64,000 bases of DNA from Planctomycetota bacterium (GTDB lineage Bacteria > Planctomycetota > JAJSAM01 > JAJVHW01). Shown here piece after piece: positions 1-64,000 of the stretch (position 1 is the stretch's first letter; the number at the start of each line of letters is the position of its first letter). The notes below the pieces were generated by a model. That model was not told the DNA's origin and ran no database searches. It worked only from the letters and a program-made list of their open reading frames with translations. The stretch is from assembly GCA_965248445.1 (NCBI GenBank), contig CBDFJG010000004.1:352001-416000 (forward strand). Direction: 5' to 3'. Both the position numbers and the translations under genes were made by a program.

Positions 1-222
1 GACTTCGGCGACGTGCGCTTCAACCCGCAGGGCGAGCTCATCACCGAGCACGAGTGGACGAAGAACAACCCCGAGTGGCTGACCAGCCAGGCCGATCTCG
101 ACTTCGTCGCCGCGCAGATGCACCCGGTCTACGAGCGCGGCAAGATCGCCGACTGGATCGCGCCCCCGAAGAGGGGCATCAACGGCAACCTGTTCGACTT
201 CGAGTACGTTCGCAGGACTTAG
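1..222 (+). CDS. boxB: Benzoyl-CoA 2,3-epoxidase subunit BoxB, C-terminal part (runs off the left edge)
   Basis: The tail 'DFVAAQMHPVYERGKIADWIAPPKRGINGNLFDFEYVR' matches the BoxB C-terminal pattern (GKxAxWIAPPxxGINxxxxDFEYVR). The frame is open from base 1. Confidence 0.75.
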   Translation, partial: DFGDVRFNPQGELITEHEWTKNNPEWLTSQADLDFVAAQMHPVYERGKIADWIAPPKRGINGNLFDFEYVRRT

Positions 223-353
223 GCGTATCGAGCCTGGGACACTTGCGTCCGGCTCGCGGGTTGTGAGTGTGGGTTGGCGCCCGTCCTCCGTAGGGGGACA
301 GGTGCCTGCCGCCGTATCATGAGGGGTACGCCAGTCTGTCTCGGGTCACCACC

Positions 354-818
354 ATGAAGCTCGCCATTCCCGTCATCCTGATCGTCCTCGGCCTCGCCGG
401 GCTCATCTTCATGGGCATCGTCCAGGGCGGCGTGCCCGAGCTCCAGGTCACCGACGTCCTCGAGGGGGCGGCTCCGGACCGTGAGGTCAAGGTCCACGGG
501 CGCCTCGCCCGCATCGACTCGTCGCTGCGGCCGCTGCGCTTCGCCGTGGCCGACAAGGAGCACCCCGGTAAGACGATCGAGGTCATCTGCGACGCGACGC
601 GGCCGGACACGTTCCAGCTGACCTACGACGTCGCGGTGCAGGGCCGGTACGACGCCGACAAGGGCGTGTTCCGCGCCGACAAGGTGTTCACGAAGTGCCC
701 GTCGAAGTACGAGGCCGAGGACAAGCTGCGCTCACCGGACCAGTATGCGCCGGAGTCCGGGCCGAAGCCGCCGCTCGAGGACGCGCGCGCGCCGGCGGGC
801 GAAGACGAGGTCCGCTAG
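354..818 (+). CDS. ccmE: Cytochrome c maturation heme chaperone CcmE, CxxxY type
   Basis: N-terminal TM, OB-fold-like core 'PDTF...VAVQG...FRADKVFTKCPSKY'; lies directly upstream of ccmF. Confidence 0.92.
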   Translation: MKLAIPVILIVLGLAGLIFMGIVQGGVPELQVTDVLEGAAPDREVKVHGRLARIDSSLRPLRFAVADKEHPGKTIEVICDATRPDTFQLTYDVAVQGRYDADKGVFRADKVFTKCPSKYEAEDKLRSPDQYAPESGPKPPLEDARAPAGEDEVR

Positions 819-828
819 CCGGACGTAG

Positions 829-2916
829 ATGACCGACCTCGACTTCTTCGGCCGCGGTCTCGAGCGGGCGGGACTGGCGCTGGCCGTCGCGACGGTGGTG
901 CTCGGTCTCTGCGGCGCGTTCCTGCGCGACCGCCGCTTCGTCACGGCGTCGCGTCGCGCACTGATCGCAGGCGGTCTCGCCGCCGTCGGTGCCGCCGCGA
1001 TGCTCGTGCGCGCATTCTTCCTCGGCCAGTACGAGCTCGAGTACGTATTCGGGTACTCCGAGCGCAAACTCGACGGCGTCTACAAGTTCGCCGGGCTGTG
1101 GGCCGGGTTGCAGGGCTCGATCCTGTTCTGGACGATGCTGCTCGGCGTCATCGGGATCGTGCTGGCGTGGAGCTTCCGCAAGCGCGGCATGGATCCGTCG
1201 GGACGGCGGCTCGAACCGTACGTCTACGCCGTGTTCGCAGGCGTGCAGGTCTTCTTCTGGACCGTCATCTGCTTCGTCGAGGACCCGTTCACCCCGATGT
1301 CGGCCGACATGCTGGCGGGTCTCGGCAGCCAGGGCTTGCTCGTCAATGGCGTGCCCGGCGATGGCTCCGGCCTGACGCCGCTGCTCGAGAACTACTGGAT
1401 GACGATCCACCCGCCGAGCGTCTATCTCGGCTTTATTCTCTACACCGTGCCGTTCGCGTTCGGCATGGCGGCGCTGATGGCGGGCGAGTTCAGCTCGTAC
1501 TGGATACGAACCACGCGCCGGTGGACGCTCGTGGCGTGGCTCTTCAACACCAATGGCGTCGTGCTCGGCGGCCTGTGGGCGTACGAGGTGCTCGGATGGG
1601 GCGGCTACTGGGCCTGGGACCCGGTAGAGAACGCATCGTTCCTGCCGTGGCTGACGGGCACGGCGTTCCTGCACTCGGTGATGATCCAGGAGCGGCGCGA
1701 CATGCTCCGCGTGTGGAACTGCGTGCTCATCGCGACGACGTTCCTCCTCTCGATCTTCGGTACGTACCTGACCCGGTCGGGAATCGTCTCGTCGGTGCAC
1801 GCGTTCGCCGGGGGCGATGTCGGGGACTGGTTCCTCGGCTTCCTGTTCGTCATCGGCTTCATCTCCCTGTTCTTCATCGTGTTCCGCATGCAGCGTCTTC
1901 GGTCCGCGAACCGCATCGATTCGTTGCTGTCGCGTGAGGGCGTGTTCGTGCTGAACAACATGGTGCTCTGTGCGATCGCCGGTGCCATCGTCGTGCTCAC
2001 GCTCTGGCCGAAGATCTCGATGGAGTTCATGCGCAACCCGATCTCCGTAGGCGTGCCCGTCTACAACCAGGTCTGCACGCCGTTCTTCGTGCTCCTGCTG
2101 TTCCTGACCGCGATCGGACCGTCCACGGCGTGGGTGCGTACGTCGACGTCGCGGTTCTTCCGCAACCTGGCCTGGCCTGCCAGCGTCGCTTTGGTTCTGG
2201 CGGTTGCGACGCAGTATCTCGCCTACGTCGTGGTGCGCGGCGGCGACGGCGACGACCCGGTGACGATGCTCGATCACGTCTACCCGACGTTCATCGTGGC
2301 GTTCCTGGGCTGGTGGATCATCGCGTCGCTGTTCTGGGAGTTCCTGCGCACCACGAAGAACACGGCGCGGGGGTCGGGCGCACCGTGGTTCGCGTCGGCG
2401 GTCCGGGTGGTCACACGCAACAACCGGAGGTACGGCGGCTACGTCGTGCACTGCGGGCTGGCAGTTCTCGCGATCGGCGTGGTGTGCTCGTCCATGTACA
2501 AGGTCACGAAGGAGGTGCGCGTCAAGGAGGCCGGGAGCGCGCGGATCGGGCCGTACGTGCTGCACGTCGACGATGCCCGGAGAGATGTGCCCATCTCGGC
2601 GTACACGGCGACACAGGTGGACGTTCGGCTCACGCGCGACGGAACCGAGGTCGCGCAGATGTCACCGGAGCAGCGCTGGTATCCACCCACGGGCTACCGT
2701 GCACGAGGGGAGCCGATGACGACGGTCGAGATCCACCGTCGCGCGGGCGAGGACGTCTACGTCTACTTCCAGAACGCCCAGAGCGGCGGGTACGTCTTCA
2801 CGGTGTTCCGCAATCCGCTGATCTCGCTGGTGTGGATGGGCTGGTTGATCATGATCGCCGGCGGCCTGCTGGCCATGGCGCCCATGGGGCGGAAGAGAAT
2901 CGGCCTTGCGGAGTAG
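829..2916 (+). CDS. ccmF: Cytochrome c synthetase / heme lyase CcmF
   Basis: Multi-TM protein with 'IHPP', WWD domain 'WAYEVLGWGGYWAWDPVENASFLPWL', 'TRSGIVSSVHAFA'. Confidence 0.97.
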   Translation: MTDLDFFGRGLERAGLALAVATVVLGLCGAFLRDRRFVTASRRALIAGGLAAVGAAAMLVRAFFLGQYELEYVFGYSERKLDGVYKFAGLWAGLQGSILFWTMLLGVIGIVLAWSFRKRGMDPSGRRLEPYVYAVFAGVQVFFWTVICFVEDPFTPMSADMLAGLGSQGLLVNGVPGDGSGLTPLLENYWMTIHPPSVYLGFILYTVPFAFGMAALMAGEFSSYWIRTTRRWTLVAWLFNTNGVVLGGLWAYEVLGWGGYWAWDPVENASFLPWLTGTAFLHSVMIQERRDMLRVWNCVLIATTFLLSIFGTYLTRSGIVSSVHAFAGGDVGDWFLGFLFVIGFISLFFIVFRMQRLRSANRIDSLLSREGVFVLNNMVLCAIAGAIVVLTLWPKISMEFMRNPISVGVPVYNQVCTPFFVLLLFLTAIGPSTAWVRTSTSRFFRNLAWPASVALVLAVATQYLAYVVVRGGDGDDPVTMLDHVYPTFIVAFLGWWIIASLFWEFLRTTKNTARGSGAPWFASAVRVVTRNNRRYGGYVVHCGLAVLAIGVVCSSMYKVTKEVRVKEAGSARIGPYVLHVDDARRDVPISAYTATQVDVRLTRDGTEVAQMSPEQRWYPPTGYRARGEPMTTVEIHRRAGEDVYVYFQNAQSGGYVFTVFRNPLISLVWMGWLIMIAGGLLAMAPMGRKRIGLAE

Positions 2917-3424
2917 CGCGCAAGCCATCGTCGTGTTCGCACTGCTGGCAGCGCTCGCGGTGGCGGCGTTCGCGCAGGACGACAGCGGCGACGCCCACGC
3001 GGACGGCGGACGGATGCTGCTGACGGAACTGGATAGCGAGATGCGCCCCCGTGTGCGATCGCTCTGGTCTCGCGTCGTGTGCGCGTGCAAGCGGGAGAAC
3101 TGGTCTAGGTCGCTGCTGCACTGCCCTGACGGGTGCGCCGACCAGCAGAAGAACACGATCGCCACGCGCGTTTCCGAGGGCTGGGGCGACACGGAGATCC
3201 TGGCCGAGCAGCGGAACCGCCACGGACCCAAGGTGATCGGCGCGCCGGACAGCACCTCCACCTACCTGATGCCGTTCCTGGTCCTCGCGGCCGCCGGAGT
3301 CCTCGCAGTGTTGACGCTACTGCACATGCGAGGCAAGCCGTCCACGGCGTCGAAGACCAAGGCCTCGGATGCGAGCGACGACGAGGTCTCCGCCGTGCTG
3401 CGTGAGCTCGAGGAGATCGACTGA
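2906..3424 (+). CDS. ccmH: CcmH/CcmL-like cytochrome c biogenesis protein
   Basis: Signal peptide, Cys-rich 'CAC...SLLHCPDGCA', 'EGWGDTEIL...HGPKVIGAP', C-terminal TM; follows ccmF. Confidence 0.75.
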   Translation: MRSSAQAIVVFALLAALAVAAFAQDDSGDAHADGGRMLLTELDSEMRPRVRSLWSRVVCACKRENWSRSLLHCPDGCADQQKNTIATRVSEGWGDTEILAEQRNRHGPKVIGAPDSTSTYLMPFLVLAAAGVLAVLTLLHMRGKPSTASKTKASDASDDEVSAVLRELEEID

Positions 3425-3425
3425 G

Positions 3426-3740
3426 GTGTGGATCGCGTTCCTGCTGGTGTTCGTGCTCGGCGTGCTCGCGTTCATCGTGACGCCGCTCTTCCGTCCCGCG
3501 GAGTCATGGGAAGTGCCGGGGAAGCAGAGCGAGCTCGACCGGCTGCTGGACGAGAAGGCGCGCACGCTGCGCACGCTCAAGGACCTGGCGTCCGAGTTTC
3601 GCGCGGAGCTGATGGACGAGGCGTCGTATGACGCCGCTCGGCAGGAGTACATCCATGATGCGGTGGAGCTGAACCGCGACATCGCGAAGCTGACGGGCAC
3701 CGACCCGTCGCGCATGCAGGACGAGGGCATCTCGACGTGA
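3426..3740 (+). CDS. Short CcmI N-terminal-like membrane protein
   Basis: GTG at 3426; TM followed by 'LRTLKDLASEFRAELMDEASYDAARQEY', typical of the CcmI N-terminal helix; inside the ccm operon. Confidence 0.65.
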   Translation: MWIAFLLVFVLGVLAFIVTPLFRPAESWEVPGKQSELDRLLDEKARTLRTLKDLASEFRAELMDEASYDAARQEYIHDAVELNRDIAKLTGTDPSRMQDEGIST

Positions 3741-5137
3741 GGAAGATCCTCGCTGCGACGCTCGGTTGCGCCCTGATGGGGGCACTCGCCGTGCCGGTGT
3801 GCGCGCAGGACGGCGATCCGCCGCCGCCGTCTTTCGAGAGGGACGTTGTCGACACCAACGATGGTGACCTCGTCGTCGACGCACGGGCAGTCGACTTCTC
3901 GACGATGCTCGGCGCTTCTCATGGGGCGGGCGGCAGTGCTCCCGTGGACGTGCCGATCCCCGACGCTCTCGTGCGCGTGCTCACTCGTGCACCGGGTGCC
4001 GAGATGCAGACCGTCGAGAGCCGAACAGACGCGGACGGGTTCTTCCATGCTGTGATTCCAGCGCCGGCACCAGGCGCGATCGTCGAGTTCCTGATCTTCC
4101 CGGGAGAGGACGGGGAGGAACAGGAGGGGTTCTACGCGCGGCCCTGGACCGTGGACGACGGCCCGCCGCCCACGGCCATGCGCTGCTATCGAGTCACACT
4201 CGACCCGAGCGTTCTGCGCATCGTGATGATGAACCAGGTGCTCACGACGCTCGACAAGAGCGACGGGCGTGTGGCACATCTGCGCACGATCGCCACGGTT
4301 CGAAATCTCGACTTCGACTTCCGCGTGTTTTTCGGATTCGGAGACGGCGTGGAGGGCGGCGCGCCCGTCTCCATTCCGCTCCCGCACGGGTTCGATCTCA
4401 AGACCGCATTGGTGAATGACGCGCAGACAGAGCCGCAGACTGCCGGCGGGCCGCACGGCGGCAACTCCTTCGTCTTCCAGGGCGCCGTGTTCCCGAGCAT
4501 CCCCGAGATCGATCCGGGCGTGTCCGTGCACCTCGTCGCCACCGCGCCACTCGACAGCAGCTCGAAGTACGACTTCTCGTTCCACCCGGAGCTCGCGGTT
4601 TCGCGGTACATGCTGAACGTCGAAGAGTCGGCGTTCCACGTGACGCTGCCCGAGGACGCGACCGTCACGATCTACGACGCCGGTGTGAACCCGCCTATGG
4701 GTGCGCAGCAGCGGATCACGCGCACATTCGCCGTCGAGGGTCTGCCCGCGCACGCCGACGTGCGTATCACCGTCCACGAGGGCGCGCCGTTCCCGAAGAA
4801 GGCGGTTCTGTGGACCGCCATCATTGGGCTGACGGTGCTCGCCGGGGTCTTCCTGGGTCTCGCCGCCCGCCGGGCCGCCGCGGGTCGCGCCGAGCGAGCC
4901 GACGCGGTGGCATCCAGCACGCCGCGGACAGAGCTCGACCGCCAGCTCGAGCGCGGAGAGATCACGTCCGTGGAGCACGGCATTCGCGCTCGGGCACTTC
5001 CTGCGGCCGTGCCGGCGGGAGTTGCGGCCACCCTTGCCGGCATCGAGAGTCGTGCCGACGAGTCGTCGGAGGCGCAATTGCGTGATGACGTTCGCACGTT
5101 GGCGCGAGTCCTGCGCGACCTGCTGGAAGGACGATGA
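3737..5137 (+). CDS. Hypothetical exported protein with C-terminal membrane anchor, inside the ccm operon
   Basis: Signal peptide, beta-rich periplasmic region, TM near residue 360, CcmI-like tail 'LERGEITSVEH'; 4-nt overlaps with both neighbours. Confidence 0.75.
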   Translation: MRKILAATLGCALMGALAVPVCAQDGDPPPPSFERDVVDTNDGDLVVDARAVDFSTMLGASHGAGGSAPVDVPIPDALVRVLTRAPGAEMQTVESRTDADGFFHAVIPAPAPGAIVEFLIFPGEDGEEQEGFYARPWTVDDGPPPTAMRCYRVTLDPSVLRIVMMNQVLTTLDKSDGRVAHLRTIATVRNLDFDFRVFFGFGDGVEGGAPVSIPLPHGFDLKTALVNDAQTEPQTAGGPHGGNSFVFQGAVFPSIPEIDPGVSVHLVATAPLDSSSKYDFSFHPELAVSRYMLNVEESAFHVTLPEDATVTIYDAGVNPPMGAQQRITRTFAVEGLPAHADVRITVHEGAPFPKKAVLWTAIIGLTVLAGVFLGLAARRAAAGRAERADAVASSTPRTELDRQLERGEITSVEHGIRARALPAAVPAGVAATLAGIESRADESSEAQLRDDVRTLARVLRDLLEGR

Positions 5138-5826
5138 GCACGGCCGCGGTTTCCGTCCGCGCGCTCTGGAAGCGCTTCGGCCACCGCGATGCGCTGTCGA
5201 GTGTGACGTTCGAGGCGCCCGTCGGCACCTGTACCGCGGTGCTCGGACCCAACGGTTCCGGCAAGACGACGCTCCTGCGAATCGTGGCGACCCTGGCGAG
5301 TGCAAACGAGGGTGATGTCTCGGTGCTCGGCCGCGCACTCCCCGCCGAGGCGCTGGCCGTCCGTGCGAACATCGGTGTGGTCCTGCGTCGCACACTGCTT
5401 CCCGGCGCGATGCGCCTGGGGGATGCGCTCCGACTGCACGCGGATCTCTTCGGCGTCCGCGATGCGCCGTCGCGCATCTCGACGCTGCTGGATCGCGCCG
5501 GTATTGCCACACGAGAGCGGGACCCGGTGCGCACGCTCTCCCGCGGCATGGCGCAGCGCGCCTCTCTCTGTCGTGCGCTGCTGCACGACCCCGAGTTGCT
5601 TCTGCTCGACGAGCCCTACACCGGACTCGATGTCGGCGCGTCGGACGTCGTGGACGAGATCGTGCGGGAGCGCGTTGCGGCGGGAAACAGCGTGCTGCTC
5701 GTGACGCACGATCTCGAGCGCGCCGCGGACCTTGCCTCCCACGCGGTGGTGCTGGATCGCGGCCGCGTCGTCTACGTCGGGAACCCGAAGAACGCGGCGG
5801 TGTCGGCAGCCGAGGCCGCTGCGTGA
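5134..5826 (+). CDS. ccmA: Heme ABC exporter ATP-binding protein CcmA
   Basis: Walker A GPNGSGKT, signature LSRGM, Walker B LLLLDEP, H-loop; precedes ccmB and ccmC. Confidence 0.92.
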   Translation: MSTAAVSVRALWKRFGHRDALSSVTFEAPVGTCTAVLGPNGSGKTTLLRIVATLASANEGDVSVLGRALPAEALAVRANIGVVLRRTLLPGAMRLGDALRLHADLFGVRDAPSRISTLLDRAGIATRERDPVRTLSRGMAQRASLCRALLHDPELLLLDEPYTGLDVGASDVVDEIVRERVAAGNSVLLVTHDLERAADLASHAVVLDRGRVVYVGNPKNAAVSAAEAAA

Positions 5827-6521
5827 GCGCACCGACGTCCCTGGCCGCCTACGGCTCGCTGGTCTGCTGGGACTGGCGCCGCGAGATGCTGCGCAAGAAC
5901 ACGCTGCTCGCCATGGGGATGATGGGTCTGATCACGCTGTTCCTGTTCTCGTTCGCGATGCCCACCAGCGAAGCCGTCCTGGCCGAGACGCGCGCGGGCA
6001 TCCTCTGGGTCACGTTCCTGCTGGCCGCCACGATCGGCATCGACCGTGCGTTCCGCGACGACGGCGTCGACGGCCTGCTCGAGGGCCTCCTGCTCGCGCC
6101 CATCGCGCGCCCCGTCCTCTACTACGCGAAGGTGACGTCCACGTTCACGTTCGTCGTCGCCCTGCAGGTCGTCCTCCTCGTGCTGTTCCTGGTCTTGTTC
6201 GACCAGAGCGTCGGAGGCGCACAGCTGGCGGGCCTGGCTGGTGCGGCGCTCGCAGTCGATCTCGCTTTCGTCGCAGCGGGCGTGCTCGTCGGCGCCATGA
6301 CGTGGTCGCTGCCGGGCGGAGATGTGCTGCTGCGCATCCTCCTCTTCCCGCTGCTCTTGCCGGTGTTTGCGATCGCGGTGGGAATCGCTGATCGCGCGTT
6401 CGACGGCGAGGTTCCCACGCTGAGCCAGATCGGCACGCTCGTGGCCGTGGATCTCGTCTTCCTGGGTGCGGGGCACCTGCTGTTCGAACATCTCGTGCAC
6501 GACGTGGGGAGCGACGCATGA
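5823..6521 (+). CDS. ccmB: Heme exporter membrane protein CcmB
   Basis: About 6 TM; 'F(R)DDGVDGLLEGLLLAP', 'LLRILLFPLLLPV'. Confidence 0.9.
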   Translation: MSAPTSLAAYGSLVCWDWRREMLRKNTLLAMGMMGLITLFLFSFAMPTSEAVLAETRAGILWVTFLLAATIGIDRAFRDDGVDGLLEGLLLAPIARPVLYYAKVTSTFTFVVALQVVLLVLFLVLFDQSVGGAQLAGLAGAALAVDLAFVAAGVLVGAMTWSLPGGDVLLRILLFPLLLPVFAIAVGIADRAFDGEVPTLSQIGTLVAVDLVFLGAGHLLFEHLVHDVGSDA

Positions 6522-7267
6522 GCGCGGACAGCAGCAAAGAGGGCGCGTTCCCGTTTGTCGGGGGCTTCCCTGCGCGCGGGTTCGCGGTCCACGCTGTGCT
6601 CGCGCTGCTGATGCTGCTCGCCTTGAACTCTCTGGTGGCGACGTACGTCCCGTTCTGGATCAAGGGCATTGGCGCGTCGTACCTGATCTTCTTCTATCAC
6701 TTCCCCGCGGCGATCAATGTCTTCGTGTTCTACGGCGCGGTGGCCGGCGCGAGCGCGCTGTACCTGAAGACGCGCAACCCCGTCTGGGACGTGCGCGCGC
6801 GCGCGGCCGCGGGAGTTGGAGTGCTTGCCAATGCCGTGCTCCTCCTGACCGGTTCGACGTGGGCGAAGGCCGCCTGGAATCAGTGGTGGATCTGGGACGA
6901 CCCGCGGCTGATGAGCGCAGCCGTCATGTCGCTGACCTACGTCGGGTACCTGTTCCTGCACGGCGCCTTCGACGACCACGACCGGCGCCGCCAGGTCGCG
7001 GCAGTGTTCGGCGTCATCGCGTTCATCAACGTGCCGATCGTCCACTTCGCGATCAAGTGGTTCGGTGTGACGAACCACCCGCTCAAGTTCGACGGCCTGT
7101 CGTCGGACATGACGATCGTGCAGACCCGCTGGTACGGCGTCGTCGCGTTCTTCGTCTTCTACCTGCTTCTCTACCGCCTGGCCTTCGACCGCAAGTCGGT
7201 CGCCGATCGCACGGAGGCGGCACTGGCGCGCGTCCGGCGCGTCGAGGAATCCGGAGGAACCCGATGA
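6518..7267 (+). CDS. ccmC: Heme exporter protein CcmC
   Basis: 'IFFYHFPAA', WWD motif 'TGSTWAKAAWNQWWIWDDPRL', 'NVPIVHFAIKW...HP'. Confidence 0.95.
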   Translation: MSADSSKEGAFPFVGGFPARGFAVHAVLALLMLLALNSLVATYVPFWIKGIGASYLIFFYHFPAAINVFVFYGAVAGASALYLKTRNPVWDVRARAAAGVGVLANAVLLLTGSTWAKAAWNQWWIWDDPRLMSAAVMSLTYVGYLFLHGAFDDHDRRRQVAAVFGVIAFINVPIVHFAIKWFGVTNHPLKFDGLSSDMTIVQTRWYGVVAFFVFYLLLYRLAFDRKSVADRTEAALARVRRVEESGGTR

Positions 7268-7497
7268 GCCGACCGATCGCCGCTGTTCTCCTCCTGCTCC
7301 TCGCCGCGCCTGCTCTGGCCCAGGACGGCAGCGAGCCACCGGTCAGTGACTACCGCGGGGCGGTCTACACCGCGTGCTCGCTGGTGTTCGCCGCGATCCT
7401 GATCTACCTGATTCTCGCGCACCGCAGTGCGGCCCGCGCGGCCAGTGATCTGGCGCACCTCGAACGCCGCGTCGCTGCACTGGACGAGCGCGGCTAG
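7264..7497 (+). CDS. ccmD: CcmD-like small membrane protein
   Basis: ATG overlaps the ccmC stop; 'AVYTACSLVFAAILIYL' TM followed by a charged helix; positional ccmD equivalent. Confidence 0.65.
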   Translation: MSRPIAAVLLLLLAAPALAQDGSEPPVSDYRGAVYTACSLVFAAILIYLILAHRSAARAASDLAHLERRVAALDERG

Positions 7498-8057
7498 GCG
7501 CGGGAGTCCCAGGTCACGTCCTCGACGCCCTTGTCCGCGTTCTCGGTGCGGCACGCCACGAACAGCAGGTCCGACAGACGGTTGACGTAGGCAACGGTGT
7601 AGGACCCGACCTGCTCCTCACGCGCGAGCGTCACGAGGAGACGCTCCGCCCGCCGACAGATCGTGCGGGCCAGGTGCAGGCGCGCCGCACCCTCGCTGCC
7701 GCCCGGCAGGATGAAGTTCGAGAGCGGCTCCAGGTCCTCTTGCAGCCCGTCGATGTCCGCCTCGAGCGCCGTGACGTGCCGCTCCTCTATCTGCGGCACG
7801 GGCATCTTGTCCTTGTCCTCTTCGAGCACGCACAGGTCGGAGCCGAGGTGGAACAACTCGTTCTGCACACGCCGGAACGTCGCGTCGAGGACCCCGGCAA
7901 GTCCGGCAGCCAGCGCCACTCCGAGCGCGGAGTTCAGTTCGTCCACCGTGCCGTAGCACGCGATGCGGAGCGCGTCCTTGGCGAGGCGCTGACCGCCGCC
8001 GAGCGCCGTCGTCCCGTCGTCACCCGTGCGGGTGTAGACCTTCGTGATGCGTGGCAT
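7494..8057 (-). CDS. ATP:cob(I)alamin adenosyltransferase, PduO type
   Basis: 'KVYTRTGDDGTT', 'YGTVDELNS', 'FILPGG', 'ARTICRRAER', 'YVNRLSDLLF'. Confidence 0.95.
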   Translation of the reverse strand: MPRITKVYTRTGDDGTTALGGGQRLAKDALRIACYGTVDELNSALGVALAAGLAGVLDATFRRVQNELFHLGSDLCVLEEDKDKMPVPQIEERHVTALEADIDGLQEDLEPLSNFILPGGSEGAARLHLARTICRRAERLLVTLAREEQVGSYTVAYVNRLSDLLFVACRTENADKGVEDVTWDSRA

Positions 8058-8119
8058 GCAGGAAGGCTACGCGACCCGCGCGCCCGGGTCGCGGTCTCCG
8101 GATCGCGTATCCTCTGACC

Positions 8120-9223
8120 ATGCGTGGAGGGCGCCTGCTTGTCGTGTTGCTGATCGTCGGGGTCGTGTGCGCGTCGGTCTGGGCCGGGGTGCTGGTGCTC
8201 TCCGGTGGTGGCGAGGACGCGGACGGCGAGGCGCAGGCTCCTGACGTTGCGGGGATCGAACGCGGCGGAGAGGTACTGAGTGACGGACCGTCGGACGAGC
8301 ACGCTCGTGACAACGAGCGGGTCGTGTCCCCGGTCCGGCCGCCCGCGGCAGGCGAAGGGCCGGAGCGTGAGCGCGAGCGCGTCGATCCAACGCGCGGTTG
8401 GCGCACGGCGCGCGCGCAGTTGCAGGATGCCGCGTGGTGGGCATCGGCGTCGAGCGCGGACCGGCGGGAGGTCGCCGAGGTGATCGAGGCGCGCGCGACC
8501 GGCTTCGCATTCCAGGCCGTCCGGACCTACGAGAGCGGCGATCAGAAGCATGCGGTCGCCGTGTTCAAGCACGCCCGAAGCCGGATGGAGTTCGTGCTGC
8601 TAGCCGGCGGCACGTTCCAGATGGGCTCGCCGACCGACGAACCCGGCCATCAGTCGGACGAGACGCAGCACGACGTGACGCTCTCGCCGTTCCTCATCGC
8701 GCGCACCGAGGTGCCGCAGCGTGCGTGGGCCCGTGAGTTCAAGATCGTGCCGTCGCGGTGGGACGGGGACAACCTGCCGGTCGAGGGCGTGAAGTGGGGG
8801 CAGGCACAGCGCTACTGCGAACGCGTGGGACTCTCGCTGCCCACGGAGGCGCAGTGGGAGTACGCGTGCCGCGGCGGCGAAGCCGGCCCGTGGTCGTTCG
8901 GCGGAGACGTACGAAAGCTCGGCGACCACGCCTGGTTCAACAAGAACGGAGGCAGTCGGACGCACCGGGTCGGCAAGAAGCGCCCCAACGCGTATGGACT
9001 CCACGACATGCACGGCAACGTCTGGGAGTGGTGCCTCGATCGCCACGCGATCCTGCCGTTCGAGCCGCAGACTGATCCGATCGGTCCGGCCGAGGGCTCA
9101 GCGTGGGTCATCAAGGGCGGCAGCTACTGGGACGGGGACACCGGCACCCGCTCCGCCCGTCGGCTGGGCTGGAACGTGTCGCAGCAGAACGTGGGTTTCC
9201 GCCCGGTTCTCAGATTGGACTGA
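8120..9223 (+). CDS. Membrane-anchored FGE-sulfatase (SUMF1-like) domain protein
   Basis: N-terminal TM; 'FQMGS', 'LPTEAQWEYACRG', 'PNAYGLHDMHGNVWEWC', 'GFR'. The catalytic FGE cysteines are absent. Confidence 0.9.
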   Translation: MRGGRLLVVLLIVGVVCASVWAGVLVLSGGGEDADGEAQAPDVAGIERGGEVLSDGPSDEHARDNERVVSPVRPPAAGEGPERERERVDPTRGWRTARAQLQDAAWWASASSADRREVAEVIEARATGFAFQAVRTYESGDQKHAVAVFKHARSRMEFVLLAGGTFQMGSPTDEPGHQSDETQHDVTLSPFLIARTEVPQRAWAREFKIVPSRWDGDNLPVEGVKWGQAQRYCERVGLSLPTEAQWEYACRGGEAGPWSFGGDVRKLGDHAWFNKNGGSRTHRVGKKRPNAYGLHDMHGNVWEWCLDRHAILPFEPQTDPIGPAEGSAWVIKGGSYWDGDTGTRSARRLGWNVSQQNVGFRPVLRLD

Positions 9224-9770
9224 TAACGGTCCGGCGCGGCGCCGCGTCTCTTCCTGGGGCGGCGTATGGAGCGCTCGCCTCGGCGAACCGTGACGATTGC
9301 ATACCACCCAGGCGTTGACCCCGTCCGCCCGCTCGGGCACGGTCGTACTGTGGACGGAGACCGGAACGTGAGCCCACCGCGCGCAGAGGCGCCCGGGGTC
9401 TGGCTGGCGGCTTGGCAGCGAGGGGACCGGGACGCGTTCGAGCGGCTCCACGCGCACTACGCCCGCATGGTCCACGCCGTGGTTCTCGCCCGCGTCCCCG
9501 CGAGCGACGCCGAGGATGTCGTCCAGGACGTCTTCATGAAGGCGCTGCGATCGCTCGCAGGAGTGCGTGACGCGAAAGCCGTCGGCCCGTGGCTGTGCCG
9601 CGTCGCGCGCAACGCCGCGACCGACTTCATGCGCCGCCGGCGCCCGACCGAGGTGCTGCCTCCCGAGATTGCGCGCACGGCGCCGCCGACGGCCGAGGCA
9701 CGCGAGGCGCTCGCAGCGGTGCGCGCGCTGCCCGAAACGTACCGCGCGACGCTGCTGATGCGGCTCGTGG

Positions 9771-11302
9771 GTACCCGTTCAGGGTATGACGATCCGCGGC
9801 CTCAGCGCGTGATCGGGAGCGCGACGAGAGCCGGCGGCGAGCGGTTGTGCGCGAGTGCCGCGCTGACGTCTGCGAGGTAATCGAAGACGCTCTCGCCACG
9901 CTGGCGGAGCGTGGCGGTGACGGTCAGGATGCGCTCGACGAAGCGGAGTCCGCGCTCGCTCTGACTTCCGTGCGTTGCGCGTCTCCACAGGACCGGCTTG
10001 CGCACCGCGCGCTCAGCGGCGTTGTTCGTCGGGGAGACGCCAGGGACGTCGGCGAAGGTCCACAGAGCCTCCGCTCGGTCGAGCAGATGCCGAGTCGTTC
10101 CGCGTACTCGGCGGTGCTTGCTGTCTGCGCCGCGCACGAGCAGCGTCAGGAGTCGGTCCCATGTGAGACGCAGCTCACGCCGCATGCGGTCGCGGTCCCC
10201 GTGCTCGCCGAAGTGACGCTGAGCTCGCATGACAGCCTGGGCGAGACGCACGGCCTGCTTGCCGAAGCGCCGGCCGCCGCGCGAGCCCTCGGCCAGCGCT
10301 CGAAAGTCCCTCTCGAGATGCGCCCAGCAGATCTGGCGGCGCTCGGTGGGATGCTGGTCGTAAGCGCCCATACGGTCGGTCACGAGGACGCCCCTGAAGC
10401 GCTTGCCCACGAGTCGCCGCATGGCCTTGGCGCTCCTGCGCCGATCGATACGATGGACCGTGGCGTGCTCACAGACCGCGCTCCACAGCCAATGCAGCGT
10501 GCCACGACGCGACCACGGTGTCTCGTCTACATAGGCGACGCTGCTCGTGCGTACGGCCCCGAGGGCCTCGATGTGCGCTGAGGAGATGGCTCCCGACACC
10601 CGCTCCTCGATCGCACTGACCGTGCCCGGTGACATCGAGACGCCGATGACGTCACGCAACAGACGACTGGTCTCGCGCCGCGACAGGCGGAAGACGCCGA
10701 CCAGAGCCGCGGTGAGCGCACAGAGTCGCGGGCCGAAGGGACTCGCCGTCACACCGCTTGGCAGCGAGGCAGTGGACGTGGCGCCACAGTCCGTGCACCG
10801 TGCCCGGTGCAACCGGTGCTCGGTCACCTGGATCAGCCGTGGCGGGACCTCGAAGACCTGCTGGCGTGTCGGGGCGCGATCGATCGGGACGAGCACGTCG
10901 CTCCCACACGCGCTGCACTCGCGCGGGCGGTGGTCCTCTACGCCATCGACCTCGGACTCGTCCACGAGCTTGCGCGTCGCCCCTTTGTGGCCGGGCTGCG
11001 CACCCTGGCGCTTGTCCGACGGCGGCTTGCGCCGCCGCCGCTTCTTGGACCACGACGGATCCGAGGACGGTGGGCGCGAGGAGGTGCGGGAGTCCCGGCG
11101 AAGACGGCTCTCGAGATCGTCGATCCGTGCCGCCTGCCGCTCGATCACCTCCGCCTGCTCGGCAATCGTCTCGTCCCGAGCGTCCAGACGACGGGTCAGG
11201 CGCTCGACCAGATCACGCAGCTCATCGGTGCCCACATCCGATTCATCGACCGAACGGAAAGCGATCTGGATCCGAGCTCAGAACCAAGGGCTGAACGGGT
11301 AC
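9771..11302 (-). mobile_element. IS66-family element (single ORF, ISBst12-group-like), copy 1, 1532 bp
   Basis: Terminal inverted repeats GTACCCGTTCAG / CTGAACGGGTAC; perfect 8-bp TSD GCTCGTGG at 9763-9770 and 11303-11310. Confidence 0.97.
9802..11235 (-). CDS. IS66 transposase (TnpC-like)
   Basis: Coiled coil, 'SRTSSRPPSSD', 'GAQPGHKG', Zn finger CxxC...CxxC, DDE motifs 'VDET', 'VTDR', 'QICWAHL', 'TNNAAERAVR'. Confidence 0.96.
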   Translation of the reverse strand: MGTDELRDLVERLTRRLDARDETIAEQAEVIERQAARIDDLESRLRRDSRTSSRPPSSDPSWSKKRRRRKPPSDKRQGAQPGHKGATRKLVDESEVDGVEDHRPRECSACGSDVLVPIDRAPTRQQVFEVPPRLIQVTEHRLHRARCTDCGATSTASLPSGVTASPFGPRLCALTAALVGVFRLSRRETSRLLRDVIGVSMSPGTVSAIEERVSGAISSAHIEALGAVRTSSVAYVDETPWSRRGTLHWLWSAVCEHATVHRIDRRRSAKAMRRLVGKRFRGVLVTDRMGAYDQHPTERRQICWAHLERDFRALAEGSRGGRRFGKQAVRLAQAVMRAQRHFGEHGDRDRMRRELRLTWDRLLTLLVRGADSKHRRVRGTTRHLLDRAEALWTFADVPGVSPTNNAAERAVRKPVLWRRATHGSQSERGLRFVERILTVTATLRQRGESVFDYLADVSAALAHNRSPPALVALPITR

Positions 11303-11428
11303 GCTCGTGGAGGGCATGAGCGGACCGGAGATCGCCGAGCGAACGGGCCTGACGCCCGGCTCGGTACGCGTGAACCTGCACCGCGGCATGCAGATGCTGC
11401 GCGCGCAACTCCACGCTGGAGGTGCCCA

Positions 11429-12439
11429 ATGACCGACGACAGTCCCTTGAACGACGACTACCTGTGGGACAAGAGCGGCGAACCCGATCCCGACGTCGCG
11501 CGTCTCGAGGAGCAACTCGGGACGATGCGCTACGACCGCGCTGCGCCTGACCTCCGGAAGCCGCGCCGCATCTGGCCGTGGGTTGCCGCGGCGGCGGCGG
11601 TGCTGGTCGGCGTCGCGTACTTCGCCGACCGCGGAGTCGACCCGCCTGCCGGCGAGGCGGGGGAGGAGACTGCGCACCAGTCGGCCGAGTCGTCTGCGGA
11701 GACGTGGTCTTGTCAGGTAACCGACCTGTCGACACCGGAGGGGACGATCTCGAAGCGCCAGATCGGTGTGGGTGAGTGGATCGAGACGGGTGCTGCCGAC
11801 CGTGTGGAATTGACAGTCGCCGACATCGGGACGCTGAACGTTCTGCCCGACTCGCGCGTCGGACTCGTCCGCACGGGGCAGGACGAGCATCGAGTCCGTC
11901 TGGACCGCGGCGCGATCCACGCCGTCGTCGACGCCCCCCCCCGCCTCTTCGTGGTCGAGACCCCCGCGGCCGACGCCGTCGACCTCGGGTGCGAGTACAC
12001 GCTGGCTGTCGACAAAGAGGGCAACGGCACCCTGGAGGTCGCAACGGGTTCGGTGTCGCTCGAGCGCGGAGGTCGCACGTCGACCGTCCCGGAGGGCGCC
12101 GTCTGTGCGATCAGCGCGGCCACCGGACCCGGAACGCCGCATTTCCCGGGCGCTGCGGACGAGTTCACCAGCGCGGTCGCGCGCATCGACGGCGGCACGT
12201 GCGGCTCTTCCGACGTTGCAACGGTGTTGCGTACAGCACGCAAACAAGACACGCTCACGCTCTGGCACTTGCTCTCACAGGTTGAAGGCGAGGAGCGTGC
12301 GCTGGTGCACGACCGCATGGTGTCTCTCGCTCCGCCGCCGGACGCGTGCACGCGTGAAGGCGCGTTGAGGCTCGACGAGGACATGCTCGAAGCGTGGTTC
12401 GAGGAACTGCGCTTTACCGCGTTCGACTGGCGGCGTTAA
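11429..12439 (+). CDS. FecR-domain anti-sigma factor
   Basis: Coupled to the sigma gene by ATGA overlap; N-terminal 'DDYLWDKSGEPD', single TM, FecR-like 'LDRGAIHA...FVVETP...DLGCEY...LEVATGSV'. Confidence 0.85.
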   Translation: MTDDSPLNDDYLWDKSGEPDPDVARLEEQLGTMRYDRAAPDLRKPRRIWPWVAAAAAVLVGVAYFADRGVDPPAGEAGEETAHQSAESSAETWSCQVTDLSTPEGTISKRQIGVGEWIETGAADRVELTVADIGTLNVLPDSRVGLVRTGQDEHRVRLDRGAIHAVVDAPPRLFVVETPAADAVDLGCEYTLAVDKEGNGTLEVATGSVSLERGGRTSTVPEGAVCAISAATGPGTPHFPGAADEFTSAVARIDGGTCGSSDVATVLRTARKQDTLTLWHLLSQVEGEERALVHDRMVSLAPPPDACTREGALRLDEDMLEAWFEELRFTAFDWRR

Positions 12440-12495
12440 CGGCGCCGCGGGTTCGCGCGTCCATTCTCCCGACACACGAACACCGGGAGATCCTC

Positions 12496-13860
12496 ATGCA
12501 ACGCCGCGCACTCGTCCTCGTTCCGCTCGTCGCCGCCGCCGCCGCCCTGACGTTCAGCGCGTCCGCGCCGCGTTGTGACGCAGGGGGCAACCACACGGGC
12601 CACTGGGACCGCAAAACACATGTGGCGCACGAGTGGGGCATGTTCACGAGCGTTCAGGGTGCCGACGGCGTCGTGCTCGAGGGGCTGCGCCACGAGGAGC
12701 GCGATCTGCCTTCGTTCGTGCACGACCTGCGCGAGTCGGTCGGGGTGACCGGCGTGTCTCCCAAGATGGAGACGCCGGTGATCTACTTCTACTCACCGGA
12801 CGACCGCCGCGTGAACGTGAGGGTCGGATTCCCGCACGGCGTGATCACGCAATGGTATCCCGCGGCGAGCATAGCGAACCACGTGGGTCCGCTGTACGCG
12901 GGTCAGCCTACCGAGCCGAACGGCGACGTCATCGAGGACCTGTCCGACGGGTTCATCCGGTGGGGCCAGTGGCAGGACCTCCTGGTGATGGGGCGGGATG
13001 CAGATCAGAAGGTGCTCCCCGTTGCGGATGACGATCCGTGGCGGTTCTCTCGACAGGTCGACGCCAACCTATTGCGCACGTGCAACCACAACCTCGCGTT
13101 GCGCAAGATCGCGCCGAAGACGCGGGTGACAGAGATGTCATTCGAGTACGAGCGGATGCTGTTCTATCGGGGGCTCGGCGACTTCGCGCTGCCGCTGCAG
13201 GGCCGCGTCACTCGCGAGGACGTTGAGATCGACCGTGCCCTCGTGCGGATCGAGTTCACGAACACGCGACCCGAGGAGCCGATCGAACACGTGTTCGTCG
13301 TTCACGTCGAGGACGGGCGCGCCGGCTTCGAGTACCTGCCCCGCATCGTGGGTGAGGCGGTCGTCGCTGCCGACATCGAGCGCCTCCCGCTCGCCACGTC
13401 GACCGAAGTGCTGGTCCGGCAGCTCGCCGAGAAGCTGACCGCGACCGGGCTCTACGAGGACGAGGCACTCGCCATGGCGCGGACCTGGCAGGAGGGGTAC
13501 TTCAACGACGAGGGGCTGCGCGTCCTGTACGTGTTGCCCCGGGCGCTCATCGATCGCGAACTGCCTCTGACGGTGCGCGATGTGTCTCGTGACGGAAAGC
13601 GGCCTGCCGAGTTCGAGGTGGTCCGCACGTTCGTCGGCCGCACGGAACTGCTCTCGCCGTCCCGCGAATCGCGCATGGAACGGGCGGTGCAGGACTTCGC
13701 CCTTGGCAATGAACTGGAGCGCGCGTCGGCTGAGCGCACGCTGGACAGTTGGGGGCGCTTCGCAATCCCGTACCTGAGCCGCATCGCCGCCATGACGTCC
13801 GACGACTCCGTGCGAACGTCGGCGAAGGACCGGCTGGACGCCTTGGCACTACGCCGCTGA
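12496..13860 (+). CDS. Conserved hypothetical exported protein
   Basis: Signal peptide; motifs 'HEWGMFTS', 'KMETPVIYFY', 'GLYEDEALAMARTW'; host-like codon usage. Confidence 0.8.
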   Translation: MQRRALVLVPLVAAAAALTFSASAPRCDAGGNHTGHWDRKTHVAHEWGMFTSVQGADGVVLEGLRHEERDLPSFVHDLRESVGVTGVSPKMETPVIYFYSPDDRRVNVRVGFPHGVITQWYPAASIANHVGPLYAGQPTEPNGDVIEDLSDGFIRWGQWQDLLVMGRDADQKVLPVADDDPWRFSRQVDANLLRTCNHNLALRKIAPKTRVTEMSFEYERMLFYRGLGDFALPLQGRVTREDVEIDRALVRIEFTNTRPEEPIEHVFVVHVEDGRAGFEYLPRIVGEAVVAADIERLPLATSTEVLVRQLAEKLTATGLYEDEALAMARTWQEGYFNDEGLRVLYVLPRALIDRELPLTVRDVSRDGKRPAEFEVVRTFVGRTELLSPSRESRMERAVQDFALGNELERASAERTLDSWGRFAIPYLSRIAAMTSDDSVRTSAKDRLDALALRR

Positions 13861-13908
13861 ACTTCCGGCCGGGCATCGTAACGGCGGCGGCGATACGCTG
13901 GCGCCGAC

Positions 13909-14301
13909 ATGACGAAGCCGAGAGTCTGCGAGGCATCACCGATCCACTTCGTGCAGGACGTGCCGGCGGCGCTCGCGTGGTACCGCGACATCCTGGGCCT
14001 GGGCGTCGCGTTCGCGTGGCCGAACGAGGAGCAGCCCGCGTATGCCGGAGTGTGTTGCGGCAAGTCGCAGATCCACCTCTGCGGCCCGCGTGAGTGGCAT
14101 CCGCCCGAACGCACGTACTCCGAGTCGTACGTCTTCGTCGAGGGCGTGGATGCGCTGGCCGCCGAGATCAAGTCGCGCGGCGGGACGCTCGAGCAGGAGC
14201 CGACCACGTTTCCATACGAGATGCGGGAACTCACGATCCGTGATCCGGACGGAAATCGCATCACGTTCGGAGCCTCGACAGCGGCCAAGGAGGCCGAGTG
14301 A
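13909..14301 (+). CDS. VOC / glyoxalase-bleomycin resistance family protein
   Basis: 'VQDVPAALAWYRDILG', 'YEMRELTIRDPDGNRITFG'. Confidence 0.9.
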   Translation: MTKPRVCEASPIHFVQDVPAALAWYRDILGLGVAFAWPNEEQPAYAGVCCGKSQIHLCGPREWHPPERTYSESYVFVEGVDALAAEIKSRGGTLEQEPTTFPYEMRELTIRDPDGNRITFGASTAAKEAE

Positions 14302-14888
14302 GCGACGCCGAGCGCATCGCCTGGATCTCGGTCTCGCCCGGTGACGCCGAGACCGCGGCAACAATCGGCGACGCCTTCGAGCGCCTGGGCGTGCCTCGCG
14401 ACGGCGCCGGTCTCGACCACATCCTGCGCGTCCACGCGGAGATGCCGCGCACGCTCGACGAACATCTGGCGTTCTACCGTGGGATCATGCGCGAGCCCGG
14501 TCCACTCACGCGCATCGAACGCGAGATCGTGGGCATCGCGGTGTCGGTGCGCAACCAGTGTCTCTATTGAGTCGACCACCACGCGGCCGGTCTGGCCGCG
14601 CTGAGCAGCGAGACCCGCGGAGCGGACTTCGCCCCGTCGGTGGTGCAGGACGTCAATGCGGCGGCGCTCACGCCTCGTGAACGCGCGCTCGTCGACTACG
14701 CGCTGCTGCTGAACGACCGGCCCGCTGCGATCGCCGAGGACGACATCCAGGAACTCCGCGCGGCCGGCCTGACCGACGCGGAGATCCTGCACGTGAACCT
14801 CGTCGTCGGGTACTTCGCGTTCGCGAACCGCCTGACGCTCGGACTCGGCGTGACCCTCGAGCCTCGCGAGCATCCGCTGGGTGAGTGA
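14298..14888 (+). CDS. AhpD/CMD-like peroxidase-related enzyme, probable selenoprotein (Sec at TGA 14568-14570)
   Basis: ORFs 14298-14570 and 14640-14888 are in the same frame and separated only by TGA. Read-through gives 'VSVRNQCLY-U-VDHH', the family CxxC-x3-H motif, and a 196-aa product ending 'VVGYFAFANRL'. Confidence 0.88.
14582..14600 (+). promoter_or_regulatory. Putative bacterial SECIS hairpin
   Basis: CGCGGCC-GGTCT-GGCCGCG is a perfect 7-bp stem starting 11 nt after the UGA; its GGUCU loop resembles the E. coli fdhF SECIS apical loop. Confidence 0.8.
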
Positions 14889-14899
14889 GCGGCATCCGC

Positions 14900-15244
14900 C
14901 TACGCGCGGCGGAAGACGGCGGAACCGGCCAGGATCGAGGCCCAGGCCGGGAGCGTCTCACCGGCGTCGTCGGTGTTGCGGGCGAGGTGCCACAGCACGC
15001 GGATCTCGTCCCCGCCCGCTCCCTCCGTGCGGCGGCCGGTCCAGGACGTCACGGAGCCGTGTTCTCCGAACTGGGCGACGATCCCGATCAGGTCCTCGTG
15101 CGCGAACCCCGTGACAGCGAACTGCTCGGCGGCATCGGGCCGTCCGACCTGGGTCCGGTAGACGCCGCTGACGCGCCCGCCGTCGACCGAGATCTCCATC
15201 TCGGAGCCCAGTTCGTTCCGCCAGCGTCCGTCCCACGTGCTCAT
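14900..15244 (-). CDS. Avidin/streptavidin family protein
   Basis: '[11 protein letters not shown]', 'SGVYRT', 'SVTSWTG', 'LWHL', 'AWASILAG..F' follow the avidin barrel pattern. Confidence 0.88.
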
Positions 15245-15284
15245 CTCGTCACGCAGGCTAGCCGGTCGCACTACATTCGGAGGC

Positions 15285-15758
15285 ATGCCGGGGCGCTACG
15301 AGCAGGAGACCATCGAGAACTGGGTGGGGGACTTCCTGTCTGGACCGCGCGCGAACCGCCACGTCGGCGGCGTGCGCGAGTACGCGAGCCAGTTGCTGGT
15401 CACGCTGCTCGCCGCGGCCTGCGACCACGGCGGCTCGGCTCTCGGAGAACTCGAGGAAGAGGACTTGCGCGCGGCGCTGCTCGGGCTAGTGGCGCGGCTC
15501 GATCTGCCGGGCTCGGTGCGAGACGCAGTGCCCGCACTCGCCGCGGACTGCCTCGAACAACTGCAGGAGGAGGGGCGTCTCGCTGGTGGCCGCGCGCTCG
15601 GCAGCTACGTACGGGCGCTGGCCCCGGCGTTTCGCGAAGCCGCCGGCGGTCCGCAGAAGCCGGTGCGGCGGCCCTCCGCGAAAGTCAGCCCGAACGACCC
15701 GTGTCCGTGCGGCAGCGGCCGCAAGTTCAAGAAGTGCTGCGCGGGCCTGCTCGGCTAG
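15285..15758 (+). CDS. SEC-C metal-binding motif protein
   Basis: C-terminal '[20 protein letters not shown]'; GGAGG RBS before the ATG at 15285. Confidence 0.88.
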
Positions 15759-15763
15759 CAGCG

Positions 15764-16243
15764 CTACTCGTGCGGTGAGAAGTCGGGCCCGCGCGGGAAG
15801 CGCTGGATCCACTCTTGCTCCACGATCTTGACCTTGCTCCACGAGAACCCGTTGGGGCCGAACAGAGCCGCCGTCGTGAACGCGCGGCGGGTGCGCTCGT
15901 TGTCGATCAGCCAGACCGTCTTCTCTCCGTGGACTCGCACGATTTCGGTGCCCATGCCCAGCCGTTCGCCGACCCAGCTGTCGGGGATCTCCGCGACGTG
16001 CGCAATGCCGCCCCAGCCGGAGAACATGCGCGTGTACGCCGGGTAGGTGACGTGTCGCAGGATGCCGCGATCGACGACGTACACGGCGGTGTTGTCGAGG
16101 GTCTTGACCCGCTGACCATTCACGAGTTCCAGGTGGATGCCGCGGGCGCCGTCCGGCTCGGCGGTGGCGGGGCTGGGGCCGCCGAGACACAGGCCCAGCC
16201 CCAGGCCGAGTGCGAGGAAGAGAGCGGTGCGCGTGCTGGTCAT
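15764..16243 (-). CDS. Hypothetical secreted protein with two tandem ~55-aa repeats
   Basis: Signal peptide; repeats 'VKTLDNTAVYVVDRGILRHV..F..W' and 'VRVHGEKTVWLIDNERTRRAF..F..W'; GGAGG RBS. Confidence 0.75.
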   Translation of the reverse strand: MTSTRTALFLALGLGLGLCLGGPSPATAEPDGARGIHLELVNGQRVKTLDNTAVYVVDRGILRHVTYPAYTRMFSGWGGIAHVAEIPDSWVGERLGMGTEIVRVHGEKTVWLIDNERTRRAFTTAALFGPNGFSWSKVKIVEQEWIQRFPRGPDFSPHE

Positions 16244-16327
16244 GTCGTGCCTCCGGTTGCTCGTCGCCGTCCACAGACTACAACGAACGAGCGGCCCGAT
16301 CGTTTGCAGCCGACTTAGACTCTCCTC

Positions 16328-17245
16328 GTGACGGACTCGGAGGCCTCTCGGCGACGCCGGACGTGGTTCGCTTTCGCCCTCATGGTGATCGCGACCGCGG
16401 CGTTCTGGACGAGCATGGATCTCATCGCCGTGCACGTCGTCAAGACGAAGACCGGCCCGATGTACACGAACACCTGGAGCTCGGACGCCAGGGGCTGGAG
16501 CGTCGCGCTGAGGTACGAACCAGCGTGGCCGGCGAACGTCGAGCTGGCTCTCGCGCCGATCCTGTGGCTCTGGGCGCTCTGGCTGCGCGCGCCCAAGGCG
16601 CGCTTCATCGGAGCGCTGCTCTCGACGTTTGCAGTGATGGTGCAGGCAATCTGCGCCGAAACCGGTCGCCACGAAGGCGTGACTGAGTTCTACGCCGGCT
16701 ACTGGGTGTGGCTTGGATCGGGCGTGCTGACAGTGGTCGCGTTCGCGGTGCTGCCCGAGCCGCACGCGATCCCCGGCGGGGAACCGCTCCCTCGCGAGGT
16801 CGTGCTCTCCGCCCGGCGACGCTTTGCGCTCCTCCTCGCGCTGATCGGAACGGCGTTCGTCGTCTCGACGCAGTTCCTCTGGACCGCGGCGAGTCCGCTC
16901 GACGTCGTAGTGGTTCCGGTCTCGAGGGGTTGTCCCGTGCCCACAGTATTCGTCGCGTTCGGGACGCTGACGGGAGCGTGCCTTGCAACGGGTCTGCTGT
17001 CAGCGCCGATCCTGTTCGCATGGGCTGCGCGACGACGCGCTCGCTGGGCGCAGATCGCAGGCGTCACGCTCTGCGCTGCACTCGTCATCGCGCAGGCGGT
17101 GCTCATGCCGCGGGGCTACTGGCCCCGTGGATGGACGGACGAGGCGACGCCGCAACTCATGCACTGGTACGCGGCGCCGGTGCTGCTCTGCATCGCGCTC
17201 GCGTTGCTGCCGATCAGTCGAGTCGGAGACGCTACGCGTCGGTGA
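16328..17245 (+). CDS. Hypothetical multi-pass membrane protein
   Basis: About 8 hydrophobic segments; fills the gap between neighbours. Confidence 0.6.
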   Translation: MTDSEASRRRRTWFAFALMVIATAAFWTSMDLIAVHVVKTKTGPMYTNTWSSDARGWSVALRYEPAWPANVELALAPILWLWALWLRAPKARFIGALLSTFAVMVQAICAETGRHEGVTEFYAGYWVWLGSGVLTVVAFAVLPEPHAIPGGEPLPREVVLSARRRFALLLALIGTAFVVSTQFLWTAASPLDVVVVPVSRGCPVPTVFVAFGTLTGACLATGLLSAPILFAWAARRRARWAQIAGVTLCAALVIAQAVLMPRGYWPRGWTDEATPQLMHWYAAPVLLCIALALLPISRVGDATRR

Positions 17246-18038
17246 TAGGGAGTTCGAGTGTCCCTTCGATGACAGTCACGGCATGGCCGGTCAGCAGCAC
17301 GCGGTTGCCGCGCACCTCGCACGTGAGTTCGCCGCCGCGGGCGGAGAGTTGGCGTGCGTGCATCCGGGACTTGCCGAGCCGTTCGGACCAGAACGGTGCG
17401 AGCGAGCAGTGCGCGGACCCCGTGACCGGGTCCTCCGGCACGCCGACCGCCGGCGCGAAGAAGCGTGAAACGAAGTCGCAGTCACGTCCGGGGGCTGTGA
17501 CCATCAGGTAGTCGCGGTCCAGCTCGAGTACGCGCATGGGGTCGGGTACGGCTGCGCGGACGGCATCGTCGTCTGCGACGACTGCCACGTAGGCGAAGTG
17601 GTTCGCGTGGAGTTCGAGCATGCCGATTCCGACGACGTCCGCGATGCGCGGATCGACGCTCTCAGCGACGACCGGGCGAGCCGGGAGGTCCATGACCATC
17701 CCGCCAGCCGGGGAGCGGCTGACAGTGAGCACACCGCTCTCTCGCGTCAAGAACGACAGATCGTCCCGGCCCGCGTCGCGTCCGCCGAACAGGACGTGCG
17801 CTGTCGCGAGCGTGGCGTGGCCGCAGAGCGGCACTTCGGCGCCGGGCGTGAACCACCGGAGTTCATAGCAGCCGGTGCCGGCAGGCACCGCGAACGCGGT
17901 CTCGGACAGGTTGTTCTCCGCGGCGACGCTCTGCAGCAGCGCATCGTCCGGCCAACCCGAAAGCTGAACCACGGCGGCGGGGTTGCCCGCGAACGGCTCC
18001 GTCGTGAACGCATCGACTTGATGAAGGGGCACGCGCAT
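17232..18038 (-). CDS. PhzF family isomerase/epimerase
   Basis: 'QVDAFT..PFAGNPAAV', 'NLSETAF', 'EVPLCGHATLA', 'EDPVTGSAH'. Confidence 0.95.
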   Translation of the reverse strand: MRVPLHQVDAFTTEPFAGNPAAVVQLSGWPDDALLQSVAAENNLSETAFAVPAGTGCYELRWFTPGAEVPLCGHATLATAHVLFGGRDAGRDDLSFLTRESGVLTVSRSPAGGMVMDLPARPVVAESVDPRIADVVGIGMLELHANHFAYVAVVADDDAVRAAVPDPMRVLELDRDYLMVTAPGRDCDFVSRFFAPAVGVPEDPVTGSAHCSLAPFWSERLGKSRMHARQLSARGGELTCEVRGNRVLLTGHAVTVIEGTLELPITDA

Positions 18039-18166
18039 GGCCGGAGCATAGCCGGGCGGACTCGGAGTCACGGCGCGCGCAACCCGGGTCATACTGGTCG
18101 TGGACAGAGAGAGACCGCCGGGTCCGCAGCGGGGGCGAAGCCGGCACCACCAGACAGGGGAGTGAG

Positions 18167-19588
18167 ATGCGCAGAGCGACATTGACGATCGCGGCGGCCG
18201 TGGTGGCTGCACTCGCCGCCGGCGCCGTGGCGGAGACCATCAAGGTGCCCGGCGACTTCAACACCATCCAGGAGGCGGTCGACAACGCCCAGCCGGGCGA
18301 CAAGATCCTGATCTCGAAGGGGATCTACTCGGAGAAGGTGAATGCCGCCGTCCCGGGATTGCAGTTCGTCGGGAAGAAGGGCGCGATCTGGGACGGCACC
18401 CCGAATGGGAACGAGGGAGTCTGTCTCTCCGCAAACGCCGACAACGTGCAGATCAAGGGCATCACGTTCCGCGCCGGCGACGGCCTGGTGGAAATCGACG
18501 GGAACGGAGCCATCATCGAGAAATGCGAGTTCGAGTCGTCGATCGCGTGCGCCATCGACATCACGGGCGATGACGCCGTCATCAAGAAGTGCGACTTCTT
18601 CGGGACGGACGGTGGCGTCTCTGTCTCGGGCAATGACACGCTGGTCGAGAAGTGCGATTTCCTGATGATGATCGACCGGTGCGTCGACATCAACGGCGAT
18701 CGCGCGGTCGTCGTCAAGTGCGACGTCCGCGTGTGCGAGAACGGCCCCGCGCTCGATGTGGACGGCAACGACGCGCTGGTCGAGAGGAACGAGGTGCTCT
18801 TCACCGGCGGCGAGTCGATCTTCGTGATCGGCGACGGTGGAACGATCAACAAGAACGAGTGCCGCGGATCGGGATTCGGATCGATCAACTACGAGGGCAA
18901 CGGGTCGACGATCACCGGCAACAAGGTGGCTGAGTGCGGTGAGTTCGGGATCTTCGTGTTCGGCGACGACCACACGATCGACAAGAACAACGTTCGCTCG
19001 ATGCTGCTCGAGGGGATCGAGGCGTTTGGCGCCGGCATCGTCATCACGAACAACAAGATCGATGAAGTGATGCGCGGAGTCGCGGGCATCCATCTGAATG
19101 ACAACGGCACAGCGGGGGGAGGCCGGATCGAGGGCAACAAGGTGAACGACGTGGTGGAGGCGGGCATTCTCGTAATGTCCGACAACGTGGATCTCTTCGG
19201 CAACAGGGTCACGAACTGCGGAGCCGAGAATCAGGCGTCCATCCTCATGACCGGGGACGGCAACGAGGCGCGGGACAACGCGGTCACCAACGGCGGAGAC
19301 GATGGCTTCCGAGTCACCGGCGACAACAACGTCCTCGCCGACAACGTGGTGAAGCGGTGTGCCAAGGACGGCTACGACATTGCCGGCGGCACCGGGAACG
19401 GCATCTTGGATTGCGACGCGTTCGACTGTCTGGCAGAAGGGCTGGACAACAGCGGGTCTGACACGTCGGTCATCGGCGGCAAGTTCGCGGGGAGCCGCAT
19501 CGACGTCGCAAACGACGGCACGTTCGCGAGCTTCGATCCGAAGAGTCTCGAGACCGGGGGCGAAGCGACTCTGCCGGAACGAGACTGA
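18167..19588 (+). CDS. Secreted right-handed parallel beta-helix repeat protein
   Basis: Signal peptide, 'VPGDFNTIQEAVDNAQPGDKILISKGIYSE', and many ~22-aa PbH1 repeats. Confidence 0.9.
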   Translation: MRRATLTIAAAVVAALAAGAVAETIKVPGDFNTIQEAVDNAQPGDKILISKGIYSEKVNAAVPGLQFVGKKGAIWDGTPNGNEGVCLSANADNVQIKGITFRAGDGLVEIDGNGAIIEKCEFESSIACAIDITGDDAVIKKCDFFGTDGGVSVSGNDTLVEKCDFLMMIDRCVDINGDRAVVVKCDVRVCENGPALDVDGNDALVERNEVLFTGGESIFVIGDGGTINKNECRGSGFGSINYEGNGSTITGNKVAECGEFGIFVFGDDHTIDKNNVRSMLLEGIEAFGAGIVITNNKIDEVMRGVAGIHLNDNGTAGGGRIEGNKVNDVVEAGILVMSDNVDLFGNRVTNCGAENQASILMTGDGNEARDNAVTNGGDDGFRVTGDNNVLADNVVKRCAKDGYDIAGGTGNGILDCDAFDCLAEGLDNSGSDTSVIGGKFAGSRIDVANDGTFASFDPKSLETGGEATLPERD

Positions 19589-19616
19589 GAAGGGAGCGCA
19601 CCACTAGACTCTCGCG

Positions 19617-20615
19617 ATGCACGTGCTGCTCCTCGGTGGGACCCTCTTTCTCGGCCGCCATGTCGTCGACGCGGCGCTCGCGGCGGGGCACGAGGTCACG
19701 CTGTTCAACCGCGGAAAGACGAATCCCGGGCTGTTCCCAGATCAGGAGCACGTGCTGGGCGACCGGGACGGCGGCCTGGCTCCCCTGCGCGGCCGGCGGT
19801 TCGATGCGGTGATCGACACGTGCGGCTACGTCCCGCGGTTGGTCGAGGACTCGGCGCGGCTGCTGTCGGACACATGCGGGCACTACACGTTCGTCTCCAG
19901 CTTGAGCGCGTACGAGTTGCCGATCGCTCCGGGATCCGACGAGTCGGCGCCCTCGGCGACGATGGAAGACGACTCCGTCGAGGAGATCACCAACGAGACG
20001 TACGGTCCGCTGAAGAAGCTGAGCGAGGACGCGGCCGCTGCCGCGTTCGGCGCCGACCGCACGGCGCATATCCGCGCCGGCTTCATCGTCGGTCCTCATG
20101 ACCGTTCGGATCGCTTCACGTATTGGCCGGTGCGGATCGCACGCGGCGGGGAGGTGTTGTGCTCCCCATGGCCGGATCAGCCGATGCAGTTCGTCGACGT
20201 GCGTGACCTGGCGGCCTGGGTGGTCGCGCTTGCCGAACGGCGTGCGGCTGGTTCGTTCAACGCAACGGGTCCGCTGGAGAGACTCACTCTCCGGAGATTC
20301 GTCGAAACGTGCCGGGAGGTGCTCGGCGCCGATGCGACGTTCGTCTGGCCGGACGAGGAGTTCGCGATGGAGCACGCGGAGATGCTCGGCACGCCTCTCC
20401 CGCTGATCGTCACGCCCGATGTGTTCGGGCTCATGGACGTGTCGATCGACCGCGCGCTCTCGACGGGTCTCGCGTTCCGTCCGCTCGCTGAGACGGTCCG
20501 CGAGACGCTTGTCTTCGCAGAGGGCAGGCCCGGCGCGGAACTCCGCGCCGGGCCCACCGCTGAGGACGAATCACGTGTGATGTCCGCGTGGCGGTCTCAC
20601 TCGCTCGGCGCGTAG
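19617..20615 (+). CDS. NAD-dependent epimerase/dehydratase family (extended SDR)
   Basis: 'GGTLFLGR', 'FNRGKT', 'YGPLK', 'DRFTYWP', 'QFVDVRDLA'. Confidence 0.92.
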   Translation: MHVLLLGGTLFLGRHVVDAALAAGHEVTLFNRGKTNPGLFPDQEHVLGDRDGGLAPLRGRRFDAVIDTCGYVPRLVEDSARLLSDTCGHYTFVSSLSAYELPIAPGSDESAPSATMEDDSVEEITNETYGPLKKLSEDAAAAAFGADRTAHIRAGFIVGPHDRSDRFTYWPVRIARGGEVLCSPWPDQPMQFVDVRDLAAWVVALAERRAAGSFNATGPLERLTLRRFVETCREVLGADATFVWPDEEFAMEHAEMLGTPLPLIVTPDVFGLMDVSIDRALSTGLAFRPLAETVRETLVFAEGRPGAELRAGPTAEDESRVMSAWRSHSLGA

Positions 20616-21223
20616 ACCATCTTGCGCAACATGTCGTTCGAGCTCTCCGGGCCGACGACGATCGGGTCCGCCGGATGGATGCCCAGGGCCTCGCGACCCA
20701 TGAACTTCACGGTCCCTCCGGCGAAGAGCACGTTGATGCCGCCGCTGTGATGGGCAGTGCGGTGATCGAGTCCCTGGCGGTCCGCCGCGATTGCCTGCAT
20801 CTCGTATTGCTCCCGACCGATCGGGTGATTGACGAAGTCGCGGACGACGAACGAGCAAAGCTCGTCGCTCGGGTTGTCGAGGTCGACGTCGTCGTAGCGA
20901 TCCTGGTCCGCCGGGGTCTGTGGCACGATCACGGTCGGATCTCCCGGACACACGAAGGCCGCCTCGTTCCCGCGCTGGATCTTCCCGTCGACACGGAGTG
21001 CGAGGAAGTACGACGCCCCGGAGTGCCGGGGTCGCCCTCCGTTCGCGATCTGTCCCTCGACGTAGAGCGTTCCGATTTGGCGCAGGCGGTCGCCGCATTG
21101 CGTCTGTCTGAACTTCTCCTGGCTGTACGTCACAGCCAGCATCACGCTGCCGGCCAACGCGGCGATGATCGTGATCACCACCAGGATTTCGATGAGCGTG
21201 AATCCGCTCGAGTCTCTGCGCAT
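20597..21223 (-). CDS. Prepilin-type N-terminal cleavage/methylation domain protein
   Basis: 'GFTLIEILVVITIIAALAG'; 'FVCPGD'; C-terminal 'HSGGINVLFAGG' resembles the planctomycete H-X9-DG motif. Confidence 0.9.
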   Translation of the reverse strand: MRRDSSGFTLIEILVVITIIAALAGSVMLAVTYSQEKFRQTQCGDRLRQIGTLYVEGQIANGGRPRHSGASYFLALRVDGKIQRGNEAAFVCPGDPTVIVPQTPADQDRYDDVDLDNPSDELCSFVVRDFVNHPIGREQYEMQAIAADRQGLDHRTAHHSGGINVLFAGGTVKFMGREALGIHPADPIVVGPESSNDMLRKMVYAPSE

Positions 21224-21427
21224 CGCGCACCTCCTTCTCGTTCCCGCCGGCCCACGCCGGCGGAGCTGCGATGAAGAGGAGCGACGCCTTGGGCTGCGGC
21301 GGTGCTTCCGGCGCCCGAGATGAACAAGTCGCTGTGATGTGCGGCGCGTCCGCAGCGTCCGATGACGCTCCTCGCGCGACCCCCGACCAACAGCCATTAT
21401 CGCACCGCCTGCCGGGTGCGCAGCGGA

Positions 21428-22636
21428 TCAGGTGCGGGCCGAGGCTGCGCCGTGCGCAGCCACGGTCGCCAGCATCAACTGCTCGAGGCGATCCACGTAC
21501 GCGTCAGGATTGAGCGCCGCACGCACGAGCGCCTGTCCGCGCTCACCCATCTCGGCCGCCGCCGCGGGGTTCTCGATCAACTTCGTCACAGCGGCGCTGA
21601 AGGCCGCCGGGCTGTCGTCAGCCAGCACGCGTCCGGACTCGCCGTCGCGAACGAAGCCCCGCAGGCCCGAGTCGTGACCCGTGACGGTCGGGACCCCGCA
21701 TGCCATGGCTTCGAGTGCCGCGCGCGGGAACGACTCGGAGTGAGACGGCAGCGCGAACACGTCGAACGCCGGGTAGAACGCCTCGGGGTGCCGGCGTGGT
21801 CCCAGGAAGTGCACCAGCGCGTTGGCCTTCGCGGCTTCCTTGATCACCTTCGCGAACTCGGGCTCACCCCACCCGACGATGACGAGATGCGTGTCCGGGC
21901 GAGTGAGCGCCAGCGCGCGGTGGATCTCGATAAGGTGGCCCGGCCGCTTCCTCGCGCTGAATCGCCCGACGTAGCCCAGGATGCGAGCCTCGTCGGGGAT
22001 GCCCAACTGTGCGCGCGTAGAGACCCGGGCCTCCGGGTCCGACTTGAACCGCCCCAGGTCGATGGCCGAGCCGAGGACGTTGACCCGCGATTCCGGGACG
22101 TACCCGGTCCTCAAGATGTCCTCGCGCACGTACTCGGTTTGCGCGGCGAACGCGTCGGTCGCGCGCGAGTAGAGCCACTTGTTCGGCGCGTGCTTCTTGA
22201 TTTCCTTCCGGTTGTGGCGGAAGCGAAGCAGGGGCGGGCGTTCCCGCATCCGGCTGAGTGCGACTGCGCTCAGCCAGTGGTCCCACGATGCGTGGGTCTC
22301 GACGATGTCGATTCCGGTGGACTGGATTGTCTTGCGGAGGCGCCGCGCTGTGGCGAAGTACGAGGGCCAGTGGCGCACGCCGCGCTGGAAGTCGAACTCC
22401 TCCACACGCACGAGATCGCGATCCAGCCGGTCTGCGATAGCACTGCCGACGTTGTGGGCCACGGTCACATCATGGCCGCGGGCCGCCAGACCGTGGGCAC
22501 CGATCAGTGTGGTGTAGAGCTCGCCGCACCAGGCGCGCTTCTTGGCCGTGATCAGCACACCCAGTTTCTGCGACGGCTCGCGTGCTGCTCGCGGGGCACG
22601 CGTGTCGGTCGGGTCGGGGGGAGCCTTCTGGATCAT
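21428..22636 (-). CDS. Glycosyltransferase family 4
   Basis: 'GYVGRFSARK', 'FDVFALPSHSESFPRAALEAMACGVP'. Start is uncertain. Confidence 0.9.
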   Translation of the reverse strand: MIQKAPPDPTDTRAPRAAREPSQKLGVLITAKKRAWCGELYTTLIGAHGLAARGHDVTVAHNVGSAIADRLDRDLVRVEEFDFQRGVRHWPSYFATARRLRKTIQSTGIDIVETHASWDHWLSAVALSRMRERPPLLRFRHNRKEIKKHAPNKWLYSRATDAFAAQTEYVREDILRTGYVPESRVNVLGSAIDLGRFKSDPEARVSTRAQLGIPDEARILGYVGRFSARKRPGHLIEIHRALALTRPDTHLVIVGWGEPEFAKVIKEAAKANALVHFLGPRRHPEAFYPAFDVFALPSHSESFPRAALEAMACGVPTVTGHDSGLRGFVRDGESGRVLADDSPAAFSAAVTKLIENPAAAAEMGERGQALVRAALNPDAYVDRLEQLMLATVAAHGAASART

Positions 22637-22813
22637 TGTCTCGGCTGAGCCTAGGCGCCGAAGATGACGCGCAAATGAACGCCCGATCACGCATTCGTCA
22701 TCCGGCGGGGTCGCCTGAGGCGCCCCGCTCGAGGTCACCGGGCGTTCACCGGCGCCGAGGATAGTGGCCCGAGAGCAGGCTCCAACACGCCGATCGCGAG
22801 CCCGAAACCCAGC

Positions 22814-22829
22814 GTTCACACGAGGTTCA
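22814..22829 (+). promoter_or_regulatory. GTTCA-N6-GTTCA direct repeat (putative OmpR-family box) upstream of the PepSY gene
   Basis: GTTCA at 22814 and 22825, an 11-bp period; the same motif recurs at 23761 and 26821. Confidence 0.6.
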
Positions 22830-22918
22830 GACCCGTTCTCGTACCCTCTTCACATGAGCAGACTGCCCCGGGCGCCGGGGGAACGACCGCCGCCCGATCC
22901 AACCTGGGAGGAGAGGCC

Positions 22919-23656
<738 letters not shown>

Positions 23657-23760
23657 GTGAGGGCTGCCCGCCACGCTCGCGAGCGGTGACGGCATACCCC
23701 AGAGGCGGAGCGCGCCACCCCGGCGGCGGAGCGAGCCTGGCCGGGCGTGGCACGAGGTCC

Positions 23761-23779
23761 GTTCATGAGGCGTTCATGA
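23761..23779 (+). promoter_or_regulatory. GTTCATGA direct repeat (putative OmpR-family box)
   Basis: GTTCATGA at 23761 and 23772, about 65 bp upstream of the ATG at 23843. Confidence 0.6.
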
Positions 23780-23842
23780 ACACCCGGGAGTCTCCCGGGC
23801 GGACGCCGCTGCACCGGTTCTCGCGAAAGAAGGAGCCAAGCC

Positions 23843-24637
23843 ATGTCAGCTTTCACAACGATCACGAGGCGCGTGATTCTCCGCCTGGCGCTGGGGGCGG
23901 TCTTGGCCGCCCTGCTGTTCGGAGTCCGCGCCTCGGCGCCCGACGCCGTGGCCGCGCCGCCGCAAGACACCCCGGTCTTCAGCCAGCCGCTCGAGATCAC
24001 CAATGCCGTGTTCCCGGTGATCCCCGGCGCGGTCAAGGTGTACTCGGGCCGCGCGCGGGGCGTGCCGCTGATGATCGTCGAGTCGCATCTCCTCGATACC
24101 CGTACGTTCCCCTGGGCCGGCGGCTCGGTCGAGTGTCGCATCATCGAGGAGCTGGTGTTCGAGCGCGGCCAGTACGTTGCGAGCGAACAGCGTTACGTGG
24201 CGCAGGCGGACGACGGCTCGGTGTGGACGTTCGGCGAGGTCGAGGACGACGATCCGCACGACGATGGCGGCAATGACGCCAAGGAGACGGGCGGCTGGAT
24301 CGTCGGTCAGCGCGCTCCGTCCGACCCGCCCGACATCGCGACCGGAGCCGCGCCGACGATGTGGATGCCCTCCACTCCGACCGTCGGCGACGAGTGGACG
24401 GCCGAGGAGGCGCCGCCCAGCCGGCTGACGCTCCGCTCGACGACGCGTACGCGCGCCACCCTGCGCGTGCCGACAGGTCGCTACACGGACTGCGTCCGCA
24501 TCCGCGAGACCGACGTCCCCGACAAGAGTTCGGAGGCGTTCTGGCATGCGCCGGGTCTCGGCATCGTGAAGTCTCGCGCCGGCCGCGAGCGGCTGTCGCT
24601 GCAGGCCAGCACCATTCGCGTCGCGGGACGGGAATAG
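23843..24637 (+). CDS. Hypothetical secreted protein
   Basis: AAGGAG RBS, signal peptide, 'YVAQADDGSVWTFGE', 'VPTGRYTDCVRIRE', 'WHAPGLGIVK'. Confidence 0.8.
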   Translation: MSAFTTITRRVILRLALGAVLAALLFGVRASAPDAVAAPPQDTPVFSQPLEITNAVFPVIPGAVKVYSGRARGVPLMIVESHLLDTRTFPWAGGSVECRIIEELVFERGQYVASEQRYVAQADDGSVWTFGEVEDDDPHDDGGNDAKETGGWIVGQRAPSDPPDIATGAAPTMWMPSTPTVGDEWTAEEAPPSRLTLRSTTRTRATLRVPTGRYTDCVRIRETDVPDKSSEAFWHAPGLGIVKSRAGRERLSLQASTIRVAGRE

Positions 24638-24642
24638 CCTCG

Positions 24643-25323
24643 ATGCGACTCCTCGTCGTCGAAGACGACCCCGACCTCTCCGAAGTCCTGCGCGACGGGC
24701 TCATCGAGGAGGGCTACGCCGTAGACCTGTCCGTGACCGGCGAGGACGGGCTCTGGCGCGCGACGACCGTTGACTACGACGTCGCCGTGCTCGACGTGAT
24801 GCTCCCCGACATGAGCGGCTTCGACATCCTGCGGGCGATGCGGAAGAAGGGGCAGGTCACTCCGGTGCTCGTGCTCACGGCCCGCGACGAGACTGCGGAC
24901 CGCGTCAACGGACTCGACGCCGGTGCGGATGACTACCTGGTCAAGCCGTTCGCGTGGGAGGAACTGCTGGCTCGCCTGCGCGCGCTGTTGCGCCGCGGCG
25001 CGAGCGGCCGCGCCCCGCGTCTGGAACTCGGCGACCTGACTCTGGATCCCGCCACGCGTGAAGTGTGCCAAGCGGGGACGCTCATCTCCACGACAGCGAA
25101 GGAGTTCGAGATCCTCTACGTTCTGATGCGTGAGCCGGGCCGCGTGTTCTCGCGGACCGAGATCACCGAGAGCATCTACGACGACGAGTACGACGGCATG
25201 AGCAACGTGATCGACGTCTTCTTCAGCCGCATCCGCCGGAAGCTCGGCTCAGGCGAGGCCACTCCTCGCATCCGGACCGTGCGCGGCGTTGGGTACGCAT
25301 TGACCTGTGAACAGACCGTTTAG
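24643..25323 (+). CDS. OmpR/PhoB-family response regulator
   Basis: 'LLVVEDD', 'LDVMLP', 'GADDYLVKPF', winged-helix 'RTVRGVGY'. Confidence 0.96.
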   Translation: MRLLVVEDDPDLSEVLRDGLIEEGYAVDLSVTGEDGLWRATTVDYDVAVLDVMLPDMSGFDILRAMRKKGQVTPVLVLTARDETADRVNGLDAGADDYLVKPFAWEELLARLRALLRRGASGRAPRLELGDLTLDPATREVCQAGTLISTTAKEFEILYVLMREPGRVFSRTEITESIYDDEYDGMSNVIDVFFSRIRRKLGSGEATPRIRTVRGVGYALTCEQTV

Positions 25324-26785
25324 CCTGCGGACCTCCCTCCTGATCGGCCTCGTGCTGCTCAACGTGGCCGTGATCGCGGGATTCAGCACGACGGTCTACG
25401 CGCGTGCGGACAGCCAGGCGCACGAGGCGCTGCACGCGAAGCTGCGCGTGCATGCGAAGACGTTCGCAGGCGCCTTCGAGTTCGAGGGCGACGCGCCGGA
25501 GCTCGAGTTCTCGCCGCGTCTCATGCCGGAGTTCGTGAACCATGGATCCGGCGCGTACGCCGGGATCTACAACCCCGACGGGACGCCAATCATCCGCTGC
25601 CAGTCGCTCTACCCGCGTCAGCTGGAGTCGAGCGCGCCGTGGGGGAACGGAGAGTTCGCGTTCCACGAACTGGCAAAGGGACCGGACGACATCCCGTGCA
25701 CGGTGGTCACGTACTCGTTCCTGGCGCGCGTCGACGGCGACGACGAAGAGGACCAGGATGACCACGAAGGCGGCGTCGTTGCGGGTGTCGAGGACGAGCC
25801 GACCGGGCGGGCCTGCCAGGTTCGGGTGGCACTGGACAGCCGCCCGCGCGACGCCGGCCTCGCCCAGCTTCTCTGGTTCCTCGTCCTCATCGGAGGGGGA
25901 TCCCTGGTCGCCACCACGATCGGCGGCCTGCTGGTCGCGCGCTACGTGCTGAAGCCCGTGCACACCATGACGGCGGAAGCGGCCGCGCTCACGCCAGAGG
26001 ACACGTCGCGCCGGCTGCGCCCCGAGTCCGGGCCCCGCGAGCTGCGGAGCCTCGCCGGAACCCTCAACTCAGCCTTGGACCGCCTCGGAAGTGCGTTCGA
26101 CCGGCAGAAGCGGTTCACCTCCGACGCCAGCCACGAACTGCGCACACCGTTGTCGGTCCTGCTGGGGAACGCCGAACTGCTCCTGCGCAAGGAGCGCACG
26201 GGCAAGGAGTACCGCCGCGGTCTCGAGCGGCAGCGCCGGATCGCCACCCGCATGACCGAGATCACCGAGAACCTCCTCGCGCTGGCCCGCTCGGACGGTG
26301 GCGCGGCGGAAATCGAGCACGACGCCGTCGAGCTCCCGCAGCTCGCGCGAAGCGTCGTGAACGAGCTCGAGCCGATCGCCGCCGCGGGCGAGATCTCGCT
26401 CGAGTGCCGCGCAGACGGCGAGATCACCGTGGACGGGGATGCGACGCATCTCTCCGGCCTCCTCGAGAACCTGGTGTCGAACGCAGTGAAGTTCACGCCT
26501 CGCGGGGGCGCGGTGCAGGTCACCGTGTCGCGCAACGGCAAGTACGCCATCGTCGACGTCAGTGACAGCGGACCGGGGATTCCGGACGAGCACCGGGAGC
26601 ACGTGTTCGACCGCTTCTTCCGCGTGCACGACGGCCGTGACCGCCGCGAAGGTGCGGGACTCGGGCTCGCGATCGTCGAGTGGATCGTGCAAGCGCACGA
26701 GGGCCACATCGACGTGCGCAACCGGCCGGGTGGCGGAGCGACGTTTACCGTCAAGCTCCCGCTGCACACCGCCGTCGCTGCATGA
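25307..26785 (+). CDS. Sensor histidine kinase (2 TM, HAMP, HisKA, HATPase)
   Basis: 'FTSDASHELRTPL', 'NLVSNAVKF', 'DSGPGI', 'FDRFFR', 'GAGLGLAIV'. Confidence 0.96.
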   Translation: MNRPFSLRTSLLIGLVLLNVAVIAGFSTTVYARADSQAHEALHAKLRVHAKTFAGAFEFEGDAPELEFSPRLMPEFVNHGSGAYAGIYNPDGTPIIRCQSLYPRQLESSAPWGNGEFAFHELAKGPDDIPCTVVTYSFLARVDGDDEEDQDDHEGGVVAGVEDEPTGRACQVRVALDSRPRDAGLAQLLWFLVLIGGGSLVATTIGGLLVARYVLKPVHTMTAEAAALTPEDTSRRLRPESGPRELRSLAGTLNSALDRLGSAFDRQKRFTSDASHELRTPLSVLLGNAELLLRKERTGKEYRRGLERQRRIATRMTEITENLLALARSDGGAAEIEHDAVELPQLARSVVNELEPIAAAGEISLECRADGEITVDGDATHLSGLLENLVSNAVKFTPRGGAVQVTVSRNGKYAIVDVSDSGPGIPDEHREHVFDRFFRVHDGRDRREGAGLGLAIVEWIVQAHEGHIDVRNRPGGGATFTVKLPLHTAVAA

Positions 26786-26836
26786 ACGCGAACTGAACGA
26801 ACTCGCCGCGTAGCGCGCACGTTCACGCGTGGTTCA
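26783..26836. promoter_or_regulatory. Two oppositely oriented GTTCA-N6-GTTCA boxes downstream of the kinase
   Basis: TGAAC at 26783 and 26794 (minus strand); GTTCA at 26821 and 26832 (plus strand). Confidence 0.5.
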
Positions 26837-26925
26837 TCGCGTCCTCGTGAGCGCGACGCATCTTCATGAAGAAAGCGCGCGAACACGCTTCGTCGTCACC
26901 GAGCGTTCAGCTTCGCCCTCTAGCG

Positions 26926-28457
26926 GTACCCGTTCAGCCCTTGGTTCTGAGCTCGGATCCAGATCGCTTTCCGTTCGGTCGATGAATCGGATGTGGGCAC
27001 CGATGAGCTGCGTGATCTGGTCGAGCGCCTGACCCGTCGTCTGGACGCTCGGGACGAGACGATTGCCGAGCAGGCGGAGGTGATCGAGCGGCAGGCGGCA
27101 CGGATCGACGATCTCGAGAGCCGTCTTCGCCGGGACTCCCGCACCTCCTCGCGCCCACCGTCCTCGGATCCGTCGTGGTCCAAGAAGCGGCGGCGGCGCA
27201 AGCCGCCGTCGGACAAGCGCCAGGGTGCGCAGCCCGGCCACAAAGGGGCGACGCGCAAGCTCGTGGACGAGTCCGAGGTCGATGGCGTAGAGGACCACCG
27301 CCCGCGCGAGTGCAGCGCGTGTGGGAGCGACGTGCTCGTCCCGATCGATCGCGCCCCGACACGCCAGCAGGTCTTCGAGGTCCCGCCACGGCTGATCCAG
27401 GTGACCGAGCACCGGTTGCACCGGGCACGGTGCACGGACTGTGGCGCCACGTCCACTGCCTCGCTGCCAAGCGGTGTGACGGCGAGTCCCTTCGGCCCGC
27501 GACTCTGTGCGCTCACCGCGGCTCTGGTCGGCGTCTTCCGCCTGTCGCGGCGCGAGACCAGTCGTCTGTTGCGTGACGTCATCGGCGTCTCGATGTCACC
27601 GGGCACGGTCAGTGCGATCGAGGAGCGGGTGTCGGGAGCCATCTCCTCAGCGCACATCGAGGCCCTCGGGGCCGTACGCACGAGCAGCGTCGCCTATGTA
27701 GACGAGACACCGTGGTCGCGTCGTGGCACGCTGCATTGGCTGTGGAGCGCGGTCTGTGAGCACGCCACGGTCCATCGTATCGATCGGCGCAGGAGCGCCA
27801 AGGCCATGCGGCGACTCGTGGGCAAGCGCTTCAGGGGCGTCCTCGTGACCGACCGTATGGGCGCTTACGACCAGCATCCCACCGAGCGCCGCCAGATCTG
27901 CTGGGCGCATCTCGAGAGGGACTTTCGAGCGCTGGCCGAGGGCTCGCGCGGCGGCCGGCGCTTCGGCAAGCAGGCCGTGCGTCTCGCCCAGGCTGTCATG
28001 CGAGCTCAGCGTCACTTCGGCGAGCACGGGGACCGCGACCGCATGCGGCGTGAGCTGCGTCTCACATGGGACCGACTCCTGACGCTGCTCGTGCGCGGCG
28101 CAGACAGCAAGCACCGCCGAGTACGCGGAACGACTCGGCATCTGCTCGACCGAGCGGAGGCTCTGTGGACCTTCGCCGACGTCCCTGGCGTCTCCCCGAC
28201 GAACAACGCCGCTGAGCGCGCGGTGCGCAAGCCGGTCCTGTGGAGACGCGCAACGCACGGAAGTCAGAGCGAGCGCGGACTCCGCTTCGTCGAGCGCATC
28301 CTGACCGTCACCGCCACGCTCCGCCAGCGTGGCGAGAGCGTCTTCGATTACCTCGCAGACGTCAGCGCGGCACTCGCGCACAACCGCTCGCCGCCGGCTC
28401 TCGTCGCGCTCCCGATCACGCGCTGAGGCCGCGGATCGTCATACCCTGAACGGGTAC
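26926..28457 (+). mobile_element. IS66-family element, copy 2, 1532 bp, inverted relative to copy 1
   Basis: Same TIRs and length as copy 1; identical 477-aa translation in the ORF track. Confidence 0.97.
26993..28426 (+). CDS. IS66 transposase (TnpC-like)
   Basis: Identical to 9802-11235. Confidence 0.96.
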   Translation: MGTDELRDLVERLTRRLDARDETIAEQAEVIERQAARIDDLESRLRRDSRTSSRPPSSDPSWSKKRRRRKPPSDKRQGAQPGHKGATRKLVDESEVDGVEDHRPRECSACGSDVLVPIDRAPTRQQVFEVPPRLIQVTEHRLHRARCTDCGATSTASLPSGVTASPFGPRLCALTAALVGVFRLSRRETSRLLRDVIGVSMSPGTVSAIEERVSGAISSAHIEALGAVRTSSVAYVDETPWSRRGTLHWLWSAVCEHATVHRIDRRRSAKAMRRLVGKRFRGVLVTDRMGAYDQHPTERRQICWAHLERDFRALAEGSRGGRRFGKQAVRLAQAVMRAQRHFGEHGDRDRMRRELRLTWDRLLTLLVRGADSKHRRVRGTTRHLLDRAEALWTFADVPGVSPTNNAAERAVRKPVLWRRATHGSQSERGLRFVERILTVTATLRQRGESVFDYLADVSAALAHNRSPPALVALPITR

Positions 28458-28752
28458 CTGTGGACCTTCGCCGACGTCCCTGGCGTCTCCCCGACGAACA
28501 ACGCCGCTGAGCGCGCGGTGCGCAAGCCGGTCCTGTGGAGACGCGCAACGCACGGAAGTCAGAGCGAGCGCGGACTCCGCTTCGTCGAGCGCATCCTGAC
28601 CGTCACCGCCACGCTCCGCCAGCGTGGCGAGAGCGTCTTCGATTACCTCGCAGACGTCAGCGCGGCACTCGCGCACAACCGCTCGCCGCCGGCTCTCGTC
28701 GCGCTCCCGATCACGCGCTGAGGCCGCGGATCGTCATACCCTGAACGGGTAC
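28458..28752 (+). mobile_element. Tandem 295-bp duplicate of the IS66 3' end, including the right TIR
   Basis: Repeats 28163-28457, starting CTGTGGACCTTCGCC and ending CTGAACGGGTAC. Confidence 0.95.
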
Positions 28753-29042
28753 CTCAAGCGCGCGGTCCAGAAGTGCGTAGTAGTCGTCCACCTCCGGTGG
28801 GTGCTGCGCCGCCGCGGGCCATCGTGCCACGAGGTCGGCGATGTACACCGGTGCAGCGGTGACTACGCGTCAGAAGAAGAGGATCGGTGCAGCGCTTCTC
28901 AGACTCCTCGCAGACGCGCTGACCAGAGCCGTCTCCCGATGCCTCCTCCGCGTAGGGGACGGGAGTGGAGCTACGTGCGGCTCTTCGCAGTGGACGAATC
29001 GACCCTCGCGGAACGAGAAGGTCGCAAACCCGAGGTTAAACC

Positions 29043-30665
29043 TTACCGGAGCTCCAAGAGCACGCCGACATCCTGACTACCAACCGTGACGTCTGCGAGC
29101 AGAGGCTCATGTGCGAGCGACAGGTCCACCCCGAAGACACCATCGAACACCCCGACGTAGTATCTTCCACTGGGGATGCCCTCGAACTTCGCCGGCAGTC
29201 CGCTGTGAAATCGCATCCAATCGCCATCCTGAAACGGCTCTCCGGACGTGGGCTGAATGGCCACGAACACGCGGCGACACGAGAACTCCTGACCATCCCT
29301 TCGCGCCGTCACCGTTACCGCGGAGGAACCCGCGGTCAGAAGGTCATCTGGGATCCTGAGGGGAGTGACTTGTCGCGATTGGTTACTTTTGGTGATGAAC
29401 GTCGCCACGCCGCTATTCCAAATCACGAGTGCGTATCGACCGGCTCCCAGCCCGCTTATGGTCTTCGTGCTGGTTCCGGGCAGGAGGTCGCCCGAGGACA
29501 GATCGCCGGGTACGCCTTCGAGGATGGCGTTCAAGTTGAATGACACCTCAGTACTCACCAGTGTCTCCCCTGCTGGTGCGCGCAACTCGAGAGACCCTCC
29601 CGGTCCGCGAGATGCGAGGTGCAGTCTGGAGGCCTCACCGGCGATGATCTCGATGCGACCGTACATCGCTCTCGCGCCTTGCGGGTGAACGCCGATCAAG
29701 TACCGCCCCGCAGGAACCCCCCGCACTGAGAAGAGCGCCTCTCCTCCTGGGCCGGTCGCTCTCGTCGCGCGGGGGGATCTGGGCAGCGAGCGCTGCACCC
29801 CGTCCTCCCAGATGCGTCGCAGCGTCAGGCCGGCGTGTTCACTCGTGGTTCGTGATCCCTTGGCGTCCAGACCGGAGACCAGGATCTCGAGGGATCCGCC
29901 GACGCCCGTCGTGAGCTGCACGAAGACCGGGCCGGTCGCGTCCGCGTCAATTTGGATAGAGCGTTGCGCTGCCCAGTACGCCTCTGCCTCCTGGCGCTCA
30001 AGCATTCCAAACTGCCCGGCACTGACTAGTTCGACGTCGAACTCGCCCGTATCCGCCTCCGGCACACCTGCATATCCATAGTCATCTGTCGTGACCGTCC
30101 ACTCTTCACGCTCGGACCGCCCGCGCCGTCGCGAGCGCACAAGGACGTCTGCTCCGCGCACCGGCTGCTTGCTCGCATCGAGGACGCTGACCACAATCCC
30201 AGCAAGCGGCGATCGTCTCGCAACGGTCACCACGAGACGTCCGTGCTCACCGACGCTCGCGCTCACAACGCTTGCTGTTGCCGGAATGAACACATGCTCA
30301 AACCCATCGACCTCCGTTCGCAGGTCAACGAGCTTTACGAGAGAGCCGGTGCGCCACAGATGCCGCACCGGTTCCGCTCGCCGTGCAGTCACGACCTGCG
30401 GGCCATCTCCCTCCACAGCGAACAGCAGGCGCGCCTCGAGGAACTTGTGCCGTTCGAAACTCGAACCCAATTGGACATCAATCAGGTGGCCGGGGTCCCC
30501 GGCCGGTGGTGCGCCACTCCCAGCGTCTCCGCAACCCGTGCTTGCGATGGAGAGCAAGGCGGCGAGTAGGATCGACCGGATGAACCCGTAACCGAGCGGC
30601 GCAGGCCCAGGGATGAGGCCCGCCGAGACAGAGCTTCGCCCGCTGCCGTCTATTGTCGTGCCCAT
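29043..30665 (-). CDS. Hypothetical lipoprotein with carboxypeptidase-regulatory-like beta-sandwich domains
   Basis: Lipobox-like 'LLSIASTGC'; 'VSVLDASKQPVRGADV...TTDDYGYA', 'GVPAGRYLI', 'GIPSGRYYV'; codon usage differs from host genes. Start is uncertain. Confidence 0.7.
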   Translation of the reverse strand: MGTTIDGSGRSSVSAGLIPGPAPLGYGFIRSILLAALLSIASTGCGDAGSGAPPAGDPGHLIDVQLGSSFERHKFLEARLLFAVEGDGPQVVTARRAEPVRHLWRTGSLVKLVDLRTEVDGFEHVFIPATASVVSASVGEHGRLVVTVARRSPLAGIVVSVLDASKQPVRGADVLVRSRRRGRSEREEWTVTTDDYGYAGVPEADTGEFDVELVSAGQFGMLERQEAEAYWAAQRSIQIDADATGPVFVQLTTGVGGSLEILVSGLDAKGSRTTSEHAGLTLRRIWEDGVQRSLPRSPRATRATGPGGEALFSVRGVPAGRYLIGVHPQGARAMYGRIEIIAGEASRLHLASRGPGGSLELRAPAGETLVSTEVSFNLNAILEGVPGDLSSGDLLPGTSTKTISGLGAGRYALVIWNSGVATFITKSNQSRQVTPLRIPDDLLTAGSSAVTVTARRDGQEFSCRRVFVAIQPTSGEPFQDGDWMRFHSGLPAKFEGIPSGRYYVGVFDGVFGVDLSLAHEPLLADVTVGSQDVGVLLELR

Positions 30666-32269
30666 CGGTAGATTCTCGATCGCTCCCCGACACTGATAAA
30701 GAAAGCCGCTTCCTGCCAGTTCTTTCCGGACTCTGTGCGATGACCGCCCGGAAACCACGTGAACGCGTTGTACCTGCCGTGCGGAATCACCGCACGCGAT
30801 CCGTCGAGGCAGGTCACGCACCAGGCGGAGTAGCCGTCGCCTCCGAGTTGAAACATCACACGGGGCCGAGCCGTCAAGAACGAGTTGTTGAGCACGAGAC
30901 CCGCAGAGTCCGTCGTCACGGTGGAAGTCGCCTCATCGCGTTGCGGAAGCCCTGGGAGTGTGATGTCATTCTCTCCGGGTTGGACTTCTATCAACAGTGA
31001 CTCAACCGGAGCTTCGCAATCCTCAGGGACAGTGCTCAGGACGTAAGTTCCGGGATTGATCGGACCAAGGTCGGCGGTCAACGGGGTAACTTCACTGCGC
31101 CGCGTCACCGTCACCTGTGCGGCGTCCGCTGCTGTCGCTGTCGAGAGCAGTTGGTCCATCCGCAGTGTCACACTCGTGACGCCAGCGTCCGCCGGCAGAG
31201 CCAATCTCACGCTCGAGATGCCAAGGCTGAGTGTTGCGGTAATCTCTACAGTCTCCCCAGGTTCTGGAGCGACGTTGACCACTCCGTGGCCCGCGGTTGG
31301 CGACCATACCGACACGCGCAACTCGCTTGGAACGACATCCGGAACTTCGAGTACTCCGCGATCGAGCTGACCACCTCTGATCATGCGCACGGGCCGCCAT
31401 GCACGCTCAGCGACTCTCGCAGAAATGGTGCACCGAAGATCCCTCACGTCCGTGAGCGCGGGGGCAAATCGAAGTCGAAGACGCGAGGCGCGGCTCACGC
31501 GCAAGTCCACGAGAACGTTGGGTTCCTCAACTCCCACTATCACGGCGCCGTGGGCGGATCCCTGAGGCAGTCTCCGCTGTGGCTCTACTGGACCAGTCGT
31601 GTACCCGCGCGGCGTTGAGCCGACAATCAGGTCGTACCGACCAGGCTCTGAGTAGACGCGGCCGGCGATGCCGAACTCGTTCGTGAGAACAACAGACCGT
31701 CCCGTGGGACCGGCCACAGTGATCGACGCACCCGCAACTGGCTCCGCTCGGTCGTCCAACACGCGCACACGCAGCCGTATTCCGTCTTCGGGGACGGCGG
31801 CACCGGTCACGCGACTCACTTCCATCATGTGCGGCGATGGCGATGTAGAAGTCGTGTGTTCTGCGGGAGCTAGAAGGAAATCCGCGTTGGAAAGTCCGTC
31901 GACTATCGACGCAGCCGATGCGGCAGATCCATGCGGCGCTAGTCGGGGACGGGCGCGGTACGTAGCAGATCGAGTGGGGATCGAAAGGGGAGTTGGCGCA
32001 CGCCATCGGTGGGGCCGGATAGCATCATGTGATTGAGCGCGCCGTGAGACTCGCGGCTGCTCCACCTCCTCGGTACCGCCGCCCGAACCGCTCTGCGTCG
32101 AAACAGCTTCTACATGACTGTGGCGCTGTTCCGTATCGCCCGATCGCAGAGCGGTAGCCGCTCCTACACCGGCTGCAATCAGCAACGAGGCAGCAAGAAG
32201 ATGTCGGCGACTAGCGGCGCCGCGCATCGCCTCACCGCCGAACCGGTACTTCATGTCTGACCTGAACAC
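30650..32269 (-). CDS. Hypothetical membrane-anchored protein with carboxypeptidase-regulatory-like domains
   Basis: AGGAGG RBS 8 nt before the GTG at 32269; N-terminal hydrophobic segment; 'VRVLDDRAEPVAGASITV...TNEFG...PGRYDL', 'PGTYVL'. Confidence 0.7.
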   Translation of the reverse strand: MFRSDMKYRFGGEAMRGAASRRHLLAASLLIAAGVGAATALRSGDTEQRHSHVEAVSTQSGSGGGTEEVEQPRVSRRAQSHDAIRPHRWRAPTPLSIPTRSATYRARPRLAPHGSAASAASIVDGLSNADFLLAPAEHTTSTSPSPHMMEVSRVTGAAVPEDGIRLRVRVLDDRAEPVAGASITVAGPTGRSVVLTNEFGIAGRVYSEPGRYDLIVGSTPRGYTTGPVEPQRRLPQGSAHGAVIVGVEEPNVLVDLRVSRASRLRLRFAPALTDVRDLRCTISARVAERAWRPVRMIRGGQLDRGVLEVPDVVPSELRVSVWSPTAGHGVVNVAPEPGETVEITATLSLGISSVRLALPADAGVTSVTLRMDQLLSTATAADAAQVTVTRRSEVTPLTADLGPINPGTYVLSTVPEDCEAPVESLLIEVQPGENDITLPGLPQRDEATSTVTTDSAGLVLNNSFLTARPRVMFQLGGDGYSAWCVTCLDGSRAVIPHGRYNAFTWFPGGHRTESGKNWQEAAFFISVGERSRIYRWARQ

Positions 32270-32290
32270 GGTCAAGTCCTCCTGGCACTG

Positions 32291-35002
32291 CTAGGGCTGC
32301 TGAAGTGCTCCCGTGCCGCCGGCCGATGCGGCTCCGCCGACCTGGGGGTTCGCCGGATTGGGACCGTTGGGCCCCGACCCGGCCCCGCCCGCGACCGTGT
32401 CGTCGTGATTGGCTCCACCATCGCCGCCGGTCCCACTCATGCCTCCCGGTCCCGCAGGACGTGCGGGCGGCTGCCCCCCGGGTCCACCGGCGAACGCGAC
32501 GCCCGCGCCGCCGCTGCCACTAGCGCCTCCGTTGCCGCCCTTGCCGTCAGCCCCGTCGCTCCCCCCGCCGGTGTTCTCGCCGCCCTTACCACCCTTACCG
32601 CCCTTGCCGCCATTGCCGCCGGACTTGCCGTCGACGTCCGCGGGAGCCGTGCCGTCGCCGGGGGTCGCGGGGGCGCCCTCGCCGGCCGTTCCGCCCGTCC
32701 CTCCATCGCCGGCTTTTCCACCCTTCTTGGTCACGTCGTCGGCCGCCGTTGACCCACCCTCACCGCCGTCCCCAGCGTTTCCGGCATTCCCACCGTACTT
32801 GCCGCCATCCCCACCGTCGCCACCGATTGCGGCATTGCCACCGTTGCCTCCCTTGGAGCTGCCACCACTCCCTCCGGTGCCACCGTTACCACCGTTCTTC
32901 CCGGAGATGTATGGCAGATCGCCGTCTCCTCCCTTTCCGCCCTTTCCGCCCACGCCTCCGCCTCCGCCGTCTCCATATGTGCCGGTGCCACCGTCACCGC
33001 CGGACTTGCCGTCCTTCCCAGCGGAGGCTTCAGCCCCGCGGGGGCTTGGGGGGGGATCGTCTGCCACCAGGGACTCCCCGTCGGTCCCCTCTTGGCCGTC
33101 GCCACCCTTCCCACCCTTACCGCCATGGGTTCCGTTGCCGCCCTTTCCGCCGGCTGAGGACTCTCCGGCCTCGCCACCGTTGACACCGGCCTCGCCATCG
33201 GCGGCCCCGCCCTTGCCGCCCTTTCCGCCGTGACCGCCATCGCCCCCGGGGGCGACGCCTGTGAACTCGTCTGGCACGTCGTCCCACGTTCCGCCTTCAC
33301 CGGCTATGCCAGCGTTGCCTCCCGTCCCGCCGGGACCATCGTCAAAGTCCAAGCCAGGGTCCGTCGAGTTCCACTTCCCGTCGTTAGCGCCACCGCCCGC
33401 GACATCCTCATCGTCGGTCGGCCCGCGGGCGTGACCGCCATTGCCCGCGTCTCCGCCGTCACCCCCGCCGCCTGTCGCCGTCGGATCCGCTCCGTCGATG
33501 CCGTCTCCGCCGTGGCCGGCCTGGCCACCTGCGTACGCATTTCCGCCGTTTCCGCCGTCTCCGCCGTCTCCGCCGTTGGCCCCAGCGCCTCCCCCGTTAC
33601 CTCCATTGCCAGCAGCCTGAGAACCGTTCGAATGGCCACCGACCCCACCGGTTCCACCGTTGCCGGTGCCGGACCCATTGCCGCCGTTGCCACCTCCGGC
33701 TCCTCCGCCACCGCCGCCGCGGGAGTGCCCCCCCACTCCGCCAGTGCCGCCGTTCGCGTTGTCTCTCCCAAATCCTCCTAGCCCCCCGATTCCGGCCTGG
33801 AGACCGTCCTCGGTGAGGCCGCCTCGTCCTCCTGTGCCGCCGGCGAAGCCGGTGCCCCTAGCGTCGCCACCGTCTCCTCCGCTACCACCAATTCCACTGA
33901 CCTGCGCAGTCCCGGCATTCCCACCATTCGCCCCGTTACCGACCTTCCCGGGAGCCACACCTCCGCCCTTGCCGCCGTCACCGCTCTGGCCGCCGCCGAA
34001 AGAGTCTCCTCCAGGGCCACCCTTGCCGCCGGACGTCCCACCCGCGCCGTTCTGCGCCCCATCTCCTCCTTTGCCGCCTGTTCCCGCTGCCCCGGATCCG
34101 AACGCACTTCCCCCTGCACCGCCATTGCCGCCCTGTTGAGTGCTGCCGGTACCGCCGTCACCCCCCTTCGTGCCGTCGTTCGTGCCGCCGGAGTCCCCGC
34201 CGTTGCCACCCTTGCCGCCCGTCGGACCATCACCGCCATCGCCTGCGGCGCCGCCTGTCCCGTTGTCGAGCGCGTCGCCGCCGTTGCCGCCGCTCCCCCC
34301 GGTGGCGACTCCACCGGCCGCGGCGTGCGCGCCGTTCTTGCCCGCGCCACCGTTACCGGTCCCAAACCCGTTTCCACCAGAGCCTCCGTCACCGCCGTTG
34401 GCCCCTGCGACCCCGCCGTCACCGCCGGTCCCCTGTGTCGTTCCTCCGTGTCCACCCTGGCCGCCATTGCCACCCTTTTGGGCGCCAGTGCCATCACCGC
34501 CCTTGCCGCCAGCGCCACCATTCCCGGTTCCCGTGTTCACATCCTCAGTTCCACCGTCGCCACCCCATCCTCCGTTGCCAGCAGGCTGCGTGCTCGTCGC
34601 ATCGCCGCCAGCTCCACCCGCACCGCCGTTGCCCGTGGCACCTCCAGTACCGCCATTGCCCCCTTTTCCGGCACCGGTCGTACTGTTGGCATTGCTTCCG
34701 TTCTTCCCGTCGCCGCCCTTGCCACCATTGACACCGTTGCCACCGTCGCCGCCTTCGGGGTACGGAGTTCCCGGCGAGCCCTGAGTTGTGTCTATTCCAC
34801 CAGCCGCCCCATCACCGCCGTTGGCTGTGCCGGTGGCATGCTCGTAGCCGTTGCCGCCGTTCTGGCCGGGCGGCCCCCCATTGTCCCCGTGGACGGATCC
34901 CGCGGTTCCGTCGCTCGCCGTGCCGTTGTTGCCGGCGCTAGCGAGTCGGACTGGCACGGCGAGGACTACGACGATCAGGAGAATCGTAAGGACGGGGCGC
35001 AT
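32291..35002 (-). CDS. Secreted glycine-rich PGRS-like protein (~900 aa)
   Basis: Signal peptide '[23 protein letters not shown]', then (GGx)n tracts such as GGNGGxGG and GGKGGDG over nearly the whole length; no PE domain. Confidence 0.85.
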
Positions 35003-35059
35003 GTTCACAACTCCATTGGTAATCGGCCTGATGGGCAACAACGATCCTACGGGCTCATG

Positions 35060-35164
35060 AGGCGCTCGACCAGATCACGCAGCTCATCGGTGCCCACATC
35101 CGATTCATCGACCGAACGGAAAGCGATCTGGATCCGAGCTCAGAACCAAGGGCTGAACGGGTAC
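35060..35164 (-). mobile_element. IS66 left-end fragment (~105 bp with TIR and transposase start)
   Basis: Matches 11198-11302, ending CTGAACGGGTAC. Confidence 0.93.
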
Positions 35165-35194
35165 CCTCGAGCGCAGCAAATGGAGGAACTTCCG

Positions 35195-35563
35195 ATGACC
35201 CGGTCTCGTTCACGCAATCTCGCGTTCGGACTTCTTGCCCTGGTGGCCGTGGCGCTGTCAGCCACGGCGCACTCTGGCCCGAGCAACGAGAGGGTCACAC
35301 GCCTCCGAACGATCTGCGAGTCGCCGATCGGCTTCTCGCGTCGCGCGGCACTCTTGGACGACTTGCGCAAGAAGGACACATCCTCCTCGCGCAATGCGCT
35401 TGAGGACATGGCCGCGAGCGACGACGAGGTCGTCGCGACGCAGGCGATCGCACGGGCGTTCGCGGTCTGTTCTCGGGCGCGCGGGCCTCGCGGCTGCTGG
35501 CCGAGCGCATCGCCGAAGGCGCAGGTGTCACCGCCCATCGAGCGCCGGTCCTGGGCGTTCTGA
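35195..35563 (+). pseudogene. Probably truncated exported protein with a HEAT-like start
   Basis: GGAGG RBS, signal peptide, 'NALEDMAASDDEVVATQAI', then degenerates into non-protein-like sequence. Confidence 0.5.
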
Positions 35564-35882
35564 GGCGGCCGAACTCGAGCCCAGGGGGTGGGCGACGTTT
35601 GGGCCCACCCTGAGGCGCCGTCCTAAGTCGTTTGCCTGCCTCACGGAATGGCGCGATCGGCGGACACCCTTGCGCCCACTCTCGGGGCTCGCGGCTGGCA
35701 GGCTCCGGCTGCGCGCGTGTTACATTGTGACACGGCCGGCGGCGTAGCTCAGTCGAGGGGGTACGTCGTGTTGGAGCGGACGGGCTGCGATACGCCACTG
35801 CGACACGCCGGTTGAGAAGGACCGAGGCGACCTCGCCCGGCTGGCGCTGCGGCTGATAGGGGAGCGGCAATCTACAAACGTC

Positions 35883-36119
35883 TTGACGTGTGTCTTCTGT
35901 GGCCGCGTGTCCGTACACCGTCCGGGGAATGACACCCGCATCGAGACGCTGACCGCTGCGCTCAAGAAGGCCGTCGAGTTCGTGACGGACTGCAAGGCGG
36001 CAAGGTGGCCCGCAGACCAGACGGTCAACGAAGGCGAACTCTGCTTCAACACCTGCGACTACCACGCGATGAACGACATCCTCGAAGCCGCCGCCCGCGC
36101 GCTGGAGACTCAGCCATGA
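35883..36119 (+). CDS. Small phage-like hypothetical protein (start uncertain)
   Basis: First of a chain of 4-nt-overlapping ORFs (36116, 36319). Confidence 0.45.
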   Translation: MTCVFCGRVSVHRPGNDTRIETLTAALKKAVEFVTDCKAARWPADQTVNEGELCFNTCDYHAMNDILEAAARALETQP

Positions 36120-36322
36120 CCGAGCAGCCGAGCGACCCTGAACCCGGCCACGGGAACATCATGCGTGTTCACGAACCATGCGCAGTCCTGTGCGATGAAC
36201 TCCAGATCGGGGAGTGGTCGCTTGGAGAGGCGTTCACGTACCTGCACGACGAGGAAGCCGCACAGAACCGCGCGCTTGCGGGAGTGGCCGCGATGCGCCG
36301 TGTCCCGGAGCCCGCCGAGTGA
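36116..36322 (+). CDS. Small phage-like hypothetical protein
   Basis: GGAG RBS; ATGA and GTGA overlaps with both neighbours. Confidence 0.55.
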   Translation: MTEQPSDPEPGHGNIMRVHEPCAVLCDELQIGEWSLGEAFTYLHDEEAAQNRALAGVAAMRRVPEPAE

Positions 36323-36549
36323 GCCTCCTCCGCACCCCTGACGTGGCCGCACAGCTCAGCATCTCGGAGAGCCGGGTGCGCGAACTCTTCGCCGATGGGA
36401 CGCTCCCCGCTTGGAGGCCAGGCAAGTCGTGGATCACGACGCAAGAGGCGTTGAACGAGCACGTCACGAAGAAAGCGCTCGAGTCCGTCGGTCACGAAGT
36501 GGAGGCGGTGCCGGTCGTCTCGCCTTGGGAGAGGGAGGACTTCCGGTGA
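36319..36549 (+). CDS. Excisionase-like helix-turn-helix protein
   Basis: 'LLRTPDVAAQLSISESRVRELFADGTLPAWRPGKSWIT' is an excisionase/HTH_17-type pattern; adjacent to the integrase. Confidence 0.85.
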   Translation: MSLLRTPDVAAQLSISESRVRELFADGTLPAWRPGKSWITTQEALNEHVTKKALESVGHEVEAVPVVSPWEREDFR

Positions 36550-37583
36550 CGTTGCAGCGCACGGATTGCCTGTGTCGGCGCGTCGTTCGGCGCGTGGTCG
36601 GCGTACCGCATCGTCGTGGCGAGCGACGAGTGCCCGAGCAGTCGCTTGATGGTCGGGAGGTCCACGCCGGCACGCACGAGCGCGACCGCGAAAGCGTGGC
36701 GGAGCCCGTGCGGCGTGAGTGTCGGGAACCCAGCCGCCGTCGCCGCCCGGTGGAAGATGCGCGACACGACGCGACGCTTCGGGAGGAAGCCGAAGACAAG
36801 CGCCGCGCCGTGGAGCGGTGTCGCCTCCCGCGCAGCCCAGAGACTCCGCAGAGCATCCGCTACGCGAGCCGTGAGCGGCACCACGCGCGTCTTCCCGCCC
36901 TTCCCGTACCGCACGGTCAGGGTCACGAAGTCGTGCGTGATGTCGCGCCAAGCCAGTTGCTCGCCCTCACCGCGACGCAGGCCCGTCTCGCCGAGCACGA
37001 TGACGTAGGGGCGGATGCTCGGCGGCATCGTGGCGTACAGGCGCTCGAGGTCCGCGGGCGACAGGAACGGGACGGCCTTAAGCGGCGGCTTGCGGAGGCC
37101 GAGGCGCTCGCACGGGTTGACCTCGAGCAGCCCGGCGTCGATGCCGACCCGGTAGGCGCCGGACAGGACGGCGAGGTAGAGCCGCACCGTGGCGGGCGCG
37201 TACCCGCGCTTCACCGCGATGCGCTGCGTCCACCCCCGGACATCGCCGCGCTTCACGTCGGCCATGCGGCGGTTGCCCCACATCGCGGCAATCTTCCGCA
37301 GGCACGCCTCCTCGCGTTCGATGGTCGAGGGCGCGCACGTCGCCCGCTTGGCGCGCAGGAACAGCGGGATGATGGAGTCGAAGGTCACGCCGCTGGCGTG
37401 GACGCGGCCCTTCGCGATGTCGGCCTCGCGCTCCATGAGGAACGTCTTGGCCGCCTTCCGGGTCTTGAACCCGCTCTGTTTGCGTCGGCGGCCGTTCTCG
37501 GACCAGCGGACCCGCCAGTCGTCGTAGGGGGTCCCGTCGGGCCGCTTGCGGCGGTAGACGGTCCCGAAGGTGCGGCGTTCCAC
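36492..37583 (-). CDS. Tyrosine recombinase / phage integrase
   Basis: N-terminal arm-binding-like region; catalytic 'TGLRRGE', 'GKGGKTR', 'HGLRH', 'LLGH', 'TMRY'. Confidence 0.95.
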   Translation of the reverse strand: MERRTFGTVYRRKRPDGTPYDDWRVRWSENGRRRKQSGFKTRKAAKTFLMEREADIAKGRVHASGVTFDSIIPLFLRAKRATCAPSTIEREEACLRKIAAMWGNRRMADVKRGDVRGWTQRIAVKRGYAPATVRLYLAVLSGAYRVGIDAGLLEVNPCERLGLRKPPLKAVPFLSPADLERLYATMPPSIRPYVIVLGETGLRRGEGEQLAWRDITHDFVTLTVRYGKGGKTRVVPLTARVADALRSLWAAREATPLHGAALVFGFLPKRRVVSRIFHRAATAAGFPTLTPHGLRHAFAVALVRAGVDLPTIKRLLGHSSLATTMRYADHAPNDAPTQAIRALQRHRKSSLSQGETTGTASTS

Positions 37584-37630
37584 GGGGGCATGGTAGCGGA
37601 GCCGTCTACACGTCCGAACAGGAGACACCG

Positions 37631-38053
37631 ATGAGCACACAGACCTTCGGCATCCAACTGGCCCTCGAGACTTGCATCGACTGCTCGATGGTGTTCGCGA
37701 TCACGGAGGAGTTCCTCCGCAAGCGGAGGCGCGACCACAAGAACCTCTACTGCCCCGCGGGACACCCGCAGCACTACCCGGGCGAGAGCGACCTGGAGAA
37801 GGCCCGGCGTAGCGCCCGCGAGTGGGAGGAGTACGCGACGAAGCAGAAGGCGGACGCCGAGCGGCGGGCACAGCGTCTCCGAGAGCAGCGAGACCACCAA
37901 GAGCGCCGAGCCAGCGCCTACAAGGGCCACCTGACTCGCGCGAAGACGCGAGCGGGTGCTGGCGCCTGCCTGTTCTGCAAGCGCGAGTTCGTGAACGTGA
38001 AGCGGCACATGGCGAGCAAGCACCAGGACCACGTCACGGCGGACCTGCGATGA
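37631..38053 (+). CDS. Phage-like protein with two Zn-finger motifs and a central coiled coil
   Basis: AGGAG RBS; 'CIDC...YCPAGH' and 'CLFC...HMASKH'. Confidence 0.75.
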   Translation: MSTQTFGIQLALETCIDCSMVFAITEEFLRKRRRDHKNLYCPAGHPQHYPGESDLEKARRSAREWEEYATKQKADAERRAQRLREQRDHQERRASAYKGHLTRAKTRAGAGACLFCKREFVNVKRHMASKHQDHVTADLR

Positions 38054-38433
38054 CCCTGCGCGAGAAGGCCGAGAATGTCGCGGCGCTGCTGCCGGGGGTG
38101 ACGTATCGCCTTGACCCGTCGCTCGGACCGTCGATGAGCATGGAACACGGCGAGGAGTCAAGCCCAGAGGGGAGCTTCATGTGGCTGTTCGCCGCCTCGG
38201 ACGACGAGTCGTACACCCTCGCCGAGCAACTGTTCTTCGTCGGTCGGCTGGCCGAGGCGCTGCCGGAGGGATGGGAGTTCGGCTGCATCCGCCGTCACCC
38301 GGACGAGTGGTATGTCGGGCTGGACCACGAAACGCCCGAGCCGCCCGGAGTCGGGATGCAAGGCGCGACTGGCGCCACCCCGACCGAGGCGATGCTCGAC
38401 GCCGTCATCGCGGCGCTCGGAGAGACGGAATGA
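38050..38433 (+). CDS. Phage-like hypothetical protein
   Basis: ATGA-coupled; ends 'GATPTEAMLDAVIAAL'. Confidence 0.65.
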   Translation: MTLREKAENVAALLPGVTYRLDPSLGPSMSMEHGEESSPEGSFMWLFAASDDESYTLAEQLFFVGRLAEALPEGWEFGCIRRHPDEWYVGLDHETPEPPGVGMQGATGATPTEAMLDAVIAALGETE

Positions 38434-38582
38434 GGGCGCTCTTGTGGTTCGGCATCGCGTCCATCGGTATTGGGTTCACGGTGCTCGTGTTCACCACGGA
38501 CATCGTCACGGCCGTTTGCGTGCTGAGTCTGGTGGCCGGGTTCATGAGCGTCCATGCCCACCTCGACCACGGTGTGAGGTGA
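38430..38582 (+). CDS. Small two-TM hypothetical protein
   Basis: ATGA-coupled; 'MRALLWFGIASIGIGFTVLVFTTDIVTAVCVLSLVAGF'. Confidence 0.5.
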   Translation: MRALLWFGIASIGIGFTVLVFTTDIVTAVCVLSLVAGFMSVHAHLDHGVR

Positions 38583-38599
38583 CGCCGATGACCGCGACG

Positions 38600-38637
38600 A
38601 CATGGCCCCAACATGGCCCCAGGCGGCCCGAAAGGGC
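38600..38637. repeat. Tandem 11-mer ACATGGCCCCA x2 plus GCCC-GAAA-GGGC hairpin (possible integrase arm-type site)
   Basis: The repeat is seen directly at 38600-38621, at the right edge of the phage-like gene run. The function is inferred. Confidence 0.5.
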
Positions 38638-38642
38638 ACGAT

Positions 38643-41318
38643 CTAGTCTCGAAATGTGTCGTTTGCTCGGAAACCGAAGTTCTGCGTCCAGTGACGGCCA
38701 CTGCGGCCCGTTCCCATCTCGCGCCACGCAGGCATCAGGATATTGCGGTGGTGCCCAGAACTGTGGATCCAGGAATTGTGGGCACCGCGCGGATCACCGG
38801 AGCCCATGTGGATGTTCTCGGACGCCCCCATCATCGGGTATCCGGCCGCCTGCACGCGGTCCGACGGCGACCGCTTGCCGGGCACCGGCGAGAAGTGATC
38901 GAAGAACCCGAGTCGAGCCATGTCCTCGGAGTGTCCGCGCGCTGCCAGGGTCAGTTGATCCTGGATCTTCACGGCCGGTCGGTGGCCGAACATGATCCGG
39001 TACTCGTTGGTGATCTCGGCCTGTCGGCGCTCGTCGTCGGTGGCGACCGTGTCGGTGATCTTGTTCTCCGCCATCATCCGGTCGTTGTACTCGTGCAGCG
39101 CCAGGTCCGCCGGGGTCTCGAAGTAGTTCTTCACCGTCACTTGGCGGTCCAGGTACTGCTCCACGGTGTCGATGCGATCCATCAGGGCCTCGACGTCGCC
39201 GCCCAGGTAGTCGATCTCGATCTCGAGATCCTCCGCCTCGCTGAGCATCCCATCCATCTTGCTGTCGCGCTTGGGCCGCGCCTTCGCCTTGTGATCCCAC
39301 GCCTCACGTACCGCCTCGACGCGATTGTCCACCTCGCGCGATACCGGGTCGTACTCCCTCCGCCGGTCGCGGTAGGGATAGAAGTACTTCACCTCGTCGA
39401 AGATCAGTTCGAGCGCATGGTTACGCGCCTTCTCGAGCGCCGCGAACCCCTTGCGTACCTTGTCGATCGACTTCGCCTGAGGCGTGCTCTCGACCTTCTC
39501 GACGAGCTTCGTGAGCGACGCGGTCATCTCGACGATCTTCTTGGCGTTCTGGATCGCCTTCCACTCGTCGTAGGTGATGATCTCGGAATCGATCTCGGGA
39601 TGCGCGACGTAGCCGCCGTCCGGCAGCGGCCGTCCGTGCAGCCGTGCGTGCACCTCGGATGCGTCGCCGATCAGGGCATCGTCCTCCGTCAGCAGCGCCA
39701 CGCGCATCGCCTGGACATAGGCGTCCCGCAGCCCGACGTCAAAGAGCAGCAATGCGGCCCAGAGGCTGTCGCGCCCCGAGAGCTCCGCGCGTCCGAAGAG
39801 GTGGCCGAGCACGTCGGCGGGCACCTCGACGATCGAGCGCGCCGTGTGCTCCTTGCCCTTCGAGAGCAGCAGTGAGTCCGCGGTTGCGCCAACGACCCTC
39901 CACTTCCCGTCGGACAACTTGATCGGCGTGAAGGGCCGCGGGTTCTCCTGGACTGCTGCGAGAACGGTGCGCAACACCTCCGCCTCGGCGCGCAGGTCGT
40001 CGACTCGCGTGCGCATCTCGCCGAGCAGCGTCGCGTCGGTGATCTCGGACGCGGCGCCCTCGAGCCGCTCGGCCGCCTCGGAGAAACGGCGTTGCCGCGC
40101 GGTTTCCTCCGCGGAGGCGAGGGCACGCAGCGCGAGCGCCCGCATCCGCGTGGACGACGAGCCCGCCGCGCCGCGCTTGACGGTGACCGTGACCCCACCG
40201 GACTCGAGCCCGAGCGCCCCGGAGCCAGCACGCATCCACACGTCCCAGCCGGTCCCGCGCAGGTTCTCGACGGACTTCGCGATCAGCTCCTCCGCGGCAC
40301 CGCGCCGGCCTTCCTGCACCAGCCCCTTCGCCTGCGCGAGCGCCTGCTCGTAGGCATCGTGCGCCAACTGGGAGATCTCGTCCTGCCGGCGAGCGAACGC
40401 GCGCTCTTCCTCGCGTGTCAGGGTCGGCCGGCGGGCGAGCCAGCCGTTCCAGAGATCGAGTGCATCGCCGAGCCGGCCCTCCTCGAGCGCGCGCTTCGAC
40501 TCCGCCTCGGTGTTCGCGGCGTCACGCGTCGCGCTCTTGGCGCCGTCGTCGGCAAGCCGGATCAGAAGCCGCGCGATTTCCGCGGCCGCATCGGGATTCC
40601 CGCCGTGGCGGTCGAGCAACTCGGAGAGACGCGAACGGCGCGCCGCCGCCGGCGTGGCGTCCCAGCTTCCGCGCAGGTTCGACAGCGCCGTGCGCCAGGA
40701 GTCGTCGGATACAGGAGAGTTCGAGCCGTCTGCCTCTCGCCCCGCCGCGAGGATGCGCCGGGCGCGGTCGCCCTCCGCGCCCTCGGGCAGCTTCGCGAGC
40801 GCGCCGGCTATCTCCGATGCGCGCGCGTCCGGTTCGCCTTCGAGGTCCAGCCGCGAGACGGTGTCGCGCGCGAACGCTACCCACTGATCCGCCCGAGAGC
40901 CCTCGGACTGCGCCTGCCACGCGCCGAGCGCGAACCACGCGGCGATGCCGAGGACGGCAGGCAACGCGAACATCCCGAAAGGCGGCTTCTTGACGCGGCG
41001 GCGGCGCACGCGACGAGGGCGCGGCATGTCCACGTCTGCGACGTACTGGATGACCGTCTCACCGATCTCGATCTCGTCGCCCGGCTGCAGCCGCGCCGAC
41101 AGGACGGGCTGGCCACCGAGGAACGTCCCGTTGCTCGAGCCGAGGTCGAAGACCTTCCAGCCTTCTGCACACGGCCGGAACTCGCAGTGCCGGCGGCTGG
41201 CGCGCTGTTCGTCCAGGACGATGTCGCTCTCGTCGGAACGTCCGAACGAAACGGGATCGGAACCGAGGGGCACCTGCCGCCCGGAGCCGTCCGCTGCCAC
41301 GATGTAGAGTTCGGCCAT
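38643..41318 (-). CDS. FHA domain - TM - helical region - CAP (SCP) domain protein
   Basis: FHA 'FGRS...ASRRHC...DLGSSNGT'; TM; CAP 'NEYR...AARGHSEDMA..GFFDH...SENI...WIHSSGHHRNIL...WTQNFG'. Confidence 0.9.
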   Translation of the reverse strand: MAELYIVAADGSGRQVPLGSDPVSFGRSDESDIVLDEQRASRRHCEFRPCAEGWKVFDLGSSNGTFLGGQPVLSARLQPGDEIEIGETVIQYVADVDMPRPRRVRRRRVKKPPFGMFALPAVLGIAAWFALGAWQAQSEGSRADQWVAFARDTVSRLDLEGEPDARASEIAGALAKLPEGAEGDRARRILAAGREADGSNSPVSDDSWRTALSNLRGSWDATPAAARRSRLSELLDRHGGNPDAAAEIARLLIRLADDGAKSATRDAANTEAESKRALEEGRLGDALDLWNGWLARRPTLTREEERAFARRQDEISQLAHDAYEQALAQAKGLVQEGRRGAAEELIAKSVENLRGTGWDVWMRAGSGALGLESGGVTVTVKRGAAGSSSTRMRALALRALASAEETARQRRFSEAAERLEGAASEITDATLLGEMRTRVDDLRAEAEVLRTVLAAVQENPRPFTPIKLSDGKWRVVGATADSLLLSKGKEHTARSIVEVPADVLGHLFGRAELSGRDSLWAALLLFDVGLRDAYVQAMRVALLTEDDALIGDASEVHARLHGRPLPDGGYVAHPEIDSEIITYDEWKAIQNAKKIVEMTASLTKLVEKVESTPQAKSIDKVRKGFAALEKARNHALELIFDEVKYFYPYRDRRREYDPVSREVDNRVEAVREAWDHKAKARPKRDSKMDGMLSEAEDLEIEIDYLGGDVEALMDRIDTVEQYLDRQVTVKNYFETPADLALHEYNDRMMAENKITDTVATDDERRQAEITNEYRIMFGHRPAVKIQDQLTLAARGHSEDMARLGFFDHFSPVPGKRSPSDRVQAAGYPMMGASENIHMGSGDPRGAHNSWIHSSGHHRNILMPAWREMGTGRSGRHWTQNFGFRANDTFRD

Positions 41319-41420
41319 CGCTTCTCCGCCCGCCCGCGTTCCCGTGCCGTCGCCATGCTCACGGTCGTACGGGCGCCGGTCAACTCATCGGCGGTGCCTG
41401 GCGCGCAATCGAGGGTCCGA

Positions 41421-43994
41421 TCAGTCGAATTCGGCCCGCACGGTCTCGCCGTCCTCGACCTCCACCACTCGCCGCTCCCGGTCGGCACCCTCCCGCTGGA
41501 CCGTCACGGTGACCCTGCCCGCCGGGACTCCTTCCAGCCGCAGCGCGCTGCGGCCCTCCTCTAGACGGAAGCGGGCGTTCTGGAAGTCCCCCCCCTCGGC
41601 CCAGGCGTAGCACGCGGACCCATCCGCGCGTTCCAGTCCGACGATCACGCCGTCACCAGGCGGGCTCTCGAACTGCACGTCCAGTGCGCCGTGCGCCGGG
41701 ATGCGCAGCTCCAGCAGCTCGTCTGAGTCGTCGGGCAGGCGAAAACGCGCTTCGACGGCCGGCACCCCGATCCTCATGACGCGTGCTCGCCACTCGCCGG
41801 CCTCGAGACCGATCAGTCGCGCCCTGCCGTCCTCCCCGGTGACGAAGTTCTGTGGCACGCCGCCGGATACACGGCGCGCGCGAATGAGCTGTCCGCTCAC
41901 CGGATCGCCGGCCGACGTCAGGACGACCGCGTGTAGCAAGCTCCGCTGCGTGAGTTCGACGGTCACCGGTGGCCGTTCTCCGTCCGGCACATCCAGCTCT
42001 TCGATGCGCCCACCGTAGAGTCCGGCGCGAACCGAGACCTCGTACCGGCCGCGACGCACGACGCGGAATCGTGCTCGCCGTTGGTCGTCGTCCACCGCCA
42101 CGTCCTCGCGTCGCACGTCTGCCGCTGGGTCCGCGAGCGATCGCAGGAGCACGATCGCCGGCACCGGCTCGACGCCTGCGGGGAAGACGACGTCCACGAG
42201 GAGACTCGCGGGCCGCGACGCCCTGAGCACGACACTCTCGTCGCCTGCGTCGATCGTCGTGCTGAGCACTTCGTACCCGCGGACGTTGGCGAATATCGTG
42301 TACTTGCCGGCCGGCAGCTCCGCGATGCGGAACGTACCGTCGGATTCGATCTCCACGGTGCGCTCCAGGCGATCGAAGCCTGCGCCGCTCCACCCGCGCG
42401 CCGTGACGACGCCCGGACGGACGACACGCTCGCCCGCGACGTCGACGACGTGTCCTGCAATTGGCCGCCCCGGCGCGAGCCGGATGTCAAAGAGCAAGTC
42501 GCCACTTGCGCCGAACTCACGCACGAACCTCGTGCCCTCAATCTCGAAGGTGGCCTCGCCGCTGACGCCGGCCGGGAGACGGTGGCTCTCGAACTCCCCG
42601 GCCGCGCTTGTCACCGCCAGGCGAGCGGTCGGCACCCCCAGCGCGAGGGCCTCGTGATCCGTGAGCCCTGCTGCCGTCCACCTCATGTCGACCGGCACGT
42701 GCACAACGTGAGCGCCGGATGCACGTTGCACGACTCCGCGCACAGACCGCTCCCCCGCCAGCACCAGCTCCACATCGTCCAGGTCGGCCTCGACGGTCAC
42801 GCCCGCGGAGTAGCCGAGACCGCGGCGATGGGCGGCGATGACCGGGTGAGACTCCGCGTCGACCCACGGCTCGGGCAGCCACGACAGATCGAAGCGCCCG
42901 TCCGCGTCGGTGAGCGGTCCGACCATCCGCTCGATGGACCGGCCCTCGTTTCGCGCGGCGGCGTGGATCCGCGCGTCGGCCACCGGCGCGCCGTGCTCGT
43001 CGACGACCCGCCCGGTGACGCGTCGCGGCGCGACGACTCGCACGTCGACGTCCCCCGCCACGGGCAGCCGCACCGAACGCCAGCCGAATCCCTCGGCGAA
43101 CGCGCCGACCCGACCGAACCGCGGCGCGACGAGTTCGAAGTGGCCGTTCTCGTCGGTCACCGTGTGCAGCCACGGCTGCAGCATGTGGATGACGACGGCG
43201 CCCGCGACGCGTCGCTCGGTGCGCGCGTCGACGACCGTGCCACGGATCGGCTCGTAGTGCGGCGCGACGATGTCGACGCTGCTCTGGTCGCGCGGCACGA
43301 ACGCGAGGAGCGCTGCCAGACTCGGCCGCCGGCCGAAGATGGAGACCGGCCCCATGGGCACGCTGGCTTGGAACCGGCCGTCCTCGTCCGTCACTGCCTC
43401 CGCGAAGAACCCGAGGGTCTCTATGAGCAGCGTCTCGCCGGCGAGAGGCGGGCCGTCGACGGCGTTCCTCAAGCTGCCGACAAGGTCGAAGCTCGGCAAA
43501 ACTCCGAGCTCCAAGTGTCCGTCCTGAAGTTGGACGATGCCGGGGACACGCGATGCAGCGCCCCCGTACACGGGCGCGTGTCTGGCGGCGGTCGCGCGTA
43601 GCACCCAACCGGTCGCCGGGCCCGGTCCGACGCGGAACCGACCCTCGGCGTCCGCGACCGTGCTGGCAACCGGAACGAGAGGGAGGCCGTAGTGCGGCGC
43701 CGATGCGAACAGCTCGACCGTCGCTCCGGCCGCGGGACGAATCGCGGGTTGCCCAGCGACGGCCGGCGGATCGGCCGTCTCGCCTCCCCCCTGCAACAGT
43801 TGGACCGTACCGGTGCGATATGAGTCGAACTCCGACGGATCGAAGACGCGCTCCCACTCCGCGGTCCCGAGCACCCCCGGATCCACGGTCGCGGTGAGCG
43901 GGCGAGGCTCGCCGCTGCAGCCGGCGGCAGCAGCCACCACGGCGAGGACGAACGGAATCGCGATCCGGTGCGGGCGCGCACGGTCTGGACGCAT
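41421..43994 (-). CDS. Lipoprotein with multiple carboxypeptidase-regulatory-like domains
   Basis: 'VVAAAAGC' lipobox; repeated 'GRVVDEHGAPVADA...TDADGRF' units. Confidence 0.8.
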   Translation of the reverse strand: MRPDRARPHRIAIPFVLAVVAAAAGCSGEPRPLTATVDPGVLGTAEWERVFDPSEFDSYRTGTVQLLQGGGETADPPAVAGQPAIRPAAGATVELFASAPHYGLPLVPVASTVADAEGRFRVGPGPATGWVLRATAARHAPVYGGAASRVPGIVQLQDGHLELGVLPSFDLVGSLRNAVDGPPLAGETLLIETLGFFAEAVTDEDGRFQASVPMGPVSIFGRRPSLAALLAFVPRDQSSVDIVAPHYEPIRGTVVDARTERRVAGAVVIHMLQPWLHTVTDENGHFELVAPRFGRVGAFAEGFGWRSVRLPVAGDVDVRVVAPRRVTGRVVDEHGAPVADARIHAAARNEGRSIERMVGPLTDADGRFDLSWLPEPWVDAESHPVIAAHRRGLGYSAGVTVEADLDDVELVLAGERSVRGVVQRASGAHVVHVPVDMRWTAAGLTDHEALALGVPTARLAVTSAAGEFESHRLPAGVSGEATFEIEGTRFVREFGASGDLLFDIRLAPGRPIAGHVVDVAGERVVRPGVVTARGWSGAGFDRLERTVEIESDGTFRIAELPAGKYTIFANVRGYEVLSTTIDAGDESVVLRASRPASLLVDVVFPAGVEPVPAIVLLRSLADPAADVRREDVAVDDDQRRARFRVVRRGRYEVSVRAGLYGGRIEELDVPDGERPPVTVELTQRSLLHAVVLTSAGDPVSGQLIRARRVSGGVPQNFVTGEDGRARLIGLEAGEWRARVMRIGVPAVEARFRLPDDSDELLELRIPAHGALDVQFESPPGDGVIVGLERADGSACYAWAEGGDFQNARFRLEEGRSALRLEGVPAGRVTVTVQREGADRERRVVEVEDGETVRAEFD

Positions 43995-44068
43995 GGCAGG
44001 CGAGACTCCTCCATCCCCACCTGTGCCCGACACCGGTGGTTGGACGAGCGAAGGAGTTCGAAGGCGCA

Positions 44069-46018
44069 TCACTCTTCGGGGTCCCGCGTGATCTCGAACC
44101 GCTTGATTTTCGCGTCGAGCGTGGGTCGAGAGACCTCCAGGAGGCGGGCGGCCTCGGCCTTCTTCCATCCGGCCCGGCGCAGAGCGGCCAGCACCGACCG
44201 CCGCTCGACGAGATCCACCGCCTCCTGGACGACTTCCCGCAACGGCCGCACTCCGGCCGACGCCGCAGCAACCGGCACGCTGACGTCACGGACCCCGGCG
44301 GAGAGCACCTCGGGGATGATCACGTTCCCGGAGAGCGCGACGGCGCGCAGGACCTCGTTGCGCAGCTGCCGAACGTTGCCCGGCCAGGCGTACCCGACCA
44401 GAAAGGCCAGCGCGTCGTCCGTGATCGTCTTGGGACCGTGGTCGCCCGCCTGCTGAGCGAGGAAGTGAATGACGAGATCCGGGATGTCCTCCGGCCGGTC
44501 GCGGAGAGGTGGGAGCCGCACCTCGAGAACGTGAATACGGTAGTACAGGTCGCGCCGGAACGTGCCGTCTTCCACCATGCCCGCCAGGTCGCGGTGCGTC
44601 GCGGAGAGCACGCGCACGTCCACGGTGACGGTGTCCTTGCCACCGACGGGCCGCAGCTCCCCCGTTTCGAGCACACGCAGGAGTTTCACCTGCGTCGCGA
44701 GCGGAAGGTCGCCGATCTCGTCGAGGAAGAGGGTCCCGCGATCCGCCAGTTCGAACAGACCGGTGCGCTCGCGGTCCGCCCCGGTGAACGCACCGCGAAC
44801 GTGCCCGAACAGAGCGCTCTCGAGAAGTGACTCGGGGATGGCGGCGCAGTTCTCGGTGACGAACGACTCCGCCGCGCGCGGTCCGTTCACGTGAATCGCA
44901 CGGGCGACCAGCTCCTTACCCGTGCCGCTCTCGCCGAGGATCAGCACGGGCATCGACGTGTCGGTGACGTGATCCACAAGGCGCAGCACCTCGCGCATGG
45001 CCGCCGAGCGTCCAACGATGTTCTCGTACTCGTACTTGAGCGGCCGGTCGCCGCGATCGCGCAGCAGAGTCCGCACCTCATCGAGCTCCCGCTGCTGACG
45101 ATCGACCCTCTCCTCGAGAAGACGGTTCAGCTCCTCGATGCGCTCGTGACTCCGTTCGAGTTCCGCCGTGCGCTCGCGCAGCTCCGCCACGAGTCGCATG
45201 TCCTCGAGCGCAACAGCGGCCTGGTCGGCGAATGCGGCGACGTACCCGACGTCGCTGTGCTGGAACGTGCCCTCCTCGAAGCGGTGGTCGACGTACAGGA
45301 AACCGAGGAAGCGTCCGCGCGCCGCGAGCGGCACGCACAGCACCGAGCGCAGCTTCATCCCGGTGACGCTCTTGGACCCGCGCAGCCGCGCGTCCGCCTG
45401 GGCATTCGTCGTGAGCAGTGGCTTGCCGGTGCGGGCCACCTCGTCCGCCACGGCGCGGCTGATCTTGAGACCCGGCCGGCGCACGTTCTCCCGGTCCAGA
45501 GTTCGCGCGGCGACCATCTCGAACTTTGCGTCCTTGCGCAGGATCAGGAAGCCGCGTTCGGCGCCGGTCAGCGAGATCACTTGATCCACGATCAGCGAGA
45601 GCAGCTTCTTGACGTCCGTCTCGCTCGCGAGCGCGCGCAGCGTCGTCGTGAGGCGAGTCAGGTCTTCAGCGGCCGAGCGCGACGACGGCGGCGGTGCGAG
45701 CGCCTTGCTCGCCGCCACGGGCGAACCGGTCTCCTCGGGATCGTCCTCGAACACGATCGTCGCCGGGCCGACCGAGATGCGGTCGCCGTGCTTGAGCCGC
45801 CGCGACATGAAGCTCTTGCCGTTGACCAGGGTCGACCGCGCACCGCCGTCGCGGACGCGCCAGCCGGCCCGGCCTTGCTCGATCGTGCAGTGCTTGGACT
45901 CCACGTTCTTGCCGGTGACGTGGACATCCGATCCGCGGGCCGAGCCGACGCGCACGGGCTTGTCGGTCAGCGCGAGATGCCGCTCGCCGTCGGAACTCTC
46001 AATCACCAGTCGAGGCAC
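44069..46018 (-). CDS. Sigma-54 enhancer-binding protein (FHA-like - GAF - AAA+ - HTH)
   Basis: 'GESGTGKE', 'GAFTGA', 'LFLDEIG', 'WPGNVRQL', Fis-type HTH; GAF 'LRSVLCVPL'; degenerate N-terminal FHA. Confidence 0.93.
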   Translation of the reverse strand: MPRLVIESSDGERHLALTDKPVRVGSARGSDVHVTGKNVESKHCTIEQGRAGWRVRDGGARSTLVNGKSFMSRRLKHGDRISVGPATIVFEDDPEETGSPVAASKALAPPPSSRSAAEDLTRLTTTLRALASETDVKKLLSLIVDQVISLTGAERGFLILRKDAKFEMVAARTLDRENVRRPGLKISRAVADEVARTGKPLLTTNAQADARLRGSKSVTGMKLRSVLCVPLAARGRFLGFLYVDHRFEEGTFQHSDVGYVAAFADQAAVALEDMRLVAELRERTAELERSHERIEELNRLLEERVDRQQRELDEVRTLLRDRGDRPLKYEYENIVGRSAAMREVLRLVDHVTDTSMPVLILGESGTGKELVARAIHVNGPRAAESFVTENCAAIPESLLESALFGHVRGAFTGADRERTGLFELADRGTLFLDEIGDLPLATQVKLLRVLETGELRPVGGKDTVTVDVRVLSATHRDLAGMVEDGTFRRDLYYRIHVLEVRLPPLRDRPEDIPDLVIHFLAQQAGDHGPKTITDDALAFLVGYAWPGNVRQLRNEVLRAVALSGNVIIPEVLSAGVRDVSVPVAAASAGVRPLREVVQEAVDLVERRSVLAALRRAGWKKAEAARLLEVSRPTLDAKIKRFEITRDPEE

Positions 46019-46077
46019 GGGCTCAACCCTACCGCGCAGCGCGCGATGCCGTAGTTCGGTGACTGCTGTTGGGGCAG

Positions 46078-46527
46078 CTAGGGCGCGCAGCACGCGTCGC
46101 CGCGGGGCGGCGTCGCGCCCGGCCGGCAGGCGTCCGCCATCGGCAGCGTCGTCCGGAGGTCGTGATTGAGGTGGTAGATCTCCCACTGCACGCCGTCCGG
46201 GTCAGTGGCCCAGAACTTGTTCGAGTTCGCATGGCAGCAGTCGACGCCCATCTCGACGCGGACGGGGAGACCGGCCGCACGCACGCGCTCGAGCTCCCTG
46301 GTCACGATCTGCGGCGCATCGACCTGGATGCCCACGTGGTCGACCGCGGCGGGCCGGTCGCGGCCGTCACCCTCGGTCATTGCCAGGTTCACCGGCCCGA
46401 GCGCCGGCAAGAACTTCACGTAGCCGGGCCTCACCTTGACCGGTGGTTCCCCGAAGAGCGCCTCGTAGAACACCCGGCTCGCCTCGATGTCCCGGACGCG
46501 CAGGTGGATGTGGACGTTGGCTGTCAT
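46078..46527 (-). CDS. ArsI/CadI family VOC metalloenzyme (organoarsenical C-As lyase-like)
   Basis: 'HIHLRVRDIEASRVFYEALFG..PVKVRPGYVKF', 'DCCHA..NKFWATDPDGVQWEIY', C-terminal CC; downstream of arsR. Confidence 0.88.
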   Translation of the reverse strand: MTANVHIHLRVRDIEASRVFYEALFGEPPVKVRPGYVKFLPALGPVNLAMTEGDGRDRPAAVDHVGIQVDAPQIVTRELERVRAAGLPVRVEMGVDCCHANSNKFWATDPDGVQWEIYHLNHDLRTTLPMADACRPGATPPRGDACCAP

Positions 46528-46544
46528 GGTCTCTCCGATCGTGT

Positions 46545-46844
46545 TCAGCAACAGGCGGTGAGCAGCCGGACCAGCGGCGTGACCGCATCCCGCCGCACCG
46601 CGTAGTAGACGTGACGCTCTTCTCGGCGGCGCGCGAGCAGCCCGGCCCGCGTGAGCTGATCGAGCTGGTGCGAGAGCGTGGGCGCCGGCACATCCAGTGC
46701 TTCCGCCAGGTCTCCCGCCGCGACGTCTCGCCGCGCTCGCACCAGATGGAAGAACGCCCGCAGCCGTCCCTCGTGGGCGAGCGCCTTGAGCGCGTTCACG
46801 TGAGCGGCGGTGACCCGGGGCGCCGTGCGCCTGAGTTGTTTCAT
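46545..46844 (-). CDS. arsR: ArsR/SmtB family repressor with C-terminal Cys pair
   Basis: 'LKALAHEGRL', 'APTLSHQL..L..AGLL', ends 'LLTACC'. Alternative start at 46856. Confidence 0.88.
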   Translation of the reverse strand: MKQLRRTAPRVTAAHVNALKALAHEGRLRAFFHLVRARRDVAAGDLAEALDVPAPTLSHQLDQLTRAGLLARRREERHVYYAVRRDAVTPLVRLLTACC

Positions 46845-46896
46845 GTTTTCGAACATACGAAATCCTCGCGGGCCGTGTCAAGGACCTCCCCCAGCG

Positions 46897-47187
46897 TCAT
46901 TCGTGCTTCTGCGACCGATGGTGGCGCAACTCTCCGGCGATGAGACCCGCCGCGCCGGCGCCCGCAATCGCCAGGCTTACGACGATCGGGACCACAACCT
47001 CCCAGCGAACCGTGATCGTGAGGCTCCCGAACTCCCACCTCCGCGGATCGGGATCGTGGGACATGATTGAGGCCAGGACCACGCCGAAGAAGACCGCGCA
47101 ACCGAGGATGATCAGCGCGCCTCCCACGATTCCCGCGACCCCCCAACCGTCGGAACGGACGCGGCGGGGAGGGACCGGGCGCCCCAC
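46897..47187 (-). CDS. Small two-TM hypothetical protein
   Basis: Two hydrophobic helices; GTG 2 nt after the upstream stop. Confidence 0.5.
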   Translation of the reverse strand: MGRPVPPRRVRSDGWGVAGIVGGALIILGCAVFFGVVLASIMSHDPDPRRWEFGSLTITVRWEVVVPIVVSLAIAGAGAAGLIAGELRHHRSQKHE

Positions 47188-47189
47188 GC

Positions 47190-49439
47190 TCAGCGCCCGG
47201 TCGTGAAGGACCACACCTCTTCGGTGTCGTCGTCGAACCCTCTGCAAACGACGGTGTAGCGCTGCTTCGCCTTCAGGTGCGCCTTGGGCATCAGGCAGTA
47301 GGAGTAGCCCGGCACGAGTTCGGGGTTGGTCGGGTTCATCGGCGACGAGTAGTGGCACGGCACGGCCTTCCCCTCACGGTCGCCCTCGTGCAGCGTCATC
47401 GTGAGATCGGGCTGAACGGTGAGGGCGGCGAGTTGGAGTGTGACGGGATAGCCCCACGTGGACTGGTCCTCGCCCGGCACCGGGTTCGGCAGTTCAGGAA
47501 CGAAGCGCCGCGGGACTCCTAAGGCACCAGCACCCGGGTAGCGCACGCGCGCGAGCTGCGGAAAGCGCCGCACCATGGAGCCGGCATCCAGCACGGCGTA
47601 GCCCTCGTCGAGTCCCAACCCGACACGCAGCAGGCCGGGATCCAGGAGCGGCAGGCGGTGATAGAACGTCCCGATCCAGCCGTCGATCGCCGTCTTCATG
47701 TCGGTCTTGCCCGGGTAGATCACCGACGACAGCCCGGCCCAGCTCCCTTCGGGTGTGAAGCCCTCGCGATCCGGCCACTCCTCGTGCGCGTCCGGCCATG
47801 CGCTCGCCTGCTCCGGGTTCTTCGCGAGATAACGGCCGTGGAGCCGGCAGCCGTGGGACAGCGATTCGTCCGCGAGGAGCGGTGGCATGAATCCGTGCAG
47901 ACTGCGGTCGATCGTCGTCTTCCGGATGTTGTCGAGATGCGTGAGCACGGCCTGCGTGGCCGGGTCGACCTCCTCCTCTGCGCTGCCGCCACCGATCGCC
48001 TGCAGGACACCGGACGGCAACTCCGGTGCGAGGAACCAGCGTTTCCACGCCGCTTCGAACGCGGACAGGTCCATGCCGAGCGCGGCCGAGAACACGTCGG
48101 CGCGCGGCTTCTTGTCAGCCGTCGCGATGATGACGTCGTTCAGCCGGCCGGCATCGTGCAGGTACTCCGCGACGAAGGTCGCCTTCGTCAACTCGTCGCC
48201 TTGCACCTTGCCGAAGTAGTCTACGAACCCGCGCGACCATGCCGGGTCCTCGTCGTGCTCGGCCAGGTACCTGAGCCACGCGCGGGCGCCCTGCAGCCCT
48301 GCGTCCGAGATCCGTAGCATCTCCTCGACCCTGCGCGGCCGATCGAACGTGCGGCCGTCCTCGAGGGATCGCTCGACCCAGACGCTGTCCGGGATCGACG
48401 TGCCGATGTAGGCGCGGCAGACCCAGTTCACGGTGCCCGCCGTCAGCACGCCCTGCACGGTCTTGTTGCTCCACACGACATGACCGACGTAGGCCCACAA
48501 ATCGTGGAACAGGATGGCCTCGAAACTCGCCTCGACGAGCGGCCGCAGCACGCGGCGCTGGCTGCCGAGCGCGGGTGTCGTCTTCCGCTTCGCGCGCTCG
48601 GCCTCCGCCGCGTCGATCTGCCCCGTCTCCTGCATGTACTTCAGCGCACGGAGGTAGACGGGCATGGACGGGAGCCACACGTACTCCACGTCCGGCAGCG
48701 GATCCGGCAGCGCTAGCGGGTGTCCGAGCAGGACGCGCGAGACCGCGAGCGCACGCAGACTCTCGCGCAGCACACGGCGCACCTTCACGACGTCGATTCC
48801 GTACGCGTGGACGCGCACGTTGCCGACTGATACCCGCACGCCTTCCCCGCCGCAGACCTTCATGATCACGGGATGTCGGCTGACGTCCTCGGTGAGGGGT
48901 GTTTCGAGGCGCCGGGCGTCGGCGAGCGCACCGGCGATCTCGTCGTGGCGCGCGAACAGTGGAGCGAGGTCCCCGGGCACCCAGCCGGCGCCGCGACGCA
49001 CGTACGAGAGGGCCTCCCACGCGTCCTCGCGCTCGCCGTCCAGCCGCCGCAGGATGTCCGCGAATCGTGCGCGCTCGTCGCCCTCTGCACCCGTCATCGC
49101 CGTCGCGACGTCGTCGATCGTCCGCTGCAGCAGCCGCTTGACGTCGTTCAGGTTGGGCGACGGCTTCTTGACGCGCTCCACCTTCCGCTGGCCCGCCGCC
49201 AGGAGCTTGTCCGCCTTGCCCTGCGGTTCGCCGAGCTCCACGAGCACGCCGTGCAGGGTGTCGAGGTGGTCGGGGTGGCCCTTGCGCGCAAGTGTGTCCA
49301 GCGCCCGTGTCAGTGAGGAGCGTGCCGGCTTGAGCGGGTCCGCCTCGTCCTGTGCGCGGGCCGACGACACCGAGAGCGCGATACACGCGAGCAATGCGAG
49401 CGCTCGAATGGCGCGTCGTGCGATGAGTCCCATCCCCAT
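47190..49439 (-). CDS. Exported protein with C-terminal CAP-like domain
   Basis: Signal peptide; 'LSHGCRLHGRYL...HEE...IDGWIGTFYHRLPLLDPGL..VGLG'. Confidence 0.8.
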   Translation of the reverse strand: MGMGLIARRAIRALALLACIALSVSSARAQDEADPLKPARSSLTRALDTLARKGHPDHLDTLHGVLVELGEPQGKADKLLAAGQRKVERVKKPSPNLNDVKRLLQRTIDDVATAMTGAEGDERARFADILRRLDGEREDAWEALSYVRRGAGWVPGDLAPLFARHDEIAGALADARRLETPLTEDVSRHPVIMKVCGGEGVRVSVGNVRVHAYGIDVVKVRRVLRESLRALAVSRVLLGHPLALPDPLPDVEYVWLPSMPVYLRALKYMQETGQIDAAEAERAKRKTTPALGSQRRVLRPLVEASFEAILFHDLWAYVGHVVWSNKTVQGVLTAGTVNWVCRAYIGTSIPDSVWVERSLEDGRTFDRPRRVEEMLRISDAGLQGARAWLRYLAEHDEDPAWSRGFVDYFGKVQGDELTKATFVAEYLHDAGRLNDVIIATADKKPRADVFSAALGMDLSAFEAAWKRWFLAPELPSGVLQAIGGGSAEEEVDPATQAVLTHLDNIRKTTIDRSLHGFMPPLLADESLSHGCRLHGRYLAKNPEQASAWPDAHEEWPDREGFTPEGSWAGLSSVIYPGKTDMKTAIDGWIGTFYHRLPLLDPGLLRVGLGLDEGYAVLDAGSMVRRFPQLARVRYPGAGALGVPRRFVPELPNPVPGEDQSTWGYPVTLQLAALTVQPDLTMTLHEGDREGKAVPCHYSSPMNPTNPELVPGYSYCLMPKAHLKAKQRYTVVCRGFDDDTEEVWSFTTGR

Positions 49440-49462
49440 GGCGCGCAGTCTAACTCGCGGGC

Positions 49463-51700
49463 CTAGGCGTCCCAGATGGGCGTCAGATGTGCGTACTCGA
49501 GGGCGAGCGTCTTCTCACCGCGCCCGGGGAAGAACACGACGACGCGCATGCTGCCTCCGCGGCCGGAGAGACGGCGCACCGTGCCGTCGCCGAAGCTCGG
49601 GTGATGCACGCGCTGCCCCGGCCGGAGCGCCTGGGCCGGGTCCTGGTCGGTGCCGTCGTAGTCCGGCGCCACGTCGGCGTGGAACTCGGATCCGTCCCGC
49701 GGGCGCTTTGCGGGCGCGCCCCACGGCGCGTCGGCATACGGGCTCTCGACAGAAGGCCAGATCGGGGAGAGGCCGCCACCAGCAACGTCGATGGCGTCCG
49801 GATCGAGTTCCATGAGGAAGTCGCTGGCGCCACCGCCGAAACCACCCGTGAGCCGTGCCCGTCGGTCTCTGGCGAAGCTGAGCGTCAATCTGTCCTTGGC
49901 GCGAGTCATCCCCACGAACAACAGGCGCCGCTCCTCTTCGATCCCGTTCTCGTCGTCGGTGCTGCGCGCGTGGGGCAGAAGCTCGCGCTCCACTCCGGCG
50001 ACGTACACGTGACCGAACTCGAGCCCCTTCGCGGAGTGCAGTGTCATCAGCGCTACGCGCGGCATGTCCGGGTCGTATTGGTCGGCATCGGCGACCAGGC
50101 TGACCTGGTGCAGGAAGTCGCGCAGCGTGGATTCGGCGCCGCTCAACGCGTCGTACTCCTCGGCGCCGCCGATCAGTTCGCGCACGTTCTCCACACGGTC
50201 CTGCCAGTCCTCGGGATACGCCTTCTTCAGGTACTCCTCGTAGCGCAGGTGAGTGATCGCATCGCGCACGAGCTCCGCCACCGATCCCGTCACGCCGCAC
50301 TCGAGCGTCGTGAGGAGATGATCGAGGTCGCGCAGCGCCAGCGTCGCCTGCTTGCGGAACTCGCCGGAGTCCGCCGCACCGAGGAGTGCGCGTCTGGCCG
50401 TCCAGCCGTACTCCCGCGCCATCGCCCACATGCGCTCGATCGTCTTTGCGCCGACGCCCCGCCGTGGCGTGGTCAGAACGCGCACCATGCTCTCGCGGTC
50501 CGATGGGTTCGCGAGCACCTTCAGGTACGCGACCAGGTCTTTGACCTCCGCCCGCTGGTAGAACTCGACGCCCTTCACGATCATGTACGGGACACCGCGG
50601 CCGCGCAGTGCGGTCTCGATCGCACGGCTCTGCGCGTTGACGCGGTAGAAGATCGCCATGTCCTTGTAGGGAACGCCCTTCCCGTACGCGCCGAGCACGG
50701 CGTCCGCGAGCGCCAGGCCCTCGGCGTGCTCGTCGGCAGCCCCGATCACGCGCACCTTCTCGCCCTCCTCCCGCGTGGCGACGAGCCGCTTGGCATGGCG
50801 ATCCCGGTTGTGCGCGATCAACGCGTCGGCCGCGCGCAGGACGAACGCCGTGGAGCGGAAGTTCTCCTCGAGTCGCACCACGCGGGCGCCGGGGTAGTTG
50901 CGCTCGAACTCGAGGATGTTGCGCACGTCGGCGTTGCGGAAGGCGTAGATCGACTGGTCCGGATCGCCGGTCGCGCACACGTTCTGCTGCGGCTGCGCGA
51001 GGATCGAGGCCAGCCGGAACTGAACCGGGCTCGTGTCCTGGTACTCGTCGATCAGGACGTGCCGGAAGCGGTCCTGCAGGCGCTCGCGCACTTCGGCGTC
51101 CTCTTCGAGCATCTTCAGCGTGCGGCCGAGCAGATCGTCGAAGTCGACGGCGTTCGACACGGCCAGCGCGTTCTCGTAGGCGCGGTAGACCTCGGCCTGC
51201 TTGCGTTCGAAGTACCCGCCGGCCTCTGCCTCCGCCACGTCAGGCGACGTGCCACCGGTCTTCCAGCGCGAGATGCGCGCGCGCACCTGCGCCGGCTTGA
51301 GGGCGCCCGGTGGCAGCTCCATCTCGCGCAGCACGCCGCGCACGACGCGGCGCTGATCCTGCGTGTCGAAGATCGAGAAGCCCGGCAGCAGACCCGCCCG
51401 AGCGGCGTACCGGCGCAGCAGTGCGGCGCACGTGGCATGGAACGTCTTGATCCACGCGCCGGACGGAGTGCCCGATTCCTCGACGCGGCGCGCCATCTCC
51501 TGCGCCGCCTTGTTGGTGAACGTGATGGCGAGGATGTGCCAGGGCGTGACGCCGCAGCGCACGAGGTGTGCCACGCGGCGCGTGATCACGCGCGTCTTGC
51601 CCGAACCGGGGCCGGCCACGACGAGAAGCGGCCCCTCCCCGTGCGTGACCGCCTCGCGTTGGCTCGGAGTCAGATCCTGCAGCAAGTCGTCATGCGTCAC
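49463..51700 (-). CDS. pcrA: ATP-dependent DNA helicase UvrD/PcrA
   Basis: 'AGPGSGKT', 'TFTNKAA', 'DEYQDT', 'GDPDQSIY', 'NFRST', 'MTLHSAKGLEF', 'EERRLLFVGMTRA', Tudor-like tail. Confidence 0.95.
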   Translation of the reverse strand: MTHDDLLQDLTPSQREAVTHGEGPLLVVAGPGSGKTRVITRRVAHLVRCGVTPWHILAITFTNKAAQEMARRVEESGTPSGAWIKTFHATCAALLRRYAARAGLLPGFSIFDTQDQRRVVRGVLREMELPPGALKPAQVRARISRWKTGGTSPDVAEAEAGGYFERKQAEVYRAYENALAVSNAVDFDDLLGRTLKMLEEDAEVRERLQDRFRHVLIDEYQDTSPVQFRLASILAQPQQNVCATGDPDQSIYAFRNADVRNILEFERNYPGARVVRLEENFRSTAFVLRAADALIAHNRDRHAKRLVATREEGEKVRVIGAADEHAEGLALADAVLGAYGKGVPYKDMAIFYRVNAQSRAIETALRGRGVPYMIVKGVEFYQRAEVKDLVAYLKVLANPSDRESMVRVLTTPRRGVGAKTIERMWAMAREYGWTARRALLGAADSGEFRKQATLALRDLDHLLTTLECGVTGSVAELVRDAITHLRYEEYLKKAYPEDWQDRVENVRELIGGAEEYDALSGAESTLRDFLHQVSLVADADQYDPDMPRVALMTLHSAKGLEFGHVYVAGVERELLPHARSTDDENGIEEERRLLFVGMTRAKDRLTLSFARDRRARLTGGFGGGASDFLMELDPDAIDVAGGGLSPIWPSVESPYADAPWGAPAKRPRDGSEFHADVAPDYDGTDQDPAQALRPGQRVHHPSFGDGTVRRLSGRGGSMRVVVFFPGRGEKTLALEYAHLTPIWDA

Positions 51701-51731
51701 GGACCGCACATTCCAGCACGATCGCCGGACG

Positions 51732-53724
51732 TCACTCGGGCTCGTCGGCGGCCGGCTCCGCGTCGCGGAGGTCGGCGCGCCGGACGACGCGCGCCGACAG
51801 GATGCGGTCGTCCACGTCGATCCGATCGACGACGGTCCAACCCGTTCGTGACGCGTCCGAACGCGGTGTAGTGCACGTCCAGGTGCGGCGCGCGCGAGTG
51901 CATGATGAACAACTGGCAGCCACCCGAGTCAGGGTGGGACGAGCGAGGCATCCCGAGAGTCCCCCGCACGAACGGCTCGAGAGTCGGTTCGAGCGGCAGC
52001 GAGACACCGGCCGCGCCAGAGCCGTCGCCGCGTGGGCAGCCGCCCTGGATGACGAAATCCCCGACAACACGGTGCCACGTCAAGCCGTCATAGTGGCCGC
52101 GGTTCGCCAGCGCCGTCACATGCGCAACGTGGATCGGTGCCTTCTCGGGGAAGAGCCGGATGTGAATCCGGCCGCGCGTCGTCTCGAGGATCATCATCGG
52201 GATGCGCGGAGGGGAGGCCATGTCGGCCTCGGACGCACCCACAACCTGTGTGCGGCGCGGCTCCGGATCGTCCTCGGCGCCGGCGCGCTTGGCCAGCGCC
52301 TTGGCCGCCGTGAACGCCACCGCCGGGTGCGGATCGTTCTCGTGGGCTGCGAGAACACCCTCGTCCGAGACGCCCTCCCATCCTGCGAGTGCGTCCAGCG
52401 CACCAGCGCGTGCGTCCGCTCCGTCCATCCCGGGGAAGCGCGCGGGTACCGCGCGCACCAGAGGAGCCAGCGAGCGCAGGTCGTTGGAGGCAGCGACCTC
52501 GCATGCGTAGTTGACGAGCACCGGATCTGCGTCGTCGGTCAGCACCCGCCTGAGCAATGGCTCGATGCCGGCACCCTTCTTGCCCTTGAGGGCGGACAGA
52601 GCGCCCCCGCGTACGCGCACGTGCGGATCGGACGAGGCAATGTCCACAATGCGCGCGACAGCGGCCGAACCCTCCTGCGCCGCGAGCACTGTCGCGGCCG
52701 CGCTGCGGACGTACTCCGCGTCGTCACGCAGCAGACTGTCGACGAGCCGAGCGGCCCGCGGGGCGTCGAGCGCTGCGAGCGACGTCGCCGCATCGTGGCG
52801 GACCGACACCGACGGGTCCTCGCGCGCGATCCTCTCGAAGGCATCGGCCGAGGCCATGTCCTTGCGGCGACTGAGTCCCGCGATGGCGGCGGTGCGCACG
52901 TGGTACGATTCGTCCGCCAGGTTCTTGCGGAGCGGAGCGAGCACGGCGCCGCTGTCGAAGGACGAGAGCGCACGACACGCGGCAACGCGCACGTGCTCGT
53001 TCGGGTCGGAAGCAAGCGTCCGGAGCGCCGGCAGCGCCTGGCGCGCTTCGGCGGCTCCCCACGGGTTCGCCGACGACGACACGAGCCCGAGAGCCGCGGC
53101 GCGCCGCACTTCCCAGTCTACGTCCTGGACGAGACGTGCCAGGTGCGGCACGACCCGCGGGTCCTTCACCGTGCGCGCGAGGTGACCGAGCGATGCGCGT
53201 CCGCGCACAGACGGATGGGAGGAGAACTCGAGGAGCCGCGGATCCGGGAGCGCCTGCGGCGCCGGCCGTCCCCGCCAGCGGTAGTGCGAGAAGAGCGCCT
53301 CCATCGCCTCGACGGTGCCGTCCGTCGCGAGTGCCACGAGGGCGTCCTCCGCGGAATCGTCGGGGTGGTAGCCGAGTCCCATCGCTGCCGCTGCGGCGTC
53401 CTCGCCGGAGACCTCCCGCAACCGCGCGGGGGCCGACTCGTGGCGCGAGACCCCGAGCCGAAATGCGGCCTCCGAGCGCACCGCTGCGTTCTCGCTCGCG
53501 AGGTCGGCGCCGAGGCGTTCGACGGCCTCGGCTGGAACGTCACCGCGCAGCGCCCGGATCTCCGTCGCACGCAGTTCCGCGGGGGACGGCGGACGGGCGA
53601 CGGTCGCCGCACCGCTCCCGGCGCCGCTCTCGGCGCGGGAGGGCGAGGCGGAGGCGCAGCCTCCGACCAGCCCGGCTACGAGCAGGAGCCCGCCGGCGGC
53701 CGGCACGATCCAGGTGGTACGCAT
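51732..53724 (-). CDS. HEAT-repeat lipoprotein with C-terminal cyclophilin PPIase (1-nt frameshift near 51835)
   Basis: 'LVGGC' lipobox, HEAT repeats, 'YDGLTWHRVVGDFVIQGG', 'DSGGCQLFI', 'HLDVHYTAFGRV'. The proper tail 'DVVDRIDVDDRILS' is in another frame. Confidence 0.88.
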
Positions 53725-53752
53725 CCCTCTCGTCCCTCCAACGACACGGCCT

Positions 53753-53785
53753 CCGAGCTTCCTTGCCCGCCGAGCTTCCTTGCCC
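53753..53785. repeat. 16-bp tandem duplication CCGAGCTTCCTTGCCC in the divergent promoter region
   Basis: Copies at 53753-53768 and 53770-53785; the second contains a -35-like TTGCCC 16 nt before TATTCT. Confidence 0.6.
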
Positions 53786-53897
53786 ACTCGGGGGCCAGGG
53801 ATATTCTGCGGGGCTTCCCCCCAGGAGCCGCGCGGAAGTCTCGCTCACGAGCCCGCAGGATTGCCAGGGGAGGCGGTTCCGAACCAGGAGTATCCCT

Positions 53898-54134
53898 ATG
53901 GCGCGCAAGTGTGAGGTATGCGGAAAGCACACCCACGTCGGCAACCAGATCGAGCGACGGGGCATCTCCAAGAAGAAGGGCGGCATCGGCCTGCGCATCA
54001 CGAGCAGGACCCGGCGCAAGTTCAAGCCCAACATCCAGAAGGTTCGGACCGTCAGCGAAGACGGCAAGACCGTGCAGCGTCAGAAGGTCTGCACGCGCTG
54101 CATCAAGGCCGGCAAGGTCAAGAAGCGCGCGTAG
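53898..54134 (+). CDS. rpmB: 50S ribosomal protein L28 (Zn-ribbon, long-insert type)
   Basis: 'MARKCEVCGK...GNQIERRG..KKKGGIG...RRKFKPNIQ...VCTRCIKAG'; AGGAG RBS. Confidence 0.96.
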   Translation: MARKCEVCGKHTHVGNQIERRGISKKKGGIGLRITSRTRRKFKPNIQKVRTVSEDGKTVQRQKVCTRCIKAGKVKKRA

Positions 54135-54388
54135 CCCTTTGTCGCGGCACTCGGATCGCGGGGCGATCCTCGCGCCGCTCGGCGGGCTCGTGTCTCCCTC
54201 CTACGCGGTCTCCGACCGCGACGGAGGAGCTGCGATCACGCCGCTTGCTACGCAACCGTCGCGCTCTTGCTATTCACCCAACGAGGGCGAGCTCGCTGTA
54301 GGGGCCACCCCCGCGCGTGCGCCGTGCGCGCAGCGCACCTGCTGATCGAGTCGCCTACGGCGTCGAGGGTGCGCGTTATCCTGCGCGC

Positions 54389-55012
54389 ATGAACGCCAGA
54401 CTGAGCCTGTCCCTGGCCGCGCCGCTCGCGCTCTTCCTCGTCGCTTGCGCCTCGGTCGATGCCGCGCCGCGGACGGAGCACGAACTCGTCCAGCACCTCG
54501 TCACCGGGTCGGCGTCGCAGTTGCAGAAGCCCGAGCCGGCAATGCAGGCGCGCGAGAAGCTGGTCGAGCGCGGTCCCGCCGCGGTGCCCGAGCTGGTAGC
54601 GGCGCTGCGCGATCCCGAACTGTCTGACGGGACGCGGATCTTCGTCATGGGCACGCTCGGCGAGATGGGCGAGGACGCCCGCGCGGCGGTCCCCGCAGTC
54701 GTGGAGTTCATCGAGCGGGCGCCACGGTCGCGCCGGTCCGGTGCGAACCGCCCAATCGCCCGTCGCATCTTCGGCCTCTGGACGCTGAAGCGCATGGGAC
54801 CCGCCGCGGCGGCCGCCGTGCCGTTCCTCATCCGCACGCTCGACGGCGAGATCGATACCGCACAGTACGCCGCACAGACGCTCGGCGCGATCGGACCCGC
54901 CGCGAGCGATGCCGTCCCCGCACTCGCGCGTGGCCTGAGGCACGAGAACCCCGACGTCGCCAACGCGTGCCGCGAGGCGCTGCGCGCAATCCTGGCACTC
55001 GACGAAGAGTAG
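54389..55012 (+). CDS. HEAT-repeat lipoprotein
   Basis: 'LFLVAC' lipobox; repeats 'GPAAVPELVAAL', 'AAQTLGAIGPAASDAVPAL'. Confidence 0.85.
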   Translation: MNARLSLSLAAPLALFLVACASVDAAPRTEHELVQHLVTGSASQLQKPEPAMQAREKLVERGPAAVPELVAALRDPELSDGTRIFVMGTLGEMGEDARAAVPAVVEFIERAPRSRRSGANRPIARRIFGLWTLKRMGPAAAAAVPFLIRTLDGEIDTAQYAAQTLGAIGPAASDAVPALARGLRHENPDVANACREALRAILALDEE

Positions 55013-55055
55013 TAGCCGGCGGATTAGCCAAACGCGTCCAGCTGCGAACGTCCGC

Positions 55056-55081
55056 GGGCGGGGGTGGAACCCCGCCCCTAC
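55056..55081 (-). repeat. GTAG-type REP-like palindrome
   Basis: The minus strand reads GTAG-GGGCGGGG-TTCCAC-CCCCGCCC. Confidence 0.65.
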
Positions 55082-55439
55082 AAGGGGATCGGTCTCGTTG
55101 CGTGAATGCGAAGGGGTGAACGACGGTGCCGCGAAGCGGCAGCCGAAGCGTCCGGTGAACGGTTCGGCAGGAGTGAACGCGCAGCGGAGGCGGAACGCCG
55201 GAGCGGAGTGGCACCGGGGGTTGCGGAGCAAGCCGTGTGACCGAAGCCCGTGAGGGAGCGCCGCGCCGAGCGGCGATGCCGAACGCCCGCGACCCGAGTC
55301 CGCGCGTCAGCGGACAGGGGGCAGACGACATGAACAATGTCGTTTGCAGCGGGAGCGTAGCGGACGGAGTCCGCGGAGAAGGGGGACACTCGATGAGCAG
55401 GGGGCACGCGGATGGCCCCGCGATCCGCGTGACGCGCGG

Positions 55440-56587
55440 CTAGCGAAACCGGCGGCGGCGGCGGGGGCGGATCTGCGGTTTCGCCGACTCGTACGTTCCG
55501 TCGAGCACGGCCTGCAGATCCGGCAGCACTTCGGCCGGCGTCTGGTACCGCTCCGCACGGTCCTGCGCCATCAGCTTCATGATGATCTCGCTGATGCCTG
55601 ACGGCAGGTCGCGGCGCAGCTCGGATGCGTCCGGCCGCGGCTCGGTGAGGTGCTTCGCCATCACCACGGCGGGAGTCGGTCCCTCAAAGGCGACCTGCCC
55701 CGTCACCGCGTGGTAGTAGCTCGCGCCGAGAGAGTAGAGATCTGAACGAATGTCGATGTCGAGCTGTCCGCGCGCCTGCTCCGGCGAGATGTAGTACGGC
55801 GTCCCGATGGCCTTGCCCTCGAGCGTCTCTCACTGCCGTCCTCGCCAATCTCCTTCGCGAGACCCAGGTCGCACAGCTTGGCCTGCCCCTGGCGACGCGT
55901 GATCACGATGTTCGCCGGCTTGACGTCGCGGTGCACGAGCCCGTTGCGGTTCGCATGTTCGAGCGCGCGGGCGATCTGCAGGATCACCTTGGTGGCGGCG
56001 AGGCCGTCCATCGGCCCGCGTTCCTCGAGGAGCTGTAGCAGCGTCGGCCCCTCGATGAACTCCATCACGAAGTAGCGGAAGCCGCGGGACTCGCCGACGT
56101 CGATGCCCGAGACGATGTTGGGGTGGTTGAGCCTCGCGACCGCGCGGGCCTCCCGCAGGAAACGCTGCAGGTGGCGCTTCTCCATCGCCCGGCGGGGGGT
56201 CAGCAGCTTGACGGCGACGGATCGGCGGAGCGAGAGCTGTTCTGCGCGGAACACCGCCCCCATCGACCCCTCGCCCATCACGGCTTCGAGGCGGTAGCCG
56301 TCGATCAGGTCCCGGGGGATGCCCTTCCAGCGGTCCGAGATCGACGTGCGGGCGCTCCGCAGCGCCGCGGTCTTGCGCAGCTTCCGGGCGTCGGCGTCCG
56401 CGGCGGGCGTTTCGGCGGCGAGACCCGGGATCGGCGCGACCTCGACGGAGTCTCCGGGAGTGCCGCCGGGGATCGGCGCGAGCTCCACGGAGCTGGCCCC
56501 GACCTTCGAGTCGATCGGCGCCTTCTCGACTCCGCCGGGCTGCTGGCCCGACGGATTGATCTTCAGCCGTCGTCGTCGTCTGCGCAC
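55440..56587 (-). CDS. Hanks-type Ser/Thr protein kinase (frameshift near 55828)
   Basis: 'GEGSMGAV', 'VAVK', 'HRDVKPAN', 'DLGLA'. 'GTPYYISPEQARG...SDLYSLG' continues in the frame of ORF 55440-55706. Confidence 0.9.
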
Positions 56588-57057
56588 GTGTATCCCGCGA
56601 TCTCGTTCTCGAGCCCCAGGCTCCCGAGGACCTCCAGCGTCCTCAGGTGCATCCTACGGGCATCATCGGCAGTCGAGTCGTCGAAGCCCAAGAGGTGCAG
56701 GGTGCCGTGAACCACGTAGAGCGTGAGCTCGGCGAGGGGCGCGACCCCCCTCCGTTCAGCCTCGCGGAGCGCGGTGTCCAGGCTCACCACGACCTCCGCG
56801 ACGTAGCCTCGCGCATCGGCTTCCGCCGATTCGCCGGGCTGTGCACCGAGTGGGAACGCCAGCACGTCGGTCGGTTCGTCGCACGCGTGGAAGTCGCGGT
56901 TCACCCGCTGCATGGTCGCGTCGTCGACGATCGCGACGGAGAGCCCGCCCGCGAAGCCGGTGAGTTCGACGGCGCGGGTCAGGTGCCCGGCCAGTTCGTC
57001 TTCGGGGAGCGGCAGCCGTCCGGCGGCGACCTCGACCGCGAGCGAGAGTTCGCTCAC
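56563..57057 (-). CDS. ybeY: rRNA maturation RNase YbeY
   Basis: 'MQRVNRDF...PTDVLAF', 'VVHGTLHLLGFDD'; follows phoH. Confidence 0.9.
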   Translation of the reverse strand: MSELSLAVEVAAGRLPLPEDELAGHLTRAVELTGFAGGLSVAIVDDATMQRVNRDFHACDEPTDVLAFPLGAQPGESAEADARGYVAEVVVSLDTALREAERRGVAPLAELTLYVVHGTLHLLGFDDSTADDARRMHLRTLEVLGSLGLENEIAGYTCADDDDG

Positions 57058-58070
57058 GCTGTGTCCGCGCCGTCTCCGTTGCCCTCGGAGCTGACCACGC
57101 GCGGGGTGCGGCGGCGTGCGTCGACATCGTAGGCATCGACGATCTCCTGGACCAGCGGGTGCCGCACGATGTCCTCGCGCCCTAGGTGGCAGAACGCGAT
57201 GCCCTCCACGTGGGAGAGCCGCTCCTGCGCATCGACGAGACCGCTGCGCTTCCCGCTCGGCAGGTCCGTCTGTGTGACGTCCCCCGTCACGACGATCTTG
57301 CTGCTGCGCCCCATGCGCGTGAGGAACATCTTCATTTGCGCGGCGGTCGTGTTCTGGCCCTCGTCGAGGATGATGAACGCGTTATCAAGCGTGCGCCCGC
57401 GCATGTACGCGAGCGGCACGACCTCGATGACGTCGTTCTCCTGGAAGCGCCGCACCTCGTCGAAGTCGAGGAAGTCCGCGAGCGCGTCGTAGAGCGGGCG
57501 CAGGTAGGGGTTGACCTTCGCCGTGAGGTCGCCGGGTAGGAATCCGAGATGTTCCCCCGCCTCGACCGCCGGACGCACGAGGACCAGCTTGCGGAAGCGG
57601 CCGCGCCGCATCATCCGGATCGCCATGGCGACGGCGAGATACGTCTTCCCCGTGCCCGCCGGACCGATAGCGAACACGATGTCCTTCTGCTGCACGCCGT
57701 GCACGTACGCCGCCTGGTTCGACGTGCGCGGACGGATCGCCGTGTCGTCTCGCGCGCGCAGGATGCGATCCAGCGGTGAGACCTCGGACTCGCCTTCGTC
57801 GCGCAGCCGCCGCAGCTCTGACTCGATCTCCATGGCCGAGATGCTCTCGCCCGCGCGGACGCGCTGGATGAGCTGCTCGAGCACGGAGACGGCCTGCTCG
57901 ACCTCCGCGCGCTCGCCGCTGACCGTCACGGTGCCGCGGCGCGCGTGAACACGCACTCCGAGGAAGCGGCGCAGCAGCCGCAGGGTGCGGTCCTCCTGCC
58001 CGAGGAGCGCACGCTCCTCCTCGGTGTTCTTCAGTCGCAGGACGTGTTCGGCGGGCGCGGCAGGTCTCAT
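57054..58070 (-). CDS. PhoH family ATPase (YbeZ-like)
   Basis: 'GPAGTGKTYLA', 'RPAVEAGE.LGFLPG', 'PLAYMRGRTL', 'DEGQN', 'VTGDVTQ'. Confidence 0.95.
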   Translation of the reverse strand: MRPAAPAEHVLRLKNTEEERALLGQEDRTLRLLRRFLGVRVHARRGTVTVSGERAEVEQAVSVLEQLIQRVRAGESISAMEIESELRRLRDEGESEVSPLDRILRARDDTAIRPRTSNQAAYVHGVQQKDIVFAIGPAGTGKTYLAVAMAIRMMRRGRFRKLVLVRPAVEAGEHLGFLPGDLTAKVNPYLRPLYDALADFLDFDEVRRFQENDVIEVVPLAYMRGRTLDNAFIILDEGQNTTAAQMKMFLTRMGRSSKIVVTGDVTQTDLPSGKRSGLVDAQERLSHVEGIAFCHLGREDIVRHPLVQEIVDAYDVDARRRTPRVVSSEGNGDGADTA

Positions 58071-58087
58071 CGCGTCAGCGTAACTCT

Positions 58088-58981
58088 CTACGCACCACGC
58101 ACAATCAGGAGTTGGACGTAGAGATACGCGAACGGGGCCGCGAGAAGCAGCGCGTCGAGCATGTCGAGCACGCCGCCGATCTCTCCGAAGATGCTCGCGG
58201 TGTCCTTCGCGCCCACGCCACGCTTGAAGTACGACTCGACCAGGTCGCCGCCCTGCCCCGCCAGGTTGACGACCAGCCCGAGCCCCGCCATCAGGCGGGT
58301 TTCCCAGCCGAACCACGTCCCGAGCAGCACGGCGACGGCGACCGAGGCGATCACCGACGCAAGTGCGCCCTCCCATGTCTTCTTGGGCGAGACCCACGAC
58401 AACGGGTGCCGGCCGATCGCGCGGCCCACGAAGTACGCCGCGGAGTCACCGAGCTTCACCGCGGCGACGGACACCAGCACCAGCGCGAGTCCCCGGTCCA
58501 ATCCGTGCTCGGAAGCGGCTCCGGGCACGGTTCCGGTCACGAGGCGAAGTTCGAGCAGGAACGCACCGAGCACGCCGATCCACACGAGCGGCAGAGCGGT
58601 TGCTGCCGTCCGCACGAGGTCGCGCGGTTGCGGCCCCTCGGGCGGTTGCGCGCCCGCGATCGCCAGGGCAACCGGACCCACCGCGCCCAGACCGAGCAGC
58701 ACGGTGAGCGCAGCGCGGCCCTCGTCCGCGGTCAGCCCGAGGTCCGGCGCCAGCGCGCGGATCACCAGACCCGCCACAAGCACGACGACTCCGAGCCCCG
58801 CGTGGCACGCGATCCCGCCGCTCTTGAAGAGCCCGTAGGCCTCGGCCAGCGCGCGCACCAGCAACAGCACGATCAACGCACACGTGGCGTACCGCGTGTC
58901 CGTCAGGACGTCCACGGCTCCGAACCCGATGACCACGGCGCCCAGCGCGAGTCCCGTCGCGACCCGGCGGGCACGGATCAC
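58088..58981 (-). CDS. cdsA: Phosphatidate cytidylyltransferase
   Basis: 'DSAAYFVG', 'VSPKKTWEG', 'GDLVESYFKR...KD...GGVLDMLD'. Confidence 0.93.
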   Translation of the reverse strand: MIRARRVATGLALGAVVIGFGAVDVLTDTRYATCALIVLLLVRALAEAYGLFKSGGIACHAGLGVVVLVAGLVIRALAPDLGLTADEGRAALTVLLGLGAVGPVALAIAGAQPPEGPQPRDLVRTAATALPLVWIGVLGAFLLELRLVTGTVPGAASEHGLDRGLALVLVSVAAVKLGDSAAYFVGRAIGRHPLSWVSPKKTWEGALASVIASVAVAVLLGTWFGWETRLMAGLGLVVNLAGQGGDLVESYFKRGVGAKDTASIFGEIGGVLDMLDALLLAAPFAYLYVQLLIVRGA

Positions 58982-59739
58982 TGGGACACCCGGCCGCCGA
59001 AGCGGCGCTCGCGCGCAGCGAACGAGCGAATCGCATCGAAGAGATGCTCGCGGCGGAACTCCGGCCACAACACGTCCGTCACGTACAGCTCGGCATACGA
59101 GATCTGCCAGAGCAGGAAATTGCTGACGCGCATCTCCCCGGCGGTGCGGATGCACAGATCGACGTCCCGCATCTCCGGGTCGTAGAGCTGAGCGGCGAGC
59201 GCGTCCTCGTCGATCGCATCCGGATCCAGTTCGCCAGCGCGCACGGCGCGGGCCAGCCTGCGCGCCGCGTCCGCCAGTTCCGACCTTCCGCCGTAGTTCA
59301 GCGCGAGCCGCAGCACCATGCCGTCGTTGTCCGCGGAGAGGCGCTCGGTCTCGCGCAGTTCGCCGACCGTCTCCGCGGGCATCTCGTCGATGCGCCCGAT
59401 CGTCGTGAAGCGAATGCCGTTGCGCTCGATCTCCGGACGCTCGTCCACGGCGAATTTGGAGAGCAGGCGCATGAGGTACGACACCTCCTTGCGCGGCCGC
59501 TTCCAGTTCTCGATGCTGAACGCGTAGAGCGTCAGCTCGCGGATGCCGAGCTCCGCTCCGGCGCGCGCGGTGTCGCGCACCGACTCGATCCCGGCGGTGT
59601 GTCCGCGGATCCGTTCCCACCCCGCGCGCCGCGCCCATCGGCCGTTGCCGTCCATGATGATCCCGACCGAAGCCGGGATCTTCTCCGGCGGGACATCCGG
59701 GAGCAGACGCTCCGGGAAGGGCTTCGGAGCACGCGCCAC
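58978..59739 (-). CDS. uppS: Undecaprenyl diphosphate synthase
   Basis: 'IIMDGNGRWA', 'YAFSIENWKRP', 'NYGGR', 'RTAGEMRVSNFLLWQ'. Confidence 0.96.
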   Translation of the reverse strand: MARAPKPFPERLLPDVPPEKIPASVGIIMDGNGRWARRAGWERIRGHTAGIESVRDTARAGAELGIRELTLYAFSIENWKRPRKEVSYLMRLLSKFAVDERPEIERNGIRFTTIGRIDEMPAETVGELRETERLSADNDGMVLRLALNYGGRSELADAARRLARAVRAGELDPDAIDEDALAAQLYDPEMRDVDLCIRTAGEMRVSNFLLWQISYAELYVTDVLWPEFRREHLFDAIRSFAARERRFGGRVSQ

Positions 59740-61044
59740 TCAGCAGGCTCCCGCGACGGAAACTGATCCGCGCATCGGGACGATCTGCTCGCGGCTCGGC
59801 CCGACGGAGACCAGCGACACCGGCGCACCGGCCTGCTCCTCGATGAACTCCACGATGCGGCGTGCGTTCGTGGGCAGGTCCTCGGGGCGGCGACAACCCG
59901 TGATGTCCTCGGAGAAGCCCGGCAGCATCTCGTACACGGCCTTGGCCCGAGCGAGACCTGGCGCGGTCGCCGGAACGCGATCCGTGCGTCCGTCCGGGGT
60001 GTCGTACGCGACACAGATGGGGACCTGCTCGAATCCACTCAGGCAGTCGAGCTTCGTGACGACGAGTTCGTCGATGCCGTTGGACCGCACGCTGTAGCGG
60101 GCCATCGGGGCGTCGAACCAGCCGCACTCGCGCGGGCGGCCCGTCGTGGTTCCATACTCGTGGCCCGCGTCGCGCAGACGCTGGGCGTCGGCGTCGTTCG
60201 CCTTCGCCGGGAACAGGTCGCTGCCGACGCGCGTCATGTACGCCTTCAAGACGCCGATCACGCGGTTGATGGCCTTGGGCGGGATGCCCGTGCCGGACGG
60301 CACTCCCAGCGCACAGGAGTTCGAGCCCGTGACGTATGGATAGCTGCCGAGGTCCACATCGAGCAGCACGCCCTGCGCACCCTCGAAGAGCACGTTCTTG
60401 CCGGCATCGATCGAGTCGTGCAGGAGGCCGACGGCGTCGCCGACGAACGGTTCGAGTCGCTCGGCGTACGCGCGAGCCTGGTCGAAAATCGCCTCCGCGT
60501 CGAGCGGCTCGAGGCCGTAGCTGTCGACGATCAGCCGGTTCTTCTCCTCCACGTTCATCGCGATGCGATCCTGCAGCCACTCTTCCTCGTAGAGATCGCC
60601 GACGCGGATGCCGCGGTAGCTCACCTTGTCCGCGTAGCACGGCCCGATCCCCGACCCGGTGGTGCCGTACTTGCGCGCTCCCGCGAACTTCTCGCGCGTC
60701 GTGTCGAGCAGTTTGTGCCACGGCATCACGACGTGGGCCCGGTCGGACACGACGAGGTTGTCGCCGACGTGGATGCCGCGCTCGATCAGTTGGTCAAGTT
60801 CACGGAAGAGAAGCGGGATCTCGACGACGACGCCGTGCGCCACGACGCAGGTCTTGTCCGGGCGCAAGATGCCCGACGGCACCAGGTGCAGGCGATACGT
60901 CTCGCCCTCGAAGATGACCGTGTGACCGGCGTTCGCGCCGCCCTGGTAGCGCACGACCAGATCGGCGTCGCTCGCGAGGAGGTCGACGACACGGGCCTTG
61001 CCCTCGTCGCCCCACTGCGCCCCAATCACGCACGTCGTCGGCAT
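59740..61044 (-). CDS. purA: Adenylosuccinate synthetase
   Basis: 'QWGDEGK', 'GGANAGHT', 'EGAQG', 'EYGTTTGRPR', 'TKLD'. Confidence 0.98.
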   Translation of the reverse strand: MPTTCVIGAQWGDEGKARVVDLLASDADLVVRYQGGANAGHTVIFEGETYRLHLVPSGILRPDKTCVVAHGVVVEIPLLFRELDQLIERGIHVGDNLVVSDRAHVVMPWHKLLDTTREKFAGARKYGTTGSGIGPCYADKVSYRGIRVGDLYEEEWLQDRIAMNVEEKNRLIVDSYGLEPLDAEAIFDQARAYAERLEPFVGDAVGLLHDSIDAGKNVLFEGAQGVLLDVDLGSYPYVTGSNSCALGVPSGTGIPPKAINRVIGVLKAYMTRVGSDLFPAKANDADAQRLRDAGHEYGTTTGRPRECGWFDAPMARYSVRSNGIDELVVTKLDCLSGFEQVPICVAYDTPDGRTDRVPATAPGLARAKAVYEMLPGFSEDITGCRRPEDLPTNARRIVEFIEEQAGAPVSLVSVGPSREQIVPMRGSVSVAGAC

Positions 61045-61173
61045 CTCGGTCGTCCTTCCCGGCGGCTCCACGCCGCAACGGGAGATTGTGGGCGGGCGAG
61101 AGTCCCGGAGGGCCTTTTTCCGGTCTCGGGGACACGCCCGACCGCGAGGTGCATCCGATAGGCTGGCTCGATC

Positions 61174-61549
61174 GTGAAGGAGCGGCGGATCTGGACTGCG
61201 GCATGCGTCCTGGCGACGCTGGTTACCGGCGTGCTGCTGCTGTCCGGCGACGGCGACCCCGTCCCCGACGACCGGGCGGACGTTGCGGACGCTGCAGCCC
61301 CGGCCCCGCAGCCCGCTCCGGAGGAGGAGCCGGCAAGCGCGTCCGCGTCGATCCAACGGTGCCCGGAGACCACGAACCGGCGTTCACCGACGAGGAGTGG
61401 ATCGTCCGCGTGGTGGACCGGGACGATCAGCCGATCGCGGACGCGCTCGTCTCCTTCGAGAGCGACCTGGCGGACTTTCTGGTGATCACGGACGGCGCGG
61501 GCGAGGTGCGGTTCAGCTTCCAGCCCGCGAGCGTACGGTCGCCCGTTAC
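61174..61549 (+). pseudogene. Frameshifted, truncated remnant of a carboxypeptidase-regulatory-like domain protein
   Basis: TM and Pro-rich linker in one frame; 'VRVVDRDDQPIADALV...TDGAGEVRF' in another; runs head-on into the end of carA. Confidence 0.55.
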
Positions 61550-62695
61550 CTACGCGCGCGTCGCGAGCAGCTCTTCGCGGAAACGGCGGAAAAGGTACAG
61601 GCTGTCGTGCGGGCCCGGGGCGGCTTCGGGGTGGTACTGGACGCACATGACCGGCGCGTCCTTGTGCCGCAGGCCCTCGACCGTTCCGTCGTTCAGGTTC
61701 TTGTGCGTCTCGACGATGTCGCCCTTCTCGAACAGAGCGCGGTCGACGGCAAACCCGTGGTTCTGCGCCGTGATCTCGACCTTGCGCGTTGCCAGGTCCA
61801 TCACCGGGTGATTGCCGCCGTGGTGGCCGAACGGCAGCTTGTACGTCGTGCCGCCGAGCGCCTGACCGATGATCTGGTGGCCCAGGCAGATGCCGAACAG
61901 CGGTACGCCGCGCTCGATCACGTCCTCGGCGAGCTTGCGCGCGTAGTCCAGCACCCCGGGGTCGCCGGGACCGTTCGTGAGGAACACCGCATCGGGGCTC
62001 GTGGCCAGCACCTGGTCCGCAGTGAACTTCGCGGGGACCACTCTGACGCGGAAGCCGACCGACGCGAGATTGCGCAGGATGTTCCGCTTGGCGCCGTAGT
62101 CCACCACGGTGAGGTCGAACACGGGACCCTCGAAGGCGCCGTGCTCCGGCAGGAACTGCGCGGCGCTCACGCCCTCCGTCCACTCGGCCTCGCGGCGCCG
62201 CGTGACCTCTTGCACGAGGTCCCGTCCCTCCATGCGCGGCGCGGCGCGCGCGCGGTCCACAAGCGTGTCTGCGTCGTGTTCCTCGGTCGAGAGCGCGCCG
62301 CGGAGCGACCCCGCTTCACGGAGGATCTTGGTGAGCTTGCGGGTGTCGATGCCCTCGATCGCGACGACATTCGAACGTTCGAGGTACGTGTGCAGGTCCT
62401 CGGTCGCCCGGAAGTTGGAGACGATCGGCGACAACTCGCGGACGACGAAGCCCTCGACCCAGGCGCGGTCCGCCTCCTCGTCCTCGACGTTGACGCCGTA
62501 GTTGCCGATCAGCGGCGCCGTCATGGTGACGATCTGCCCCTTGTACGACGGGTCGGTCAGGATCTCCTGGTAGCCGGTCAGGGACGTGTTGAACACGACC
62601 TCGCCCGACGACTCGCCGCGCGCACCGAAGCCGCGGCCGCGGAACACGGTGCCGTCCTCCAGCGCGAGCAGGGTGGGAACGAGGGCTCTCTTCAT
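61550..62695 (-). CDS. carA: Carbamoyl-phosphate synthase small subunit
   Basis: '[21 protein letters not shown]', 'NGPGDP', 'GICLGHQ', '[10 protein letters not shown]'. Confidence 0.98.
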
Positions 62696-63489
62696 CAGCG
62701 TCCTTCGGCGCGCGCTCCGGTACGTCGCGCGACCAGCGCAGCAAGGTAGCCCGCCCCGAATCCGTTGTCGATGTTCACCACGGCCACTCCCGCGGCGCAC
62801 GAGTTCAGCATCGTGAGAAGCGGCGCGACGCCCTCGAACGACGCGCCGTAGCCCACGCTCGTCGGCACCGCGAACACAGGGGCATCGACCAGCCCCCCCA
62901 CCACGGACGGAAGCGCGCCCTCCATACCGGCGGCGACGACGACGGCGTCCGCCCGCCTTAGGTCCGGCACCACACTCAGCAGCCGGTGCAGTCCCGCCAC
63001 GCCGCAGTCGTAGAGCGCGTCGACCGTTGCCCCCATCACCGTCGCAGTGACACGCGCTTCCTCGGCGACCGGCTCGTCCGCGGTGCCCGCGGAGACGACC
63101 ACCACACGGCCCGTTTCGTCGCGGTCCTCGTCGCGCACAACGTGCGCCGTCCGCGCACGATCTGTCAGAACGACGTCGGGGATCGACTCGCGCAGCGCCC
63201 CGGCCTGGTCGCGGTCGATGCGTGTGACGAGAAGACGCGGACTGCGCGCGAGAATCTCGGCCGCCACCGCGACGACCTGCGCCGGCTTCTTGCCGGGCGC
63301 GTACACGACCTCGGGGAAGCCGCAGCGCAGGGCACGGTGATGGTCGATCCGCGCGAATGGCATCGACGCTCCGTCCGACAACGTCGCGACGTCGAGTCCC
63401 GAGAGACGTTCGGCGGCCTGCGCCGGATCCACGCGTCCGTCACGCACGGCGGCGAGGAGGTCGAGGAGAGCGTCGCGGTCGAGGCTCAT
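62695..63489 (-). CDS. larB: Nickel pincer cofactor biosynthesis protein LarB (PurE-like)
   Basis: '[15 protein letters not shown]', 'SAGTAD', '[11 protein letters not shown]', 'VPTSVGYG', '[10 protein letters not shown]'. Confidence 0.93.
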
Positions 63490-64000
63490 GCGCGCACTGT
63501 CCCGGAGTGATCGGCACGGATCGGCCGCGGATGGCAGTCGAGCGTCATCGCGTCGCTCTCCCCGGCGCGGAGCCGGAAGTAACCCGACACGGCAACCATG
63601 GCCGCGTTGTCCGTGCAGAGTTCCTTAGGCGGGATGACGACCCGGCAACCGCGCGCAGCGCCCTCCCGCGTTAGTCGTTCGCGCAACTGCGTGTTCGCCG
63701 CGACGCCGCCGCCGAGCACGATCTCGCGCACGCCCGTCTTCCGCACGGCGCGAAGGGTCGTCTTGACGAGCACGTCCACCGCTGCTTTCTGGAACGACGC
63801 CGCCACGTCCGCAACCGGCATCCGGGGAGTGCCCTGGCGCGCCTGCTTGGGACGTGTGTCCTGGCCGAACGCGCGATACAGCACGGCGGTCTTCATCCCC
63901 GAGAACGAGAAGTCGAGGTTGTCCTTGCCCGGCGACGTGCGCGGCAGATCGAGTGCGTCGGGATCTCCGTCCTGCGCGGCGCGTTCGATCGACGGACCAC
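63486..64000 (-). CDS. tsaD: t6A threonylcarbamoyltransferase TsaD, C-terminal part (runs off the right edge)
   Basis: 'DFSFSGMKTAV', 'AASFQ', 'GGGVAAN..LR', 'LCTDNAAM'. Confidence 0.95.
   Translation of the reverse strand, partial: GPSIERAAQDGDPDALDLPRTSPGKDNLDFSFSGMKTAVLYRAFGQDTRPKQARQGTPRMPVADVAASFQKAAVDVLVKTTLRAVRKTGVREIVLGGGVAANTQLRERLTREGAARGCRVVIPPKELCTDNAAMVAVSGYFRLRAGESDAMTLDCHPRPIRADHSGTVRA

Follow-up and report, generated by a model that had tools for sequence, protein, structure and literature searches.

The locus lies in a window of 64,000 nucleotides, by which we mean positions 352,001 to 416,000 of the forward strand of contig CBDFJG010000004.1 in the Planctomycetota bacterium assembly GCA_965248445.1; coordinates below refer to this window unless a contig is named. 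A single + strand frame spans 14298-14888 and comprises 196 codons, with a lone internal stop, TGA, at codon 91 (14568-14570). The motif around this codon is NQCLY*VDHH, in which the TGA stands where the CxxC motif of AhpD has its second Cys. In AhpD, the second Cys of the motif is the attacking residue. The ORF list breaks the frame into a 90-aa piece (14298-14570) and an 82-aa piece (14640-14888), and translation confirmed the claim of a preliminary description that the two share a frame and are separated by this TGA as the sole stop. The features of the locus, and the AhpD-like paralogues found elsewhere in the genome, are as follows.

13909-14301, + strand: VOC/glyoxalase-family gene, 130 aa (PF00903, 3.9e-14)
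14287-14293, + strand: Shine-Dalgarno-like sequence AAGGAGG, 4 nt upstream of the GTG start, seen in the sequence and of presumed function
14298-14888, + strand: putative AhpD-like (TIGR01926) selenoprotein gene, 196 aa, GTG start, TGA stop
14568-14570, + strand: in-frame TGA at codon 91, probable Sec codon (CxxU), column conserved in relatives
14582-14600, + strand: predicted bacterial SECIS with a 7-bp stem, loop GGUCU at 14589-14593, 18 nt past the UGA
E76, C88, Y90, U91 and H95 of the encoded protein (+ strand): predicted catalytic set, from homology
C1:361475-361915 (- strand), C4:548582-549055 (- strand) and C3:1670080-1670556 (+ strand): AhpD-like paralogues from a genome search, two with TGA and one with Cys

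The preliminary description had anticipated that standard pipelines would miss the gene, and public gene calls do split the frame: the 90-aa and 82-aa fragments are stored in the public collection as two separate protein records, and the closest database matches are C-terminal halves that begin directly past the TGA. No exact match to the read-through protein was found in that collection, in a look-up that is blind to records bearing U. The codon itself was checked in assembled contigs of four runs in total, not in raw reads. In three runs of one sample, which may be the source sample, the stretch is covered in one piece with no differing letter; in a second study, a 151-base contig piece (depth 2) covering 14459-14609 has three differing letters, none of them listed at the TGA. 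The TGC or TGT that had been named as evidence against recoding is thus not what these contigs carry, and the TGA codon is unchanged in all four runs. A search of 12000-15400 gave no sigma-70-like promoter and a single terminator-like site, which is no better than expected by chance.

Several other genes surround the locus. An avidin/streptavidin-family gene (14900-15286, - strand; PF01382, 6.5e-18) is convergent with the selenoprotein gene, and a 488-aa ORF (12394-13860, + strand) with no Pfam or NCBIfam match lies upstream of the VOC gene. Further upstream, an IS66-family transposase gene (9802-11235, - strand) apparently interrupts a sigma-factor-like ORF (9266-9880) located upstream of a FecR-like ORF, the latter two labels being read from the ORF list.

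When the TGA is read through as Sec, the protein scores 127.4 bits against TIGR01926 (curated cut-off, 81.8), with a match that crosses the TGA, and it also passes TIGR00778 and PF02627. It falls below the cut-offs of NF041238, AhpD-related (seleno)protein (39.4/175), TIGR04030 (66.1/233), TIGR04029 (34.5/100.75), and TIGR04169 (24.7/120). A PDB sequence search returned ten matches, all of them AhpD-like, CMD-family, or hypothetical proteins (best, 2OYO at 2e-19 and 6K40 at 1e-18), and a Cys is aligned to codon 91 in all three of the alignments displayed. An AlphaFold model with Cys placed at position 91, based on a 30-sequence alignment, had a pLDDT of 91.1, and Foldseek matched its predicted all-helical fold to 3C1L and 6K40 with a TMq of 0.81. 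In the same 30-sequence alignment, E76, C88, position 91, and H95 are invariant (30/30), Y90 is present in at least 90% of the sequences, and both halves flanking the TGA remain conserved. The relay of Pseudomonas aeruginosa PA0269 is E36-C48-Y50-C51-H55; the spacing of E76-C88-Y90-U91-H95 is identical to it and also equals that of the Mycobacterium tuberculosis AhpD relay (PMC3141380). Judged on its residues and predicted fold, the protein would belong to the AhpD superfamily, with the two-helix hairpin and the Glu...Cys-x-(His/Tyr)-Cys-xxx-His relay that define it.

A homologue was found in 37 of 60 related genomes, and in 33 of these 37 the codon-91 column holds TGA; these genomes are kin, mostly MAGs and incomplete, so that the counts are not independent. 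selA is present in every one of the 33 TGA-form genomes and tRNA-Sec in 32, the exception being a genome that is 79% complete; of 12 genomes with no match to selA, none has the TGA form. A Cys codon was read in G036 (TGT) and G017 (TGC), both of which are without selA or tRNA-Sec matches, and the codon of the weak, stop-free matches in G052 (with selA) and G056 was not included in the Cys/TGA readings. The motif was also present in 11 of 15 further loci, with TGA in 10 and TGT in 1; the record titles of these loci include Planctomycetaceae, Gemmatimonadota, Thermoanaerobaculia, Anaerolineae, Myxococcota, and others. All counts leave out loci without the motif, namely, L060 (frameshifted), L071, L072, and, from the 15 further loci, L082 to L085. 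The search for homologous loci relied on a closer alignment, a broad one having given no usable pattern, and the nearest full-length homologues found are 59 to 64% identical. The codon-91 column, which the preliminary description had singled out for comparison, thus holds TGA or Cys, and because TGA recurs there in 33 other genomes, its position at the predicted catalytic column is far beyond chance.

The two TGA-containing paralogues of the genome have hairpin loops 23 to 25 nt past the UGA, versus 18 nt in the window gene. In a quick tree, whose 12 database proteins were given Cys labels from protein letters alone, the three Sec copies of the genome fall into separate clades, and the Sec and Cys forms require at least 5 changes. 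One close homologue (L060:495-900, on contig C59 of G005) apparently lacks about 65 codons just upstream of the TGA and has a frameshift; it keeps the TGA, together with a hairpin in which two stem pairs are swapped, and appears to be a pseudogene or a misassembly.

The genome (5.4 Mb in 4 contigs, 92% complete, 69% GC) encodes the Sec machinery for which the preliminary description had proposed a search. Matches to selA (502 bits), selB (336 bits), and selD (386 bits) all score above cut-off, and the one tRNA of the genome that has the anticodon TCA is a tRNA-Sec (68.3 bits). Further, selD carries an in-frame TGA of its own, in the context GGG*ACK.

The TGA could instead be a true stop, the locus then being a nonsense pseudogene, a split gene yielding two polypeptides, or an assembly error. 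TGA is indeed the main stop codon of this genome (1095 of 1731 long ORFs), several homologues have a GTG after the TGA at which public callers begin a protein, and a broken, frameshifted copy of the clade exists in G005. However, 33 genomes from many families, all of them with selA, would then share a stop at the same catalytic position; both halves stay conserved, the contigs of four runs show the codon unchanged, and in the predicted structure a split would sever the CxxCxxxH helix; we consider this reading very improbable. Less probable still is a changed code in which TGA is read generally as Trp, Gly, or Cys, with no Sec involved. Such a code would account for the many in-frame TGA candidates of the genome, but because most long ORFs elsewhere end in TGA, site-specific recoding is indicated rather than an altered code; in addition, the only TCA-anticodon tRNA scores as tRNA-Sec, and a family match spans the TGA in 20 of 30 scanned candidates (see below), mostly at redox Cys motifs. 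We regard the recoding of 14568-14570 as Sec as highly probable and hold, with marginally more reserve, that 14298-14888 is very probably one gene whose internal TGA is decoded as Sec to give a 196-residue AhpD-like protein, a predicted thiol/selenol oxidoreductase.

The preliminary description had reported an fdhF-like SECIS with a GGTCT loop, and the hairpin was confirmed at 14582-14600, 11 nt past the UGA. It is a perfect 7-bp hairpin, CGCGGCC-GGTCT-GGCCGCG (-14.0 kcal/mol). A 2026 review models bacterial SECIS elements with a loop of 3 to 9 nt, a stem of 4 to 16 bp, a G within the first two positions of the loop, a spacing of 16 to 37 nt, and an MFE of -7.5 or lower (PMC13188914). The window hairpin has a loop of 5 nt, a stem of 7 bp, GG, and 18 nt of spacing at the energy given above, and thus agrees with the model, whose constraints were applied by our own script to perfect stems, in place of bSECISearch. 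Among 4000 random TGAs of the genome, 46% are accompanied by some SECIS-like hairpin and 1.55% by one at -14 or better, and 8 of 200 synonymous recodings equal the window hairpin (p = 0.04). Whole-segment folding z-scores range from -0.56 to 0.0, and the pairing probability of the stem is 0.16 to 0.31 in a 180-nt context. By itself, the window hairpin is modest to weak evidence for a SECIS. Folding energy as proof of a SECIS was dropped, its z-scores being near zero.

The signal across the family is clearer than that of the single hairpin. Of 54 TGA homologues, 47 have a SECIS-like hairpin with an energy of -5 kcal/mol or lower, versus 2 of 6 Cys homologues, and the mean of their own synonymous recodings is beaten by 47/54 and 4/6, respectively; mean hairpin energies are -8.9 (recoded, -5.0) for the TGA homologues and -3.1 (recoded, -2.6) for the Cys homologues, a control of only 6 sequences. 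Taken singly, just 14 of the 54 reach p <= 0.05, and L074 and L075, which are among the closest homologues, fail the perfect-stem test. Codon choice points the same way as the hairpin energies: of the 17 TGA genes that encode Gly at the loop, 12 use the rare codon GGT for it, versus 32 of the 203 Gly codons elsewhere in these genes, and of the 40 Arg codons found at codon +9, 18 are CGT, versus 44 of 605 elsewhere. RNAalifold gave no consensus structure and no pairs for 24 homologues, because the homologues place the loop in several registers (17 to 19 nt in some clades and 24 to 25 nt in others). In these 24, 52% of cells pair in the register of the window, and covariation is 0.32 versus 0.10 to 0.17 for slid controls; the 24 were hand-picked out of the 54 TGA homologues, in part once their folds had been inspected, and the covariation test therefore leans in favor of the hairpin.

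The likeness to Escherichia coli fdhF lies in placement: in both, GGUCU starts 18 nt and the upper stem 11 nt past the UGA, which bears out that part of the earlier description. The stems differ, with a perfect, GC-rich 7-bp helix in the window at -14.0 kcal/mol and a bulged upper stem in fdhF (-4.2 for 17 nt). The window loop also codes for a conserved Gly-Leu, so part of the fdhF likeness stems from the protein. The fdhF-like loop placement is the only feature that singles out the window gene, and it might let E. coli SelB read the hairpin.

Following the established bacterial pathway, SelA would make Sec-tRNA(Sec) with selenophosphate from SelD, and SelB would bind the hairpin directly downstream of the UGA, bringing in the charged tRNA; when selenium is absent, the ribosome would be expected to halt at the UGA and leave the 90-aa fragment. 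By homology, a proton relay of E76 and H95 may activate Sec91, which would then reduce either a peroxide or a disulfide in a partner protein. The resolving residue would be Cys88, which would form a selenenylsulfide with Sec91, and a lipoyl-dependent system may re-reduce this bond. We infer peroxidase activity of the 196-aa protein at the level of the family, and for PA0269, a relative with Cys, only weak peroxidase activity is described (PMC3141380). No canonical AhpC in the genome exceeds the cut-off (best, 76.7 bits; cut-off, 272), and no ahpC adjoins the gene, so that the textbook role of reducing AhpC is left without an obvious partner. An antioxidant role seems to us reasonably likely.

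The protein could also be a real selenoprotein whose main job is something other than peroxide defense, for example, reductive dehalogenation as in Bmp8 or a detoxification shared with the VOC protein. The fold search also gives the debrominase Bmp8 (E = 2e-5, 14% identity), the family is uncharacterized in most structures, no AhpC partner was found, and the separate clades of the three Sec paralogues suggest divided roles. The VOC gene, for its part, overlaps the start of the selenoprotein gene: its stop shares 4 bp with the GTG start (GTGA), and because of this overlap the two genes likely lie on a shared transcript here. A conserved VOC-AhpD operon or functional link, by contrast, is not supported, as the window VOC protein matches only 1 of 65 related loci, and that locus shares no more than 27 aligned residues with the query of the homologue search; of the 65 loci, 17 have a length of just 1.0 to 1.7 kb, and distant VOC genes could have escaped. 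The closest homologue (L073) has a different gene upstream. In the second study, a contig piece of depth 2 passes directly from 13915 to 14275, as would be expected of a relative without the VOC gene. Weighing these points, we regard a main function outside peroxide defense as possible and rather unlikely.

That AhpD-like selenoproteins form a known class, as the preliminary description had stated, is well documented: they are catalogued and have been predicted since 2005. AhpD-like CxxU selenoproteins were represented by 27 sequences in the Sargasso Sea study of that year (PMC1088965) and by 299 sequences of "AhpD-like 1" in the GOS data, where they are among the commonest predicted marine selenoproteins (PMC2398784). 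In its Table 1, the 2026 review lists the TIGR01926 family as predicted with high confidence and not experimentally verified (PMC13188914), BSepDB has a browsable AhpD-like family page (PMC13326102), and selenoproteins in Planctomycetes are already on record (PMC4807772). The window gene resembles the known CxxU family (COG2128/TIGR01926) in its model, its motif, and its in-frame UGA with a 3' hairpin, and differs just in host lineage and sequence. Cys-type AhpD-like proteins (6K40 of D. radiodurans, 2OYO, 3C1L, 2PRR, P. aeruginosa PA0269, and M. tuberculosis AhpD) share the all-helical fold predicted for it (TMq, 0.8) and have the Glu-Cys-Tyr/His-Cys-His relay with the same spacing; in the window protein, Sec would replace the second Cys, and identity to the best structures is 25 to 29%. 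The result is an annotation fix in a family predicted to use Sec since 2005. The AhpD-like clade is routinely miscalled, its fragments being stored as separate proteins. Biologically, the gene adds little, but because the family is still only predicted, any member is a usable test case.

The wider selenoproteome of the genome is more interesting than the AhpD-like gene. A codon-model and hairpin scan of 106,484 TGA candidates left 135 and 20 candidates under two filters; 43 candidates were extracted by eye and 30 were scanned, and in 20 of the 30 the TGA lies within a match to a Pfam or NCBIfam model. Together with SelD, the three AhpD-like genes, and one homologue-supported candidate, these 20 amount to about 25 selenoprotein candidates, well below the record of 57 to 63. 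The candidates (L088 to L125) include many thioredoxin-fold UxxC proteins with signal-peptide-like N termini, a deiodinase-like protein, two DUF3179 proteins, an ArsC-like protein over its cut-off, and an HMA protein, and their hairpin loops are mostly GGU, GUG, or GUU. On this evidence, we consider it slightly better than an even chance that the gene marks an overlooked selenium-rich Planctomycetota lineage, with some 25 or more selenoproteins, the majority of them exported and of the thioredoxin fold, including some families (DUF1223 UxxC, CHGxxGxW-U-PG, and EEFC-U) that would be absent from the 2026 inventory of 119 and in which TGA is kept in relatives.

Among the individual candidates, a DUF1223 (PF06764) protein at C4:1781513 (+ strand; L109) has its TGA at the first Cys of ELFTSQG-U-SSC. 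In five relatives (L126 to L130), the same column holds TGA in 3 and TGC in 1, with a hairpin downstream. DUF1223 is absent from the consulted parts of the 2026 inventory table (PMC13188914), and no paper on DUF1223 and selenocysteine was found in the open-access literature; it is possibly an unlisted selenoprotein family. At C1:331183 (- strand; L101) lies a gene for a Thioredoxin_7-like protein with CHGxxGxW-U-PG and no NCBIfam match, and all 7 of its strong homologue loci (L131 to L137) have a TGA at that column together with a similar hairpin; this protein is possibly a relative of the listed VPGUxxT family. An LDEEFC-U-TNAR protein without a family match is encoded at C4:1210341 (+ strand; L116). 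Matches to it in relatives carry one TGA in 10 of 11 cases, and among the 10 loci L141 to L150 the TGA was confirmed to lie at this column in two, L143 and L144. Weaker candidates, in which the TGA comes right past a signal-peptide-like stretch and which have no family match, are found at C4:226830 (- strand), C4:680592 (+ strand), C1:334643 (- strand), C2:723269 (+ strand), and C3:68224 (+ strand).
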